Source of the DNA: an uncultured Acidobacteriota bacterium
GTDB lineage: Bacteria > Acidobacteriota > UBA6911 > RPQK01 > JAPXNP01
Reading direction: 5' to 3'
DNA: 64,000 bases
Assembly: GCA_963777605.1 (NCBI GenBank)
Contig: CAVZRV010000030.1
Location: forward strand, 160,001 to 224,000
The position numbers and the translations under genes were made by a program. Shown piece after piece: positions 1 to 64,000 of this stretch; the first letter of the stretch is position 1, and every line of letters begins with the position of its first letter. The notes under the pieces are model-generated. The model was not told the origin of the DNA. It made no database searches and was given only the letters and a program-made list of their open reading frames with translations.

Positions 1-138
1 AATCCGCTGGCCGAACGCGGCAAGATCGTTTCCTAGGAAGCAATTCGGTTGTGGGGTGCAAAACTCAGCCCCGCTTATGCAACCAACCTCCGCAAACGCC
101 GCGGCAAGCTCGGCGACACGTGGCTCATGGATGAGGTC
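1..138 (+). pseudogene. IS6 family transposase fragment
   Basis: Frame 1 reads LAERGKIVS*EAIRLWGAKLSPAYATNLRKRRGKLGDTWLMDEV, matching the IS6 pattern LAERGI.VSYE.IR.W..KFGP..A..LRRRR...GD.W..DEV; TAG at 34-36 replaces Tyr; similarity ends after DEV. Confidence 0.8.
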
Positions 139-497
139 GATAGAAATTTGCTTTCTACTACCATAAGTCTATCTCGGTGTAAGTGGTAAGTAAAGGGAAG
201 TGCGGCGACCGGCTGTATACTTCGATATCATCTCGCGCCAAATAGACTGACCGATTCAAGCACATCGCTGGAGAACGATGACGTTTGAATGCAAGAGTAT
301 CGCCTCGCTATCGTAGGTGTTCTCCAGCCACGGCAGATTGCTGTTCGGTTGTAGTAGCGGCGGAAGGTCAGATCTAAGCGGTGGCGATTGGTCGCCGGGA
401 CCGGAGGTGCATGAGCAGGACACTTACTTGCTCGGGAATCGGAATGTCAGGCGCATGGGCGATAATGTCAAGCAGTCCGACACAAACCGAACACCCG

Positions 498-540
498 GCG
501 GTCGGGCTCCCCGAAGTGGGGAGTCGGCCGCTTTTTTGTT
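498..540 (+). terminator. Rho-independent terminator
   Basis: gcggtcgggctcccc-gaagt-ggggagtcggccgc stem (with G-U pairs) followed by ttttttgtt. Confidence 0.65.
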
Positions 541-624
541 GCCCTCCCCAACACAGACAATCCGTAGTCTCCCCGAGCGATCGGGTCGAGCCCGAAGCCT
601 GGTAATCAGGTGACGGGCGAAGCC

Positions 625-786
625 ATGTCTGCCGATCGAAACGAAACGGTTCTCGTAATCCTGTCGACCGGACGCACCAAGCATGTCCGTCAGAAGGAAG
701 CCCTGCGGATGCTGGTCAACGGCGAGGTGGACCTCGTCAGCCGCAATCCGCTGAACCTGCATTTTCCACGCTCATTGCCAGCCTGA
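625..786 (+). CDS. Small hypothetical protein (53 aa), below the ORF-track cutoff
   Basis: ATG 625, aggtga upstream, reads MSADRNETVLVILSTGRTKHVRQKEALRMLVNGEVDLVSRNPLNLHFPRSLPA*; same strand as the phage genes. Confidence 0.4.
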   Translation: MSADRNETVLVILSTGRTKHVRQKEALRMLVNGEVDLVSRNPLNLHFPRSLPA

Positions 787-811
787 GCGAGCGCGAATAG
801 GTACAGGTTCG

Positions 812-1369
812 CTAATGGGGCCGATAGTCGATCTCGTGTTGCTTGGAGTTGTCACTCAGTGTGATCCGGACATAGACCTGGCCCGGATCGGGGCCTTTGA
901 TGATCGCGACGTCAAAAGATTTGAATTTCCCACGATGCCGCATCCTCCAAGCCGAGATGTCAATCAGTTGCGAACTGCAGGGATCTCCGACCTGTACCTG
1001 CAGTTCCTCTCTCAGTGGCTCGGTATCGTAGTCCGGCCGATCGGACTGAATCTCGAAGCCCTGAATTCGGTAGACGTCCCCTTCTTCAATGCGTAACTTC
1101 ATCACTGGCGCTGCTGGGGTAGGCCAACTCTCAAATTCCACTTTGGCTTCAAGGAACCCCGATTGTGAATACAGATGTCTCAAATCGCGGGCCTTCTCAC
1201 CGAGGAAATCCAGGAGGTTGTCCGGCTGGTCCCTGGGGCAGAATTGTTGACAAACGATCCTACCGTCGAAGGACTCGACTCCCGATACCTCACTCCGGAA
1301 ACCCATACACTGGCAGGAGTGCGTCACCGGAAGCAATGCGCTGGCGAGGATTGCGACAGCGAAGAACAT
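812..1369 (-). CDS. Exported stand-alone POTRA-domain protein
   Basis: Hydrophobic N-terminus; LRHLYSQSGFLEAKV...LRIEEGDVYRI...LREEL..QVGDP...GKFKSFDV...PGQVYVRITL resembles BamA POTRA repeats; no beta-barrel. Confidence 0.6.
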   Translation of the reverse strand: MFFAVAILASALLPVTHSCQCMGFRSEVSGVESFDGRIVCQQFCPRDQPDNLLDFLGEKARDLRHLYSQSGFLEAKVEFESWPTPAAPVMKLRIEEGDVYRIQGFEIQSDRPDYDTEPLREELQVQVGDPCSSQLIDISAWRMRHRGKFKSFDVAIIKGPDPGQVYVRITLSDNSKQHEIDYRPH

Positions 1370-1500
1370 GATCGTTAATCATACCGTCGAACCGCCTGAA
1401 TCAAAAACCGAAAAGACCACAACGCTCAACCGGCTTATTGGTTTGGCGTTGGAGCGATCCTCGCTCAAGAGATGAAAGTTGGCCTTCGGTCCTGATAGTA

Positions 1501-1857
1501 ATGCCTCATCGGCCTCCGAAGCCCTGTGCCTGGCCGGGCTGTCCCGAGTTGATTTACTCAACGTACTGCCCAGCACACGAAAGAGCCAAGGAACGACAGC
1601 GAGGATCCGCCCACGCACGGGGTTACACCTACCGCTGGCACAAGGCGAGCCGGGCGTTCCTGCTGCTGCGGCCGCTTTGCGCCGATCCTTACGGCCTGCA
1701 CTGGGAGATCCCGGCGCCGGCGGAGGTGGTCGATCACGTCATCCCCCACCGGGGAGACGAGCGGCTCTTCTGGGACCGGGGGAACTGGCAGCCCCTGTGT
1801 CGCAGCTGCCACTCCCGCAAGACGGCGCTTGAGGACGGCGGATTCGGCCGGGGGTAG
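1501..1857 (+). CDS. Phage HNH endonuclease (HK97 gp74-like terminase cofactor)
   Basis: MPHRPPKPCAWPGC..YCPAH, RGY...W, DHVIPHRGD..LFWD..NWQPLC..CHSRKT; directly upstream of terS. Confidence 0.9.
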   Translation: MPHRPPKPCAWPGCPELIYSTYCPAHERAKERQRGSAHARGYTYRWHKASRAFLLLRPLCADPYGLHWEIPAPAEVVDHVIPHRGDERLFWDRGNWQPLCRSCHSRKTALEDGGFGRG

Positions 1858-1940
1858 GGGGGATCGAAAGTGCACAGCTTTGTAAACCCGGACCGGGGGT
1901 CCGTCCAAGTTTTATGCGTCCATAATTCGAACAGGGGGTC
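1853..1940 (+). other. Putative cos/packaging initiation region
   Basis: G-runs (ggggtagggggg...gaccgggggtcc...aattcgaacaggggg) between HNH and terS, the usual cos position in HK97-like phages; exact cut site not identifiable. Confidence 0.4.
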
Positions 1941-2015
1941 GGACCTCGCAAACCCGCATGAATCCTGAGAACTTGTCTGAAAACAGGGGACGGTTAAGAA
2001 CACTTCCGGAAGCCC

Positions 2016-2172
2016 ACCGCCTGGTCGGAGGCGCAAAAGAAGGCCTACGTCCTGGCCGACAACAAGCTTGCGGAAAACGCCGGCTGGGACCGGGAGAAAC
2101 TGGTCTGCGAGCTCGAAGACCTGCGGGCCCTGGCATTCGACGTCTCCTTGACCGGTTTCGGTGCCGACGAAG
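2016..2172 (+). pseudogene. Fragment of a phage ParB-like/DNA methyltransferase N-terminal domain
   Basis: Frame 3 reads WSEAQKKAYVLADNKLAENAGWDREKLVCELEDLRALAFDVSLTGFGADE; no start codon (TAA at 1995) and no methylase part. Confidence 0.75.
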
Positions 2173-2592
2173 CTGAAGCTTTTGAAGGGGACCGCCCGGC
2201 CCTGCCGGACGACGCCAAAGGAGCCGAAACCGCGCGCCGGTGTTCCGAAGGCGCCGGGCCATCTTGACGCCTGCGCCAAGACCGAGTGGCGCCGGATCGT
2301 GCCCCAGCTTCAGGCCATGGGGATCCTGACATTACTCGACCGGGCGGCCCTGGCCGGCTACTGCCAGGCCTACTCCCGCTGGAAGAAGGCCGAAGAGGAC
2401 CTCGCCCAAAGCGGACTCCTGATCAAGACCACGGCCGGAAACGTCGTGCAAAGTCCGCTCGTCGGGATAGCCAACAAGGCGCTCCTCTTGATGCAGCGCT
2501 TCATCACCGAGTTCGGCCTGAGCCCGGCTTCCCGGTCGCGAGTCTCGGCGAACTCGAGCGATCGGGGAGACGACCCCTGGGCCAAACTGTAG
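2161..2592 (+). CDS. terS: Phage terminase small subunit, P27 family (possibly N-terminally clipped)
   Basis: PTKLKLLKG, APGHLD..AK.EWRRI, LD...LAGYCQAYSRW, QSP.V.IAN, EFGLSPASRSRV. Confidence 0.85.
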   Translation: MPTKLKLLKGTARPCRTTPKEPKPRAGVPKAPGHLDACAKTEWRRIVPQLQAMGILTLLDRAALAGYCQAYSRWKKAEEDLAQSGLLIKTTAGNVVQSPLVGIANKALLLMQRFITEFGLSPASRSRVSANSSDRGDDPWAKL

Positions 2593-3825
2593 AAGAAGGA
2601 TTCGTCTCTCGCGCCCGGCTCTATGCCGAGGCGGTCTCGGACGGGCGGATCCCGGTCTGCCGCTGGGTCGTGCGGGCCTGCGAACGGTTTCTTCGAGACC
2701 TGGAACGAAAGGACCTGCACTTTGATCCCGTGCCGGTCGAACGGTTTTGCCGGTTCGTGGAACTGCTGCCCCACGTCAAGGGGACCTGGGCGACGCCGAA
2801 CCTGACCCTCGAGCCCTGGCAGATCGCCAAAGAGATGGCCCGGCGGACACCGCCGTTTCTCGCCCGCTTCGGGGTCGAGGTCAATGCGCATACGCTGACC
2901 GTCCTCGCCGAGGCCGGCAAGTTCGAGCCGCTCTCGGCAGAAGCCAACTCGCTCGACGGGTTGAACGTCCACTGCGCCATCGTGGACGAGCTCCATGCCC
3001 ACAAGACCCGGGAGGTCTTCGACGTCCTCGAAACGGCGACCGGCGCGAGGCGCCAGCCGCTTCTGTGGTGCATCACGACGGTCGGCTCGAACCGGGCGGG
3101 GATCTGCTACGAGCAGCGCAGCTACGTCACGAAGATTCTTGACCGGGTCGTCACAGACGACACCTACTTCGGCGTCATCTATACGATCGACGACACCGAC
3201 GACTGGACCGACCCGCGGAACTGGGCGAAGGCCAACCCGAATTACGGGGTGTCGGTTCTCGAAGACGACATCGCGGCCATGATGATCCTGTTCCGTAACG
3301 AGGGACATTACCGGATCTTTGGGCGCTACTACCTGCCGGAAGAGACCGTCGAGACGGCGGCGAACTCGCAGTACGCCGGCTGGGGCGATCGAAGGACGGA
3401 TCATCTCAACCTCTGGGAATGTGATCGACTACGGCAGGATCGAGGAGGACCTGAAGGAACTCCGCAGTCGGTACGAGATCCAGGCAGTGGCCTACGACCC
3501 CTTCCAGGCGACCCAGTTCGCGACGCGCATGCTCGACGAAGGGTTCCCGATGGTGGAGGTGGGACAGACCACCCGGAACTTCTCCGAGCCGATGAAGGAA
3601 CTCGAAGCTGGTCTGAGCCGGAGGCTCGAGCACGACGGGGACCCGGTCCTGACCTGGATGGTCTCGAACGTGGTTTGCCACACTGACTCGAAGGACAATG
3701 TCTTTCCGCGCAAGGAACGCCCGGAGAACAAGATCGACAGGGTCGTCGCCACAATAATGGCTCTCGGCCGCGCCATGGCCGACGAGCAGGCCCGGCGGGA
3801 ACCGCGGATCCGGTTCGTTGGGTAG
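2577..3825 (+). pseudogene. terL: Phage terminase large subunit with two internal deletions and a frameshift
   Basis: LEPWQ, DGLN..AIVDELHAH (Walker B), KANPNYGVS, AYDP, KID.VVA present. Walker A segment absent after EPWQ (~2822), GxDL nuclease segment absent after EDDI (~3270), frameshift at tggggc 3381-3386. Confidence 0.88.
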
Positions 3826-3940
3826 GAGGGGAGTGACTCCACACGAACAAGATGCCGGGACTTGTTAACTGTTTGGGCTGTTCCACTAATCGTGCAGACT
3901 CGTTGTCTTTTTGATGTGCTTAAAGTGTAATGAGCCCATC

Positions 3941-5212
3941 ATGCTGAGATCGACAAAAGCTCTAATTCTGGTGGCTTTGATGGTTCTGATGAGTAGCGTG
4001 CTGACGGCCCAGACCGAAGTGGTCCTGTTCACGGACGACTTCTCCCGAGCGACACTGGGTCCGGACTGGGAAACGACCGGCAGTCCGACTTGGGGAATCG
4101 TCAACTACCAGGGAGAGACGGCGGCCTGGTGTGCGGCGACCTCCGGTGCCGACCCGGAGGATGGCTACCCTTCAAACCTGAATGCGGAGCTGACCTATGG
4201 GCCACTCGACCTCTCGGATGCTGTTGATGCGCAGGTCGCATTTGACGTCATCCGGGACTCGGTGACACCCGATCATCTTCTGATTGACGTCGATCGAGGG
4301 CGTCCTGGAGAAGTCGGTACCCGGGGATATGGAATAGGTAACGGCCGACAACATCCGCCGACCTGGGAGCACGTCGTCCTCTCCCTCGGGCAGTCCCGTT
4401 TGATTGAAAACGGCGAGGTCCTTGTCAATAGCAACATCCCGAGCGTCGTCGGCGAGAGTAATATCTGGATCAAGTTCAAATTCGAGAGCGACGATTCGGG
4501 CGGACCAGGCGTGGGGGCGTTGATCGACAACGTCACGATCACGAAATGGACCAGCCACCTCGATGCCCCGGCAACCTCTCACCTCTACTTTCCGCAATTC
4601 GGTGACGGCCGGGATGGCGACAACTGGATCGCCTCCGACCTGAGCCTGGTCAACCCTTCGGATGAAACGGTGAAGTTCTGGCTGGAGTTTCGCGACATTG
4701 GCTTCGTTGCCTTCTCCAACGGATCCTATGTTGAAGGTGAGGTCCAACCGCACGGCTCATTCATATTGAAGTCTTCGGGTGAAGGACCATTGCAGGTTGC
4801 GTCTGCGGCGGTTCACTCTTCCGCGCCGCTTGCGGGATACGTCCGCTTTCACGGGTCGCTGGGTGCAGCGGCGATCACCGCGACTCCACCCGGCAAACGG
4901 TTCGTGGTCCCGATTGAAGCGGAAGAGTCGGTGCGCGACGGGATGGCGCTCTCCGGCATGAGCGACATCCAGATAGTAACTCTTCAACTCTTTGACTCCT
5001 CCGGGTTCTTGGTAGCGACGGCATCAGAGGCATTGATGCCGCGGCAACATCGGGCGTTCTTCCTCGATGAGGCGGACTGGGACGTACTTCCCGATTTTGC
5101 TAACTTCTCGGGATCACTCGAAATGACCTCCACTCAGGAGTTCGTGCCGATCATGATCCGGCAGAGTGAGGGAGAGATCTCCACGCTGCCGACGTTTCCA
5201 ATCCCGGAATAG
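3941..5212 (+). CDS. Secreted hypothetical protein (beta-sandwich domain plus C-terminal LYFPQFGDG-type domain)
   Basis: Signal peptide MLRSTKALILVALMVLMSSVLTAQ; PLDLS...FKFESD..G..IDNVTI resembles MAM/immune-inhibitor-A-like sandwiches. Confidence 0.7.
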   Translation: MLRSTKALILVALMVLMSSVLTAQTEVVLFTDDFSRATLGPDWETTGSPTWGIVNYQGETAAWCAATSGADPEDGYPSNLNAELTYGPLDLSDAVDAQVAFDVIRDSVTPDHLLIDVDRGRPGEVGTRGYGIGNGRQHPPTWEHVVLSLGQSRLIENGEVLVNSNIPSVVGESNIWIKFKFESDDSGGPGVGALIDNVTITKWTSHLDAPATSHLYFPQFGDGRDGDNWIASDLSLVNPSDETVKFWLEFRDIGFVAFSNGSYVEGEVQPHGSFILKSSGEGPLQVASAAVHSSAPLAGYVRFHGSLGAAAITATPPGKRFVVPIEAEESVRDGMALSGMSDIQIVTLQLFDSSGFLVATASEALMPRQHRAFFLDEADWDVLPDFANFSGSLEMTSTQEFVPIMIRQSEGEISTLPTFPIPE

Positions 5213-5340
5213 GGACCTGGCGAAAACTGGTTTGTGACTCGCCAGTCACCGGCAGCTTCACGAAATGAGTAGGGTCTCACTGAGCTGAAAGCTCTGACCT
5301 TCCGCCATTCTCTGTCGCAGTTCTCAAGGTTTAACAACCT

Positions 5341-5607
5341 GTGAAGGACCGTTACGACGTGCTCGCACTGGCCGTGCTGCTTTTGGCCGCCTGGGGAATC
5401 GCTCTGCTCTCTGTGGCCGTGGTCCTGGACGGATCGGTGCTGTTTCTGGCCCGCGCCCGGGTACGTTCGGAGGAGCCGAAGTGGTTGGGCGGCCTTCGGC
5501 TTCCTTCTGGCTCGTCTTGTCATTGCTCTTCGTATCTGAACTGCTGCTTGGCGGTCTCGTTCTCGATCGGCAGGGCCCGGTCCCGGACTGCCGTTAGGAA
5601 ACGGTAG
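5341..5607 (+). CDS. Small membrane protein or remnant, resembling the gene found between terL and portal
   Basis: DVLALAVLLLAAWGIALLSVAVVLDGSVLFL hydrophobic stretch; the 3' part overlaps the opposite gene and is probably not real. Confidence 0.3.
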   Translation: MKDRYDVLALAVLLLAAWGIALLSVAVVLDGSVLFLARARVRSEEPKWLGGLRLPSGSSCHCSSYLNCCLAVSFSIGRARSRTAVRKR

Positions 5608-6419
5608 ACTTCGCCAAGCGACGACGCCACCGGCCGGCGACCATCCAGGACGAAGCAGTTGATGGGAACCAGGCGACTGAACCACCGGTACTCCTCGACC
5701 TCCAGCCGGATTGTCTGATCCACTCTCGGAGGTAGCGTCCAACGGTAGTCTCCGCCGAGCTGGGTCAGGCGGGCCGCCACTTCACTGGCCGCCTCCCGAG
5801 AAATCCCATCAATCAGCACGGCCGAGAACGCCGGGCAGAGTCGCCGTTCACGATCCAGAAAGTTATACAGCGCCGCATCGTCGATATTGGCGAGCCGCCC
5901 CGACTTGCATTCGACATATCCCAGTTGGGTGTCGCGGACCACGACCACGTCGTAGTCCCCGGTCAGGCCCTCGACCCGGACACCCCAGTAGGCGATCGAC
6001 GCCAGCTCCCGGACGAACACCGACGCCACGTAGCACTCCAGGGTCGAACCGAACCCGACGTCCCGGGGTGTTCGGAACGTCCCGCCTTCCTGAATAAGCA
6101 TCCCAGCACCGAGAGCTGCATCCAGGTGGGACTGAATAGCTTCCAGGCTCATGCGGCTGACCCGTTCGCGGAGTTCGCCGAACCCGAGTGGTCCCGGGTT
6201 GTTCGCCACCGCCGCAACTACGGCTCGGAAGGATGTGTCGCTCAAAAGTCCATAGAAGAGATCTGGGTTCTGCTCAGGATCGATGAGCAGCCGGCCCCGC
6301 TCCTCATATGCGGCAACGGTGAGCCCTCGGCGCCTGAAGATAGGCTCCAGCTCGAACAGGGTTCTAAGCTGGTCCAGCGCTTGCTCGGTATCGAACTGGC
6401 CAAATCGCATGGGGGCCAT
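5520..6419 (-). CDS. Putative PD-(D/E)XK nuclease with N-terminal winged helix
   Basis: GSTLECYVA...GDYDVVVV...YVECKSG restriction-endonuclease-like motif; FGELRERV..SLEAIQSHLDAALGAGMLIQEGGTF resembles a wHTH. Confidence 0.65.
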   Translation of the reverse strand: MAPMRFGQFDTEQALDQLRTLFELEPIFRRRGLTVAAYEERGRLLIDPEQNPDLFYGLLSDTSFRAVVAAVANNPGPLGFGELRERVSRMSLEAIQSHLDAALGAGMLIQEGGTFRTPRDVGFGSTLECYVASVFVRELASIAYWGVRVEGLTGDYDVVVVRDTQLGYVECKSGRLANIDDAALYNFLDRERRLCPAFSAVLIDGISREAASEVAARLTQLGGDYRWTLPPRVDQTIRLEVEEYRWFSRLVPINCFVLDGRRPVASSLGEVYRFLTAVRDRALPIENETAKQQFRYEEQ

Positions 6420-6602
6420 CCTAGCAGCGCCAAAGCCGCGTCACCAGCACCCGCTAAATGGAACCGCTCAATTCGTGCTAAAGAGAGACATTGAACTTGC
6501 GCCCAACTGTTCATCTGAAAGAGTCGGCTCGTCGGGAAGCGTTGACGACGAGGTGAGAGAAGTGCTCCTATTTGGCTTAAGACGAGGAGAATTGCATAGC
6601 AG

Positions 6603-6854
6603 GGTATATATATTGAACGGGTTCTGAGTTTCGCAGAGCACTTGCTTTCACGGCTATCAAGGCTCTGGGTTGAGCTTCCACTGGATCAGAAACAGCGGTT
6701 GCAGAGGATCGTGTACCCCAACGGGATCGATTTTCTGAACGGAGAATTTGGAACCGCTGTAACCTCACCTACATTCAACCCTTGAGGGGAGACTTCGGAA
6801 GGCGGGTCAACTTTGGTAGCCCCAACGGGATTCGAACCCGTGTTACCGGCGTGA
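6603..6854 (+). pseudogene. C-terminal remnant of a large serine recombinase/integrase running antisense through the tRNA
   Basis: Frame 3 reads IERVLSFAEHLLSRLSRLWVELPLDQKQRLQRIVYPNGIDFLNGEFGTAVTSPTFNP*GETSEGGSTLVAPTGFEPVLPA*; premature TGA at 6783. Confidence 0.65.
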
Positions 6855-6888
6855 GAGGCCGGCGTCCTAACCTCTAGACGATAGGGCC
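6814..6888 (-). tRNA. tRNA-Glu (CTC)
   Basis: GGCCCTATCGTCTAGAGGTTAGGACGCCGGCCTCTCACGCCGGTAACACGGGTTCGAATCCCGTTGGGGCTACCA: cloverleaf, anticodon CTC, T-loop GTTCGAATC, encoded CCA. Confidence 0.97.
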
Positions 6889-6906
6889 ACCCTGGATGAA
6901 GGTCCT

Positions 6907-6936
6907 ATTCTCCGGTACCGGCGGGGCACTTGTCAA
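6907..6936 (-). promoter_or_regulatory. Possible sigma70 promoter for tRNA-Glu
   Basis: TTGACA-N18-GAGAAT on the minus strand just upstream of the tRNA. Confidence 0.35.
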
Positions 6937-6970
6937 ACCCTCCAGCCTCACGGGATCGCCAGCTCCCAGC

Positions 6971-9900
6971 CTATCGCAGATGGCCCTCCTGGAGGGGCTT
7001 GCGGATCATGCCCAGGCCCTTCTGACCGTCGAGGGCAACCAACAGCGGCTCTTTGAAATGCAGGTGTCTGAGGTGCCGGGTTTCAGAACAGGCGGGCTGC
7101 TCGTCGAGCCACTTCCAATCGAGAAAATGCTCCGCCTCGGGCCGGGACTTGTCGGCTCCCGGAGGAAGCGTCAGGTAGCCGATCCCCTGGGCGGTGACGT
7201 TGTGAAAGAAATGCGTTCCCTGGGAGGGGTCCACGTTGTATCCCTCGGGGGATGCTTCAACAATGACGCGTGCTGCGGAGATCTGTCCCCATTGGACTGG
7301 AATCCCCAACCACTCGTCCCCGGTTCCCCATCGCCCCGGGCCGATCAGGATGTAACCGCGCCGGTCGTGCTCCAATGCCATGTTGATTCGCCCGACTTCC
7401 TGGGCAATCTCCCGGTTCTGAGCCGCAGTCCAAGCGTCCCGCTTCACGTAAACCAGATCGCGGATCTCGCGGATCAGCCCGTGCCCGAGACTCCCCCGTG
7501 ACGAACAGATCAGATCGGGTCTTTCAAAGGGGATCGTGGCAGCCTCCGCGAGCGCCCGCTGCGTCATCAGGGGGCGCACCTGGAGCAGGTAGAGGATCGG
7601 CCAGATTCGTTCCCGTCCAATGGTCCTGCGCTTTCCCCAGTCGCCCATGTCGCAGGCAAATTCGATCTCGACGCCGCAGGCGAGGCCGCGCTCTGTGATT
7701 TGAAGGATCTTGGTGATCGTCTCGGGGAGAGGAATCACCCGATGTTTAAGGATGTTGTTGAACGTGATCACCCTGGGACCGGCCAGGTTCAAGTCATCCC
7801 GGATCTGGCGGTCAGCCTGGCTGAAGACGCTCGCGGCCAGTTTCAGGGTGCCGTCTTCTTCCGCTGCCTCGAGTCCGTAATAGCGCAGAGTTTCGTAGAG
7901 TTGCAGGTCGGATGAATTGAACTCTCGCTGCATGTCGAGCGCCCAGAAACCACGCTGGGAGTTGTCCAACAGCAGTTCCGGGTCGAAGAACTGGGGCATG
8001 ACCGCGGGGTGCCGGGGACTGAAGCGGAGAGCCCTGCCGCCGTCTACAATCTGGCGTCCGAGGCCCAACGCCATGTGGGCCAGACCGTCTTTGGGTCGCT
8101 GGGGACCGATCGGATAGTAGTTGTGGGACTGGGCGACGCCGGAGAAGTGAGGGTAGAATCGTTCTCCGAAAGGCTGACCGATGACCCTCTGAATGATCAC
8201 AGCCATTTGCTCCTCCTCGATACGGCTCCCCGTCGCCCCAAGGTACGACTTGGCATTGGAGAAGAAAGTCGAGGCGTAGACCAGTTTAACTGCCTCGCAC
8301 AGGTCGCGGAGACGGCTGTCGGGATCCGGATCCCGGTTCGGAATCATCAGGGTGGAGTAGATGCCGGCAAATGGCTGGTGGAGAGAATCCTCCAGCAGAC
8401 TGGACGACCGGATTGCCAGCGGGCCTTCGATCTTGTCGACGATAAGGTTTAGCTGCTCGATGAGGCCGGAGGGAAGGCGCCCTCGGATGAACCGGGCGCT
8501 AATCTCCTGGTCGTCCTGGGCTTCGTAAGCAAAGTCACGGAGGTCGTTCTCATCGAGGAAGGTATCAAACAGATCGGTCGTCACGACGACTGTCTGGGGA
8601 ACCCGCACCGGCAGTCCTGCGAATTCTCTGGGGTCAATGTCGGCCAGGGTCTGATACAGGAAGGCGATTCCCCGCGCTTTTCCGCCCAGGTATCCCGTTC
8701 CAATCCGGCTGAATTGGTCCTCGGCGAAGTAGTCGGAAGAGAAGTCGGAGACCAGCCCTCGATGAAGTCTCTCCCGGTTTTCCTTGAGTGTGTGGATGAG
8801 ATGCTGCCGCATAGCGCCGATCGAGGGGAAGTCGGAGATCTTCTTGGGACGGAGTTCTTCGGCCAGTTCGAATTCGCTGCGGGCCATCAACCAGATCGAA
8901 ATGTGATTGTATCCCGCGTGGTAGCGGAGGAGTTCTTCCGGGATCGCCGCCAGCTTGGCCTCCAGTTCGCGGAGGTCGCGGGCGCGGTCGAATTCTTTGT
9001 TGTCGGGAGTGCGAAAGATGAAATCTCCGAAACCGAGTCTGAGGGTCAGGAAATCGCGGACTGCCGCGAGCAGGCTGGTGGAGTTCTTGTCCAGGAATTG
9101 GGCCCCGATCGCCTCCGCCCGATCTCGATTCTGGGTTTCGGCGGACTGAAGCAGAATGGGGCACTCGGGATCGTGCTGAAGGGCATATTGCGCGAAGTCG
9201 AGTCCTGCCTCGGGATCGAGCGCACCGCGACGCGGGATTCGCACGTCGGAAATGACCGCCATAACGTTCTTGGAGTACTTCTTGAAGAGCTGAACGCCCT
9301 CCTCGAAAGAACGCGCGTGGAGTACTTTGGGACGGGACTGCATGAACATCTTCCGGTAGAGGTCGCTGACCCCTTCGGAGTAGAGCGCCAGTGACTGGCG
9401 CATGAGCTCCTTGTAGAGCTCGCCCAGGAAGGCGGAGTAGTACTGGGGAGAGTCCTCGATCATGATGATCACCCGGACATTTCCGTGACGCACGTCGTGA
9501 TCGACGTTGCGGCGGTCCTCGACGCTCTTGATCACCGCCAGGAGGATCAGAACATCACCCGTCCAGAGGAAGAATCCGTCCTGGGCTTCCGGGTCGATCG
9601 ATTCCTGGAACTGGATCGCCTCGTTGCGATCGAGTGCAAAGACGATCACCGGCATGCCCGGGACCATTTCCTTGACTTTCCGGCCGAAAGCGTTAACGTC
9701 CATGTCCACCAGGCTGGTCATGGTGAGGATCAGGTCGAAGCGGCGGCTCTGCAGGAACCGGAAGGCCTCTTCCCCGTTTGAAGCATGGATGAAGCGAGGC
9801 GCCGAGGAAAGACTGACCTCCCGATATTCGACGAAGAGGCGTTCCGTTAGGTGCCCGTCTTCCTGGAGGATGAACGCGTCATAGGGGGACGAAACCAGCA

Positions 9901-9973
9901 GGACTTCCCGCACCCGGTAAGGGAGCAGGTCATGGAAACGCCGGACGCTCGAAGTTTGCAGGTACCTGGTCAT
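6971..9973 (-). CDS. Receiver-domain/PPDK-N (PEP synthase-like ATP-grasp) fusion protein
   Basis: Two REC-like domains (DLILTM; MIEDS...VISDVR), then LGGKARG, AIRSSSLLEDS, FAGIYST, EIEFA, LLQVRP; C-terminal GPGRWG...SQGTHFF; no pyruvate-binding barrel. Confidence 0.85.
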   Translation of the reverse strand: MTRYLQTSSVRRFHDLLPYRVREVLLVSSPYDAFILQEDGHLTERLFVEYREVSLSSAPRFIHASNGEEAFRFLQSRRFDLILTMTSLVDMDVNAFGRKVKEMVPGMPVIVFALDRNEAIQFQESIDPEAQDGFFLWTGDVLILLAVIKSVEDRRNVDHDVRHGNVRVIIMIEDSPQYYSAFLGELYKELMRQSLALYSEGVSDLYRKMFMQSRPKVLHARSFEEGVQLFKKYSKNVMAVISDVRIPRRGALDPEAGLDFAQYALQHDPECPILLQSAETQNRDRAEAIGAQFLDKNSTSLLAAVRDFLTLRLGFGDFIFRTPDNKEFDRARDLRELEAKLAAIPEELLRYHAGYNHISIWLMARSEFELAEELRPKKISDFPSIGAMRQHLIHTLKENRERLHRGLVSDFSSDYFAEDQFSRIGTGYLGGKARGIAFLYQTLADIDPREFAGLPVRVPQTVVVTTDLFDTFLDENDLRDFAYEAQDDQEISARFIRGRLPSGLIEQLNLIVDKIEGPLAIRSSSLLEDSLHQPFAGIYSTLMIPNRDPDPDSRLRDLCEAVKLVYASTFFSNAKSYLGATGSRIEEEQMAVIIQRVIGQPFGERFYPHFSGVAQSHNYYPIGPQRPKDGLAHMALGLGRQIVDGGRALRFSPRHPAVMPQFFDPELLLDNSQRGFWALDMQREFNSSDLQLYETLRYYGLEAAEEDGTLKLAASVFSQADRQIRDDLNLAGPRVITFNNILKHRVIPLPETITKILQITERGLACGVEIEFACDMGDWGKRRTIGRERIWPILYLLQVRPLMTQRALAEAATIPFERPDLICSSRGSLGHGLIREIRDLVYVKRDAWTAAQNREIAQEVGRINMALEHDRRGYILIGPGRWGTGDEWLGIPVQWGQISAARVIVEASPEGYNVDPSQGTHFFHNVTAQGIGYLTLPPGADKSRPEAEHFLDWKWLDEQPACSETRHLRHLHFKEPLLVALDGQKGLGMIRKPLQEGHLR

Positions 9974-9986
9974 AGCCCGTCACATC

Positions 9987-11327
9987 TCACACCAGTCCCT
10001 GGTCGAGCATCGAATCGGCAACCTTTACAAAACCGCCTACGTTGGCGCCGTCCACATAGTTGATGAAGTCGCCGTCCCGGCCGCACTTGACACAAGTGGC
10101 GTGAATCTCCTTGATGATCAAGCGAAGGCGATCGTCGACTTCCTGCTTGGTCCAGGAGAAGCGCATCGAATTCTGGGTCATCTCCAGTCCCGAGACTGCC
10201 ACGCCCCCGGCGTTGGCCGCCTTTCCGGGTCCAAACAGGATCCCGGCATTGAGCAGCCTCTCGATGGCGGGCGGATCGCAGGGCATGTTGGCACCCTCTG
10301 CCACGCAGGTACAGCCGTTGTCGAGCAGCATCTGGGCGTCTTCTTCGTTGAGTTCGTTCTCGGTGGCACACGGAAGGGCGACATCACAGCGGACCGACCA
10401 TGGCCCCTGGCCCTCCAGGAATCGAGCGCTGGGGTAGATTTGCGGGTATTCACGTACCCGACCCCGTCGATGGTTCTTGAGGTCCATAACGTACTCGAGT
10501 TTCTCCGAGTCGATGCCTGTTTCATCGACAATAGTTCCACCCGAGTCCGAGAGCGTGACTACGACAGCGCCGAGTTCGAGCGCTTTGATGGCGGCAAACT
10601 GGGCCACATTTCCTGAACCAGAGATGGCAACGCGCTTCCCCTGGAGCGATTCTCCTCGGGTTCCCAGCATCTCCGAGGCGAAGTAGACCAGTCCATAACC
10701 GGTTGCCTCAGGTCTCATCAGGGAGCCGCCCCAATTTGCACCTTTCCCGGTCAGGACCCCCGTAAACCGGTTGGAGAGTTTCTTGTGCATTCCGAAAAGG
10801 AATCCGATTTCGCGGCCGCCGACGCCGACGTCGGCTCCCGGAACGCTGGTCTCCGGTCCCACGTGGCGATAGAGTTCCTGCATGTAGGCCTGGCAAAACC
10901 GCATAACTTCCGCATCGCTCTTGCCTTTTGGATCGAAGTCGGATCCCCCCTGTCCACCGCCCATCGGAAGGCTGGTCAGGCTGTTCTTGAACACCTGTTC
11001 AAAAGCAAGGAACTTCAGGATGCTCAGGTTTACGCTGGGGTGGAACCGCAAGCCACCCTTGTAAGGTCCCAGGGCGCTGTTCATGTCGACCTGAAAGCCA
11101 CGATTGACCCGGACTTCACCTTCATCATCCATCCAGGGCACTCGAAACATGAGCATCCGCTCCGGCTCGATGATCCGTTCCAGGATTTTTCCCGAGCGAT
11201 AGCGCGGGTTGGTTTCAATGACGGGGTAAACCGACTCGATCACCTCCTGGACTGCCTGATGGAATTCCTTCTCTCCCGGATTCTTCGTTCTCACCAAGGT
11301 CATGAATTCGCGTACGGGGCCGTTCAT
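9987..11327 (-). CDS. gdhA: NADP-specific glutamate dehydrogenase homologue (catalytic Lys replaced by Gln)
   Basis: GPYKGGLRFH, FKNSLT, RPEATGYG, GSGNVA, EGANMP, GKAANAGGVAVS; but GGGQGG instead of GGGKGG; SD gaggagga. Confidence 0.92.
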   Translation of the reverse strand: MNGPVREFMTLVRTKNPGEKEFHQAVQEVIESVYPVIETNPRYRSGKILERIIEPERMLMFRVPWMDDEGEVRVNRGFQVDMNSALGPYKGGLRFHPSVNLSILKFLAFEQVFKNSLTSLPMGGGQGGSDFDPKGKSDAEVMRFCQAYMQELYRHVGPETSVPGADVGVGGREIGFLFGMHKKLSNRFTGVLTGKGANWGGSLMRPEATGYGLVYFASEMLGTRGESLQGKRVAISGSGNVAQFAAIKALELGAVVVTLSDSGGTIVDETGIDSEKLEYVMDLKNHRRGRVREYPQIYPSARFLEGQGPWSVRCDVALPCATENELNEEDAQMLLDNGCTCVAEGANMPCDPPAIERLLNAGILFGPGKAANAGGVAVSGLEMTQNSMRFSWTKQEVDDRLRLIIKEIHATCVKCGRDGDFINYVDGANVGGFVKVADSMLDQGLV

Positions 11328-11365
11328 CTAATCCTCCTCATTTCCAACAGAATGCCACATCCGGC

Positions 11366-11638
11366 TCAGGCGTCACGTCGGTGCCGCGTCAAGAGATCCA
11401 GGAGAAACTCCTCAAAGAGTTCAGGCTGTCGAGAAAAGTCTGCGACCTTCCCGGAGTCCAGGTCAAATTCAATTGGGGATACCCGGCGATGCCCGATCGA
11501 CAGCCGGAAACCATCGTCGCTGCTTTGGACTTCCACTTTTGCGTCCGAGCCCAGGTGAAAGAAGACAAATGCATCGAGTTCCGAAGCGAGTTCTCCGGGG
11601 AGTCGGCCGTAGCACGGATTCAATCCTTCTGGAATCAC
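11366..11638 (-). CDS. Small hypothetical protein upstream of gdhA
   Basis: 90-aa ORF ending 38 bp before gdhA on the same strand; protein-like composition. Confidence 0.5.
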   Translation of the reverse strand: MIPEGLNPCYGRLPGELASELDAFVFFHLGSDAKVEVQSSDDGFRLSIGHRRVSPIEFDLDSGKVADFSRQPELFEEFLLDLLTRHRRDA

Positions 11639-11790
11639 TTTGAACCTTTCGGAATGAATTGCATCTGAACTGGAGACCCCAGAGGTCTTTACTCGAGTCC
11701 TGCTGGCCTCTCCTCCTCCCCCTGTGGCAGCAGGGCTCGAGTTGAAAGTCAGGTTATAGGTGAGAGACCGGGAGGAAGCCTTATACCGGA

Positions 11791-12126
11791 CTAGTCGAAC
11801 AGCTTCAATTGCATGGCCTCAGCGATGATATCGGTTTGATCGACTACGGATGCCGCGGAGACTCCCATGGCGATGCTGATAGTCTCGCTGATCTCTTCTT
11901 TGGTTGCTCCGTACTGGAGTGCTTTCTCAATGTGACCCTGCAGACAGCCCTGACACTTGAATCCCAGTGAAGCCGCAATGGCAATCAATTCCTTCTCCTT
12001 CCTCGGGATCTGGGAAGTCTTATAGGTCTCCTTGTAGAAATGGAAGTAGATCCGTTTCATTCGGCCCTCGACCATTGTGTAAGAAGGCCACTTGGCCGGC
12101 TTCTCTGCTGATGTCTTTTCTGGCAT
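11791..12126 (-). CDS. Carboxymuconolactone decarboxylase/AhpD family protein
   Basis: KEKELIAIAAS..KCQGCLQGH...ALQYGATKEEI.E with CxxC. Confidence 0.85.
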   Translation of the reverse strand: MPEKTSAEKPAKWPSYTMVEGRMKRIYFHFYKETYKTSQIPRKEKELIAIAASLGFKCQGCLQGHIEKALQYGATKEEISETISIAMGVSAASVVDQTDIIAEAMQLKLFD

Positions 12127-12252
12127 CGGCGATAACTCCTGGGATTGCTGAGGAAAGCCCACATTATAGCAACAATCTTCTGAAAGGCCGGAATGCCCCC
12201 GTGAAGCAACTCGAGCTTCATGGGGAGTGGATCCCCTGCTATCTTTATCGTC

Positions 12253-14481
12253 ATGTTTGAAAGGGGGCGGACAATTTCGAGACAGGCGGCCAGGATCATC
12301 AGTCTGCGGCCGGCCCTGGTTTGCCTCTTTCTTCTCGTCCTGAGCTTCAACTCACGGGCCCAGGAACGACCTCGGGTCGAGGTCCCCTATGGCAATTTGA
12401 ATTTCGTTCTGGAAGCGGATCGGATCGAGCGCCTCGAGAACGGTGAGATTCTCGCCGAGGGCGACGTGCATGCGACCTACTCCGATGCAACCCTGAACGC
12501 GGAACGGGTGACCTACGACCCGACCAGGGACCTCGTGGTCATCGAGGGAGAGTTCGAGATCAAGCGGGCCCAGGGCTGGCTGCAGGGCTCCCGGGCCGAG
12601 TTGAACGTGAAGGAGGATACCGGGGTAATCTATGACCCCTACGGCTTCACCGATGAAGAGGTTTTCGTAAGGGCGAAGAAACTGACCAAAGTGGGGCCGA
12701 CCACCTACATTGCCGAAGAGGGTTACCTGACCGCCTGTGAGGAGGCGGTTCCCAAGTGGAGCTTCAAGATCAAGAAAGCGGTCATCAATACCGACAGCAC
12801 CGCCCGCCTACGGAGTGCGTGGTTCCGGATCAAAAAGGCCCCGGTCTTCTACTTTCCCTACCTGATTCTGCCGACCGCGAAAAAGGAGCGCTCGAGTGGT
12901 TTCATGCTCCCATCGACCGGGACCTCCAACAACAAGGGCCGCCGGCTGACCAACCGGTTCTACCTGGTCATGGGGCGCAGCGCGGATCTTATGCTGGTGC
13001 ACGATTACTATTCCGAACGCGGCCAGGGGGCCGGCTTCAACCTGCGTACCCGTCCCGACGAAGTTTCCCGACTCGACTTGTCGGGGCGTTTTGTCAACGA
13101 CCGCCTTGGGCAGGGCGGAAGTGCACTTGAAGGGACCGGGTACACAACGCTTGGGAGCGGTTTTCGGGCAGTGGCCGATTTCACCCTGGTCTCCAGCTTC
13201 CAGTTTCGCCAGGTCTTTTCCGACAACTTCTTCACGGCAACGCGTCCGAGCGAGGAATCGCGACTTTTTCTGACCAACAACTCCAGTTTGAGATCATTGA
13301 ATCTGCTGGTTTCGCGGGAACAGACGATTTCACCGGGTCGAAACATCGTCACGCAGGCAACCCCCGAGGTTGAGCTCCAGCTCCTGGGCCAGAAGCTCGG
13401 CAACCTGCCACTTCACATCGATCTCGAGAGTTCAGTCGGGGGGATGAGTCGTACCGATTCGCTGATTGAGACTCCCCGAATCAGTCAGCGGTTGGACCTT
13501 TTCCCACGAGTCTATTTCTCGATGCCCCTGTTTCAGGGGCTCCGGTTGACACCGCGGCTGGGCGTCAGGGAGACGTTTTACAGCGACTCAATCAACGCTA
13601 ACGAAGACGGGGAGCGGGTTGTGACCGGGGCCAGCGTTCACCGGCAGTACGTGGATTTTACGGCTGATCTGAAAGGTTGGGGCGTTTCCAGAGTCTTTGG
13701 GGATCCCGGCGGAAACCAGTGGAAACACCTGGTGGAACCGGAGGTTCGCTATCGGCTCCTCTCGGGAGTCAACGAATTCGACCGGATCATCCGCTTCGAT
13801 GCGGTGGATGCCATCGCCGACACCAACGAGGTCGAGTACTCGATCGTCAACCGCTTCTTCGTGAAGCGGTCCAGCAATAGCCAGATCCATGAGTGGCTGT
13901 CAGTCAAGATCGCCCAGAAGCACTTTTTCGATCCCACGTTCGGTGGTGCTCTTCAGGAAGGGCGGATCAACCAGTTCTTTCCACTCAACTCACTTTCGGG
14001 ACACCCGTATGCGGTCGGTTTTCGCGACTTTTCTCCCATTACAACGCTCGTTCGATTGACGCCGGATTCCCGGGTAAACTTCGATTTCCGGTCGGACTAC
14101 GATACCCAGAGCGGGGACTTTCGCAGTCTCTCGGCCACTGGCTATTATCGTCGCGACGACCTGACCCTGGCCACCACCTACTTCGTCACCAACGAACTCC
14201 TGACCGGGATTGGCCGAAGCAACCAGCTCCAGGGAAGGGTGGGGGTCGGTCGGCACGACCGGGGCATCTCTGCTTTCGGATACTTCAGTTACGACATCAA
14301 GGACTCGACATTTCTCAACCACCTGGTGCGGCTCAACTATTTCTGGGACTGTTGCGGGGTATCCGTCGAAACCAGCGGATTCAATCTTTCTTCGCGCAAG
14401 GAGCAGGATATTCGGTTCACTTTCTATCTCAAAGGCATCGGAGCTTTCGGCACTATACGGCGGCCCGATATGGTGTTCTGA
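12253..14481 (+). CDS. lptD: LPS-assembly protein LptD (start uncertain, 12220-12253)
   Basis: LEADRI/AEGDV jellyroll N-terminus, TAC...P.W, PVFYFPY, RSSGF.LP, beta-barrel with terminal YFWDCC. Confidence 0.88.
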   Translation: MFERGRTISRQAARIISLRPALVCLFLLVLSFNSRAQERPRVEVPYGNLNFVLEADRIERLENGEILAEGDVHATYSDATLNAERVTYDPTRDLVVIEGEFEIKRAQGWLQGSRAELNVKEDTGVIYDPYGFTDEEVFVRAKKLTKVGPTTYIAEEGYLTACEEAVPKWSFKIKKAVINTDSTARLRSAWFRIKKAPVFYFPYLILPTAKKERSSGFMLPSTGTSNNKGRRLTNRFYLVMGRSADLMLVHDYYSERGQGAGFNLRTRPDEVSRLDLSGRFVNDRLGQGGSALEGTGYTTLGSGFRAVADFTLVSSFQFRQVFSDNFFTATRPSEESRLFLTNNSSLRSLNLLVSREQTISPGRNIVTQATPEVELQLLGQKLGNLPLHIDLESSVGGMSRTDSLIETPRISQRLDLFPRVYFSMPLFQGLRLTPRLGVRETFYSDSINANEDGERVVTGASVHRQYVDFTADLKGWGVSRVFGDPGGNQWKHLVEPEVRYRLLSGVNEFDRIIRFDAVDAIADTNEVEYSIVNRFFVKRSSNSQIHEWLSVKIAQKHFFDPTFGGALQEGRINQFFPLNSLSGHPYAVGFRDFSPITTLVRLTPDSRVNFDFRSDYDTQSGDFRSLSATGYYRRDDLTLATTYFVTNELLTGIGRSNQLQGRVGVGRHDRGISAFGYFSYDIKDSTFLNHLVRLNYFWDCCGVSVETSGFNLSSRKEQDIRFTFYLKGIGAFGTIRRPDMVF

Positions 14482-14482
14482 C

Positions 14483-15034
14483 ATGACTGGTTCGGAAAAG
14501 AAAATCGAAGCACGAGACATTTCGGATGCCATCTTCCTATCGATGGGGTCCAACCTGGGAAACCGGATGACCCACCTGGAGCGTGCGCTGAATGAATTGA
14601 GCCGTCGAGGGTTGGCGATCTCCGCGTGTTCTTCTGTTTACGAAACGGAGCCGGTAGGATTTCGAGACCAGCCCGATTTTCTCAACCTTGCCTGCCAGGG
14701 CCAGACCGACCTCAGTCCGTTCGAATTGCTCGATCTGTGCAAGGGAGTCGAATCAAGCATGGGGCGCAGGCCCGCCCAAGTCGATGGCCCACGGCTGATC
14801 GACATCGACGTCCTTTTCTACGGCCGGACTGTCCTGGAAACCAGCACTCTGGTCATCCCGCACAATTCGTATGTCATGAGAAGGTTCGTTCTCGTCCCCC
14901 TTGCCGAATTGGCGCCCGGGTTAACCGACCCGCGGGATGGCCGGACCATTCTCGAATTGCTGGCCGCTTGTCCCGACCGTTCCTGGGTCCGAAAGTTCGG
15001 TCGAGTTGAGGTGAACACCGGATCGAGCCTATAA
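14483..15034 (+). CDS. folK: 2-amino-4-hydroxy-6-hydroxymethyldihydropteridine diphosphokinase
   Basis: LSMGSNLG, SSVYETEP, FLN, GPRLIDIDVL, PH, R.FVL.PL. Confidence 0.95.
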   Translation: MTGSEKKIEARDISDAIFLSMGSNLGNRMTHLERALNELSRRGLAISACSSVYETEPVGFRDQPDFLNLACQGQTDLSPFELLDLCKGVESSMGRRPAQVDGPRLIDIDVLFYGRTVLETSTLVIPHNSYVMRRFVLVPLAELAPGLTDPRDGRTILELLAACPDRSWVRKFGRVEVNTGSSL

Positions 15035-15047
15035 TCGGGGCGGTCAT

Positions 15048-15785
15048 ATGCCCAAGGATCAGAAAGATAAGGACGAAGCGCAGCCCCAGCAACAGTACAG
15101 CACTCTGCGTGAGTACTTCGTTGCGACTGTTTATTGCACGATCATAGCGCTGTTCGTGACGACCTACGTCGTGCATCCGATGACGGTTCCCACGCCGTCC
15201 ATGGAACCCACGATCCTGGTCGGTGACCGGCTGCTCATCGACAAGTTCACCTACCGCAACGGGTTCATGGAGGATCTGGGGATTTCCCCGGTTCACAAGG
15301 TCGATCGGGGCGACATCGTGGTGTTCAAGTTCCCGGAAGACCCTGAGGTCCTTTACGTGAAGCGCGCCATCGGGTTGCCGGGAGAAGTCCTCGAGATCCG
15401 CGACAAGACGGTCTACATCAATGGGGTTGCCCTGGATGAACCGTACAAGGTCCACCGTGATCCACGCGTCAACGGGCGCAGCGGAAATCCTCATGTTCTC
15501 GCCTTCGACATCCAGCGGGACAACTTTGGGCCGGTGAACATCCCGGAAGGGAACTACTTCATGATGGGTGACAACCGGGACGACAGTGCCGACAGCCGTT
15601 ACTTCGGCTTCCTACCGCGCGACTACATCGTGGGCCGCCCGTTAGTGGTGTTCTGGTCCTATGAAGACGATTCTGACGCTTACCTGAGAACGTCGTTGCC
15701 AGAGATGCTGAAGCTGTACGGAGAGCGGATCCTATTCTTCATCACCAAGACCCGGTGGAGCAGGATGGGGCATTTCGTAAAGTAG
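15048..15785 (+). CDS. lepB: Signal peptidase I
   Basis: SMEPT..GD, RGDIVVF, YVKR.IGLPG, MMGDNRDDS.DSR. Confidence 0.95.
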   Translation: MPKDQKDKDEAQPQQQYSTLREYFVATVYCTIIALFVTTYVVHPMTVPTPSMEPTILVGDRLLIDKFTYRNGFMEDLGISPVHKVDRGDIVVFKFPEDPEVLYVKRAIGLPGEVLEIRDKTVYINGVALDEPYKVHRDPRVNGRSGNPHVLAFDIQRDNFGPVNIPEGNYFMMGDNRDDSADSRYFGFLPRDYIVGRPLVVFWSYEDDSDAYLRTSLPEMLKLYGERILFFITKTRWSRMGHFVK

Positions 15786-15907
15786 CCCCCTTCGGCGAAT
15801 CGGCGCCATCGGGGTCCCTCGGTGTTCCACCTTGTATATTCTTTCCCGCTCGCCGGTGGTTGCGGTGCGGCGAGCCGATTCACAACCAAAGGAAATCTGA
15901 GGCTGCA

Positions 15908-16765
15908 ATGGAGATGGAGGTCGTCCGAATGACTCCGGACCATGTGCCGGGGGCGATGACTCTGAAGGAACTTGCCGGGTGGAATCAGTTGCCTCAGGAC
16001 TGGTCAGGGTACATGGCGCTTGCTCCGACGGGTTGTTTTGCGGGAGTTCTGGATGGCCGGGTGGTGGCAACCGGCACGGCCATCGACTACGGTCGAGAGG
16101 TTGGCTGGATTGGAATGATTTTGGTCCATCCCGAGTTTCGCCGGCGCGGAATGGCGACCCGGATGATGAATCGACTTCTTGACCATCTTTCGGCTCTGGG
16201 TTGCAGGACGCTGAAACTGGATGCCACGGATGCCGGTGCCCAGGTGTACGAGAAACTTGGATTCGTGGTCGAGTACGGAGTGGAGCGGTGGAGCCGTGTC
16301 CCGGGGAAATTGTCGGTCGCTCGCAGTTCTGAGTCGCGTCCGAATCCGGTCGACTCTGCTTCCATGGCGGAACTCGGTCGATGGGACGGGCGCTACTTCG
16401 GAGTCGATCGCAGCGAACTCCTCGAATGGCTTCGCGTTCACGGCGGACCTTCCTGGTTTCTTGGAGATCCTGGGAAACCGGAGGGACTGCTTTTCGGGCG
16501 TCCCGGGTCTTTTGCTCACCAGTTGGGCCCGCTGACTGCCGCCAATTCCGCCGCTGCAGAAGTGCTACTGGCGCTGGCGGTTGAACAGTACCAGCAGAGA
16601 ACCTTGATTGCCGACCTGATTAGCGGCAACAATGAAGCGCGGCGTCTACTCCGGAAGTACGGATTCCTGCCCTCCAGGGTGCTCAAGCGGATGTATCGTG
16701 GACAGAATGACGACCCGGGACGTCCAGACCACCTCTACTGCCTTGCCGGCTTTGAGTTTGGCTGA
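15908..16765 (+). CDS. GNAT family N-acetyltransferase
   Basis: GWIGMILVHPEFRRRGMA, LDAT..GA.VYEKLGF; C-terminal QLGPL domain. Confidence 0.85.
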   Translation: MEMEVVRMTPDHVPGAMTLKELAGWNQLPQDWSGYMALAPTGCFAGVLDGRVVATGTAIDYGREVGWIGMILVHPEFRRRGMATRMMNRLLDHLSALGCRTLKLDATDAGAQVYEKLGFVVEYGVERWSRVPGKLSVARSSESRPNPVDSASMAELGRWDGRYFGVDRSELLEWLRVHGGPSWFLGDPGKPEGLLFGRPGSFAHQLGPLTAANSAAAEVLLALAVEQYQQRTLIADLISGNNEARRLLRKYGFLPSRVLKRMYRGQNDDPGRPDHLYCLAGFEFG

Positions 16766-16889
16766 GTCGCCGCCTGTTGTGCGGGCATCCCGGAGGGTTC
16801 GCACGGGCAGGGAATGGCGACGGCAGGGCATCGTGCGGAAAGGGCAGTCGAAGTGATCGGATCAAGTCCGGGAGAGGAGCGGTTCGTGT

Positions 16890-17931
16890 ATGAAGCAGCT
16901 GGATATTCCATCGATTGTGAATGAAGACGATCTCGAAATGGTCCTCTCCGAGCCCTATGACGAGGATGTGGAGGCCGCGAAGGATCTTCGAGGGGGTGTG
17001 ATCGTCCTGGGTGCCGGGGGGAAGATGGGCCCCAGCCTGGTGCGCCGGGCCCTGGCTGCGATGCGGCTTGCCGGCCTTGAAGACCCGTTGATCGCGGTTT
17101 CTCGCTTCGGTGATGTCCGGCAGCGAGAAGGACTGGAACAGTTGGGTGTGCGAACGATTTCGGCCGACCTTCTGGACGATCGGGCCCTGCAGTCTCTTCC
17201 GCAGCTTCCCAACGTGATCATGATGGCCGGAATGAAGTTCGGTACTTCGGGAAACGAACCGGAGACCTGGGCGATGAACAGCTACCTCCCCGGGAGGGTT
17301 GCCGAACACTTCAAGTCGAGTCGTATCGTGGCTTTCTCGACGGGTAACGTCTACCCCCTGGTGAAGCCTGGAGTCGGGAGGTTGCAGTGAATCGGACGCC
17401 TTGGGGCCGATCGGTGAATACGCCCAGTCGTGCCTGGGAAGAGAACGGGTTCTGTCCTACTTCTCAATCCAAAACGGGACCCCGCTTTGCATTCTGAGGC
17501 TGAACTATGCCGTAGAAGCTCGCTACGGCGTGCTTCTCGACATTGGGCGGAAAGTTTACAATGGGGACGAGATTTCCCTGGAAATGGGGCACGTGAACGT
17601 CATCTGGCAGGGGGATGCGAACTCGGTCTGTTTCCGCGCTTTCCGGCTCTGCTCGAGCCCTCCCGACATTCTCAATCTGGCCGGACCTGAGATCCTTTCC
17701 GTTCGGGAGATTGCCGAGTCCTTTGCCCGCCTGTTTGAAGTCGAGCCCAGGTTCTTCGGCCACGAGGGAAAACGCGCGCTGCTCAGCGATGGAAGCCGCT
17801 GCCGGTCGCTCTTTGGGGCCCCTCAAGTTGGAGTGGACCACGTTATCGAACTGGTCGCACACTGGATCAGGAAGGGCGGGCCGATCCTGGGCAAACCGAC
17901 CAAGTTTGAAGTCACCGATGGGAGATTCTGA
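16890..17931 (+). pseudogene. NAD-dependent epimerase/dehydratase, frameshifted near 17370
   Basis: GAGGKMG Rossmann motif and FSTGNVY in the first half; GEYAQSCLGRE and RLNYA in the second half; removing one G at ~17370 gives ...VKPESGGCSESDALGPIGEY. Confidence 0.8.
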
Positions 17932-17935
17932 ACCG

Positions 17936-18997
17936 ATGGAGATTGAGGCGCTGAGAGAGACCCTCTTGTCGGGGCTGGTGATTCCGGCTCACCCGCTGGC
18001 CCTGACCTCTGCCAGGACGCTCGATGAACGAAGACAGCGGGCCTTGAGTCGGTACTACGTGGCGGCCGGCGCTGGAGGAATTGCCGTCGGAGTGCACACC
18101 ACCCAGTTCGCGATTCACGACCCTTCTGTCGGGCTCTACCGGCCGGTCCTGGAACTTGCGGCCGACACCGTCGCGGAACGCGATCCGGCTTCCAACGGCT
18201 TTGTCATGATTGCGGGGCTGGTGGGCCCGACCACCCAGGCCGTCACGGAGGCGCAGTTGGCCCGGGAGTTGGAGTACGACTGCGGCCTCGTGAGTCTCGG
18301 GGCGTTGCGCCACGCAACGGATGACGAACTGATTGCCCACATCCGGGCGGTCTCGGAGGAGATTCCGATCTTCGGATTCTACCTTCAACCGGCTGTGGGA
18401 GGACGGGTCCTGGGATACTCGTTCTGGCGGCGTTTCATGGACATCGAGCGGGTGGTGGCGGTGAAGATCGCGCCTTTCAACCGGTACGGGACACTGGACG
18501 TGGTGCGAGCTGCGGTGGATTCCGGGAGACTCGGAGAGATTGCGCTCTACACTGGAAACGACGACAATATTATCGGCGACCTGATTACCCCGTTTCGCTT
18601 TCGATCCGGGGATGGCTGGCAGACAGCTCAAATTGCCGGCGGCCTCCTGGGGCAGTGGGCCGTCTGGACCTGGAAGGCTGTCCGGCTGTTGAAGGAAGTG
18701 CGCCAATACCGGAGCCACCTGCCGGTTTCCCAGGGCCACCTGCTCGAACTGAATGCACAGTTGACCGATGCCAACTCGGCCATTTTCGATGCGGCGAACA
18801 ATTTTCGCGGTTGCGTGCCGGGAATCCACGAGATCCTTCGCAGGCAGGGACTCCTGGAGGGGGCCTGGTGTCTTGATCCCGAGGAGTACCTGTCGGAGGG
18901 CCAGGCCGAGGAGATTGACCGGGTCTGCAAGGCGTACCCTCACCTGACCGACGATGCCTTCGTCGCCGAGCACCTGGACAACTGGCTCAAAGACTAG
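17936..18997 (+). CDS. Dihydrodipicolinate synthase-like aldolase family protein
   Basis: VIPAHPLAL, GIAVGVHTTQF, FYLQPAVGG, AVKIAPF, YTGNDD. Confidence 0.85.
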   Translation: MEIEALRETLLSGLVIPAHPLALTSARTLDERRQRALSRYYVAAGAGGIAVGVHTTQFAIHDPSVGLYRPVLELAADTVAERDPASNGFVMIAGLVGPTTQAVTEAQLARELEYDCGLVSLGALRHATDDELIAHIRAVSEEIPIFGFYLQPAVGGRVLGYSFWRRFMDIERVVAVKIAPFNRYGTLDVVRAAVDSGRLGEIALYTGNDDNIIGDLITPFRFRSGDGWQTAQIAGGLLGQWAVWTWKAVRLLKEVRQYRSHLPVSQGHLLELNAQLTDANSAIFDAANNFRGCVPGIHEILRRQGLLEGAWCLDPEEYLSEGQAEEIDRVCKAYPHLTDDAFVAEHLDNWLKD

Positions 18998-19026
18998 TGT
19001 AGTGTCACTATTGGCCCATTCCCGAG

Positions 19027-19947
19027 TTACGGATTGTTCTCCTTGAGGAGTTCGTCGAGCGTTGACTGCGGGATATCCAGCTTCGAGCTGTTGGCCTTCA
19101 GCCACTCCCGGAAGTCCTGCCGGATCTCCGGGCTCCAGCGAGTATCGATCTGGCCTGGAGTGTATTTGCCTTCGCGGAGTCGCTGGTGCCCAAAAGTGTC
19201 GCGCAGCATGGTCTTCTCCGCTTCGACGACGACTTTCTCAGCCAGGTGGGCCGGGACAAAGATGACACCTTCTCGCTTCGCCAGCACCACATCTCCCGGG
19301 AACACCGTCGCCTGGCCGATCCGGATGGGAGTGTTGAGCCCGAGGAGCATCATTTCGCTGATGGCCGTAGGATCCCAGCCCCGAACGAAGGCGTTGAACC
19401 CCTCAATTTCCTCCAGGCCCTCGAGGTCTCTGACCGAGCCGTTGAAAACGACCCCGTTGCGAGACTTGGCAAAGATCGAACTTCCCAGGTTGTCTCCGAT
19501 CAGGGTGCCATCCTTGATTTTCCCGAAGGCGTCGGCCACGTAGACATCGCCGGGCTGGAGCATGTCGATGGGCCACGAGTTCATGGGGCCGACCCGGCCT
19601 TCCGCATGACCCTTGTCCAGCATCCGTTTCTGGATCTCGGGACGCAGCGGAACGTAGGCGGCGGTCAGGGCTCTTCCCACGACGGGCTCGTCCGGATGGA
19701 TCATCATCCAGTCCCCTTCGAACTGGTTGTTGTAGCCGGCTCCCCGGAGCACTCCCCAGGCCTCCTCGATCGAGACCCGCTTCATGCGCTCGAGAATGCT
19801 GTCTGGAACTTTGGGACGGCCGTCGTCGAAACGCTCACCCGTCCACTCCTGGGTGTAGAAAGTCATCTGCTCCCGGGAGATCGTCTGGGCCAGGGCAGAG
19901 AGTTGCAGCAACAGTAGCGCCGCCAAAACAAGTACTGTCTTTTTCAC
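19027..19947 (-). CDS. RraA/HMG-aldolase family protein with signal peptide
   Basis: ERFDDGRPKV, VVGRALT, GDNL, GSVRD, PGDVVLA..EGVIFVP. Confidence 0.85.
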   Translation of the reverse strand: MKKTVLVLAALLLLQLSALAQTISREQMTFYTQEWTGERFDDGRPKVPDSILERMKRVSIEEAWGVLRGAGYNNQFEGDWMMIHPDEPVVGRALTAAYVPLRPEIQKRMLDKGHAEGRVGPMNSWPIDMLQPGDVYVADAFGKIKDGTLIGDNLGSSIFAKSRNGVVFNGSVRDLEGLEEIEGFNAFVRGWDPTAISEMMLLGLNTPIRIGQATVFPGDVVLAKREGVIFVPAHLAEKVVVEAEKTMLRDTFGHQRLREGKYTPGQIDTRWSPEIRQDFREWLKANSSKLDIPQSTLDELLKENNP

Positions 19948-20108
19948 AGTTTCAGTCCTTCCCGCTGTTCGAGGCTATGTGGTCGCCGATCATTGTACGC
20001 ATAAGGACCGGCAGCGCCAATAACAACGATGCAGGTCCGCCGTGTTACTTCAGCGGTATCACCGCCCGTCGCCATTCCGCAGTGATTGCGACCGGGTCGG
20101 TCGATATC

Positions 20109-20918
20109 CTACTTTCCGAAGATGTGATGCCGGAGTCCCATCAGGTAGCTCCCGAGCGAGGATCGGAGAAGGGCAGCGATGAAGCGGTACTTCAGGCCGG
20201 GAACGACGATGACTTTGCCGGATTCGAGCGCGCGCAGGGAGCAGGCGACAACTTCCTCCGAACTCATCCAGACCCAATTTGGAAAGGTCTCCCGTTCCGT
20301 TCCCTGGTACTGGTCCGTGCTGTGAAACTCGGTCCGGGTGTACCCGGGGCAGAGAGCCTGGATTCTGATCCCGTTGTCCCGAACGAGCGAATCCAGGTTC
20401 CGGGAAAACGAGTTGAGGTAGGCCTTGCTGGCTGAGTACCCCGGAGGGCTTCCCTCGGGAATGAAGGCGGCAACCGACGAAACGTTGATGATGAAGCCCT
20501 TGCCCCGTTGAATCATCCCCGGGATGGCCGCGTGAGTCAGGCGGACGGTCGCGGTGATGTGAACGTCGATCATGCGCTGGTGACGCTCGATAGGTTGCTC
20601 GATGTACGGACCCGAGACCCCGAAGCCGGCGTTGTTGACCAGGATCGTGAGGTCGGTAGTGGCCGCGATTCGGTCTTCCAGTTCTTGCACGAAGGTGCGG
20701 TCCGTAAGGTCTCCGGGGAGGATCGTGACCGGAACGCCATGTCGTGCGTGAAGGGATTCGGCAAGTTCGTTGAGACGATCGGTCCGGCGTGCGGTCAATA
20801 CCAGCCCGTGACCCTGGGCGGCGAGTTGCCGGGCGTACTCGGCGCCAAGGCCGGACGAGGCGCCAGTAATCAGGACGGTACTCGATGTAGTCTGTGAAGT
20901 CATGATCATTATTCTCAC
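20109..20918 (-). CDS. SDR family oxidoreductase
   Basis: TGASSGLG, NNAGFG, YSASK, CPG.T.TEF. Confidence 0.92.
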   Translation of the reverse strand: MRIMIMTSQTTSSTVLITGASSGLGAEYARQLAAQGHGLVLTARRTDRLNELAESLHARHGVPVTILPGDLTDRTFVQELEDRIAATTDLTILVNNAGFGVSGPYIEQPIERHQRMIDVHITATVRLTHAAIPGMIQRGKGFIINVSSVAAFIPEGSPPGYSASKAYLNSFSRNLDSLVRDNGIRIQALCPGYTRTEFHSTDQYQGTERETFPNWVWMSSEEVVACSLRALESGKVIVVPGLKYRFIAALLRSSLGSYLMGLRHHIFGK

Positions 20919-20938
20919 CCTCTCACCGGAGCAAGCGG

Positions 20939-23119
20939 TCAGACTTCGTCGAACAGGACAGGTGTCCCGGTGAAGCTGGGCGCGCTGCAGACCAGAATGG
21001 ATGTCGGCAGTCCTGCAAGTATCTTCGAGTAGCGTTCGAAGAAGGCGGCTCCGGTCTCTCCGGATTCGGGGAGCTGAAGCCCGAGCAGGACCAGGTCGGA
21101 GTCGTGACTGACCTCGTGCATCGTCTCGGCGATCGGCAGGGTTCCCCTCAGACGAACGATTCCTTCAACGTTGACCCGGCTTCGGGCCAGGATATCGTCC
21201 AGCCGCCTGCGAGCCGCCTGCCGCTGAGCCTCGTTGTCGACGACCGTAATCAGGCGAATCCTGCAATTCCGAAAACGGGGATGGGATTCGAGCAGGAACG
21301 CCAGCATCAGCATCATCGCACCGTTGCTCTTGAGTCCCCGCCACCAGATGTCAATTTGGCGCCCCATGCCGTAGCCGCGTTCCGGGTGGAAGCGGACGAC
21401 GAGGAGCGATCGGTCGAGCTCCCGGATATCTTTCAGCATGCCGGTATAGGAGTCGGCTCGCTCCGCTTTCGTGAGCCAGCCCATCAGGATCGTGTTGGGT
21501 TCCAGCGAGCCCAGTCCCTGGCTCATGACGCTGTTGACGGCCCCCCGGTAAATGTCTTCGACGATGTCTACTCGGCAGAAAACGTTGGGATAGTCTTCAG
21601 CGAAATGCCACTCCAGGATTCGGAGCAGTTCCTTCCGTCGCCCGATTTCTTCGGCGATCTTCCCCTTGAGCAGGTGCAGGTAGGTCACCATGCCACGGTC
21701 CTGGACGATCGCGGAGCCCAACTCGAGGAGATAGGAGCGCTTCGAGAGGCTCCCGGCGAGAACGACGAGGTGAGGGCGCCAGTTGAGTTCGTGGTACTCC
21801 GCGTGGCGTAATCGCTGTAGCGAAGTCAGTACGAGGGCCGACCAGATTCCATGCCGGGCGTCACCGTAGGTCGTGTCGAGTGATCGCTGCTTGGCGACCA
21901 GGTAGATCCCTGAGCAGACGAGGATTGCCGCGAGCATCGCCGGCAGGTTGATGATGCTCATGACGTAAAAGCAGGCTCCGGCCCCAATCAACCCAATCCA
22001 GGCCGGAACCCGGAACGAGGGGCGGAAGTTGGGCGAGGAGGCCCAACGTTCAAGTCCGAAGGCCAGATTGGTGACTCCATAGGTGGCCAGGAAGAACATG
22101 GTGAGAATTGGTGCGACCATGTCGAGACTTCCCAGCAGTATTCCGCCTTCCGCCAGGACGAAAGTCAGGATGAGTCCAGTCCGGGGTTCGCTGTTGGGAC
22201 CGTGCCCCTTCGCGAAAAGGGCAGGGGCCAGACGATCCAGGGCGAGCGCCTGGAGGGTCCTGGGTGCCGAAAGGAGACTCCCGATAGCACTCGACAAGGT
22301 GGCTCCCCAGATCCCCGCGTAAATCAGCTTGGGGACGCTCGCCAGCGTCCAGAAAACGTCATTCTGCTCGGACAGGGTCGGAAGATCGAAATTGAGCGCC
22401 AGCCAGATCGGTGCGGCGAGGTAGATGATCATCCCCACTGAGATGGCGGTGATGGTGCCCAGCGGAAGGGCCCGGCGGGGATTCTCGAGATCCCCGGACA
22501 TGCTGACCCCCGCCATGATCCCGGTCACCGCGGGAAAAAAGACGGCGAAGACGAGTGCGAATGGCGGGCCATCCGGGTTATACCAGGCGATCTCGGCCGG
22601 GGGGTGAGGGCTCCGTCCGGCAAAAAACGAGATCAGTGACAACACGATCGCCGCCATGACGACGTACTGGATCCGGATCGCAAAGCGCGCGCTCCGATAG
22701 GAAATCAGGGTGAGAAAGGCACAGGTGACCGTCCCTGCCAGTTGCATGTTCAGGTCGGGGATCAACCGGCGCAAAGACTCGGTGAAGCCGACGACGTAAA
22801 AGGTCACGCTCAGTGCCTGGGCCAGGAAGAGAGGGATCCCGATGGCTGCCCCTGCGGACGGGCCGAGGGACCGGCTGATCATGAAGTAGGCACCACCCGC
22901 CCGGACGGTCCGGTTGGTCGAGATGCTGGCGACGGAGAGCCCGGTGGAGTAGCTGATCAGGTGAGACAACATGACGATCAGCAGTGCTCCCATCAGCCCG
23001 GCGCTTCCGACCACCCAGCCGGTTCTCAGGTAGAGGACGACCCCGAGAATGGTCAGGACACTGGGCGTGAAGACGCCGCCGAAGGTTCCGAACTTTTGGC
23101 TGTTCCGTGTTTCGGTCAT
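20939..23119 (-). CDS. Cation-chloride cotransporter-like (SLC12/APC) permease
   Basis: FGTFGGVF, GGAYFMISRSLG, FFPAVTGIMAG..SGDL, NWRP, IDIWW. Confidence 0.85.
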   Translation of the reverse strand: MTETRNSQKFGTFGGVFTPSVLTILGVVLYLRTGWVVGSAGLMGALLIVMLSHLISYSTGLSVASISTNRTVRAGGAYFMISRSLGPSAGAAIGIPLFLAQALSVTFYVVGFTESLRRLIPDLNMQLAGTVTCAFLTLISYRSARFAIRIQYVVMAAIVLSLISFFAGRSPHPPAEIAWYNPDGPPFALVFAVFFPAVTGIMAGVSMSGDLENPRRALPLGTITAISVGMIIYLAAPIWLALNFDLPTLSEQNDVFWTLASVPKLIYAGIWGATLSSAIGSLLSAPRTLQALALDRLAPALFAKGHGPNSEPRTGLILTFVLAEGGILLGSLDMVAPILTMFFLATYGVTNLAFGLERWASSPNFRPSFRVPAWIGLIGAGACFYVMSIINLPAMLAAILVCSGIYLVAKQRSLDTTYGDARHGIWSALVLTSLQRLRHAEYHELNWRPHLVVLAGSLSKRSYLLELGSAIVQDRGMVTYLHLLKGKIAEEIGRRKELLRILEWHFAEDYPNVFCRVDIVEDIYRGAVNSVMSQGLGSLEPNTILMGWLTKAERADSYTGMLKDIRELDRSLLVVRFHPERGYGMGRQIDIWWRGLKSNGAMMLMLAFLLESHPRFRNCRIRLITVVDNEAQRQAARRRLDDILARSRVNVEGIVRLRGTLPIAETMHEVSHDSDLVLLGLQLPESGETGAAFFERYSKILAGLPTSILVCSAPSFTGTPVLFDEV

Positions 23120-23238
23120 GTGTCTCGGTCGGCTATGGAGGCCCATGATACTGCCGAAAAAGAGAAAAACCTAGGGTGATGGGGACCGGTTTCTTGGGTA
23201 TGTCAAATCCTGGGTTTATTATCTAGGCTGGAGGAATC

Positions 23239-24546
23239 ATGAACAGAACGAACACGATTGGCAGAAGAGGATTCATGAAGGGAACTGCCGGCCTGGCTGC
23301 CACCGGCCTGGCTGCTACCGGAGTTTCGTCCGGGCGAGTGCTCGGAGCAAACGACCGGATAAGACTCGCAGTGTTGGGAGTGCATGGCAGAGGATGGGAC
23401 CATGTCCGGGGATTCATGAACCTGGACAATGTTGACGTCGTGACGCTGTGTGACCCGGACCTGGAGGTCGCAGAGGGCAGGGCCGCCGAGTTTCAGAAGA
23501 AATACGGTAGGGCCGTTTCCACGCAGCAAGACTTGCGGCGGGTATTCGACGACAAGGAGATTGATGCCGTTTCCATTGCTACCCCCAACCACTGGCACGC
23601 GCTGGCGACAATCTGGGCCTGCCAGGCCGGGAAGGACGTTTACGTAGAGAAACCTGGCTGTCACAACGTCTGGGAAGGCCGCAGGATGGTCGAAGCGGCT
23701 CAAAAGTACGACCGGATCGTCCAGCACGGTGTTCAGTTGCGCAGTTCACCCGCGATCCAGGAGGCTGTCCGTCACCTCCGGCAAGGAACCATAGGGAACG
23801 TCTACATGGCTCGGGGACTGGTGTTCCGCTGGCGGCCCGATATCGGGAACAAGCCGATGAGTCCGGCGCCCGAAACCCTCGACTACAACCTCTGGCTGGG
23901 GCCCGCCCAGGAGCGGCCGTTCTCGCGCAATTTCGTCCACTACAACTGGCACTGGCAGTGGGACTTCGGAAACGGCGACGTGGGGAACCAGGGAATTCAC
24001 GAGACTGACATGTGCATGTGGGGCCTCGGCGTCGGCCTTCCCGAGAAGATCACCGCGATGGGAGGCAAGTTCCTTTGGGATGATGCCAAGGAGACACCTG
24101 AGGTTCTCTCAAGCAGCTATCTCTATCCCAAGGAAGGAAAGATGATCGAGTTTGAAGTCCGTCCCTGGTGCACCAACCTGGAGGACGGTGCCGGCGTCGG
24201 AAACATCTTCTACGGATCCGAAGGATACCTGGTCATCTACGGTTACACCAGGTACGCCACCTTCCTTGGCGAGAAGCGGGAACCCGGTCCGACCCGCGAG
24301 GAAGAGGGCGACCACTATGCCAACTTCATCGAGGCGGTCCGCCAGCACGACACCAGCATCCAGAACGGACCGGTCGAGACGGCCCACCTCGGCGCCAGCC
24401 TGGCCCACCTGGGGAACATCTCCTACCGGTTGGGCCGCCAACTGGAATTCGACCCGGCATCAGAGCGGTTCGTGGGTGATGACGAAGCCGACACTTACCT
24501 GACGCGCAAATATCGGGAGCCCTTCGTTGTCCCCGAGAAAGTCTAA
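23239..24546 (+). CDS. Gfo/Idh/MocA oxidoreductase with Tat signal
   Basis: RRGFMK, GANDRI, IATPNHWH, DVYVEKP, GNQG.H..D. Confidence 0.92.
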   Translation: MNRTNTIGRRGFMKGTAGLAATGLAATGVSSGRVLGANDRIRLAVLGVHGRGWDHVRGFMNLDNVDVVTLCDPDLEVAEGRAAEFQKKYGRAVSTQQDLRRVFDDKEIDAVSIATPNHWHALATIWACQAGKDVYVEKPGCHNVWEGRRMVEAAQKYDRIVQHGVQLRSSPAIQEAVRHLRQGTIGNVYMARGLVFRWRPDIGNKPMSPAPETLDYNLWLGPAQERPFSRNFVHYNWHWQWDFGNGDVGNQGIHETDMCMWGLGVGLPEKITAMGGKFLWDDAKETPEVLSSSYLYPKEGKMIEFEVRPWCTNLEDGAGVGNIFYGSEGYLVIYGYTRYATFLGEKREPGPTREEEGDHYANFIEAVRQHDTSIQNGPVETAHLGASLAHLGNISYRLGRQLEFDPASERFVGDDEADTYLTRKYREPFVVPEKV

Positions 24547-25832
24547 TTGCCCCCGGCTTTGATCGTATCGAGGCCGTGCCCGTGAGGGCCGGCCTCATTC
24601 CGGTTCAGCAGAATCGCGAAGACCAGTCCGGCGATTCCCAGAGTCGAAAAGAGCCACATGCCGAGCGTGTAACCGCCCGGGTTGCCGGCACCGGCAAGGG
24701 AGAAGTCGTTCGCCCAACCGATCATGAAGTTGAACCCGGCCAGTCCAACGTTCTGCAACATCGTCATGAGCCCGTATGCGGTTCCGAGGCGTTGTTCTTC
24801 GACGACGTAGGCCACCGAAGGCCACATCACAGCTGGAATCAGTGAAAAGGCCACGCCCATCATCGACATCGGGACCCAGAGGCTTACCCCCGTGTAGGCC
24901 ATTATCAGGTAGACGGGCGTCAGGAGCAGAGAACCGGCGATCATCAGTTGGGACCGTTTGCCGATCCGGTCCGCCAGCAGGCCGAACAGTGGAGTGCAGA
25001 TCATGGCGAACAGGGTCAGCATGCTGGACAGAAAGCCACCCATCTCCCGGGTTGTGCCATGAGCCTCAATAAAGAATTTCACTGCAAAGGTCTGAAACGG
25101 GAAGATTCCGGAGTAGAAAGTGGCACACAGCCCGACGATGAGCCAGTACGATCGGCTGAACTTCAGTATGCTTCCCCACTCGATTTCGTCGGGTACATCC
25201 GCCTGGCCGAGTTCGTACCTGCGCTGGGCGGAGGATTCCAGAATCCAGTAGATGACGGCGCCGATGACACAGGTTATCGACATGATAAAGGCGATCCAGA
25301 GGGGCCCGTTCCAGGTGTCATAGTATCCGGAGGCCCACGACGGTGAGTTCAGGGCGGCGAAAGATCCCAACCGGGCGATCGTGAGGTTCAGTCCAAACGC
25401 GAAACTCAGCTCTTTTCCCTTGAACCACTTGGCCAGCGCTGTCGTTACCGCGACGATCAGCGACTCGGCGCCGAGACCGAAGATCAGCCGGCCCGCCGCC
25501 ATGGTCCAGAGGTCCCCCCGCAGCATTGTCACCGCCGCGCCAAGGACGCAGAGGACAGCAAAGATCACCGTCGATTTGCGGGTTCCGATTCGGTCAATAA
25601 TGAGCCCGCCGATCAGGACCATGAACACGTTGGGCAAGCTGTAGATGCCGTTCAGCGTGCCGATATTTGCGTCCGAGAACCCGAGGTTGCTCTTGAGAAC
25701 ATCAGCCAGTGGACTGATGCTGTCGTAGACGTAGTAGTTCCCGAACATGGCGACACTGACGAAAAACAAGACCGACCATCGCAGCAGAGCCGGTGGAGTT
25801 TTGGCTGCCGACGAGTTCATGTTCTCTTCCAT
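24543..25832 (-). CDS. MFS transporter (MFSD1-like)
   Basis: GNYYVYD, IDRIG.R, GRLIFGLGAES, KWFKGKEL, GTAYG; about 12 hydrophobic segments. Confidence 0.88.
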   Translation of the reverse strand: MEENMNSSAAKTPPALLRWSVLFFVSVAMFGNYYVYDSISPLADVLKSNLGFSDANIGTLNGIYSLPNVFMVLIGGLIIDRIGTRKSTVIFAVLCVLGAAVTMLRGDLWTMAAGRLIFGLGAESLIVAVTTALAKWFKGKELSFAFGLNLTIARLGSFAALNSPSWASGYYDTWNGPLWIAFIMSITCVIGAVIYWILESSAQRRYELGQADVPDEIEWGSILKFSRSYWLIVGLCATFYSGIFPFQTFAVKFFIEAHGTTREMGGFLSSMLTLFAMICTPLFGLLADRIGKRSQLMIAGSLLLTPVYLIMAYTGVSLWVPMSMMGVAFSLIPAVMWPSVAYVVEEQRLGTAYGLMTMLQNVGLAGFNFMIGWANDFSLAGAGNPGGYTLGMWLFSTLGIAGLVFAILLNRNEAGPHGHGLDTIKAGGN

Positions 25833-25931
25833 TTCCTTCAATCCTTGGGCGATTGACTGCCGGTTCTGGCGTTGACGAGAGAAACCGCAGGAGACCACAA
25901 CTTCCCCTGTTGGTCAAGAAACACGATTCAT

Positions 25932-25960
25932 ATAAACAAAATGAGAATCTCTTCGTCTAA
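25932..25960 (+). promoter_or_regulatory. Putative ECF sigma promoter
   Basis: TAAAC-N16-CGTCTAA about 60 bp upstream of the 26018 ORF. Confidence 0.4.
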
Positions 25961-26017
25961 CAGAGATGTGACCGGTCAGACAGAAGAGGAAACATCAACA
26001 GACAAGGAGAAAAACTT

Positions 26018-26341
26018 ATGAAAAAGCTCTCGACTCTACTCTTCGTGCTGGTTCTCGGCCTCGCAGTCTTGCCGTCCGCACTGAATGCCAAAGACCACCG
26101 CGTGGAGTTCCCGAGCAAAGCCATCGTTAATGGAATCGAACTCGATGCGGGTCGCTACAAGGTACGTCTGGTTTCGGATGACACCGCTGAGTTCTATGCC
26201 GGAAAAAATCTGGTTGCCACTGCGAAAGTTGAGATCAAGCCGATTGGAAACGCCACGCCCAATAGCGTCAGTATGAAGAGGGACGGCAGGTTGGTTGAGA
26301 TCCGCCTCAAGAACGAAAGAGTCGTATTGGTCGAGTCCTAG
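26018..26341 (+). CDS. Small exported beta-rich hypothetical protein
   Basis: Strong SD aaggag; signal peptide MKKLSTLLFVLVLGLAVLPSALNA; NG.EL.AG.Y.V motif. Confidence 0.8.
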   Translation: MKKLSTLLFVLVLGLAVLPSALNAKDHRVEFPSKAIVNGIELDAGRYKVRLVSDDTAEFYAGKNLVATAKVEIKPIGNATPNSVSMKRDGRLVEIRLKNERVVLVES

Positions 26342-26373
26342 TCAGAAGGAATCGATTAGGTGACATTACGGGT

Positions 26374-26419
26374 GAGCCCAACCGATCGGCTTCCCACTCT
26401 TCCCCGGTCGGTTGGGCTC
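26374..26419. terminator. Hairpin between convergent genes
   Basis: Perfect 12-bp inverted repeat gagcccaaccga/tcggttgggctc. Confidence 0.5.
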
Positions 26420-26428
26420 GAGATGTCT

Positions 26429-27634
26429 TCAGCGAACCCGAAGCAGAAAGATAGTGACGTCGTCCTCGAACTCGTTGGCTCCGGAGAATTCCCGCGCTCT
26501 CGTCAGCAGGTGATTGGCCACGCCTTCCAGTGAGGAGTTCCGGGTCTCTTTCAGGTAGGAGAGAATACCCTCCACCCCGAAATACTCCTTGGCGGGATTC
26601 TGGATATCGACGAGGCCGTCTGTGAAGAGCGCAACCAGGTCTCCGGAATGCAGATGGACCTGGCCAACCGGGTACTTGGCTGTTTTGAACATTCCGAGCG
26701 GCGGGCCACCTCCAGGAAGCGTTCTAACGGTGCCATCCGGCGCAATGACAATCGGTTCGTAGTGGCCTGCATTCACGTACTCGAGTCGTCCCGATACTTC
26801 TTCCAACGATAGCAGAACACCGGTCAGGTACTGGATCAGTTCGTCATCGAGGTGGAGCATCGAGTTGAGGTGTTCGAACAGGGCGGGTAGGTCCCGGTGG
26901 CGCAGAATCTCCGACTGGATCAGGCCGCGAAAGTTTGACATGGTCAGCGCCGCTGCCATCCCGTGACCGCAGGCGTCGGCAAGGATGCACCGAACCGAAC
27001 CCTGTTGCGGTTCAAAGTAGTCGAAGTAGTCACCACCGACCAGCTTGGATGAAGTGTTCAACCCGTAGACTTCGCAGCGGTAGGTTTGAGGAGGCTTCTT
27101 GGGCAGGAAATTGAGCTGAATCTGGCGGGCCCGGTTTAGGTCATGAGGATCGAATTGCTGGCCCTTGTTGACCTCGAGCCGGGTCGACGACATAAACAGG
27201 CCAAGAAAGCGGCTCACCATGAGCGCCCATTCACGCCTTTGGGGTGTGATCTCGACCGGGCCTTCATTTTCAAGCACGATGGCCGCCTCGAGAATATCCC
27301 TGAAGTAACAGGGGATGATGAGGTACTGGGGTGCCTTGGCCGACAGGAACGGTTCCCGTTCGAGCAGGGCGCGCTGGATTTCCATCTCTCCGAAACTGCG
27401 CTGGAGTCGGTAGCGGGCATCGGCCGGGTAGCCCTCGAAAAAAAGTAGGTTGAAGTGGTCGGTGTTCTCGTAGTAGTCGATCAGGCTGATCCGCCGAGTG
27501 CTGAATACCGAGGCGACGGACGGAAGGATCCCCCCCATGTATTCATTCAGCCCGGAAGTCTCAGTGAGGAGGTGGACCATCTCCTGGGCGAGAAGCGAGG
27601 CTTCCGGGTTGTCGAAAGGCGGCTTGGAACTCAT
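26429..27634 (-). CDS. PP2C/SpoIIE (RsbU-like) phosphatase with N-terminal GAF-like region
   Basis: ARQIQ..FLP, VGGDYFD, ADACGHG, NAGH, FTDGL, DDVT. Confidence 0.9.
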   Translation of the reverse strand: MSSKPPFDNPEASLLAQEMVHLLTETSGLNEYMGGILPSVASVFSTRRISLIDYYENTDHFNLLFFEGYPADARYRLQRSFGEMEIQRALLEREPFLSAKAPQYLIIPCYFRDILEAAIVLENEGPVEITPQRREWALMVSRFLGLFMSSTRLEVNKGQQFDPHDLNRARQIQLNFLPKKPPQTYRCEVYGLNTSSKLVGGDYFDYFEPQQGSVRCILADACGHGMAAALTMSNFRGLIQSEILRHRDLPALFEHLNSMLHLDDELIQYLTGVLLSLEEVSGRLEYVNAGHYEPIVIAPDGTVRTLPGGGPPLGMFKTAKYPVGQVHLHSGDLVALFTDGLVDIQNPAKEYFGVEGILSYLKETRNSSLEGVANHLLTRAREFSGANEFEDDVTIFLLRVR

Positions 27635-27715
27635 GTGAGTATCCTACCGCACCGTGCTGAGCGAGAAACCTCCAGAACGAAAGCCGCGGTCACCTTGTGC
27701 CGCCGAGAAGGTCAC

Positions 27716-28855
27716 TTAGCTGCTCGCTCTTTGAAGCGACCGCAAAAACGTGGCGTTGTCGGGTGTTTCTTCGATTTTGCGGAGCAGCCCCTGCATGGCC
27801 TTCTCGGCATTGAGGTTGGCCAGCGCCCGCCGAAGCAGGTTTACCTGGTTCTGGGTCTCGGCTTCCCGAAGCTGTTCTTCCCGACGGGTTCCTGAGAGGG
27901 GAATGTCGATGGCCGGCCAGATTCTCCGCTCGGCCAGTCCCCGATGGAGGACCAGTTCCATGTTTCCGGTGCCCTTGAACTCCTCGAAGATCACGTCGTC
28001 CATCCGACTTCCAGTGTCCACCAGGGCGGTCGCGACGATGGTCAGGCTCCCACCTTCCTGGAGTTTGCGGGCGGCTCCAAAGAACTCTCTCGGCTTCGCC
28101 ATGGTCCCGGCTCCGAGGCCTCCGGAAAGCGTCCGGCTCTTGCCCTTGTTCTGGGTGTTGTAGGCACGAGACAGGCGGGTAATGCTGTCCAGGAGGATCA
28201 TTACGTCCCGGCCCGACTCGACCATACGCTTGGCTCGTTGGAGGATCATTTCGGCGATGCGGATATGCCGTTGAGGGGGCATGTCCGCTGACGAATCGAC
28301 GACCGTGCCTACTCCGAGCCGTTTCATCTCGGTGGCTTCCTCCGGGCGTTCGTCGATCAGAAGGATGATCAGTTCCACTTCGGGATGAATCGTGGTGATC
28401 GCGCGCGCCAGCTTCTGGAGGAGCATGGTCTTCCCGGTTCGAGGAGACGCCACGATCAACGCCCGCTGGCCTTTACCGATGGGAGAGATGAGATCGATGA
28501 TCCTGAGGCTTGAGTCGTTGAACTCGTCAATCCTGAGCCGCTCGAACGGGTTGACGCTGGTCAGGCTGGTGAACTCGGGAAGACGTGCGTATTCGTCGGC
28601 ATCCTTGCCGTCAATCAGATTGACTGCAACCAGTCGCGCGCTCTTTCGTTTGGGTCCGTTAGATGCCAGTCCCTCGACGAAGCTGCCCTGGCGAAGTCGT
28701 AAATTCTTGACCATCCCCGCCTCGACGAAGACATCATTGGGACTGGGCTCGAAACCGCGTTCCATTTGACGCAGAAATCCGAATCCCTTTGAGTTAAGGT
28801 CAAGGTACCCGGCTGCTTCCCCCATCTTCTTTTCTGTCTGTACTGGTCCCTTCAT
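27716..28855 (-). CDS. rho: Transcription termination factor Rho (short form)
   Basis: [53 protein letters not shown]. Confidence 0.92.
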
Positions 28856-29144
28856 TGGTCTCCTAAGAAAGCGGAATTAATGATCCTTCTACCCAATCGC
28901 GAGCTGGCACCACGCCTGGTCATGTACGAGAAGCCCGCACCGTTGACTTCGAACAGGCGTCATCAGATTCCCAGTACCCTGGTCTCACATACGTCTGTGC
29001 TGGGTGGAACGTGCTATCCCTGTGCGGCACTAGCCGACCAGAATGGCCCAGAGCTGTCTGCCGCAAACTCAACGGTCCTATCTTTGGGGTACACGGGCCG
29101 GAACCCGGAACCCTCCTGAGTAAAGGCCACGCGCGCCGCGTGGC

Positions 29145-30203
29145 TTAGTAGCCTGCGTCGTCGAGGCTGACTTTGCCGGCGAAGTGACGGTAGGTAAAAA
29201 CGAAATACCCCGTCACGAGGATAATACCGGGTATCCACCAAAGCAGCGCCACCCGCATCCCGTAGGCCGAAGTCGCTACATTATACACGGTTAAACCGAG
29301 TTCGGGTTGAGTGCTGGACGGGAGAACGTACGGGAAGATCCCAAAAGCGGCGCTGGTCAGCATTCCGGCAATGAAGACAGCCGAGGAAAGGAAACCCGAA
29401 AGTTCCTGGTGGGGCTTCCTGAAGATCCACAACCCAGCCAGGCCCGCGATCGCAAGCAGGGGGAATATGACCCCCCAGGGCGCCGTCGCGAAATTTGCTG
29501 GAACCTGTGGCTGGATGGAGAACGTTGCGATTGTCACGACGGCAACGAAGAGCACGACCAGATACCAGATCACCGACGTGACCTGGCGACTCCGTTCGTT
29601 GACCGGTCCTCCGGTCTTCAGCATCAGCCATCGCGATCCGTGTTGGACCAGCGTCAGCAGTGCGAGCACTCCGACCAGGATGGTGTACCAATCCAAGATG
29701 CCACCCTCGGCACTTTTCAGGCCGGCCGGGCCGAAACCGAAGTCGGTCCAGAGTGGAAGAAAGAAAAAGCCGCCCGGCTCCAGCGGTACGCCCCGAACGA
29801 CGTTCCCGAGGGCGGCTCCAAAGAAGACGCATAGCAGGGTACTGGCGCCGCAGAAGACCACGTCCCAGAAGGGTCTCCAGACGGCCGAGTCAATGTGGTT
29901 ACGCAGTTCGATCGAAATGCCCCGCAGAATCAGAAGCCAGAGGACGATCATCAAGGGGAGGTAGAAGCCGCTGAAACTGGAGGCGTACAGAGCCGGGAAC
30001 GCAAAGTAGAGAACGCCTCCGCCGGCGATAAGCCAGACTTCGTTTCCATCCCACACCGGGCCGATGGAACGGAGAACCGTCCGTCGTTCCCGGTCGTTCC
30101 TGGCTACAAAAAGGTGGAGCGCCCCCGATCCCAGGTCGAATCCGTCGAGGACAACGTAGATTGTGATCATCACAGCAACGATGCCGAGCCAGAGAATTTC
30201 CAT
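29145..30203 (-). CDS. cydB: Cytochrome bd ubiquinol oxidase subunit II
   Basis: LDGFDLG, IGPVWDGNEVWL, FP..Y, GNVVRGVP. Confidence 0.95.
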   Translation of the reverse strand: MEILWLGIVAVMITIYVVLDGFDLGSGALHLFVARNDRERRTVLRSIGPVWDGNEVWLIAGGGVLYFAFPALYASSFSGFYLPLMIVLWLLILRGISIELRNHIDSAVWRPFWDVVFCGASTLLCVFFGAALGNVVRGVPLEPGGFFFLPLWTDFGFGPAGLKSAEGGILDWYTILVGVLALLTLVQHGSRWLMLKTGGPVNERSRQVTSVIWYLVVLFVAVVTIATFSIQPQVPANFATAPWGVIFPLLAIAGLAGLWIFRKPHQELSGFLSSAVFIAGMLTSAAFGIFPYVLPSSTQPELGLTVYNVATSAYGMRVALLWWIPGIILVTGYFVFTYRHFAGKVSLDDAGY

Positions 30204-30213
30204 GTTGACCTCC

Positions 30214-31584
30214 TTAAGAATGGATCGAGGGAGCCGTGTCGGTGGCGGATGAAGGTTCCACTTTCAAAGAAACCGGACCCCGTTCAATCTCGTGGTAGGT
30301 CAGGAACAGAAAGAGGATCGCCAGAAGAGTGTACATCCCCATGAACCCGATCAGCGTGAACATCGTATTGCCCGCCGAGACGTAGGGTGACGCTCCTTCC
30401 GAGGTACGGAGCAGGCCGTGGATGATCCACGGCTGGCGGCCGACCTCCACTGTCAACCATCCGGCCGTGTTGGCCACGAACGGGAACGGGGTCAGGAGCA
30501 TCAGGACCCACATCATCGGTCTCGAATCCAACAGGCGGCCCCGCCACAGGAGGAATGCTGAAATAGCCATCGCCAATATGAAGAAGGTCCCCAGGCCGAC
30601 CATAATCCGGAAGCTGTAGTAGAGCAGAGGGATGTTCTGCGGCCACTCATCCTTCGGGAACGCATCCAGTCCTCTCACCTCGGCATTCCAGCGGGAGTAG
30701 GTCAGGAAGCTCAGAACTCGTGGAAGCGTTAAGGGGTTGTCGAGACGCTGTTTGACAGGATCGGGTTGGCCAAGGATAGCCAGCGGTGCGCCCTCGACGG
30801 TCTCGAACAGTCCCTCCATGGCGGCGAGCGTCACGGGTTGGTACTTGGCAATGTTCTTGCCTTGGCCGTCCCCGGTTGGAAACGCCAGCAGGACCGCGCA
30901 GATGAGTCCTGTAACGACGCCGGTCTTGACGAAGATTCCGCCGAATTCCTGGTGGCGTTTGAGCAGGAGGTAAGTTGCCCCGATTCCTGCCACAACGAAC
31001 GACCCGGTTACCGCCGCTCCCAGTTGGTTGTGGGTGTACTGCCAGAGGATCCAGGGATTCAGGACCAGCGACCAGAAACTGTCCAGTGAGAGGTCCCCGT
31101 TGGGCAATCGCGTGTAGCCCACCGGGTGGAGCATCCAGGCATTCGTCGCGATGATAAAGTAACCGGAAAGCCAGGAGCCGAAAAAGACCAGTCCCGAAGC
31201 GGCCCAGTGTCCAAACTGGCCGATTCGCTTCTCCCCAAACAGCAAGAGTCCCAGGAGACTGGATTCGAGGAAGAAGGCGAAGACGCCTTCCATGGCCAGG
31301 GTTTGCCCGATCACGCCGCCTGCGATTCGGGAGAATTGGGCCCAGTTGGTCCCAAATTGGAATTCCATCGGGATCCCGGTCACTACTCCCATCGCAAAAC
31401 TGACTGCGAATACGCGGATCCAGAACCGGGCCCCGTCGTTGTATCGACTGTCCCCGGTTCGGAGGGCGATTGTCTTCATCACGAAAATCAGCAGGGCAAG
31501 CCCCATGCTGAGCTGGACGAAGATGTAGTGGAAGGTGACCGTGAACGCGAAATGAAAGCGATGCAGCGTCAGCGCTTCATCCAT
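30214..31584 (-). CDS. cydA: Cytochrome bd ubiquinol oxidase subunit I
   Basis: FHYIF, GVVTG..MEFQFGTNW, EG.FAFFLES, QP..LAAMEG, EVGRQPW. Confidence 0.95.
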   Translation of the reverse strand: MDEALTLHRFHFAFTVTFHYIFVQLSMGLALLIFVMKTIALRTGDSRYNDGARFWIRVFAVSFAMGVVTGIPMEFQFGTNWAQFSRIAGGVIGQTLAMEGVFAFFLESSLLGLLLFGEKRIGQFGHWAASGLVFFGSWLSGYFIIATNAWMLHPVGYTRLPNGDLSLDSFWSLVLNPWILWQYTHNQLGAAVTGSFVVAGIGATYLLLKRHQEFGGIFVKTGVVTGLICAVLLAFPTGDGQGKNIAKYQPVTLAAMEGLFETVEGAPLAILGQPDPVKQRLDNPLTLPRVLSFLTYSRWNAEVRGLDAFPKDEWPQNIPLLYYSFRIMVGLGTFFILAMAISAFLLWRGRLLDSRPMMWVLMLLTPFPFVANTAGWLTVEVGRQPWIIHGLLRTSEGASPYVSAGNTMFTLIGFMGMYTLLAILFLFLTYHEIERGPVSLKVEPSSATDTAPSIHS

Positions 31585-31614
31585 ACAAACTCCTCCCCGT
31601 TTGTCGGCACAATC

Positions 31615-32052
31615 TTAAACGTTTGCCCCGACCGAATCGGGACGGATCAGGATCGATCTGGTATCGTCCGACTCAACCTCGATCGTGATCTCGATCGGGT
31701 CCGGCACCGGCCAGGGCAACTTGTCGGCCCATTCCACAATCGCCCAGGTTCCCTCTGCCAGCAGTTCGTCCAGTCCGATGGAGTAGAGGTCTCGCGCCGT
31801 TTCCAGGCGGTAAAGGTCAACGTGGAACAGTGTGCCCAACGGCGTTTCATACTGGTTGATCAACGTGAAGCTCGGACTGTGAACCTTGGACAGGTCCTTC
31901 ATCCCCATCCCGGCGGCAAATCCGCGGGTGAAGGCAGTCTTGCCGGCACCCAGTTCCCCATAGAGCAGCATGATCCTGGGGCGGTCAAGGGAAGCCGCAA
32001 TCCTGCCGCCCAGGGCAGCAGTGTCCGCTTCTGAATTCGAGACCAGGCGCAT
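31615..32052 (-). CDS. tsaE: tRNA threonylcarbamoyladenosine biosynthesis ATPase
   Basis: GELGAGKT, SPSFTL, HVDLYRL, VEWA; true start ATG 32052. Confidence 0.93.
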   Translation of the reverse strand: MRLVSNSEADTAALGGRIAASLDRPRIMLLYGELGAGKTAFTRGFAAGMGMKDLSKVHSPSFTLINQYETPLGTLFHVDLYRLETARDLYSIGLDELLAEGTWAIVEWADKLPWPVPDPIEITIEVESDDTRSILIRPDSVGANV

Positions 32053-32054
32053 GA

Positions 32055-33647
32055 TCACCGGTCCCCGTCGACCAGCAGCACGTGAAAGGCCTGTCCGAGT
32101 GACTCGATCACGTCGCCGGCGATTAGCGAATCGGCCCCCGAAATCTCGGCAGCTATGTCGGCGGCCATCCCGTGCAGAAAGACTCCAAGGCAGACAGCTC
32201 GGGTCGTCTGCTCCAGCAACTGCATTCCCTCGGCCTGGTAGCGTCCGATCATCGACGTAAGGATACCGGTGAGGACATCTCCCATGCCGGCGGTCGCCAT
32301 TCCCGGATTCCCGGTCGGGGACACGAATACAACCCCGTCCGGGGCCGCCACCAGGGTCCGGAAACTCTTGAGTACCAGCCAGACGCGGTGTCGCATTGCA
32401 AATTCCCGGGCTATTTTGTGTGGCTGGCGGAGGATCTCTCCTGTGGAAAGTCCGGTCAAACGGGAGAATTCTCCCGGGTGGGGAGTGAGGATAAGCGGTT
32501 GTCCGTTTTCGTTGACCAGGCGGTCGGGTTCCCCGGAGAAGGCGTTGAGGCCGTCGGCATCGACAACCAGGGGGACGGGCGATTTCCTGACCACTCGATG
32601 GGTGAACTCGACGGTCTCGGGATGAGTGGTGAGCCCGGGGCCCAGTGCGGCACCATCCAATTGGCTGAGAAACTCCAGGACTGGTTCGGCAGCGGAGCTG
32701 GCAAAAGAGCCCTTGCCGGTGGATGAGAACCCGGCGGTCATCACTTCGGGGCGAAATGCGGCCACGGTGGCCTGGGCCTTTTCGGTCGTCAACACGGTGA
32801 CGAGGCCGGAACCGGCCCGCAGGGCGGCCTGAGACCCGAGCGATGCGGCTCCGGCCTTGCCGCTGCTGCCGGCGATCACTGCGATGTGGCCGTAGGTGCC
32901 CTTGTGCGAACTGGTGACCCGGGGGATCCGCCATGCGGTCGCATCGTCCAATGCGATCAGGTTGAGGTAGTGTTCCGCCTTGTCGAGGAGTTCCGGGGGG
33001 GTTCCGATGGGAGCGATCGTGAACTCACCGAGCGACTCCAGGTCGGGGCTCAAAATGTGGGCGATCTTCGGTGCGGTAAACGTCACGGTCGCATCGGCTT
33101 CCACGCAAAGTGGACAGGGTTCGGCCGAGTCCGAGATCATTCCCGATGGGATGTCCACGGCGAGGATGTATGCATCCGTCAGGTTGAGGTCCTGGACAAT
33201 TCTGGCATAGAGCCCGGAGAGGGGTTTCGTGATGCCGGTTCCAAGGATTGCGTCCACGATAATGTCGTACGAATCAAGACCTGGGAGCAGGCCTTCCCAT
33301 ATCGACTCCTCGGTGACCTCGAAAATGGGGCACCCCCATCCGACCAGGGCTCCCAGGTTGACGGCAGCGTCGCCTGAGACCTGGTCGCTGCCGGCCAGCA
33401 GGTAGACGTCGGGAAAGCTGCCTCGCTGCATCAATTGTCGGGCGAGCACCATGCCGTCTCCGCCGTTGTTTCCCTTTCCGCAGATGATTGCCACCTGTCG
33501 GAGCGGAAGGTCGTCAAAGGCATCTTCCAGAGCCGTGTAGAGCTGGAAACCGGCATTCTCCATGAGGGTGAGGCTGGGAATGCCTGCGTTTGTGGTCGTC
33601 TCTCGATCGACCGATCCCATCTGTCCGGCGGTCAGGATTTTGGTCAT
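32055..33647 (-). CDS. nnr: Bifunctional NAD(P)HX epimerase/dehydratase
   Basis: LMENAG, GKGNNGGDG, DAILGTG, DIPSG, HKGTYG, DADGL, TPHPGE, G.GDVL.G. Confidence 0.95.
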   Translation of the reverse strand: MTKILTAGQMGSVDRETTTNAGIPSLTLMENAGFQLYTALEDAFDDLPLRQVAIICGKGNNGGDGMVLARQLMQRGSFPDVYLLAGSDQVSGDAAVNLGALVGWGCPIFEVTEESIWEGLLPGLDSYDIIVDAILGTGITKPLSGLYARIVQDLNLTDAYILAVDIPSGMISDSAEPCPLCVEADATVTFTAPKIAHILSPDLESLGEFTIAPIGTPPELLDKAEHYLNLIALDDATAWRIPRVTSSHKGTYGHIAVIAGSSGKAGAASLGSQAALRAGSGLVTVLTTEKAQATVAAFRPEVMTAGFSSTGKGSFASSAAEPVLEFLSQLDGAALGPGLTTHPETVEFTHRVVRKSPVPLVVDADGLNAFSGEPDRLVNENGQPLILTPHPGEFSRLTGLSTGEILRQPHKIAREFAMRHRVWLVLKSFRTLVAAPDGVVFVSPTGNPGMATAGMGDVLTGILTSMIGRYQAEGMQLLEQTTRAVCLGVFLHGMAADIAAEISGADSLIAGDVIESLGQAFHVLLVDGDR

Positions 33648-33798
33648 GCAACTCCTCCTCGCGTGTTTTGAAACCTTTGCCCGGATTCCCAGTCTTAAAT
33701 GATAGTGGAATTGCTGGACAGGCAGAAGCCGGCCACTTGTGGCTTGGGTCTGCCCGCGCTGCGGTTTATAATAGGGGCAAAAGAAGAGAGGAAAAGCA

Positions 33799-34842
33799 GT
33801 GAGATCCGTCTACGTTCGTTTCTTCTCAATACTTTTGGCATTTTCGATTGCGTTCCCGTCGGCTGCCCTCGCCGGGCGAAAGCACACGGACGTAGAGGAC
33901 ATCGGCAATCGTGACATCAACGGGCGCGTCGCCCTGATCTTCCCGAATTTCGTCTCCCTTGAGAAGGAAATCCAGATCGGCTCCCAGTACGCGCAGTTCT
34001 TCGAGCAGACCGCTCGGATGATCGAGGACCCTGTGGTCACCGAGTATGTGGACCGGCTCGGCCAGGAACTGGTCAAGAACTCCGATGCCAAGGTTCCGTT
34101 CGTGATCAAGGTCGTCGACACCGATGAAGTCAACGCGTTTGCTCTTCCGGGCGGTTACTTCTATGTAAACAAAGGGCTGATTCTGGAAGCGGAGAACGAA
34201 ACCGAACTTGCCGGAGTCATGGCTCACGAGATCGCCCATGTCGCCGCCCGCCACGCCACGGAGCGGATGACCAAGTCGCAGTTGATGCAGTTCGCCGCGC
34301 TGCCCGCTCTCTTTATGGGTGGTTACTGGACCCAGATGGCAATTTACAACGGGCTCGGGATGGGAATGTCCCTGGCCGTTCTGGGAATCACCCGCAAATC
34401 GGAAGAGGAAGCCGATCAACTGGGGACGCAGTACCTGTGGAATTCCGGTTACGATCCCCAGGGATTCATCACGTTTTTCGAGAAGATGCAGGCCCGGGAG
34501 AAAAACAAGCCAGGGAAGTTCGCGAGTTTTTTCCGAACTCATCCCGCGGTCGATTCCCGGATCACCAAGGTCCAGGAGGAGATTGGCTACCTCCCGCCGA
34601 AGGACGAGTACGTTGTGACGACGTCCGAGTTCAACCGGGTGAAAGCACGGCTGATCGCGATTGACAACAAGCTGGCGACGCCCGGTAGCGGCGATTCCGG
34701 CGCTGGTTCCAAGAGGCCGACGCTGAAACGGAAGACCAATACCGACCGGTCCGAGAAAGAAGAGCCTACTCTGAAAGAGGACAAGCCGACGTTGAAGCGG
34801 CCGACCTTGAAGAAGGAAAATGAGGACGACGGCGGTCGGTAA
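33799..34842 (+). CDS. M48 family metalloprotease
   Basis: NAFALPGG, HEIAH, E.EAD, THP..R; signal peptide. Confidence 0.92.
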   Translation: MRSVYVRFFSILLAFSIAFPSAALAGRKHTDVEDIGNRDINGRVALIFPNFVSLEKEIQIGSQYAQFFEQTARMIEDPVVTEYVDRLGQELVKNSDAKVPFVIKVVDTDEVNAFALPGGYFYVNKGLILEAENETELAGVMAHEIAHVAARHATERMTKSQLMQFAALPALFMGGYWTQMAIYNGLGMGMSLAVLGITRKSEEEADQLGTQYLWNSGYDPQGFITFFEKMQAREKNKPGKFASFFRTHPAVDSRITKVQEEIGYLPPKDEYVVTTSEFNRVKARLIAIDNKLATPGSGDSGAGSKRPTLKRKTNTDRSEKEEPTLKEDKPTLKRPTLKKENEDDGGR

Positions 34843-34866
34843 TCATTGAATTTTCCCCGCCTCTGC

Positions 34867-34903
34867 AAAGCCGTGCTCTTCGGAGCACGGCTTTTTTGTT
34901 TTT
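34867..34903 (+). terminator. Rho-independent terminator
   Basis: aaagccgtgctc-TTCG-gagcacggcttt followed by a T-run. Confidence 0.85.
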
Positions 34904-34910
34904 CGCCTCC

Positions 34911-34938
34911 TGAAACAATTTCGCCGAGAATTTCGTAA
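34911..34938 (+). promoter_or_regulatory. Putative ECF sigma promoter for the TolC gene
   Basis: TGAAAC-N17-CGTA immediately after the terminator. Confidence 0.45.
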
Positions 34939-34986
34939 TCACGTTGACGAACGGTCGTTTTTGAAAGTGGAAGGATTGGAGCTACG

Positions 34987-36624
34987 ATGAAAGTCTCTCG
35001 ACTGATAGTCTTCGCAATTGCCTTTTTACTGGGGTTGCCCGTGGGAACCGCTCAGGTGCTTCAGCAGGCCGAGCCTGAGGTTCCCGAATCATATGAAGCC
35101 AGGGTCCGAAACTCCGGGGCATTCATGGAGTTGACCCTGCGGGATGCGATTCGGCTCGCATTGACCAACAACCTCGATCTCGAGATCGAGAACTACAACG
35201 AGGACCTGAACCGGATGCGCGTTTTCGGGACGAAGGGGTACTACGATCCGGTCCTCGAATTCAGCTTCGGATGGAACTCCAGCACGAGGCCTAATACGAG
35301 CATCCTTCAAGCGGGAACCGGTGTTCCGACGACGATTGGGAAGACCTGGACCTTCAACACGACCTTGCTTCAGAATGTGGCCGGGGGTGGCAACTTCCAG
35401 TTGAATTTCAATAACAACCGGGGGACGTCGAACAGCGTTTTTAGTACCATCAACCCTCAGTACGTTTCGAATTTCGCCCTCAACTTCACCCAGCCTCTCT
35501 GGAGCGGGTTCCGGCAAACCCAGACGGAGCGGCAACTGAAGCTCTATAACCTGGACACTCAAATCAGTGACAGCCAGTTCAAGCAACGGGTGTCCGAGAT
35601 CATTCAGCAGGTTCAGAGCCAATACTGGGAGCTGGAATTCACGATTCAGAATTTCGAGGCGCGCCGGCGTTCGCTCGAACTGGCGATCGTGCAGTACAAG
35701 AACAACCAGAAGCGGGTGGACATCGGCGTCATGGCACCGATCGAAATTACCTCCTCCCGCGCCGAAGTTGCCACCCGTGAACAGGACATGATCCAGTCGG
35801 AAGTCCAGATCATCAACTCGCAGAACGCCCTCAAGAACCTCCTGGCTCCGGACCCGAAGGACAGCCTCTGGTCATTGACTGTCCTTCCGACTGAAGATCC
35901 CAAGATGGTGGATATCACCGTGTCGCTGGATGAGGCGATTCAAAGCGCCCTGAGCCGGAGGCCGGAGCTGGAGCAGCTGAATCTGCAGCTCGAACAATCC
36001 ACGGTCAACCGAAAGTTCTATCGTAACCAGGGCAAGCCCCAGGTAAACCTCGTGCTGGGCCTTCGCTCGATCGGTACTGCGGGAACCGTCTACGACACGA
36101 CCGGTGGCTTGGGCGAACCGGTGACCAAGGTACCGCAGCCCAGTAGCCCCTTCTATGGAAGTGTCGGCAACTCGCTCGGGCAGGCGTTCGGATTCAACTA
36201 CCTTACGTACGATGCCGGTGTAAACGTACAAATCCCGTTGCGGAATCGAAGCAACGATGCGCAACTCGCCCAGGTGGCAATTACCGAGCGGCAGCTGCAG
36301 AGCCGGACCAAGAGTGCGCAGCAGTTGATCATGGTCGATGTTCGAAACGCCTACGAACAGATCGCCACTCGCAAGAAGGGGCTTGACTCGGCCAAGGTGG
36401 CGCGTCAGCTCACGCAGGAGCAGCTCGATGGCGAGAACAAGCGGTTCGAGGCCGGACTCTCCACCAACTTCGAAGTGTTGCGATATCAGCGCGACCTTGC
36501 CGATGCCCAGGTCCAGGAACTGAGGGCCATGGTGGACTACCAGATTGCTCTCGTGGCGCTCCAGAAGGCGATGTTCACGATCATCGATCAGAACGACATC
36601 ACAACGGCGCGTCGAGATAACTAA
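34987..36624 (+). CDS. TolC family outer membrane protein
   Basis: LTLRDAIRLAL.NN, FTQPL, AL..RPEL, IPL.N, RFEAG.ST. Confidence 0.9.
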   Translation: MKVSRLIVFAIAFLLGLPVGTAQVLQQAEPEVPESYEARVRNSGAFMELTLRDAIRLALTNNLDLEIENYNEDLNRMRVFGTKGYYDPVLEFSFGWNSSTRPNTSILQAGTGVPTTIGKTWTFNTTLLQNVAGGGNFQLNFNNNRGTSNSVFSTINPQYVSNFALNFTQPLWSGFRQTQTERQLKLYNLDTQISDSQFKQRVSEIIQQVQSQYWELEFTIQNFEARRRSLELAIVQYKNNQKRVDIGVMAPIEITSSRAEVATREQDMIQSEVQIINSQNALKNLLAPDPKDSLWSLTVLPTEDPKMVDITVSLDEAIQSALSRRPELEQLNLQLEQSTVNRKFYRNQGKPQVNLVLGLRSIGTAGTVYDTTGGLGEPVTKVPQPSSPFYGSVGNSLGQAFGFNYLTYDAGVNVQIPLRNRSNDAQLAQVAITERQLQSRTKSAQQLIMVDVRNAYEQIATRKKGLDSAKVARQLTQEQLDGENKRFEAGLSTNFEVLRYQRDLADAQVQELRAMVDYQIALVALQKAMFTIIDQNDITTARRDN

Positions 36625-36815
36625 CCACTCCTGATCTTTCCGATTGCTCGCCGGCACCGGTGACCTCCCGTCAAGGGTCAGTCACCGGTGCCGGGAAGAC
36701 CTCCCCCGCGCATACTTGCCGCTGGCTCGGCGATACGCGAAAGGGCATTTAATCCCGGTCGCTTGCCTTTGAATGAACCGTAGATTGCCAGACCCGGTTC
36801 CCTATAATTGTCAAA

Positions 36816-37634
36816 ATGGCCGTATCTGTCCTGAGCTTCATTGTTGGTCTCGTCATCGGCAGTTTCATCAACGTTTGCATCTACCGCCTGCCCAAAGGGC
36901 TCTCGGTCATCTTCCCCAGGTCCCGGTGCCCTGGTTGTGAACGCCTGATCAGACCGTGGGAGAATATCCCGATCCTGAGCTACGCGCTCCAGCGGGGACG
37001 CTGCCGGGGATGTGGCCACCCCATCGGCTGGGTCTATCCGGCGGTCGAGTTGATAACGGCAGTCTGCTTTCTGCTGCTCTACCTGAAATTCGGTCTGACG
37101 GTGCCGCTGCTTGTTAACGCTTTCTTCATTACTCTGATCATAGCGCTGATTTTCATCGACCTTTTCGACCGGATCCTGCCCGACGTGATCACGCTCGGGG
37201 GCACCGCATGCGGTATTCTCCTGGCCCCGTTCCAGTCCTCGGAGTTTCTCGGCGGACCGGGTTCAATCTCGATTGGGGGGCCATACGTGAAAGCCTACCT
37301 CGCCGCATTGCTCGGTGTTCTACTTGGCGGTGGCTTCCTCTGGCTCGTGGCGATCCTTTACCTCAAGCTTCGGAGGATCGAGGGGATGGGGCTGGGGGAC
37401 GTCAAGATGATGGCGATGGTGGGAGCATTCCTGGGCTGGCAATTTGCCTGGCTCACCATCCTGGCGGGCTCCTTCCTGGGTGCCATCGTCGGAGGGCTTT
37501 ACATTTGGCTCCAAAGCCGTGGACGGCGCTACGAACTGCCCTTCGGGTCTTTCCTCGGACTTGCGGCGATTGCGATCACTCTTTCGGGGCCTGAACTGCT
37601 CAACTGGTACCTGGGGTTCTTTTTCGGCTCGTAG
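36816..37634 (+). CDS. pilD: Prepilin peptidase A24
   Basis: GSFINVCIYRLP, two CxxC pairs, ID...ILPD, MG.GD.K, PFG.FL. Confidence 0.93.
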   Translation: MAVSVLSFIVGLVIGSFINVCIYRLPKGLSVIFPRSRCPGCERLIRPWENIPILSYALQRGRCRGCGHPIGWVYPAVELITAVCFLLLYLKFGLTVPLLVNAFFITLIIALIFIDLFDRILPDVITLGGTACGILLAPFQSSEFLGGPGSISIGGPYVKAYLAALLGVLLGGGFLWLVAILYLKLRRIEGMGLGDVKMMAMVGAFLGWQFAWLTILAGSFLGAIVGGLYIWLQSRGRRYELPFGSFLGLAAIAITLSGPELLNWYLGFFFGS

Positions 37635-37698
37635 TTTTTCCTCCTCGAACGTTCTTTATAGATGAGAACGGCAATGGTGCCGGAAAGGAGGAAACGAG

Positions 37699-38016
37699 AT
37701 GTTGAGAATCACAGTTGCTTGTCTGGTTGGTGTTGTCCTTTTCATGGTGGGGGTGCCTCTCGCTCAGGATGCCCCACCGGTCAACGACAAAGCCAAGGTT
37801 GACCTGAACGTCGCGACCATCGAACAGCTCGACGAGTTGCCCGGGGTCGGGCCAACGACAGCCCGGCGCATCGTAGACTACCGGGATGAAAACGGGCCCT
37901 TCAAGAGAATTGAAGACTTGATGAACGTGAAGGGGATCGGTGAAAAGAAATTCCTGAAGCTCAAGGAGTTGATAGCCGTTCAGTCTGCTCCGGCTCCGAA
38001 ACCCGTCGAACAGTGA
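37699..38016 (+). CDS. comEA: ComEA family helix-hairpin-helix DNA-binding protein
   Basis: VDLN.AT..QL..LPGVG, IVDYR..NGPF, L..VKGIG. Confidence 0.88.
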   Translation: MLRITVACLVGVVLFMVGVPLAQDAPPVNDKAKVDLNVATIEQLDELPGVGPTTARRIVDYRDENGPFKRIEDLMNVKGIGEKKFLKLKELIAVQSAPAPKPVEQ

Positions 38017-38021
38017 CGCCG

Positions 38022-38066
38022 TGGGGGCCGTATCCGAGGGCCCGGAACGGTTCGGTGCGGCCCCCA
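38022..38066 (+). terminator. GC-rich hairpin after comEA
   Basis: tgggggccgtatc...gtgcggccccca inverted repeat; weak U-tail. Confidence 0.4.
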
Positions 38067-38290
38067 TTGTTCTGCTCGATCTCACCTTCTGATCTCCGTT
38101 CTGAACCGCCTGACTTCGAACTTCCCCTCAGTGGTAAGACCCCGCGAAATTCGGTAGAGTAAAGTACTTGATTCCGGCCAGAGGCAGTGGCGGATCCCGG
38201 GAGCCGGGGAGCCCGGGAGAGATTTCCGTTTTTCCACCAAACCTCGGATCAGCCGCTCACGTTGAGAAACTGGACGATAGGGGGAAGCGA

Positions 38291-39166
38291 ATGTTCGAAG
38301 GAGTCATTGCGCCGGTAACGACACCTTTCACCGAGCAGGGTGAACTGGATCTGGATGCATTCCGAAGAAACCTGACTCGGTATGCCGCCGGTCCGCTGAG
38401 CGGGTACCTGGTTGGGGGCACGACCGGTGAAGGACTTCACCTCACTCCGGATGAGAAGCTACTGCTGCTCCGGGAAGCGTCCAATCAAGTTCCTGATTCC
38501 AAACACCTCCTGGCTGGCTTGTCGGCCTCTTCGCTGGATGCGGGCCTCCGGCAGTTGGAGCAGTTCCAGCAACTCAGGTTGGATGGCATACTCATCAGTG
38601 TTCCGAACTACTACAAGTCGAGGATGACGGACGAAGCACTCGAGTTCTATTTCCGGACGCTCGCGGATCACTCGAGCGTTCCCCTCCTTCTCTACAACAT
38701 TCCCCAGTTGTCGGGCCTCGAACTCAGCCTCCCCCTGGTCGAACGCCTCTCGGCTCACCAGCGAATCATCGGGATGAAGGAGAGTTCCGGAAACTTGATC
38801 TACCTTCAGGGCGTCTTGAATAGAATAGGCGGACGGGAGTTCCAGGTCGTCAGCGGTTCCGCCGAGACGGCCGGACTGGCGCGTCCGCTCGGTATCGAGT
38901 GTGGAATTCTTGCGATTGGGTGTGTGCTTCCCGACATGACTTGCCAGTTGTTCGACGTGGTTTGCCGGGACCAATTTGCGGCGGCACAGGCAAGAATGTT
39001 CGACGCAGCGTCCGTCATTGTGAGGGGCCTGGGAGTCCCGGGAGTAAAGTTCGCAATGGATCTCTGCGGCCTGGACGGGCGATATTGCCGGCGGCCGTTG
39101 ATGCCCCTGACCGAATCAGAGAAAGTGCGAGTACGAACTACATTGGAGCGTGCCGGTTGTCTATGA
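38291..39166 (+). CDS. DHDPS/HOGA-like aldolase
   Basis: TPF, GTTGE, LYNIP, GMKES; stop overlaps the bshC start (ATGA). Confidence 0.85.
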   Translation: MFEGVIAPVTTPFTEQGELDLDAFRRNLTRYAAGPLSGYLVGGTTGEGLHLTPDEKLLLLREASNQVPDSKHLLAGLSASSLDAGLRQLEQFQQLRLDGILISVPNYYKSRMTDEALEFYFRTLADHSSVPLLLYNIPQLSGLELSLPLVERLSAHQRIIGMKESSGNLIYLQGVLNRIGGREFQVVSGSAETAGLARPLGIECGILAIGCVLPDMTCQLFDVVCRDQFAAAQARMFDAASVIVRGLGVPGVKFAMDLCGLDGRYCRRPLMPLTESEKVRVRTTLERAGCL

Positions 39167-40797
39167 AGTCCGACTGTATCGACTACCGGCATCTGCCGGG
39201 GCAGAATCCGCTCTTTTTGGCCTTTATGTATGATTTCGAGAGGGTTCAGTCGTACTACCGGCCACTGCCGACGTCCCGGGAGGAGTGGCTGGCCCGGGTG
39301 CAGAGGGTGCTCGATGCGCCGTCTTTCCCCCGGTCCGATTTGATCGAGCTCCTGGACGGTTTCAACCGTGAATTGAACGTGTCCGAGGAGAGTCTTCGCA
39401 ACCTTGAAATGCTCTCCCGCCCCGATTCAGTGGTCGTAGTGACCGGCCAGCAGGTTGGCCTGATGGGTGGGCCGAGTTTCGCCTTGTATAAGGCGGCCAC
39501 GGCAGTCCGCCTGGTTCGCCGCCTGCGGTCCTGGGGGATCCCCGCCGTACCGGTGTTCTGGCTCGCTTCGGACGACTCGGACTTTGATGAAGTTGCCTCC
39601 ACCGATTTTCTCTCGACCGGCGCTGGCGAAATTCTCAGCCTGACCCATCCCGATCCGCGAGGCCGGAAGGAGCAAATGGCGGGTACCGTCCCGCTCGGGG
39701 AGGACGCGCGCTGGTGGCAGGAGGCTCGCCGCCTGCTTGAAAACTCTCTGGTCGATCCCTCCTTGCGAGAAGGGCTCCTGTCGGCGTATGAGCCGGGACG
39801 GACCTTCCGGGAAGCCTTTGCGCGCTGGATGAGTCGGGTCTTTTCGACACAGGGACTGGTTTTCTTTGACCCTCTGCTGCCCGGTTATCGTGACGGCTTG
39901 ACAGGTTTTTTCAAGGTCGCAATCGAACGGCGCGAGGAGCTGGTGGCAGCCTTGATGGAGCGTAATGCGGAGCTTTTGGAAGCCGGTTTTTCTCCCCAGG
40001 TTCACGTAGAATCAACTGAGACGCTGCTTTTCTGGTTGAAAGGGAGGGAGCGTTACAAGCTGGATTTCCAGAACGATGCCTACCGCGCCAAAGGCTTGCC
40101 CCGACTGCACTTGACCGGAGATGAACTAGTGAAGGCGCTTTCCGACGGTAGTGGGTTGGTGGCTCCCAACGTTCTACTCCGACCAATCGTGCAGGATTTT
40201 TTATTTCCGACGGTGGTTGGCGTCACCGGACCGTCGGAGGTAGCCTATTTCAGCCAGGTGAATGCCATCGCTCCGTTTTGGGAAAAGGAGCTGCTGGTCA
40301 CTCCGAGGCTGGCCTTCTCGGTCGTCGGGCGAAAGAGTGGTCGACTTCTTGCGAAGTATGGATTGACTCCGGAGGCCCTGTTGACCAGTTCGCAGGAGGA
40401 GCTGATCGAGCAGGTTCTTCGGCAGGGAGAGACCAGGCGGGTTCTCGAGAGCGTAGATGGTCTTCGGTTCTGTCTGGAGGAGAAGTTGGTCGAGCTGAAA
40501 GAGAGCCTCGAGGAGATTGATGCCCCGGTGGCAGCCATGGTGGAAAAGGCGGCCGGGAAGATTCGTCACCAGGTAGAGAGGGTCAACCATCGATTCGTCC
40601 TGAACCGGCAGGAGTTGGACGGGTTGCTGAGGCGCCATCTCACCTACCTGAGGAACAACCTCCTGCCGTCGGGTCACCTCCAGGAAAGGGTGATCAATTT
40701 CAATTACTTTCTCAACGAGGGAGGACCCGACTTCCTGGAGGAGCTGATTCAGGCGGACGATCGGGAATGTCCGTCGCATCGGGTAGTGTACTTGTGA
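39163..40797 (+). CDS. bshC: Bacillithiol biosynthesis cysteine-adding enzyme
   Basis: VVTGQQ.GL.GGP...YK, PVFW.AS.D.DFDE, PNVLLRP..QD, GP.E.AY, LQER. Confidence 0.9.
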   Translation: MKSDCIDYRHLPGQNPLFLAFMYDFERVQSYYRPLPTSREEWLARVQRVLDAPSFPRSDLIELLDGFNRELNVSEESLRNLEMLSRPDSVVVVTGQQVGLMGGPSFALYKAATAVRLVRRLRSWGIPAVPVFWLASDDSDFDEVASTDFLSTGAGEILSLTHPDPRGRKEQMAGTVPLGEDARWWQEARRLLENSLVDPSLREGLLSAYEPGRTFREAFARWMSRVFSTQGLVFFDPLLPGYRDGLTGFFKVAIERREELVAALMERNAELLEAGFSPQVHVESTETLLFWLKGRERYKLDFQNDAYRAKGLPRLHLTGDELVKALSDGSGLVAPNVLLRPIVQDFLFPTVVGVTGPSEVAYFSQVNAIAPFWEKELLVTPRLAFSVVGRKSGRLLAKYGLTPEALLTSSQEELIEQVLRQGETRRVLESVDGLRFCLEEKLVELKESLEEIDAPVAAMVEKAAGKIRHQVERVNHRFVLNRQELDGLLRRHLTYLRNNLLPSGHLQERVINFNYFLNEGGPDFLEELIQADDRECPSHRVVYL

Positions 40798-40881
40798 CTC
40801 GGTGCCTCAAGGCTGGGTGAGGGATGTTTATGTTGGGTTTGATCGGTCGATTCGATGGGTGACAGCGGATGATGTGAAGTT

Positions 40882-42321
40882 ATGTTCGATCGCCACAACC
40901 GGTTGTATTCCCGAATTCTCCTCGCGCTCGACGTCATCGTCGTAGTGCCCTCGCTGCTGCTCGCCTACCACTTTCGGGGATGGTTGCTGGCCTGGTCGCC
41001 GGAGCAGTTGAGCCGGCACTTCAATCCAATCCTGCTTCCCTTCGAGGACTACCTGACCTACGTGCTGCTCCTGCTGCCGGTCTGGATCCTGGCCCTTGTG
41101 CTGAGTCAGCGCTACGACACCCTTCTGCGGCAGCCGCTCATCCGTCAGTTCAGGCGGGTGATGGGGTTCGTGGCGATCTCGGGAAGTCTCATGGGACTGC
41201 TGAGCTTCACACTGAAACTGGAAATCAGCCGTCCCGTCTTCTTCAGCTTCCTGGCCATAATGTTTGTCGTTCTCCCGGCGAACCGATTTCTTCTGTACTG
41301 GGTGCTGCGAAGCCGGAACTTGGGTGAGCACAACCAGATTCGCATCATGATCGTGGGGACCGATGAGACCGCCCGGCGTGTTGGGGAACTGCTCATGGAT
41401 GCCCGCAAGTGGGGATTCCACCTGGTGGGCTACATCCGGACCAACGGCCGGAGCGGAGCGATCCCCGAAGAGATGACGGTGGGACGAATCGAGGATCTTC
41501 CCGGGGTCCTGCAGCTCGAGGCCCCTGCGGACGAGCTCATTTTCAGCGGGCACTCGAAGAAGGACCTTGATGACTACGAGGACGTAATTCGACTGTGCGA
41601 AGACCTGGGCATTCGAACCCGGATTGCAGCCGACTTCCTGCCTCCCTCCGCCGCCGCGGTGAACCTGGAGTTTCTCGAGAACCTCCCGCTGATCACGTTT
41701 TCCTCGGCCCCTGAACACAGCTTGGGCATTGTGGTCAAGCGGGCACTCGATTTCTCGGTTGCGGTGCTCTGCCTGATCGTGTGCTCGCCGATGATGCTGC
41801 TGACCGCCCTTGCGATCAAGTTCCGTTCGCCGGGACCGGTTTTCTATCGCCAGATCCGCTGCGGTCTTCACGGACGACGGTTCGAGTTGGTCAAGTTCCG
41901 CACCATGATCGAGGGAGCGGAGGACCGCCTGTGGGAGATTCGTCACCTGAACGAGATGGACGGGCCGGTCTTCAAAATGCGGAACGACCCTCGGGTCACT
42001 CCGCTGGGAGCGTTCCTCCGTAAGTTCAGCATCGACGAACTGCCCCAATTGTGGAACGTGATCAAGGGCGAGATGAGCCTGGTTGGGCCGCGGGCTCCTC
42101 TGCTGGAGGAAGTTCAGGCGTATGCTATTCCTCAGAGGAGACGGCTGAGCGTCAAGCCGGGGATCACCTGCCTGTGGCAGGTTTCGGGTCGAAACGACGT
42201 CAATTTCGATCAGTGGATGGAGATGGATCTCCAGTACATCGATAATTGGTCCATCTGGCTGGATCTGCGAATCATGCTGCGCACGATCCCGGCTGTTTTC
42301 AGCGGAAGGGGAGCGCGTTAG
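40882..42321 (+). CDS. Polyprenyl glycosylphosphotransferase (WcaJ/CpsE-like)
   Basis: N-terminal TM segments; [43 protein letters not shown]. Confidence 0.92.
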
Positions 42322-42340
42322 CGCCGCGCCGTAGAGGATC

Positions 42341-43093
42341 ATGAGTTCGTCTGACCTGACTCTCGATGTGCTGGCTTTCGGAGCCCATCCTGACGATATT
42401 GAGCTGACCTGTGCCGGAACGGTCATCAAGCTGGCCCGTGCCGACTATCGGGTGGGAGCCGTCGCGCTGACGGCGGGTGAACTGGGCTCCCGGGGCAGCT
42501 TCGAGACACGGCGGGAGGAGTTCGACGAGTCCGCCCGGGTCATGGGAGTCTGCTTCCACGACGTGGTAGGCCTTCCCGACGGAAACATCCGTCCCGATCC
42601 TGAACAGAAGACCAGGGTAATCCGGGTAATCCGCGAACTGAGGCCGCGGATCGTCCTGGCCCCCTACTGGGAGGACCGGCACCCGGATCATGCCAATGCC
42701 GGACAGTTAATCAGCGAGGCCGCGTTTCTGGCGGGACTGAAGAAGATCGACACCGATCAGCAGGAGCATCGGCCGATTCGAGTTCTTTTTTACGCCTCCC
42801 GATACGAGTTCGCGCCGTCGTTCGTGGTTGATGTTTCGGATACCCATGAAGCCAAGCTCCGGGCGATTCGGGCCTATCGGTCCCAGTTCCACCATGACGC
42901 GATGGGCGAATTCGGCGAAGTAAAGACCAACATCAGCCATCCCGGCTTCCTGGAAGCGGTCGTGGCGAGAGCGCGGCAATACGGTTCGTACATCGGGACC
43001 GAGTTCGGGGAACCCTTCCTGGTTCGAGAACCGCTCCGGGTGGACGACCCGGTAGCCTTTTTTGGGCCAGCGTACACGAAAAGTTTCGTCTGA
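42341..43093 (+). CDS. bshB1: Bacillithiol biosynthesis deacetylase
   Basis: AHPDD.E, LT.GE.GSRG, DRHPDH, Y.SQF; next to bshA. Confidence 0.9.
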   Translation: MSSSDLTLDVLAFGAHPDDIELTCAGTVIKLARADYRVGAVALTAGELGSRGSFETRREEFDESARVMGVCFHDVVGLPDGNIRPDPEQKTRVIRVIRELRPRIVLAPYWEDRHPDHANAGQLISEAAFLAGLKKIDTDQQEHRPIRVLFYASRYEFAPSFVVDVSDTHEAKLRAIRAYRSQFHHDAMGEFGEVKTNISHPGFLEAVVARARQYGSYIGTEFGEPFLVREPLRVDDPVAFFGPAYTKSFV

Positions 43094-43109
43094 AAGTGGA
43101 GAAGATAAC

Positions 43110-44234
43110 GTGAAAATTGGTATCGCCTGCTATCCAACCCACGGGGGAAGTGGCGTCGTTGCATCGGAACTGGCAAAGGGCCTGGCGGAGAGAGGGCACG
43201 AGGTTCACATCGTCAGTTACGCCACCCCGTTTCGCCTGGGATCCTACCACGAGAACATCTACATTCACGAAGTTGAGGTTGCGTCCTATCCGTTGTTCAA
43301 ATACCCGCCCTATGCGCTGTCGCTGGCGACCAAGCTGGTGGACGTCGCGTTGGAGTACAAGCTCGACCTGATTCATTCACACTACGCGGTGCCTCACGCA
43401 GCCAGCGCCTACCTGGCTCAAAAGATCCTTGGCGAGCAGCAGCTCAAGACCGTGACAACGCTCCACGGAACCGACATTACCCTGGTCGGACTGGACAGTT
43501 CGTTTCATCGGGTGATTCAGTTTGCGATCGAGCAGTCGGATGGAGTCACGGCCGTCTCCGAGTACCTGAAGCGCCGCACTCTCGAGGCTTTCGAGCTGAA
43601 AAAAGAGATCAAGGTGATCTACAATTTTGTGGATACCGACCGTTACAGGCCCGACGCCGAGCGCTGCTTCAGGGGGCACTTTGCGCCCAATGGGGAAAAG
43701 ATCCTGATGCACGCATCCAATTTCCGTCCGGTCAAGCGGGTCGGCGATACCGTTCGCTTGCTGGCCCGACTTCGGGATCGAATTCCAGCCAAGTTGCTGC
43801 TGGTTGGAGAAGGTCCCGAGCGGCTCTTTGTTCAGCAACTGGTCAAGGAGTTGGGGTTGACGAAGGATGTGATATTCCTGGGTCAGCAGGACTATCTCGA
43901 GCAGTTGATGGCCTGTGCCGACCTGCTCCTTTTGCCCAGCGAGCAGGAGAGTTTCGGACTGGTCGCCCTGGAAGCACATGCTTGCGGGGTGCCGGTTATC
44001 GGTTCTCTCACCGGAGGATTGCCGGAAGTTGTTAAGGACGGGGAGACGGGGTACCTGGTCCCGGTAGGTGAGATCGGCCTGATGTGCGAGCGGGCCGTCG
44101 AGTTGCTGTCTGACGAGTCAAAGCTGAACGCGTTTCGGATCCGGGCACGGGCGCTTGCGCTGGAGCACTTCAAGCGAGAGTCGATCATTCCCCAGTACGA
44201 GGAGTTCTACCAGCAGGTGATGGCGGGGGAATAG
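43110..44234 (+). CDS. bshA: N-acetyl-alpha-D-glucosaminyl L-malate synthase
   Basis: KIGI.CYPT.GGSGVVA.EL, YPPY, H.HYA.PHA, TTLHGTD, SNFRPVKR, ESFGL.ALEA. Confidence 0.95.
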   Translation: MKIGIACYPTHGGSGVVASELAKGLAERGHEVHIVSYATPFRLGSYHENIYIHEVEVASYPLFKYPPYALSLATKLVDVALEYKLDLIHSHYAVPHAASAYLAQKILGEQQLKTVTTLHGTDITLVGLDSSFHRVIQFAIEQSDGVTAVSEYLKRRTLEAFELKKEIKVIYNFVDTDRYRPDAERCFRGHFAPNGEKILMHASNFRPVKRVGDTVRLLARLRDRIPAKLLLVGEGPERLFVQQLVKELGLTKDVIFLGQQDYLEQLMACADLLLLPSEQESFGLVALEAHACGVPVIGSLTGGLPEVVKDGETGYLVPVGEIGLMCERAVELLSDESKLNAFRIRARALALEHFKRESIIPQYEEFYQQVMAGE

Positions 44235-44236
44235 GC

Positions 44237-44263
44237 GGTCGGACGGCTCCGGCTCGTCCGACC
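44237..44263. terminator. Hairpin between convergent genes
   Basis: Perfect 9-bp stem ggtcggacg/cgtccgacc. Confidence 0.45.
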
Positions 44264-44299
44264 TTCTGACCTGTGTGAGTTACCTGGGAAACACCGCTT

Positions 44300-45310
44300 C
44301 TATACCCGGTGGGCGAGGATGAGAAGCGTTTTCTCGGTGACCGCAACCGGGGCGGCCGGATCCAGGTCTGCGCTTCGGCACCAGTCGGAAGCCTCCTCAA
44401 CGGTGTAGCAGTCCCCGCCTTCCGTCCCGACCAGCATGTTCGCAGCGAACAGGAGACTCCACAGGGGCCCGCTCTTGCCGTCGCGTCCCCCGGCATCGAG
44501 AAAGAAATCCTTCAGGATCAGCATTCCCCCGGGGCGGAGTGCCCGGGCGCTCTTTGCGACCAGTGCCCGGTTGCGTTCCGGGGAATAGATATGCAGCACG
44601 TTGGATATGAAGGCAAAGTCATAGGGGCCGCCGAATTCACTCTCGAAGGCGTCGCCCGGAACTGTCGAAATGCGATCTTCGAGGCCCGCCTCGCGAATAT
44701 TCGCTTTTGCCACTTCGAGCGTTTCAGCGTCGTCAAGAATCGTGACCGAGAGAGCAGGATTACGGCGGGCAAACTCGATCGCGAAGGCACCGGGTCCACC
44801 GCCGATGTCGAGGAGTCGGTTCCCTGCGCTGAGGTCGAGCTTTTCGGCGACCAGGTTGGACGACTGTCTTGCCGAGTCTGCCATGGCCCGGGCAAAGGCC
44901 TCTTTTCCCGCGGTGATTCGTTGGTCTATTCGTTCATCGGGGACGGGCTTTCCGGTTCGCACCGAGTCGATCAGGCCCGACCAGCGTTCGTAGAGGCGGG
45001 CACCGTGGTGCATTTGCGCAAATTTCGAACGGGTGCCGTTCGGGCGGAGGCAGTCCAGGGCAACCTGGGTGTTTCGGTAGCAGATCCCGTTGCGTTCGAG
45101 AATCCCGAGGCCGACCAGCGCGTCGAGCAGGATTCTGGTTCCCCGGTGATCCAGAGCGAGCCGCTCGGCAACCGTTTGGGAGTCAAGTGCCTCCGTGCCC
45201 ATCGTGGAAAAGAGGTCGAGGCGGGCGGCTGTAAAGAGAATCTGGGCGGCCCGGTAGCCGCCGGCGATTTCGTCGATAGTACTGTCCGTGATGGGGAGCC
45301 GTTCATTCAT
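44300..45310 (-). CDS. SAM-dependent methyltransferase (Methyltransf_2 with dimerisation domain)
   Basis: A..LDLF, LLDALV, LLDIGGGPG, GDAF, SNVLH, L.PGG. Confidence 0.9.
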   Translation of the reverse strand: MNERLPITDSTIDEIAGGYRAAQILFTAARLDLFSTMGTEALDSQTVAERLALDHRGTRILLDALVGLGILERNGICYRNTQVALDCLRPNGTRSKFAQMHHGARLYERWSGLIDSVRTGKPVPDERIDQRITAGKEAFARAMADSARQSSNLVAEKLDLSAGNRLLDIGGGPGAFAIEFARRNPALSVTILDDAETLEVAKANIREAGLEDRISTVPGDAFESEFGGPYDFAFISNVLHIYSPERNRALVAKSARALRPGGMLILKDFFLDAGGRDGKSGPLWSLLFAANMLVGTEGGDCYTVEEASDWCRSADLDPAAPVAVTEKTLLILAHRV

Positions 45311-45467
45311 ACTCTGATGTCCTTGCTGATGATCGATTAAGGTTCCGTTCAATTATAGCGGGCAGGCGGATAGGGAGCCGGAGTCTGCGGGAGAGGGCTC
45401 CGGGGCCTCCCTCTCTTGGTCAGTGCAATTTGCCGTTTTGTCGACCGATATTTGTATTCTTACGACA

Positions 45468-46274
45468 GTGACAATCGGCCTGCGCTACTTGGAGGGATGC
45501 GAAGAGATCCTGGTCCGAATCCGGGAACAGCTGCCGCTCATCGAAGAAGCGGCCCAGTGGTTTTCTGAAACCATCAGAGGCGGAAGGGTGGTGCACCTGT
45601 TCGGTTCCGGCCACAGCCGAATCATGGTTGAGGAGATGTGGCCCCGCTACGGATCATTTCCCGGGTTCAACCCGATCGTTGAACTCTCTCTGAGCTATCA
45701 CAACCCGGTTGTCGGCGCCAACGGACAGCGGCAGGCGATGTTTTTGGAGAATACAGCTGGCCTGGCGGAGCGAATTCTGAGAAACTTCGTGATCGATGAA
45801 GGGGATTCCGCTCTGGTGATTTCCTCAAGTGGCTGCAACGTTGTCCCAGTCGAAATGGCAAAGGGTTTTCACGATCGCGGTCTGCGGGTCGTCGCGATGG
45901 TCAGCCGTCGCCATTCGGAAGCAAGTAGGAGCAGCCACCCGAACGGTTGGAAGGTGCAGGATTTTTCCGATCTGGTGCTGGATACCGGGGCTCCTGTCGG
46001 AGACGCCATGGTTTGCCCCGAAGGATCGGAGTTGGCGGTTTCTCCCGGATCGACGATCGGAGGCTGTCTTCTCGTCAACGCGCTGAAAGCCGAAATTGCC
46101 CAGCGCCTCGTCCGGGCTGGACGCCCCCCGCTGGTGCTTTCCGCGTCTGCAGTTGTTGGCAAGGTAAAATCCGAACAACTATTCGAGGCCGCATACGACG
46201 AGCATGCGCGTCTTTTGTCTAAGCTATTCGATCAACCTCCAGCGGGTGATCAGGGGAGGGAATCGGGAGAGTAG
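45468..46274 (+). CDS. SIS domain-containing protein
   Basis: FGSGHS, ISSSG.N..P.E, DTG...GDA, S..ST; start uncertain (45423 or 45468). Confidence 0.85.
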   Translation: MTIGLRYLEGCEEILVRIREQLPLIEEAAQWFSETIRGGRVVHLFGSGHSRIMVEEMWPRYGSFPGFNPIVELSLSYHNPVVGANGQRQAMFLENTAGLAERILRNFVIDEGDSALVISSSGCNVVPVEMAKGFHDRGLRVVAMVSRRHSEASRSSHPNGWKVQDFSDLVLDTGAPVGDAMVCPEGSELAVSPGSTIGGCLLVNALKAEIAQRLVRAGRPPLVLSASAVVGKVKSEQLFEAAYDEHARLLSKLFDQPPAGDQGRESGE

Positions 46275-46318
46275 GCTTTGGGACCGACCGCGCCTGCTGC
46301 AGGCGCAGATCCAGGGAA

Positions 46319-47350
46319 ATGATGAAAGAGACTCCGCTTAGAACGACGGTCGTAGGCAGTTATCCGTTCCCCGGGTGGCTGGAATTTGCCATGAGCCGGG
46401 CTGATGCTTTTGGCCTGCTGGATCGCCGGGAGTTAATCGATGACGCGGTCACGGTTGCGATCTGCGACCAGGTCTCCGCCGGCCTCGATGTCATCACCGA
46501 CGGGGAACAGGCCCGGATCGATTTCAATCTCTCGTTTTATGCTTTTCTCGAGGGAATTGATCGTGAATCGGAACCGCTGCGCCGCTTTGGCCCTCCCGGC
46601 CACGATCAGCGTGGCAAGCACCGGGTCGTGGGGCAGCTTGCCGCACCTCGGGGCCTGGGGACGGTTGAGGAATTTGAACGCCTGAAGCGGCTGGCCCCCT
46701 CGGGTCCCGTCCTCAAGGCGAGCGTCCCGGGCCCTTACACGCTGAGCGGCCGCCTGGAGCCAAGCAAGGCCTACCCGGACCGGTATGCACTGACCGAGGC
46801 CCTGATTCCAATTGTCCGGAGTGAACTCGAAGCGCTGGTGCGATCCGGGTGCGGAGAGATTTGCGTTGACGAGCCGTCGATGAGCTGTTACGCCCATCGG
46901 GAAGATCCCGCGCGCTTCGTAGACATTTTCAACCGTACCGTCGAAGCGGTGAAAGGGCGATGCAGGCTCTCGACTCACCTGTGCTTTGGAAATTACAAGG
47001 GGCGGGCGGTGGCACCCCGAAGTTATCAACCACTGTTCCCGGCTTTTCTCGATCTTGATGTAGACGAAATCCATGTCGAAATGGCGAGCCGGGAGTTTTC
47101 AGAGATTGAAGTCATTGGCGAGATTGCGCCCAAGCGTGATGTTGCCGTCGGTGTCGTCGATGTGAAGAGCTACTACATCGAGCCGGTGGATGAGATCGTG
47201 GCTCGAGTCCACCGGTGCCTCGAACTGGTTTCGCCGGACCGGCTTTCGCTTGCTCCAGACTGCGGCTTGAGCCAGACGGCGAGATGGGCATCCAGAAGAA
47301 AACTTGAAAACCTGGTGAAAGGGGTTCTTGAGGTAAGGAAACGGTTATGA
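46319..47350 (+). CDS. Cobalamin-independent methionine synthase-like (C-terminal Zn domain only)
   Basis: TTVVGSYP.P, TDGE, DEP, HLC, HVE, GVVDVK, PDCGL. Confidence 0.88.
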   Translation: MMKETPLRTTVVGSYPFPGWLEFAMSRADAFGLLDRRELIDDAVTVAICDQVSAGLDVITDGEQARIDFNLSFYAFLEGIDRESEPLRRFGPPGHDQRGKHRVVGQLAAPRGLGTVEEFERLKRLAPSGPVLKASVPGPYTLSGRLEPSKAYPDRYALTEALIPIVRSELEALVRSGCGEICVDEPSMSCYAHREDPARFVDIFNRTVEAVKGRCRLSTHLCFGNYKGRAVAPRSYQPLFPAFLDLDVDEIHVEMASREFSEIEVIGEIAPKRDVAVGVVDVKSYYIEPVDEIVARVHRCLELVSPDRLSLAPDCGLSQTARWASRRKLENLVKGVLEVRKRL

Positions 47351-48282
47351 TTAAGCCAGTATTGAAGGATCAGTCCTTTCTGCGGAGTGTCCAGGCAGCA
47401 TCCAAGGCCTTGGACAGGCTGAACCTTTGGTGGTTGGGGCAGAGCGGTTTTCTTGTCCATTACGAAGGATTTAACGTGCTGCTCGATCCCTACCTGTCGG
47501 ATTCGCTGACTGAGAAGTACGCGCAAAGCGACCGGCCGCACGTGCGCATGACGGAGATCGTGGTTGACCCCGCTGAGTTGGGTTTCGTCGATGTGGTGAC
47601 GTCGAGTCACAACCACACAGACCATTTGGATGCCGGAACTCTAATCCCGATTCTGATGGCAAAATCGGAGCTTTCCCTGATCATCCCCGAGGCCAACCGA
47701 GATGCCGTGGCGGAGCGGCTCGGCTGTGACCGCGACTTGCCCATTGGGCTCGACGACGGCCTCAGCGTGAACGTCGGTCCGCTCTCGGTGACTGGAATTG
47801 CGGCTGCCCACGAAGATGTCGAGTTTGACGACGAGGGGCGTTGCCGGTACCTGGGCTACGTTATTCAGTTGGGGCCCTGGACCGTATATCACTCCGGGGA
47901 TACGCTCTGGCACGAGGAACTGGAAGAGCAGTTGAATGCATTTGCAGTCGATGTAGCTTTGCTTCCGATCAACGGCCGGGATCCGGAACGCGGAGTAGCC
48001 GGGAACCTGGACGGCCGTGAGGCCGCCCGCCTGGCCAAGGCGATCGATGCCAGGTTGGTAATTCCATGCCATTACGAGATGTTCGAGTTCAATACCGCCA
48101 CTCCCGACGATTTCATTGAGGAATGCGATCGACTCGGCCAGACTTGTCGGGTACTCCGCTGTGGGGAGCACTGGAGCGACCGCGAACTCGAAGATCTTGA
48201 CCAGGATGAAGCCAACTATGGCGGTCGGAACGGTGGTCGAGGGAGATCCAGAATCGACCAGGGTGAGTTTGAGGACAATTGA
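47347..48282 (+). CDS. MBL-fold metallohydrolase (UlaG-like)
   Basis: WWLGQSGF, DPYLS, SHNHTDH, YHSGDT, LPING, IP.HY.MF. Confidence 0.88.
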   Translation: MIKPVLKDQSFLRSVQAASKALDRLNLWWLGQSGFLVHYEGFNVLLDPYLSDSLTEKYAQSDRPHVRMTEIVVDPAELGFVDVVTSSHNHTDHLDAGTLIPILMAKSELSLIIPEANRDAVAERLGCDRDLPIGLDDGLSVNVGPLSVTGIAAAHEDVEFDDEGRCRYLGYVIQLGPWTVYHSGDTLWHEELEEQLNAFAVDVALLPINGRDPERGVAGNLDGREAARLAKAIDARLVIPCHYEMFEFNTATPDDFIEECDRLGQTCRVLRCGEHWSDRELEDLDQDEANYGGRNGGRGRSRIDQGEFEDN

Positions 48283-48294
48283 AAGGACAATTAG

Positions 48295-49203
48295 ATGGAA
48301 CGACCCAGTGGGCAGACGATTTCGAGGAGGGGAGTGTTGAAGGGATTGGGAGCGTCGGCGCTGTCTGCCGGGGTTCTCAGTTCTCCGGGCCTGGGCCAGA
48401 CCAAGGCCAAGGCCAAGCCGCACAATATGTGGGTTTCCCTGGCGGCCTACTCGGTACGTGATGCGCTGACCAGCGGGCGGATGGATCTGTTTCAGTTCAT
48501 CGACTGGTGTGCCCAGATGGACCTGGCAGGAGCGGAGCTGACCTCCTACTACTTTCCGGAGAAATTTGACGGAATGTACCTCCGCAGGCTGAGGAATCAC
48601 GCATTTCGGACCGGCGTGACCGTCTCGGGAACTGCGGTGAGAAATAATTTCTGCCTTCCGCCCGGCCCGGAGAAAGACCGCGAAATCGCCCACGTCAAGA
48701 CGTGGATCGACTATGCGTCCGAATTGTGGGCTCCCCACATCCGGGTCTTTGCCGGGGAACTTCCCAAGAATGCCGGCAAGCAGGAGGGTATCCAATGGGT
48801 CGCGGAGGGCATCAAGGCCGTCCTGGACCACGCCGCGGAAAAGGGCGTAGTGATCGGGGTGGAGAATCACGGCGGGATCACCGCACTGGCTCCCGACCTG
48901 CTGGCGATCTGCAATGCGGTGGGCAAGAGCCCGTGGTTTGGAGTGAACCTGGATACCGGTAATTTTCAGAAGGATCCTTACCGCGAGGTCGAGATGGCGG
49001 TTCCGCTTGCTGTCAACGTGCAGATTAAGGTTGAGGTCGTCGAAGGTGGAAAGAAGGTGCCGGCCGATTTGAACCGGATGGCGCGCATTTTGACTGACGG
49101 TGGTTATCGTGGCTGGGTGGCACTCGAATACGAAGCGGAAGCCGACCCCATGAAGGCGGTTCCGAACTATGTCCGCAGGCTCAAGGAACTGCTGGAAGTA
49201 TAG
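48295..49203 (+). CDS. Sugar phosphate isomerase/epimerase (TIM barrel) with Tat signal
   Basis: SRRGVLK, ENHGG, LDTGN, LEYE. Confidence 0.88.
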   Translation: MERPSGQTISRRGVLKGLGASALSAGVLSSPGLGQTKAKAKPHNMWVSLAAYSVRDALTSGRMDLFQFIDWCAQMDLAGAELTSYYFPEKFDGMYLRRLRNHAFRTGVTVSGTAVRNNFCLPPGPEKDREIAHVKTWIDYASELWAPHIRVFAGELPKNAGKQEGIQWVAEGIKAVLDHAAEKGVVIGVENHGGITALAPDLLAICNAVGKSPWFGVNLDTGNFQKDPYREVEMAVPLAVNVQIKVEVVEGGKKVPADLNRMARILTDGGYRGWVALEYEAEADPMKAVPNYVRRLKELLEV

Positions 49204-49222
49204 TCGCAGGAGTGATGAGATT

Positions 49223-50029
49223 TTGAACAATTGGATCGCCCCTGTCGAGGTTCGTAGCGAAGACGTTGAGGAACTGAGAAGGGCCAAGTTGTTGTTGGAA
49301 CGGCCTAGCCTTGCGGTCAAGCTGACCGACGCCCTCGGTGCACCGATTGAGCGGGGATTCAAACTTCTGCCCGAGAAATGGTCCGAATCGATCAACTCGG
49401 CGGTGAGAGTCTCCCTGGAACGTGCGTTGACGGTTGCGGTGCGGTCACTGCGGTCAAGCGGGACCCGGTCCACGAGAAACCGGTTACACCGGTTGGCCGT
49501 GGCGGCAGCCGGGGCCGGCGGAGGGGCGTTCGGGCTGGCTGGACTGGTTGTCGAGCTCCCGCTCTCAACCACAATCATGCTTCGCTCGATTGCCGATATT
49601 GCCCGGTCCGAGGGGGAGGACATCGGCCGCATCGAAAGCCAGCTCGCCTGCTTGGAAGTGTTCGCCCTCGGTGGCCGCAGTCCCAAGGATGATTCAGCAG
49701 AGACCGGCTACTTTGCGGTCCGCTCTGCCCTGGCGGGAACCGTCAGTGAGGCCGCTCGCTACCTGACCGAGCGGGGGTTGACTGAAAAAGGGGCGCCGGC
49801 GCTGGTTCGGCTGGTGACGGCGATCGGCGGTCGCTTCGGTGTCGCGGTGTCGGAGAAGATCGCGGCCACCGCGATTCCCGTCCTCGGCGCTCTTGGCGGC
49901 GCGGTTGTCAACACCCTCTTCATCAACCACTTTCAGGACATGGCCAAGGGCCACTTTACGGTCCGGCGGCTGGAGCGGGCGTATGGGCGATCGGTGGTCA
50001 AGGACCTCTACAATCAGCTCGAGAGTTGA
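49223..50029 (+). CDS. EcsC family protein
   Basis: GGAFGL..L.VELP.ST..MLRSIADIARSEGED, IPV.GA.GGA, GHF..RRLER; start estimated. Confidence 0.85.
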   Translation: MNNWIAPVEVRSEDVEELRRAKLLLERPSLAVKLTDALGAPIERGFKLLPEKWSESINSAVRVSLERALTVAVRSLRSSGTRSTRNRLHRLAVAAAGAGGGAFGLAGLVVELPLSTTIMLRSIADIARSEGEDIGRIESQLACLEVFALGGRSPKDDSAETGYFAVRSALAGTVSEAARYLTERGLTEKGAPALVRLVTAIGGRFGVAVSEKIAATAIPVLGALGGAVVNTLFINHFQDMAKGHFTVRRLERAYGRSVVKDLYNQLES

Positions 50030-50031
50030 GG

Positions 50032-50676
50032 TCAGAGGCCGAGCCAGGCATAGGCGAACCAGGTCCCCGCTTCTTCCTGGTAGCGGCGCACCAGTTCCCG
50101 GTTGGCTTCCGGTGCGGCGTTGGAGACCGGTTCTTCCTCTACCAGGTCCGGGTTCTGCTGCTGCAAGGCCTCAGATAGCTTCTCGAGGTTGAGCGATACG
50201 AAATTGGTGCCCAGGGCCTCGTAGAATTGCCCGCGGACCCAGCCGTACTCGTCGAGAGAGAACTTCTCCTGGTTCATTGCGTCAACCTGGACCTGCTTGA
50301 CTTTGAGAAGCGTGTCGCTGAAGTCCTTCCAGAAGGTCGCGAGTTCAGCAATGCCCGGTGGGTTGTCTGCCGAGGAATTGAAGCTCTCGTACTTGCTTTT
50401 GAGCATGTTGAGGTGGTCGCCCATCTGCTCCACGATGGTCCGCTGGACGCGGACGAATCGTTCGACCTGGGCGGCATTCAGAAGGCGGTCATCCGGGGGT
50501 GCGAACGGCTCCGCGTTCGAGACGCGGTTGTCCATGTCCGACATTTCGCCTACTTTCGCAAAACTGACGACGTATTCCTTGGCAGGCCTGTAAACGAAGA
50601 AATAGAGGCCGATGCTGCCGGCGATGACACCAATCAAAGCGAAAGCCACACAACCGAGGAGAATCTTCTTATTCAT
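50032..50676 (-). CDS. Membrane-anchored hypothetical protein
   Basis: N-terminal TM segment MNKKILLGCVAF...; helical soluble part. Confidence 0.7.
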   Translation of the reverse strand: MNKKILLGCVAFALIGVIAGSIGLYFFVYRPAKEYVVSFAKVGEMSDMDNRVSNAEPFAPPDDRLLNAAQVERFVRVQRTIVEQMGDHLNMLKSKYESFNSSADNPPGIAELATFWKDFSDTLLKVKQVQVDAMNQEKFSLDEYGWVRGQFYEALGTNFVSLNLEKLSEALQQQNPDLVEEEPVSNAAPEANRELVRRYQEEAGTWFAYAWLGL

Positions 50677-50763
50677 CAGAAAGGAACTATATACTAACCA
50701 GCGGCATAATTTATTAAGTGTCTAGAATAGATTCTTGAAGAGATCGGAAATCAGAGCGTAAGA

Positions 50764-53229
50764 ATGGCTACCGAGGTTTTGAAAGAACATCAAGTGGAAC
50801 AGATTGCCGACGCTTACCGGCGTTGGGGTTATCTGGAAGCAGACCTGGACTGGCTTGGGCGGCTCCTGCCGGAGCGGCACCCCGAGCTGCTGGACGAAGG
50901 CCCGAAAGCCGAACGGTTTCGTCGGATCTATTGTGGATCGATCGGGATTGAGTTCATGCACATACCCGACCCGAAGCGGCGTCGGTGGATTCAGGATCGG
51001 ATGGAATCGCGTTCCGAGGAGTTCGACCAGGAGCGCGTCCTGGGGTCCCTGATTCGCACCGACCTGCTTGAGCAGGTCCTCCAGACCCGTTACCTGGGCA
51101 ACAAGCGCTTCTCGATCAAGGGCCTCGACTCGCTGGTACCTCTCTTGCAGGAGTCGCTGGAGACGGCTTCCGAACGCGGGGCGAAGCGGGCTATGCTGGC
51201 AATGAGTCACCGGGGCCGGCTCAACGTGGTCACTCACGTGGTGGGACGACCGGCGGAAGAAGTTTTTGCCGGTTTTGAAGACGTCGATCCGAAGAGCACG
51301 CTGGGTGGCGGAGATGTCAAATATCACCTGGGTGCAACCGGAACCTATCAGACCAGGAGCGGTTCCATCGTCCACGTCCACCTGGTTTCGAATCCCAGTC
51401 ACCTGGAAGCGGTGGATCCGGTCGCACTCGGCCGGACCAAGGCTTACCAGACACGGCTCGGCCCGGGCAGCGAGAAGCTGGTCGTTCCGATCCTGATGCA
51501 CGGGGATGCTGCTTTTGCGGGGCAGGGTATTCTGGCGGAGGTTCTGAACCTCTGTTCGCTGGCAGGCTTCACGGTCGGCGGCACCGTCCATGTGATCGTC
51601 AACAATCTGCTCGGGTTCACTGCGAGCCCGGAAGAACTGCATTCGTCCCGGTTCGCTTCGGACGTCGCCAAGCGGGTTCCGATTCCGATTTTGCACGTTA
51701 ACGGCGAAGACCCCGACGCGGTGGTGCGGGCTGCCCGGATCGCCATGGACTACCGCTACGAGTTCGGCAGTGATGTTGTGGTCGACTTGATCGGTTATCG
51801 CCTCTTCGGGCACAGCGAGATCGACGACCCGACAATCACCCAGCCCCTCCTCTACAAGAAGATCGAGAGCCGGAATCCGCTCTGGAAGGACTATGCCGAC
51901 AAGTTGGGACTCACCTCGGAGGACCTGGAGCCCCGGGTGGCGGACTACCGGAAGGAGTTTGAGAAAGCGATCGAAGCGGCAAAGTCGAGAACCAAGCGTC
52001 CGGTGATGCGAGTCCTTCCCGACTATTGGAGTGGCTACTTCGGAGGGCGATATCGTTCGGAATACGAGGTTGAAACAGGTCTGTCCCGGGATCGACTGGC
52101 AGCCTACTCAGACCGGTTGACTACCTGGCCCGAGCATTTCCACGTCCACCCGAAGGTGGAGCGCCTGCTCGAGCAGCGCCGCCAGATGGGTAACGGGGAA
52201 AAGCCGGTGGACTACGGCATGGCGGAGGCCCTCGCTTTTGCCTCGATCGTCGATGAAGGCAATTTCGTTCGCTTGACCGGTCAAGACAGCAGGCGGGGGA
52301 CGTTCAATCACCGTCACAGCTTCCTGATCGACATCGAGGACGGCTCGGAGTACTGTCCGCTCAAGAACATCTCTGAAGGACAGGGCGAATTCGACAGCTA
52401 TGATTCGATGCTTTCCGAGGCGGCCGTTCTCGGGTTCGAGTACGGTGTGAGCCGGGATTATCCCGGCGGACTGGTCCTTTGGGAAGCCCAGTTCGGTGAT
52501 TTCGCCAACGGCGCCCAGGTGATCATCGACCAGTTTATCGTCGCGGCCGAGGACAAGTGGGAGCTGCTCTCTGGATTGGTGATGCTCCTCCCCCACGGTT
52601 ATGAGGGACAGGGGCCGGAGCACTCGAGCGCAAGGATCGAACGATTCCTGCAGCTGGCGGCCCGTGACAACGTCCAGATCGCGCAGCCTTCGACGGCCGG
52701 CCAGTACTTTCACCTGCTTCGCCGCCAGATCGGCAGGAAATGGCGCAAGCCGCTGATCGTTTTTACGCCGAAGAGCATGTTGCGGCATCCCAGTGCTGCC
52801 TCACCGATATCGGAACTCGAGGCACCGCGGTTTCAGCCTGTGCGTTCCGACCCTGCGGCCCAGGAAGTCAGCCGCGTCCTTCTCTGCACCGGCAAAATCG
52901 GTCACGAACTGACCAGGGAGCGGGACGCCCGTAAGGAATTGTCCACGGCAATTGTTTACCTCGACCAGCTCTATCCCTTCCCGGAGGCGGAACTGAGAGA
53001 AGAACTGTCGCGCCACCCGTCCCTGTCCGAAGTAGTCTGGGTACAGGAGGAGCCGGCCAACATGGGAGCGTTGTTTTTCGTGGAACCGAAGATTCGCCGT
53101 GTCATCGGATCGAAGGCGTTCCGGTCGGTCAAGCGCAGCGCGACTGCGACGCCGGCGACGGGTTCGGCCAAAGCTCACCAGGTGGAACAGAAGACACTGC
53201 TCACGCTGGCGTTTGCTCATCTGGGCTGA
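50764..53229 (+). CDS. sucA: 2-oxoglutarate dehydrogenase E1 (short form)
   Basis: MSHRGRLN, GDVKYH, NPSHLE, HGDAAFAGQG, GQDSRRGTF, WEAQFGDF, GPEHSSAR. Confidence 0.93.
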   Translation: MATEVLKEHQVEQIADAYRRWGYLEADLDWLGRLLPERHPELLDEGPKAERFRRIYCGSIGIEFMHIPDPKRRRWIQDRMESRSEEFDQERVLGSLIRTDLLEQVLQTRYLGNKRFSIKGLDSLVPLLQESLETASERGAKRAMLAMSHRGRLNVVTHVVGRPAEEVFAGFEDVDPKSTLGGGDVKYHLGATGTYQTRSGSIVHVHLVSNPSHLEAVDPVALGRTKAYQTRLGPGSEKLVVPILMHGDAAFAGQGILAEVLNLCSLAGFTVGGTVHVIVNNLLGFTASPEELHSSRFASDVAKRVPIPILHVNGEDPDAVVRAARIAMDYRYEFGSDVVVDLIGYRLFGHSEIDDPTITQPLLYKKIESRNPLWKDYADKLGLTSEDLEPRVADYRKEFEKAIEAAKSRTKRPVMRVLPDYWSGYFGGRYRSEYEVETGLSRDRLAAYSDRLTTWPEHFHVHPKVERLLEQRRQMGNGEKPVDYGMAEALAFASIVDEGNFVRLTGQDSRRGTFNHRHSFLIDIEDGSEYCPLKNISEGQGEFDSYDSMLSEAAVLGFEYGVSRDYPGGLVLWEAQFGDFANGAQVIIDQFIVAAEDKWELLSGLVMLLPHGYEGQGPEHSSARIERFLQLAARDNVQIAQPSTAGQYFHLLRRQIGRKWRKPLIVFTPKSMLRHPSAASPISELEAPRFQPVRSDPAAQEVSRVLLCTGKIGHELTRERDARKELSTAIVYLDQLYPFPEAELREELSRHPSLSEVVWVQEEPANMGALFFVEPKIRRVIGSKAFRSVKRSATATPATGSAKAHQVEQKTLLTLAFAHLG

Positions 53230-54211
53230 GCTGGAACCGGTTCTGGACGAACTGAATCTGAGGTGTTCCCGTACCCGCCTCGAAGGCGTCCGGGTCCTTC
53301 CCAATGAGCCGCAGTGGGTTGTCAAACCCGATGGTTCGGAGTTCCATCTCGTCGAGGATGCCGATTCCCGCGAGCACGTTCATGCACTCAAGGATCGTTG
53401 CGCTTGAGCCGACCAGGTGATTCCCCACCGGGTTCCAAAGCCGCCCCGAGGGCTCCAGGATGACATCCTGCCCGAGGGTGGTGTACTTCCCCGAAGGCAT
53501 TCCGGCGATGGGAGCCGAGTCGCTGACCACCAGGGTCTTTGCAGCGCCCCTCGCCTGGACAACCGATCGAATCAGGGTCTCGGGAACGTGATGGCTGTCG
53601 GTGATCAACATGAGCTTGAGGCGGTCCTCAGCCAGTTGATCCCAGAGAGGGTTGGGATGACGGGGCAGCATGTTGGGAATGCCGTTACCGAAGTGAGTCG
53701 ATGCTTCCGCTCCTGCATCACAGGCGGTGCGGATTTCGGGGTACGATGCCAGGTGGTGGCCGAGTGATACCTGCGCGCCGGTCCGCCGGATGTGGTGGAT
53801 GAGGTGCTCGCTGCCCGGAAGTTCGGGTGCCAGCGTGACCAGGGCGATACGATCATTGGCCCACTCCCGAAGGCGGTCGTAGAAGTCGATGTCGGGCAGC
53901 CGTGTCGCCGACTTCGGATGAGCGCCGCGGGCCCCATCCAGTGGCGAAATGAAGGGGCCCTCGAGGTGGATGCCGAGCAGGCTGTCGGCCATTTGAGGAT
54001 CTTCCATCGCGCGGGCGAGGACGGGGAGGTTCTCCCGATAGATCGCCAGGTCTGAGGTGATCACGGTCGGACAGTAGGCTGCGGTGCCCCGTTTGCGGAG
54101 TGCGCCGGTTACCCGGGCCACGGCGTCGACGGTGAGTCCGGGCGCGGAAAAATCGGTTCCGAGAAAGCCGTTGACCTGCAGGTCTATGAATCCGGTCAGA
54201 GCTGATGACAT
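53201..54211 (-). CDS. nagA: N-acetylglucosamine-6-phosphate deacetylase family
   Basis: GFIDLQVNG, PT.IT, HLEGPF, GAH, TLAPE, GH, TH.GN. Confidence 0.85.
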   Translation of the reverse strand: MSSALTGFIDLQVNGFLGTDFSAPGLTVDAVARVTGALRKRGTAAYCPTVITSDLAIYRENLPVLARAMEDPQMADSLLGIHLEGPFISPLDGARGAHPKSATRLPDIDFYDRLREWANDRIALVTLAPELPGSEHLIHHIRRTGAQVSLGHHLASYPEIRTACDAGAEASTHFGNGIPNMLPRHPNPLWDQLAEDRLKLMLITDSHHVPETLIRSVVQARGAAKTLVVSDSAPIAGMPSGKYTTLGQDVILEPSGRLWNPVGNHLVGSSATILECMNVLAGIGILDEMELRTIGFDNPLRLIGKDPDAFEAGTGTPQIQFVQNRFQLSPDEQTPA

Positions 54212-54336
54212 CGCGTTCCCTTTCGGCAATCTTCGCTGCTTGACTTTACGGGGCATTCTAACCGTTTCTCGGAATCAGTGGTTACTGGAACGCGGGAACT
54301 CCACATCGTCCGGGCTCTCGTGTATATTGCGACTTC

Positions 54337-56034
54337 GTGAATATCTCAACCGCTGACTGGATTGTCCTGGTTGCCTACCTGATTGTGGTCGCTACGATCG
54401 GCTTGATCGCCGGGCTGAAGGTACGCAACACGGATCATTACTTTCTCGGAGGCCGTAAGTTTGGGAAGTGGCTGATGATCGGCCAGAGCTTCGGAATCGG
54501 TACCCACGCCGAAATGCCGGTATCCCTGGCTGGAGCCGTCTACAGCACCGGAATGTCGGGGATCTGGTTTCACTGGAAGAACCTGTTTGCGACCCCTTTC
54601 TACTGGATCATGGCCCCCGTCTTTCGCCGGATCCGCCGGACCACGATCGCGGAGTTGACCGAAGACCGCTACGGGGCCTGGATGGGGGGAGTCTACACGG
54701 TCTTCGCCCTCGCCTATTTCACTCTCAACACGGCCAGCATGCTCAAGGGGGCGGCCAAGGTGATCAACCAGGCGGGGGGGGGTGACATTGGGGTCAACAA
54801 CATCGTGATCGCGATGACGGTCATCTTCATCCTCTACAGTTTCGTCGGGGGACTCATCGCGACCGCCTGGACCGACTTCTTCCAGGGGTTCCTGATCATC
54901 GCACTCTCCTTCATGCTGGTTCCATTGGGATGGTCGGCCGTAGGGGGGCTGGGAGGAATGAAAGAAACTCTGGATGGGTACATGTTCTCTCTTTCCGCCC
55001 CGGAAGGCATCACCGTGTGGGTCATTGTCATGCTGACGGTCAACGGCCTGATCGGCATCATGGCCCAGCCACACATGCTGGCCGCGGTGGGAACCGGCAA
55101 GGACGAGAACACCTGCCGGATCGGTTTCTACTACGGCAACTACGTGAAGCGAATCTGCACCGTGGGCTGGGCGCTTGTCGGAATTATCGTCGCCGTAATG
55201 GTGGCCCGCGGCATGTTCGGAATCGATTCCCTGAACGATCCCGAGGACGCGTTTGGATTTGCCTGTCGCCACCTGCTCTTTCCCGGGTCGCTCGGGCTGT
55301 TGATTGCCAGTATCCTGGCCGCCAACATGTCCACCTGCTCGGCATTCATGGTCGATAGCGGAGCGCTCTTCACCGAGGGACTGTTTCGCAAGCACCTGGC
55401 TCAGGGGCGGTCCGACGGTTACTATCTCTGGGTTGGCCGGATCAGTGGCTTCGTGGTCACCATGTTCGGTGTCCTCTACGCGCTCTTCCTGATTGACCGG
55501 GTGCTTTACTCTTTTCTTCTTACCGAGACACTCGCCACCTACATGGGAGTCAGCCTCCTCGGCGGAATTTTCTGGCGCCGAGCGAATCGCTGGGGCGCCA
55601 TTGCCAGCATGATTGTCGCCTTGATTGTCAATTTCGGACTCTACGCTGCAATGGGAGAGCGTTTGGACAGTTGGGACGCCAACGTGTTCCTGGCGGCATT
55701 GCTTTCGGGGATTGTGACCCTGGTCGTGGTCAGCCTGTTGACTCCGGAGGAGAATCGGGACCAGCTCAGTTCCTTTTTCGGGCGGTTGGATACTCCGGCT
55801 GACGGGGGCGAGTCCGACGAACATGCCGATTTGCCGGAGCCGTCGTCCGAAGACGTCCGGGCCAACGCGGAATCGGGCCGGCAACTGCTCCTGGTCAATC
55901 TGCTCCGTCCTCGTAAGGGAGCGGCAGGAGTTCCTTTCATGCGGGCGTTCTCGCACGATCTGCGTGGATTCGTGATCGGCTGGGGTCTTGCGATTGGGCT
56001 GGTGTTGATCACCTGGATCTTTCTCAAATTCTGA
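54337..56034 (+). CDS. Sodium:solute symporter
   Basis: YFLGGR, GG..A..WTD..QG, LAA.MST, W.RAN..GA; many TM segments. Confidence 0.9.
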   Translation: MNISTADWIVLVAYLIVVATIGLIAGLKVRNTDHYFLGGRKFGKWLMIGQSFGIGTHAEMPVSLAGAVYSTGMSGIWFHWKNLFATPFYWIMAPVFRRIRRTTIAELTEDRYGAWMGGVYTVFALAYFTLNTASMLKGAAKVINQAGGGDIGVNNIVIAMTVIFILYSFVGGLIATAWTDFFQGFLIIALSFMLVPLGWSAVGGLGGMKETLDGYMFSLSAPEGITVWVIVMLTVNGLIGIMAQPHMLAAVGTGKDENTCRIGFYYGNYVKRICTVGWALVGIIVAVMVARGMFGIDSLNDPEDAFGFACRHLLFPGSLGLLIASILAANMSTCSAFMVDSGALFTEGLFRKHLAQGRSDGYYLWVGRISGFVVTMFGVLYALFLIDRVLYSFLLTETLATYMGVSLLGGIFWRRANRWGAIASMIVALIVNFGLYAAMGERLDSWDANVFLAALLSGIVTLVVVSLLTPEENRDQLSSFFGRLDTPADGGESDEHADLPEPSSEDVRANAESGRQLLLVNLLRPRKGAAGVPFMRAFSHDLRGFVIGWGLAIGLVLITWIFLKF

Positions 56035-56061
56035 GGCCGTGACCGGATTATGGAGTTCTGA

Positions 56062-57003
56062 ATGGGCATCATGAGAGGTCTGGTCTCGCAGCAACTCCTT
56101 CGTCTCATTGCCCGTTCACTGGCCCCGCTGACCCTGGTAGGGGCCATCGTTGCGTTGCTGCATCCGTCGGTATTCCTGATTTTCGGTGACTCGTTTCTCT
56201 GGTTTTTTGCGGCGACCATGCTGGCGCTGGGCGTCGTGCTGGAGCCCTCGGAGTTTGTGGACACGATCAAGCGACCGCGGGAAATTACGCTTGGGATCCT
56301 GACTCAGTTCACCGTGATGCCCCTCCTCGGATTCCTGGCCGCCTGGTACGGAGGGTTGAGCCCGGGAGTCGCTCTAGGTTTTGTGATTGTCGGGTGTGCA
56401 CCAGGTGCGATGGCGAGTAACGTGGTGGTTTACCTGGCAGGCGGCGCCGTTGCCTATTCGGTGACCCTGACCAGCGTTGCAACCTTCCTGTCTCCCGTTC
56501 TCACGCCACTCCTGGTGGAGTGGTTGGGGGGGGCCTTCCTGCCGATTCCATTCTGGCCGATGATGTTGACGATTCTCTGGACCGTGCTTCTCCCGCTCCT
56601 CTTGGGGATGATCATCCGGAGGCGGCTGGGTCGGACGGCGGCCGTGGTAGGTGAACTGGCTCCGGTGGTTGCGGTGGTCTCAATCGTGGTAATAATCGGG
56701 TACGCGGTAGCTGCCAATCAGGCCCGCCTTCTCACAGTCGGCATTCGGGTATTCGCCCTCGTGGTGCTCGTCAACGGCTTGGGCTACGTTCTTGGATGGT
56801 ATCTGGGGGGGCTGTACGGGTTCAATCGACGATACCGACTGACTTTGATGATCGAGATAGGGATGCAGAACGCCGGTCTCGGTGTCGCCCTGGCGCTGCG
56901 GCATTTTGGGCCGGAAACGGCGATGCCGGGCGCGCTGTTTGCGACCTGGTGCATTCTGACTGCGGCGCTGGCTTCTGCATTGTTCAAGAGAAAGGTTGTC
57001 TGA
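56062..57003 (+). CDS. Bile acid:sodium symporter family protein
   Basis: QF.VMP, PG..ASNV, E.GMQNAGL. Confidence 0.9.
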   Translation: MGIMRGLVSQQLLRLIARSLAPLTLVGAIVALLHPSVFLIFGDSFLWFFAATMLALGVVLEPSEFVDTIKRPREITLGILTQFTVMPLLGFLAAWYGGLSPGVALGFVIVGCAPGAMASNVVVYLAGGAVAYSVTLTSVATFLSPVLTPLLVEWLGGAFLPIPFWPMMLTILWTVLLPLLLGMIIRRRLGRTAAVVGELAPVVAVVSIVVIIGYAVAANQARLLTVGIRVFALVVLVNGLGYVLGWYLGGLYGFNRRYRLTLMIEIGMQNAGLGVALALRHFGPETAMPGALFATWCILTAALASALFKRKVV

Positions 57004-57821
57004 TGGAGACTGGGAAAGAAAATCGAAGAGTGCTGGCGGTCGGGGCTCATCCCGACGATGTTGAGTTTCTGTGTTCCGGGACCCTGGCACAGTTGAAGGA
57101 ACTGGGATATGAGTTGCACGTTGCAACGCTGACTCCGGGGGACTGCGGGTCGAAAGAATGGAATCCGGAAGAAATCAGCCGGATTCGCCGGGGAGAAGCC
57201 GAAGAAGCGTGCCGGCTGCTTGGCGCAACCTATCGCTGTCTCGAGTTCAGGGATCTTTGTATCTTTTACAACGAAGAGGGGTTACGGAAGGTGACCGGAT
57301 TCGTGAGAGAGGTGAACCCCTGGCTGGTATTTACGCACCCTCCCCATGACTACATGGTCGATCACGAGATGACCAGCCGCCTCGTGCGCACGGCCTGCTT
57401 TGGCGCTCCTGCCCCGAACTTCGAGGTTGCGCCGTCGGTAGTGCCGGCGCCGGATGCTGCCGTACCCGCCCTGCTTTACGGCTCGCCGGTCGAAAGCATC
57501 GACATTCTCGGAAACCGGGTGGTTCCTCATTTCTACGTCGATGTCACGGACCGGATTAAGCAGAAGGAAGGGCTGCTGGCCTGTCATGCGAGCCAGCGGA
57601 ACTGGCTGAAGGCTCACCATGGAATCGACGAGTATCTGGAGAGCCTGCGGCGTTGGGACCGGACGCGGGGAGCCGAGGCGTCAAAGGTAGCGGGACGCAA
57701 GATCGAATACGCCGAGGCGTTCCTGCAGCACCGGGGGCATGCCTACCCGGCGGAGAATCCGCTGAAGGAACTCCTCGGCAATCGCGTCATCGAAGCGCCG
57801 GCCGCCGACCGAGGACACTAG
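57003..57821 (+). CDS. PIG-L family deacetylase
   Basis: AHPDD.E, R..EA, DY..DH, HASQ. Confidence 0.88.
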   Translation: METGKENRRVLAVGAHPDDVEFLCSGTLAQLKELGYELHVATLTPGDCGSKEWNPEEISRIRRGEAEEACRLLGATYRCLEFRDLCIFYNEEGLRKVTGFVREVNPWLVFTHPPHDYMVDHEMTSRLVRTACFGAPAPNFEVAPSVVPAPDAAVPALLYGSPVESIDILGNRVVPHFYVDVTDRIKQKEGLLACHASQRNWLKAHHGIDEYLESLRRWDRTRGAEASKVAGRKIEYAEAFLQHRGHAYPAENPLKELLGNRVIEAPAADRGH

Positions 57822-58783
57822 GCATTCGGTGACGGGTAGGTAAACAGAGGCGGCCGCGATTGAGCCATCTGCTTGATCCTGGTGATCGCCTCGTTGTCGA
57901 GCGGTTTGAAGTTCACCGCCAGTCGGAGAGCCATCTTGAACAGGTTTTCGTCTCCGGGCGGAACCGCAGCCGCAATCGGGTGGGACAGGGTAAAGTAGAG
58001 GCCCAGCCGTGCTTCGTTCTCGTCCGACAACGGCTCGTACCAGCACTTTGGGAAGCGTCGTTCCGCCCCTTCCGGCCAGGGTTGTTTCGCCATCGCCTTA
58101 AGTGCGAGAATTCCGGCTCCGTTCTCGCGGGCTTTCTCGAGCACCTGGGGACCGAAGTTTCCGGAATTCCAGGTCCCGTAATTGAACGGGAACAGGATCG
58201 TATCGTAACGGAATCCGTTCAGCAGCGTCAGGGCTGCCTCTACGGAGTGGGCAGAGAACCCGATGAAGCGGATCTTGCCCTGCTTGCGGGCCTGCTGAAA
58301 GGCTTCCAGCGCCCCGTTGGGACCCAGGATCTGTTTGGCTTCCGCCACCGAGGTGACGGCGTGCATCTGGTACAGGTCAAAGTGATCGGTACGCAGGCGC
58401 TTCAGGGAACCTTCCAACGCCTTGAGTGCTCCCGCCTTGTCCCGAGCCTCGGTTTTGCAGGCTAGAAAGACATTCTTTCGATACGGTTCGAGTGCCGGTC
58501 CCAGCATCTGCTCGGCGTTACCGTAAGTTGGGGCAACGTCAAAGTAGTTAACCCCGTAGTCAATGGCTTCGGCGACCCGATCAGCAGCCTGGCCCGTGGT
58601 GGCGTTCATCACCACAATACCGCCGAACCCGATCATGGAGATCATCTCTCCGGTCTTGCCAAGTGACCGTTTCTCGATCTGTCCGGATCCCGCCTGGCGT
58701 GCCAGGCCGGATAGTCCGGCAGGAAAGCAGCTCAGCATTGCGGTCGCCGCCGATGTCTTGATGAAGTTTCTACGATCTAGCAT
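57818..58783 (-). CDS. Aldo/keto reductase with Tat signal
   Basis: RRNFIK, LGKTG, FDVA..YG, SL.RL.TDH.DLYQ.H, IGFS.H. Confidence 0.9.
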   Translation of the reverse strand: MLDRRNFIKTSAATAMLSCFPAGLSGLARQAGSGQIEKRSLGKTGEMISMIGFGGIVVMNATTGQAADRVAEAIDYGVNYFDVAPTYGNAEQMLGPALEPYRKNVFLACKTEARDKAGALKALEGSLKRLRTDHFDLYQMHAVTSVAEAKQILGPNGALEAFQQARKQGKIRFIGFSAHSVEAALTLLNGFRYDTILFPFNYGTWNSGNFGPQVLEKARENGAGILALKAMAKQPWPEGAERRFPKCWYEPLSDENEARLGLYFTLSHPIAAAVPPGDENLFKMALRLAVNFKPLDNEAITRIKQMAQSRPPLFTYPSPNA

Positions 58784-58856
58784 CTCCCCTTCCTTTCATA
58801 CGATGTGAACACCTTCGATTCTATCGCGGGCAGTTCTTGTCTGCTATAGTGGCGAA

Positions 58857-59477
58857 ATGCCTCGCCCCTTTCTGCTGCTCGCTTGCGTGTCCGTTCTTTG
58901 TTCGGCTAACGCTGCACTCGTGAGGGCCGGGTCCTGCGGAGACTGCAAGGCTGAGGCTGCTTCTCTCATGCGAAAGGACCTGCCCAACGACTTTCCGTTC
59001 CAGGTATTCGACGCGGGGTTTGCGGTCCTCCGAATCCGGTTCGTGAACCAGTCGGGCGCGCCGGTACAGCTCGACCCCGCTGCCATGGAGGTCTACAGCC
59101 CGAAGAAGAAACAGCTCAAGACGGCCGAGCCGACTGAAATCGCGCCGAAGATCCTGAAGTACTACCATGGTTCGGGACCGGTTCCCCTGCACGGTGATGT
59201 CACCTACGGGAATCCTTATCCTTCCTCCTATCCGAATCCCAACATTGCACATGCGAGAGGGATGTCCCGCAGCGGCACGGTCAACCCGGGTGCCGGTAAG
59301 CTGGATGCCGGAACCGGCCCTGCTCTGAGAGATAAGCTCGAGGAGTACAGACTCAAGCCGGTCACCGTCGAGCCTGGCGGTGAAGTCGAAGGGTTCATCT
59401 ACCTGAAAAGCAAGCACAGCGGTCACGCCCTTGCCGGCGGGTGGGTGGTCGTTGACGGTCAAAAGGTCGGATTCTGA
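58857..59477 (+). CDS. Exported hypothetical protein
   Basis: Signal-like N-terminus; V.PG..VEGF.Y Ig-like C-terminus. Confidence 0.6.
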   Translation: MPRPFLLLACVSVLCSANAALVRAGSCGDCKAEAASLMRKDLPNDFPFQVFDAGFAVLRIRFVNQSGAPVQLDPAAMEVYSPKKKQLKTAEPTEIAPKILKYYHGSGPVPLHGDVTYGNPYPSSYPNPNIAHARGMSRSGTVNPGAGKLDAGTGPALRDKLEEYRLKPVTVEPGGEVEGFIYLKSKHSGHALAGGWVVVDGQKVGF

Positions 59478-59492
59478 AGGAAGGATCGCAGC

Positions 59493-59927
59493 GTGGCGGC
59501 AACACTCGATTCAATCTGGATCAAGCGAGCTCACCGGGGGCCCATGGATCCGGTCCAGTCCTGCCGTGCACTATCCAGCCGTGGACTTGAAGGCAATGCC
59601 GACCAGGGTGGAAGGCGCCAGGTTACGGTCGTGGAAAGTGAAGTGTTCGATCAGGTCAGTGGTGAACTTGGCCGGTCGGTTGACCCCATTGTCCGCCGCG
59701 CAAACCTGCTCATTTCCGGGGTGGCCCTTGCCGAAAGCCGGGGGCGAATCCTTCGAGTCGGTGACTTGCGTCTCGAAATTGCCGGAGAGACGAGGCCGTG
59801 TGAGCGAATGGACGAAGCCGTCCCCGGCCTCAGAAAGGCTCTCGGCCCGGAGTGGCGCGGCGGCGCCTACGGGATCGTGCTCAACGACTGCGTTATTCAA
59901 ACCGGCGACCCTGTTTTCTGGGAATAG
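59493..59927 (+). CDS. MOSC domain protein
   Basis: GLEGN, RQVT, RRANL, T.PC..M, RGG, I..GD. Confidence 0.88.
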   Translation: MAATLDSIWIKRAHRGPMDPVQSCRALSSRGLEGNADQGGRRQVTVVESEVFDQVSGELGRSVDPIVRRANLLISGVALAESRGRILRVGDLRLEIAGETRPCERMDEAVPGLRKALGPEWRGGAYGIVLNDCVIQTGDPVFWE

Positions 59928-60024
59928 CGTCCAAAGCGGTTCTCACTCCCTTCTTGATTTCTCCGCGTTTCTGCAGCTTTGTTGATAACTCGCTGTCTTT
60001 TTGAGGCTTAGCGACTTTTTTCTC

Positions 60025-60052
60025 TAAAGGAAGTGACGGCTCGCGCCGATCA
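60025..60052 (+). promoter_or_regulatory. Sigma28 (FliA)-type promoter
   Basis: TAAA-N16-GCCGATCA upstream of an MCP gene (consensus TAAA-N15-GCCGATAA). Confidence 0.6.
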
Positions 60053-60120
60053 GAATAGCCAGAAGGGAACGGACATCAGTCCGGAGTGAAGGCGCTTGAA
60101 GTTTCTGGAGGTAGGGAAAG

Positions 60121-62157
60121 ATGAGGTTACAACTCCGCTTTGGAAGCATTTTCTCAAAGCTGACAATCCCGGTTTTGGGTTTGGTGGCTCTCGCATTTAC
60201 GGTTCTCGGGGTGATGGATTGGAACTTCCGATCTGCCAGTAACGAGGAACGTCTCGAGGTACAGACCGGAACTCTCGCGGGTGTGCTCGAATCTACGATT
60301 TACAACGCGATGGTAAAGGCGGACATGGATTCCGCCCAAGAGACTTTCCGGCGACTCAAGGAAGAGAAGGACATCCGCTGGGCATTCCTCCTGGACGAGG
60401 ACGGCGAGACTCAGCTCTCCTCCGATTCGAGCCGGTCTGAGTCCTTCGAACTGGACAAGTTTGCAACGGAGGGCACTTATTTCGAACCCCGGCAGGCGCA
60501 GGACGGCAACCCGTTCCTGCTCGCAGTCCGGCCTTTCCATGCTGATGCGGTGTGTCTCGATTGTCACAGCGACAAAAAGGTCGGTGACGTGCTTGGATAC
60601 GTTGGACTGGAGAAGTGGACCACCGCGGAAGCCGCGGAGTTGCGCTCGTCAACCCGGCGGGCTGCCGTCACGAGCGTGGTGCTTCTGGCCCTCCTCGCAG
60701 GAGTCCTGGTCTATCTGATCCGCTCCGTTACAGGGCCATTGGGGGAGATGGCCCGGGCTGCGGAGGGGATCTCGAAGGGCGACCTCAATCAGACCATCAA
60801 GTTCGATTCTCAAGATGAGATGGGAACTCTGGCGAAGTCGTTTCGGGCTCTCATAGAGTACATCCACTCCGTTGCGGTTTCGGCCGACAGCCTCAAGCGG
60901 GGCGACCTGGACGACCGCCTCGAGGTCCGGAGCAATGCCGACGAGTTGTCGAGAAATATCAACGCTGCGACGGAAACCTTGAACGAAGTCGTCTCCGAAA
61001 TGCGGCAGGTGATTTCGGGGGTCCGGGAAGGAGAGCTCGGCGTGCGCGCCTCAGCGGAGAAGTTCGAAGGCGGGTACCAGGAGATGCTTTCCGGCTTCAA
61101 CCAGGCGCTGGACGCCATCGTCGTCCCCGTCGAGGAAGCGGGGCGAGTCCTGGTGCAAATCGCGGACCGTGACTTGACCAGCCGAATGGTGGGTGACTAC
61201 CGTGGTGCATTTCTCGACATGAAAACTGCGTTCAATACTGCGGCGACAAACCTGGGCGAGAGCCTCCATTCGGTGATCGAGGCGGCGCGGCAGGTTTCCG
61301 TTGCTGCCACTGAGATTGACTCCAGCAGTCAATCACTGGCCCAGGGGGCTTCGGAACAGGCCAGTTCGTTCGAAGAAATCTCGGCGACCCTGGAGGAGGT
61401 CAACTCAATGGCGGCGGCCAACTCCAAGGGAGCCAAAGAGGCGGAAAAGGATGCCGGACGCGTACGTGCGGCGATGACCGATGGAGTCAATGGGGTCCGG
61501 AGCCTGGCCCAGGCGATGGAGAAGATCAAAGAGTCCTCCAATCAGACCGCCCGGATCGTCAAGACGATCGATGAGATCGCGTTCCAGACCAACCTGCTGG
61601 CTCTCAATGCAGCCGTCGAGGCGGCCCGCGCCGGTGAGGCCGGAAAAGGATTCGCCGTGGTCGCCGAAGAAGTCCGAAACCTGGCCATGCGGAGCGCCGA
61701 CGCCGCCCGCGAGACTTCGCTGCTGATCGAGTCTGCCGTCGAAAGTGCCGACACTGGCTTTGAACTGAATCGATCTTCGCTGGAAACCCTCGAGCGGGTC
61801 AACGAGATGGTCGGTGAAGTGAGTAGACGGGTGACCGATATTGCGGAATCGTCGGAACGTCAGCGCGAGAATGTCCAGAATGTGACCGAGGCGCTCGGCC
61901 AGGTCAACCAGGTGACTCAGACCACGTCCGCCACGGCGGAACAGTCGTCCGGCCTCTCGAACGAACTTGCCCACCGCGCCGGTGAGATGACCTCGCTGGT
62001 GGCGCAGTTCAAGATCGACGACAAAGACAAGTCGGACTCCGCACGCGGCCGGAAACAGGTTCGGGCCACGAACTCTCAGCCGAAGGTGACCCCTTCGATT
62101 CCTCCCGCTGCCCGTTCGATGCCGGACGGGTCGGGGGATTCACTGAGATTTTTCTGA
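60121..62157 (+). CDS. Methyl-accepting chemotaxis protein with periplasmic heme-c motif
   Basis: Two TM segments, CLDCH in the periplasmic part, HAMP repeats, [34 protein letters not shown]. Confidence 0.95.
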
Positions 62158-62982
62158 TCGATTTGCCTCGACGTAGCGGGCGATCCGGTCGACAGTTTCG
62201 ATCCAGACGCCCGAATGCGGGTCTGAGGAATATCGAGAGATCTGTTCCAGCGTGTCGGTGAGAGTTGTTTGTGAGTGGGATTCGGGCCCGATGTCGTGTC
62301 CGCAGAAGATCAGCCAGGCTCCCTGGGAAGCCGCTGACTCAATGAGCGTTCGGGCCTGCTCGAAGTTCAGTCCATCGAGTTCCATTCCGAGAAGCTGGGC
62401 CAGGTCACAGAAATTCGGATCGTTCGGTCCCTCGTCACGCCAACCCCTGCCGGCCAGAAATCGCTCGGCGACAACGGGTACGTAACTCCGGGTGAGCCGG
62501 CCCCGCCCCACGAATTTCTGCCCGCAGGGGTATGCGAACGTGGTCGGAGTTATGCCCAGCAGGTTGGTGATGGAACGGTTGGCCAGGTCGATCTCTTCCG
62601 CGATACTCTTCAGATCCTGATTCTCCAGGGCGCGATCCCGTGACCACTGGAAGTTCCCCGTGCACGGGTGATGCTCACTATGGTTGCCCAATTCGTGGCC
62701 GGTCACTGCCGCCTTCTTCCAATCGGCGGCCCGGCCGCGAGCCGGTCCTGCCTGGACATAGAAAGTGGCGTGAACACCGTAACGGTCCAGAATTGGAACG
62801 CCGTTATCGAGTTGGCTGGGACGCGCGTCATCGAAGCTCAGGCTGAGGGCTACCCGCTTGCCGTCGGGCCAGGGGAAGGGACCCGATTTTGTCCCGGTTT
62901 CTGAGTTTCCGTACTGGCCAAACATGACTGTTCCTCCCACCAAGGTAACTCCTGCAAGTGCCCAGACTAGACGATGAACCAT
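62140..62982 (-). CDS. Polysaccharide deacetylase family protein
   Basis: [24 protein letters not shown]; SD ggagga before ATG 62982. Confidence 0.88.
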
Positions 62983-63054
62983 TACTCCTCCTACTGATGC
63001 GGCAGCGGCGCCGATTGCAGCTGCCCTTGGTTTGCCATTAGGATTATCTCTCAA

Positions 63055-64000
63055 ATGGTCAACAAGAGATTGCTCAAACTGACGCTGCTCCTGCTTCTCT
63101 GGGCCTGTTCCACCCCGGTATCACTCCTGGCGGCGGACAATGGGACCCGCTGGACTCCGGACGACCTTTTGCTTGCCGAGCGGGCGGGGGATTACCAGAT
63201 CTCCCCGGACGGCAGTTGGCTGGTCTGGGTGAAAGCCCAGATGGACAAGGAAAAGGGCCGCACGATTTCCAACCTCGTGTTGAGCTCCCTGAAATCCGAC
63301 CAGGAGGTTCCCTTGACCCGGGGGCAATACTCACACCGCAATCCCCGTTGGTCACCCGACGGCAAGAGGATTGCCTTTCTCTCATCGCGACCGGCTCCCG
63401 GCAAGGACGGTGACGAAGGGAACAGCACGGCCATCTGGATGCTGAACCTTGCCGGCGGTGAACCCTGGCCGGTCAGCGACATCGACCGGGACATTAACGA
63501 ATTCGAGTGGAAAGACGATGACACCATCGTTTTCACCGCTGAAGAAGACCCCGCTCTGTACGAGCAGGAGGTCAAAAAGAGGAAGGACAACTCCAGGGTA
63601 ATCGATGATGCCGAGCACACCCCCCCTGTACGCATCTTCGTTCTCCACTTGAAGGACAAGTCGGTCACCAGGTTGACCCACAATGACGACTGGGTTCGGG
63701 GTATCAGCGTTTCTCCGGACGGGAAATGGGTCGTGTCCGTCCATCAGCGGAGCCTGAGCTACTCTTTTGACCAGAAAATCACGCCCTCCCTCGATCTGAC
63801 CAGTGTCGATTCGGGCGAGGTTCGCGAAATCGATCCCGGCAAGCGCCTGGCTTTGAGAGGGGTCGAGTGGGCCCGGGACTCATCGGGGTTCTACTATGAG
63901 ACGGAATATTCCACTGACCCGCTCTATTTCACCGCTACGATCACGAAGCTCCACTACCACGACCTCGCAACGGCGGGCACGGTGGAGATTGACCTCGATT
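63055..64000 (+). CDS. S9 family peptidase N-terminal beta-propeller (partial, runs off the window)
   Basis: Not in the ORF track. ATG 63055 gives MVNKRLLKLTLLLLLWAC..., QISPDG, PRWSPDGKRIAFLSSR, VSPDGKW repeats; catalytic domain not in the window. Confidence 0.75.
   Translation, partial: MVNKRLLKLTLLLLLWACSTPVSLLAADNGTRWTPDDLLLAERAGDYQISPDGSWLVWVKAQMDKEKGRTISNLVLSSLKSDQEVPLTRGQYSHRNPRWSPDGKRIAFLSSRPAPGKDGDEGNSTAIWMLNLAGGEPWPVSDIDRDINEFEWKDDDTIVFTAEEDPALYEQEVKKRKDNSRVIDDAEHTPPVRIFVLHLKDKSVTRLTHNDDWVRGISVSPDGKWVVSVHQRSLSYSFDQKITPSLDLTSVDSGEVREIDPGKRLALRGVEWARDSSGFYYETEYSTDPLYFTATITKLHYHDLATAGTVEIDLD

Follow-up and report, generated by a model that had tools for sequence, protein, structure and literature searches.

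The window, a 64,000-nucleotide stretch of DNA from an uncultured Acidobacteriota bacterium, encodes a gdhA-class glutamate dehydrogenase (GDH) homologue in which glutamine stands in place of the catalytic lysine. Comparison with its relatives shows, at the level of sequence, that this lysine-to-glutamine change is real, inherited and maintained, with strong purifying selection acting on the gene. The protein is probably, if by no means certainly, a catalytically impaired, ligand-binding partner of a receiver-dikinase and not a textbook enzyme. The coordinates of both genes and their elements are collected in Table 1.

Table 1. Positions of the GDH homologue, its partner gene and their notable elements within the window
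Feature	Position	Strand	Basis or remark
gdhA-class GDH homologue, 446 aa, Gln126 at the place of the catalytic Lys	9987..11327	-	ORF and translation, Pfam, NCBIfam
Shine-Dalgarno-like GAGGAGG, 5 nt 5' of the GDH ATG	11333..11339	-	read off the sequence
CAG codon, Gln126	10950..10952	-	aligns with the catalytic Lys (E. coli K128, C. symbiosum K125)
Loop SVPGADVG (residues 161-168) for DVPAGDIG	10824..10847	-	D166 kept, two preceding residues changed
Partner, 1000 aa: REC-like, REC, DUF5752-like, PPDK_N ATP-grasp and His-bearing C-terminal domains	6971..9973	-	Pfam, AF2, Foldseek
Partner, first REC-like domain	9479-9916	-	no Asp at the acceptor position (from sequence)
Partner, second receiver, residues ~166-313, acceptor Asp243 and Lys296	9035..9478	-	limits from AF2 model
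Partner, PPDK_N-type ATP-grasp, residues ~420-810	7544..8716	-	invariant GGKxRG 430-435, RSS 522-524, E528
Partner, C-terminal domain, residues ~820-995, His921 in PSQGTHFF	6989..7516	-	swivel-like fold (AF2)

The GDH reading frame opens at an ATG at position 11327 of the minus strand and is intact, with a strong Shine-Dalgarno sequence, as a first-pass annotation of the window had described it. Pfam finds the ELFV two-domain architecture in the full-length protein, with a dimerisation/substrate domain (PF02812, 4.3e-47, residues 55-181) and a dinucleotide domain (PF00208, 1.1e-85, residues 200-444). HMMER aligns it over its full length with E. coli GDH (structures 3sbo/4bht) at E values of about 4e-177 to 3.6e-176 and 63-65% identity, and it scores 712.8 bits against the NCBIfam NADP-GDH equivalog NF006929, whose cut-off is 536. 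Because it passes this model, the protein is annotated automatically as 'NADP-specific glutamate dehydrogenase', and metabolic reconstructions would credit these Acidobacteriota with an ammonium-assimilating or glutamate-degrading enzyme that is possibly absent.

The active-site stretch of the protein reads FKNSLTSLPMGGGQGGSDFDP, with the glutamine encoded by CAG (10952-10950), and the HMMER alignment sets this residue opposite the lysine of E. coli GGGKGG. The catalytic Lys of GG[GA]KGG is absent, and the K-to-Q replacement reported in the annotation is confirmed by both the translation and the alignment. That lysine had been described there as a catalytic residue that forms a Schiff base with the substrate. 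This is imprecise on one point: Stillman et al. reportedly described the residue in 1993 as a general acid/base by which the catalytic water and the substrate 2-position are held in place, with no covalent Schiff base. A second change lies in the loop region that reads ETSVPGADVGVGG, where PGAD faces PAGD. Asp166 is retained, and the preceding Ala-Gly becomes Gly-Ala here and Gly-Thr, Gly-Ser or Gly-Ala in most of the Gln clade (the loop is A163, G164 and D165 in C. symbiosum GDH, a numbering that follows bioRxiv 10.1101/2024.12.26.630402, as do the roles of G164 and D165). The motifs GPYKGG, FKNSL, GSGNVA and GGVAVS are all present.

Glutamine occupies the catalytic-lysine column in 22 of the 120 best database matches, the window's own protein included, and lysine in 94 of them. 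An independent database protein, P0002, is 94% identical to the window GDH and has the same QGG and SVPGADVG. Glutamine is also found in five of 11 relatives whose GDH is at least 69% identical, from the genera of four other genomes, and each of the six Gln-type genes for which DNA was available reads CAG, while their flanking Gly codons vary. An error of sequencing or assembly, or a pseudogene in decay, would be in keeping with an assembly of 53 contigs and 5.68% contamination in which another GDH gene is frameshifted. The frame is intact, however, dN/dS is about 0.05-0.1, and the same residue recurs in independent assemblies and metagenomes. The annotation had argued against a base-call error, and this recurrence, together with the 22 of 120 nearest proteins, bears it out; base-call error and pseudogene were both rejected on the comparative evidence, and the chance of either is next to negligible. 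A search of public sequencing runs gave two weak DNA matches, with shares of 0.06 and 0.05, in which only short pieces fit the window; no near-identical contig reaches across the Gln codon, and the sole identical one spans 10792-10946 and ends short of it. The same search listed no RNA run for the window.

The K-to-Q and PAGD-loop changes co-occur as a clade in both the alignment and the tree, a pattern the annotation had raised: Gly is found at 164 in 19 of the 22 Gln-group proteins, and Thr, Ala or Ser at 165 in 20. A single origin of the Gln form is not rejected by these sequences. The free tree has two changes between Q and non-Q, and constraining all 27 Q rows to one group improves the likelihood by 15.9 lnL units (p-AU 0.783). 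Branches in the Gln clade are only modestly longer than those of its Lys-type relatives. NG86 estimates of dN/dS are 0.043-0.126 for Q-Q pairs and 0.055-0.157 for K-K pairs, values that are rough because dS among these pairs, at 1.2-3.7, is saturated.

In 87 canonical relatives, 243 columns show at least 97% invariance, and 208 of these are unchanged in the 22 Gln-type proteins. The departures (Y89F, G102S, V112T, G125A, K126Q, A164G, G165T/A/S, E187R, I204M/V) concentrate at residues 79-126 and 164-209, and the dinucleotide domain is nearly unchanged in the same comparison. The Gln group keeps K90, Q111, K114, D166, R205 and S379 (window numbering). Four of these, K90, Q111, K114 and S379, are glutamate-specific binders that the group shares with the window GDH, as it does the GSGNVA motif; GSGNVA and the S260-D261-S262 region are invariant in sequence alongside K126Q. 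The retention of glutamate- and NADP-binding motifs noted for the window protein extends to the whole group. The order and meaning of the changes are not clean, because the clade includes Lys-bearing members with odd loops (DVLGGD and DVPGSD).

These changes could belong to a neofunctionalised oxidoreductase, in which a centre of Gln126, Gly164 and Thr, Ala or Ser at 165, together with Asp166, would catalyse a different reaction, dependent on NADP(H), with a dicarboxylate similar to glutamate as its substrate. The enzyme might, for example, reduce 2-oxoglutarate to 2-hydroxyglutarate, or act on an N-substituted compound with no need of Lys-activated water. The changes are few, recurrent and limited to the surroundings of the substrate 2-position, with the carboxylate and cofactor binders intact; Gln is invariant in all 22 clade members, with no drift, and purifying selection acts on them as strongly as on true GDHs. 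The loop, on the other hand, is mixed within these 22 proteins (PGAD, PGTD, PGSD, PASD and PAGD), which fits relaxed constraint better than an exactly shaped new active site, and in other lineages of the GDH/partner module Glu, Met or Thr has replaced Lys, or K90 is missing. We know of no ELFV member with such altered chemistry, nor do the papers cited here describe one, and we hold this explanation, with either of its example reactions, to be unlikely, though a serious contender. The strict retention of Gln, Asp and the carboxylate binders, for its part, is equally expected of an enzyme with altered chemistry, a point against reading the protein as catalytically impaired.

The partner's start codon lies 13 nt past the GDH stop, with the GDH gene upstream. 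Pfam identifies PF01326 (1.2e-33) and PF00072 (3.2e-09) in the partner, and Foldseek matches its AF2 model (pLDDT 83.2, pTM 0.73) to rifampin phosphotransferase 5hv1 (5.2e-11), 2ols (6.4e-08) and 1kbl (3.5e-06), as well as to PleD; E values for PEP-utilising dikinase relatives run from 5e-11 to 1e-5. Alignments of 17 and 68 rows show little or no variation at D243 and K296, and His921 is invariant in all 68 rows. Each of D243, K296, K432, R434, R522, S523, S524, E528, D529 and H921 is retained in six of six Gln-type genomes.

The C-terminal domain of the partner has no Pfam match, PF00391 included, and no Foldseek match at E<=0.001. Modelled alone in AF2, it reaches a pLDDT of 93.3. VIA-align places 2fm4 in the top row (Z 6.8, rmsd 3.7, 119 aligned), followed by 1vbg (Z 6.4), 2e28 (Z 6.3) and residues 756-867 of 5hv1 (Z 6.2), all at middling Z. 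These four best rows are swivel domains, and the modelled fold is similar to that of the phosphohistidine swivel domains in PPDK and rifampin phosphotransferase. An acceptor-binding domain, whether a PEP/pyruvate barrel or a rifampin-binding domain, was not recognised in the partner by Pfam or by the AF2/Foldseek model.

Gene neighbourhoods show the GDH/partner pair to be ancient and widespread, mostly with Lys-bearing GDHs. The association with a REC/PPDK_N gene to which the annotation drew attention recurs: the partner adjoins the GDH gene in nine of nine relatives with a GDH identity of 70% or more, Q and K types alike. Among sampled Acidobacteriota loci the two genes are neighbours in 16 of 20, and among loci from many phyla in 46 of 80, where the GDHs carry Lys. 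Since the pairing is ancient and mainly of the Lys type, the Gln form would represent an in-place loss of catalysis within a conserved module. When all ORFs from 100 partner loci were clustered, no third gene emerged as a conserved neighbour; the larger clusters were the GDH/partner group itself and antisense ORFs inside the partner gene. Scans around the operon for promoter, terminator and sigma-54-like patterns gave nothing above the shuffled expectation. Prediction of a complex between the GDH (62 rows) and partner residues 1-410 (68 rows) returned no verdict (score 0.00), which speaks neither for nor against binding. Full-text searches of the literature outside subscription journals turned up no account of either a Gln-for-Lys GDH or the GDH/partner pair.

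An ordinary, perhaps slower, GDH that tolerates the substitution would account for the equivalog score and for the full-length identity to E. coli GDH given above. Lysine mutants of the E. coli enzyme are still slightly active, and McPherson et al. reportedly found in 1988 that K128 mutants keep some activity, so that Gln need not mean zero turnover. Conservation makes this explanation quite improbable nonetheless. The partner-linked GDHs comprise 74 K and five Q proteins of the gdhA type and 12 K proteins of a distant type; outside the Gln clade, Lys is kept in 74 of 74 and 12 of 12, respectively. Such conservation, seen also in the Lys majority among the 120 nearest proteins, implies that the residue matters for the normal GDH reaction. 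Furthermore, two other substrate-contacting positions have changed together with it.

A canonical gdhA elsewhere in the genome, which the annotation had proposed to look for, was sought: the source genome has no second gdhA-class copy, and neither has any of the six Gln-type genomes. The only other ELFV gene of the source genome is 30% identical, lies on a separate contig and is frameshifted in the assembly. Lys-bearing members of other ELFV classes are found in every Gln-type genome examined, and the source genome has GOGAT and two GS genes. With other GDH classes and GS-GOGAT present, the loss of gdhA-class activity would therefore be affordable. A representative library clustered at 50% collapses the whole gdhA class and is uninformative for the window GDH. 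The annotation had also considered a regulatory subunit of a GDH hetero-oligomer, which is unlikely given the lack of a second gdhA-class copy, and the absence of a twin gene led us to reject a hetero-hexamer formed with a catalytic twin.

In the favoured explanation, the GDH-fold protein would have lost, or largely lost, canonical glutamate/2-oxoglutarate interconversion and would still bind NADP(H) together with glutamate, 2-oxoglutarate or another dicarboxylate. It would act as a non-catalytic, ligand-reporting partner of the presumably cotranscribed receiver-gated dikinase-like protein, to which it would be coupled physically or functionally, with information flowing from GDH to partner. 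Were the partner only a switch for GDH catalysis, a module whose sole GDH lacks the lysine should decay; both genes are conserved, which points to this direction of flow and suggests that the pair does more than switch GDH activity on and off.

The GDH-fold protein might instead be the partner's substrate or docking platform, either phosphorylated itself or presenting a bound small molecule to the swivel His, and not a sensor. A partner with an ATP-grasp and a swivel-like invariant-His domain, and with no recognisable third domain for binding an acceptor, would suit this role, as would the finding that GDH is its only conserved neighbour at 100 loci. VadK, a PPDK-derived kinase, is described as binding metabolic enzymes (PMC13400623). 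No acceptor residue, however, was identified in the GDH, and pairing with a lysine-less GDH would be pointless if phosphorylation merely tuned catalysis; we consider this role very unlikely.

The reading of the GDH as an impaired, ligand-binding partner can be extended, tentatively and as something possible rather than probable, to the whole module. Across many bacterial phyla and some archaea, a receiver-gated, His-dependent ATP enzyme may have GDH built in as its metabolite-sensing subunit, the two forming a carbon/nitrogen signalling device not described before, and the Gln clade in this Acidobacteriota family would then be a natural separation-of-function mutant in which the role of GDH in the module persists with no need of GDH chemistry. 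The natural experiment is unusually clean: the module's only GDH is lysine-less in place, has no catalytic twin beside it, and both genes are under selection. Comparison of Lys-type and Gln-type orthologues offers a direct handle on a widespread module that the full-text searches did not find in print.

Comparison with known systems places the window GDH close to E. coli GdhA (3sbo/4bht; 4fcc) and C. glutamicum GDH (5ijz/5gud), with which it shares class, length and domain order (full-length alignment, E 4e-177 to 2e-168), as well as the carboxylate-binding Lys, the catalytic Asp, the GGVAVS Ser and GSGNVA. Unlike these enzymes, it has Gln for Lys and PGAD for PAGD, and its gene is in predicted cotranscription with a receiver-dikinase-like gene. 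The closest known relatives of the partner are rifampin phosphotransferase 5hv1, PEP synthase 2ols, PPDK 1kbl/1vbg, PigC/RedH and VadK. Dikinases and the partner alike have a PPDK_N ATP-grasp, and the partner's invariant-His C-terminal domain matches dikinase swivel domains (Z 6.2-6.8). The partner differs from them in its two N-terminal receiver domains and DUF5752-like segment, and in having neither a recognisable acceptor-binding domain nor a match to the Pfam PEP-utilisers model.

Three systems bear on the proposed role itself. In Bacillus subtilis, RocG and GudB are GDHs of the 'trigger enzyme' kind, and the transcription factor GltC is under their control (PMC6794564). In RocG, the ligand state of a GDH is relayed to a regulatory partner through protein contact, as proposed here, but RocG has catalytic activity and acts on a DNA-binding protein of the LysR type instead of an ATP-grasp/His enzyme. 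[quoted passage not shown] It too is a GDH homologue, and the likeness lies in its reported inactivity and regulatory role. It belongs to a different GDH class, however, with an E value of only about 6e-61 against the window GDH, and it co-assembles with a catalytic paralogue encoded beside it, whereas the genome of the window is without a catalytic copy of the same class. Finally, ADLP of T. thermophilus is described, in the same preprint (bioRxiv 10.1101/2025.10.31.685773), as an AlaDH-like pseudoenzyme whose catalytic Lys is replaced and which senses NAD+ and regulates a CoA transferase. ADLP resembles the window GDH as an amino-acid-dehydrogenase homologue with its Lys replaced and dinucleotide binding kept, the latter in the window protein as judged from its motifs. 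It differs in belonging to the AlaDH fold family, not ELFV, and in having another partner. ADLP arose by duplication, whereas the window gene is apparently the module's original GDH, changed in place.

The gdhA-class gene listed in the table below encodes a glutamate dehydrogenase (GDH) homologue whose full length is spanned by both Pfam domains of the Glu/Leu/Phe/Val dehydrogenase (ELFV) superfamily (PF02812, 4.3e-47; PF00208, 1.1e-85). The protein passes the NCBIfam NADP-specific GDH equivalog NF006929, scoring 712.8 bits where 536 are required, and its closest solved structures are those of E. coli GdhA (4fcc, E 4e-177; 3sbo and 4bht, 3.6e-176), together with C. glutamicum GDH. Aligned to E. 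coli GdhA, Gln126 (CAG, 10952-10950) occupies the position of the Lys of GGGKGG, and the loop S161-V-P-G-A-D166 lies opposite D-V-P-A-G-D, while GPYKGG (K90), Q111, FKNSL (K114), GSGNVA and GGVAVS (S379) are kept. Codon, loop and kept motifs all agree with the first-pass annotation, whose statements about the sequence, checked by translation and this alignment, are therefore correct.

Coordinates and distinguishing features of the genes and protein domains discussed
Feature	Positions	Strand	Details
Window GDH	9987-11327	-	446 residues; ATG start; GAGGAGG ahead of ATG
Partner ORF	6971-9973	-	1000 aa; begins 13 nt past GDH stop codon
Partner, first receiver-like domain			No acceptor Asp (model; read from sequence)
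Partner, second receiver			D243, K296 invariant or nearly so (model; alignments)
Partner, short helical segment			Weakly DUF5752-like, E 3.9e-4, below cut-off
Partner, ATP-grasp domain			Invariant GGKxRG, RSS, E528 (model; alignments)
Partner, C-terminal domain			Invariant His921 (model; alignments)
Terminase large-subunit ATPase and nuclease ORF	2286-3686	+	PF03354 1.8e-12, PF20441 1.9e-05; just downstream of partner
Carboxymuconolactone-decarboxylase-family (CMD) gene	11791-12162	-	Upstream of window GDH
lptD	12220-14481	+	Upstream of window GDH
Second ELFV gene	Source-genome contig C7:1064078-1065146 (fetched locus L002, about 1029-2448)	-	One-base frameshift

In C. symbiosum numbering, which is the window numbering minus one in this half of the protein, the changed residues are K125, A163 and G164. 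K125 was reportedly assigned by Stillman in 1993 as a general acid/base and water activator; by that mechanism the earlier description of this Lys as Schiff-base-forming is imprecise. K128 mutants of E. coli GDH were reportedly found by McPherson in 1988 to have residual activity, and a slow but otherwise ordinary GDH is an improbable description of the Gln form. A preprint (bioRxiv 10.1101/2024.12.26.630402) describes the G164 carbonyl and D165 carboxylate as pointing at the substrate amino group, and K113 and Q110 as pointing at its alpha-carboxylate.

The first-pass annotation would be refuted if close relatives all kept Lys, and they do not. A search for ELFV proteins in 41 related genomes, a tally that includes the unpublished G018 (used for no other result), gave matches at E<=1e-20 in 38. 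Gln fills the catalytic column in 5 of 11 relatives of 69-81% identity (G010, G014, G002, G001 and G006, from three genera besides the window's own), and Lys in the other six. In the best 120 of the 8000 database proteins that were scored, the residue in this column is K in 94, Q in 22 (the window protein included), E in 2, and M and T in 1 each; one protein from a separate source, 94% identical to the window GDH, carries identical QGG and SVPGADVG. All six Gln codons with DNA examined are CAG, and the adjacent Gly codons vary freely. Among public sequencing runs two matched weakly, and no identical contig spans the Gln126 codon. Gln in relatives and database proteins upholds the earlier case against a base-call error; sequencing error and gene decay are excluded for the window GDH, leaving next to no chance that Gln126 is an error.

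In a quick maximum-likelihood tree of 77 rows, every Gln row falls inside one 31-row group (SH-aLRT 86), which also takes in four rows that have Lys and an unusual loop (DVLGGD, DVLGSD, DVPGSD). When the motif columns are left out, the unconstrained tree has 2 changes between Q and non-Q, and constraining the 27 Gln rows to group together improves the log-likelihood by 15.9 units (p-AU 0.783); a single origin of the Gln form is therefore not rejected. As proposed at first pass, the K-to-Q and PAGD-loop changes co-occur as a clade; loops within the clade are mixed (PGAD, PGTD, PGSD and PASD, with 3 of the 22 keeping PAGD).

Other members of this lineage have the catalytic Lys replaced by Glu (2), Met (1) or Thr (1), or K90 replaced by Glu; variants known from one sequence could be errors. 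Several Lys-bearing members (genomes G004, loci L008/L037, and G013, locus L011; proteins P0025, P0093, P0067 and P0081) have other pocket damage, either GPFKSG with DVLGGD or GPYEGG (K90 to Glu). This damage suggests that catalytic constraint is relaxed in the family more widely than the Gln clade alone indicates. In the 653-aa database protein P0005, a PF13241 NAD-binding domain is combined with a Lys-type GDH that shares 65% identity with the window GDH; either a fusion or an artefact of gene calling may explain it.

Gln-type and Lys-type genes are both clearly constrained, with NG86 pairwise dN/dS of 0.043-0.126 and 0.055-0.157, respectively, values that are rough because dS is saturated (1.2-3.7), some pairs not being computable. 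In 87 canonical relatives, 243 columns are invariant at the 97% level or above; 208 of these show no change in 90% or more of 22 Gln-type proteins. The departures (Y89F, G102S, V112T, G125A, K126Q, A164G, G165T/A/S, E187R and I204M/V) fall almost entirely in two stretches of the substrate domain near the reaction centre, residues 79-126 and 164-209, and the dinucleotide domain is essentially unaltered in these 22 proteins. In the Gln-type GDHs the reaction centre is remodelled and maintained, and the ligand sites are intact. The main rival to catalytic impairment is that such a centre would perform new NADP(H)-dependent chemistry, which the invariance of Gln and the kept Asp fit equally well; we regard this as a serious but unlikely alternative.

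A canonical gdhA was sought elsewhere in the source genome, as proposed at first pass (assembly of 6.73 Mb in 53 contigs, 96.7% complete, 5.7% contamination). The only other ELFV gene is 30% identical to the window GDH and carries FGGAKGG and DVPAPDYG. Its frameshift, between '...DILIPAALE' and 'NGQLTAENAPRIKAKIV...', may be an assembly error or mark a true pseudogene; orthologues in relatives are intact (472-530 aa). If the frameshift is real, this genome is without any one-piece GDH bearing the catalytic Lys. All Gln-type genomes carry one or more further ELFV paralogues that have Lys, Asp and the GDH-type Ser, one class of which lies near Thermotoga GDH (1b26, E 1.6e-154), and no second gdhA-class copy was found in any Gln-type genome examined. 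GOGAT and two glutamine synthetases are present in the source genome. Together these genes indicate that the module (GDH plus partner gene) had its own GDH altered in place, in genomes with other routes for glutamate synthesis and degradation.

The partner encoded downstream matches PPDK_N (1.2e-33) and a receiver domain (3.2e-09) in Pfam, and was modelled with AF2 from a 68-row alignment (pLDDT 83.2, pTM 0.73). Foldseek with the whole model returned rifampin phosphotransferase (5hv1, 5.2e-11), PEP synthase (2ols) and PPDK, the receivers matching PleD. The C-terminal domain folded on its own reached pLDDT 93.3, and gave no Foldseek match at E<=0.001. Its four best VIA-align rows were the PPDK phosphoryl-carrier domain (2fm4, Z 6.8, rmsd 3.7, 119 aligned; 1vbg, Z 6.4), the PEP-utiliser-like C-domain of pyruvate kinase (2e28, Z 6.3) and the rifampin phosphotransferase His domain (5hv1 756-867, Z 6.2), middling values that are no proof alone. 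In the families that the ATP-grasp domain before it matches, these are the cognate domains, and we read the partner as a receiver-gated, dikinase-like enzyme. That the GDH-fold protein is purely its substrate or platform seems very improbable.

In six Gln-type genomes the partner retains D243, K296, K432, R434, R522-S524, E528, D529 and H921. Residue 428 (8690-8692), beside the GGKARG ATP motif, changes from Ser to Tyr in these six and in G004, and residue 203 (9365-9367) from Asn to Ser in the six only; across 65 further partners each of these two residues is conserved in more than 90%, a pattern confounded by shared descent. A second homologue of about 600 aa, which covers the ATP-grasp and His half of the partner (residues ~400-993) and lacks receivers, is encoded a few kb or less from the full-length gene in many genomes (loci L054, L061 and L062, and genomes G290, G272, G094, G050, G041, G096 and G093); none was seen beside the window pair.

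The partner adjoins GDH in 9 of 9 relatives with GDH at least 70% identical, of both Gln and Lys types, and in 0 of 6 at 55-59%. Of 301 genomes sampled from the phylum, 133 encode a member of its family (E<=1e-40), and 16 of 20 phylum loci picked from the top full-length partner matches have an adjacent gdhA-type GDH, always with Lys. A wider pattern scan of one genome per species found at least 597 partner relatives; in 46 of the best 80 loci a GDH lies inside the 6-kb flanks (44 gdhA-type, 2 of another class), again always with Lys. These loci are labelled Bacteroidota, Ignavibacteria, Desulfobacterales, Eisenbacteria, Gemmatimonadota, Myxococcota, Actinomycetota, Thermoplasmata and others, and in a protein atlas the architecture forms unnamed clusters in Thermodesulfobacteriota and Bacteroidota. 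All fetched partner loci together hold 74 gdhA-type Lys, 5 Gln (all of the window's family), 12 distant-type Lys and 1 unreadable GDH, so that outside this family every GDH in the sampled loci keeps Lys. No third conserved neighbour emerged. The pair is old and widespread.

Upstream gene order is preserved in some relatives: of 15 related loci, 6 have CMD and 5 have LptD. In G010 the module-adjacent LptD orthologue (L033 4064-6971) is broken into three overlapping ORFs, probably through indel errors in that assembly, so frameshifts called in these genomes should be taken with caution. Downstream, ORFs around the terminase have no Pfam match, and the two-gene operon here probably stops at a prophage remnant.

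Because a module with a Lys-less GDH as its only one is not expected to persist if the partner merely tuned GDH catalysis, we lean towards the window GDH being impaired in catalysis, binding NADP(H) and a dicarboxylate, and acting jointly with the receiver-dikinase. The partner would more likely receive information, or a bound ligand, from the GDH-fold protein.

GDH homologues without activity, and pseudoenzymes that derive from dehydrogenases, are already known. Published sources describe Thermus GdhA as an inactive GDH (PMC9570180; bioRxiv 10.1101/2025.10.31.685773), ADLP as a Lys-less, NAD(H)-binding regulator (the same preprint), RocG as a GDH trigger enzyme (PMC6794564) and VadK as a PPDK-derived kinase that binds metabolic enzymes (PMC13400623). 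No literature on the Lys-to-Gln substitution or the GDH/partner pairing was found in a search of the main text of openly available articles. Unlike the known inactive GDHs and dehydrogenase pseudoenzymes, the window GDH is gdhA-class with a Gln substitution and a co-varying loop, appears to have changed in place with no catalytic twin beside it, and is tied to an uncharacterised receiver-dikinase.
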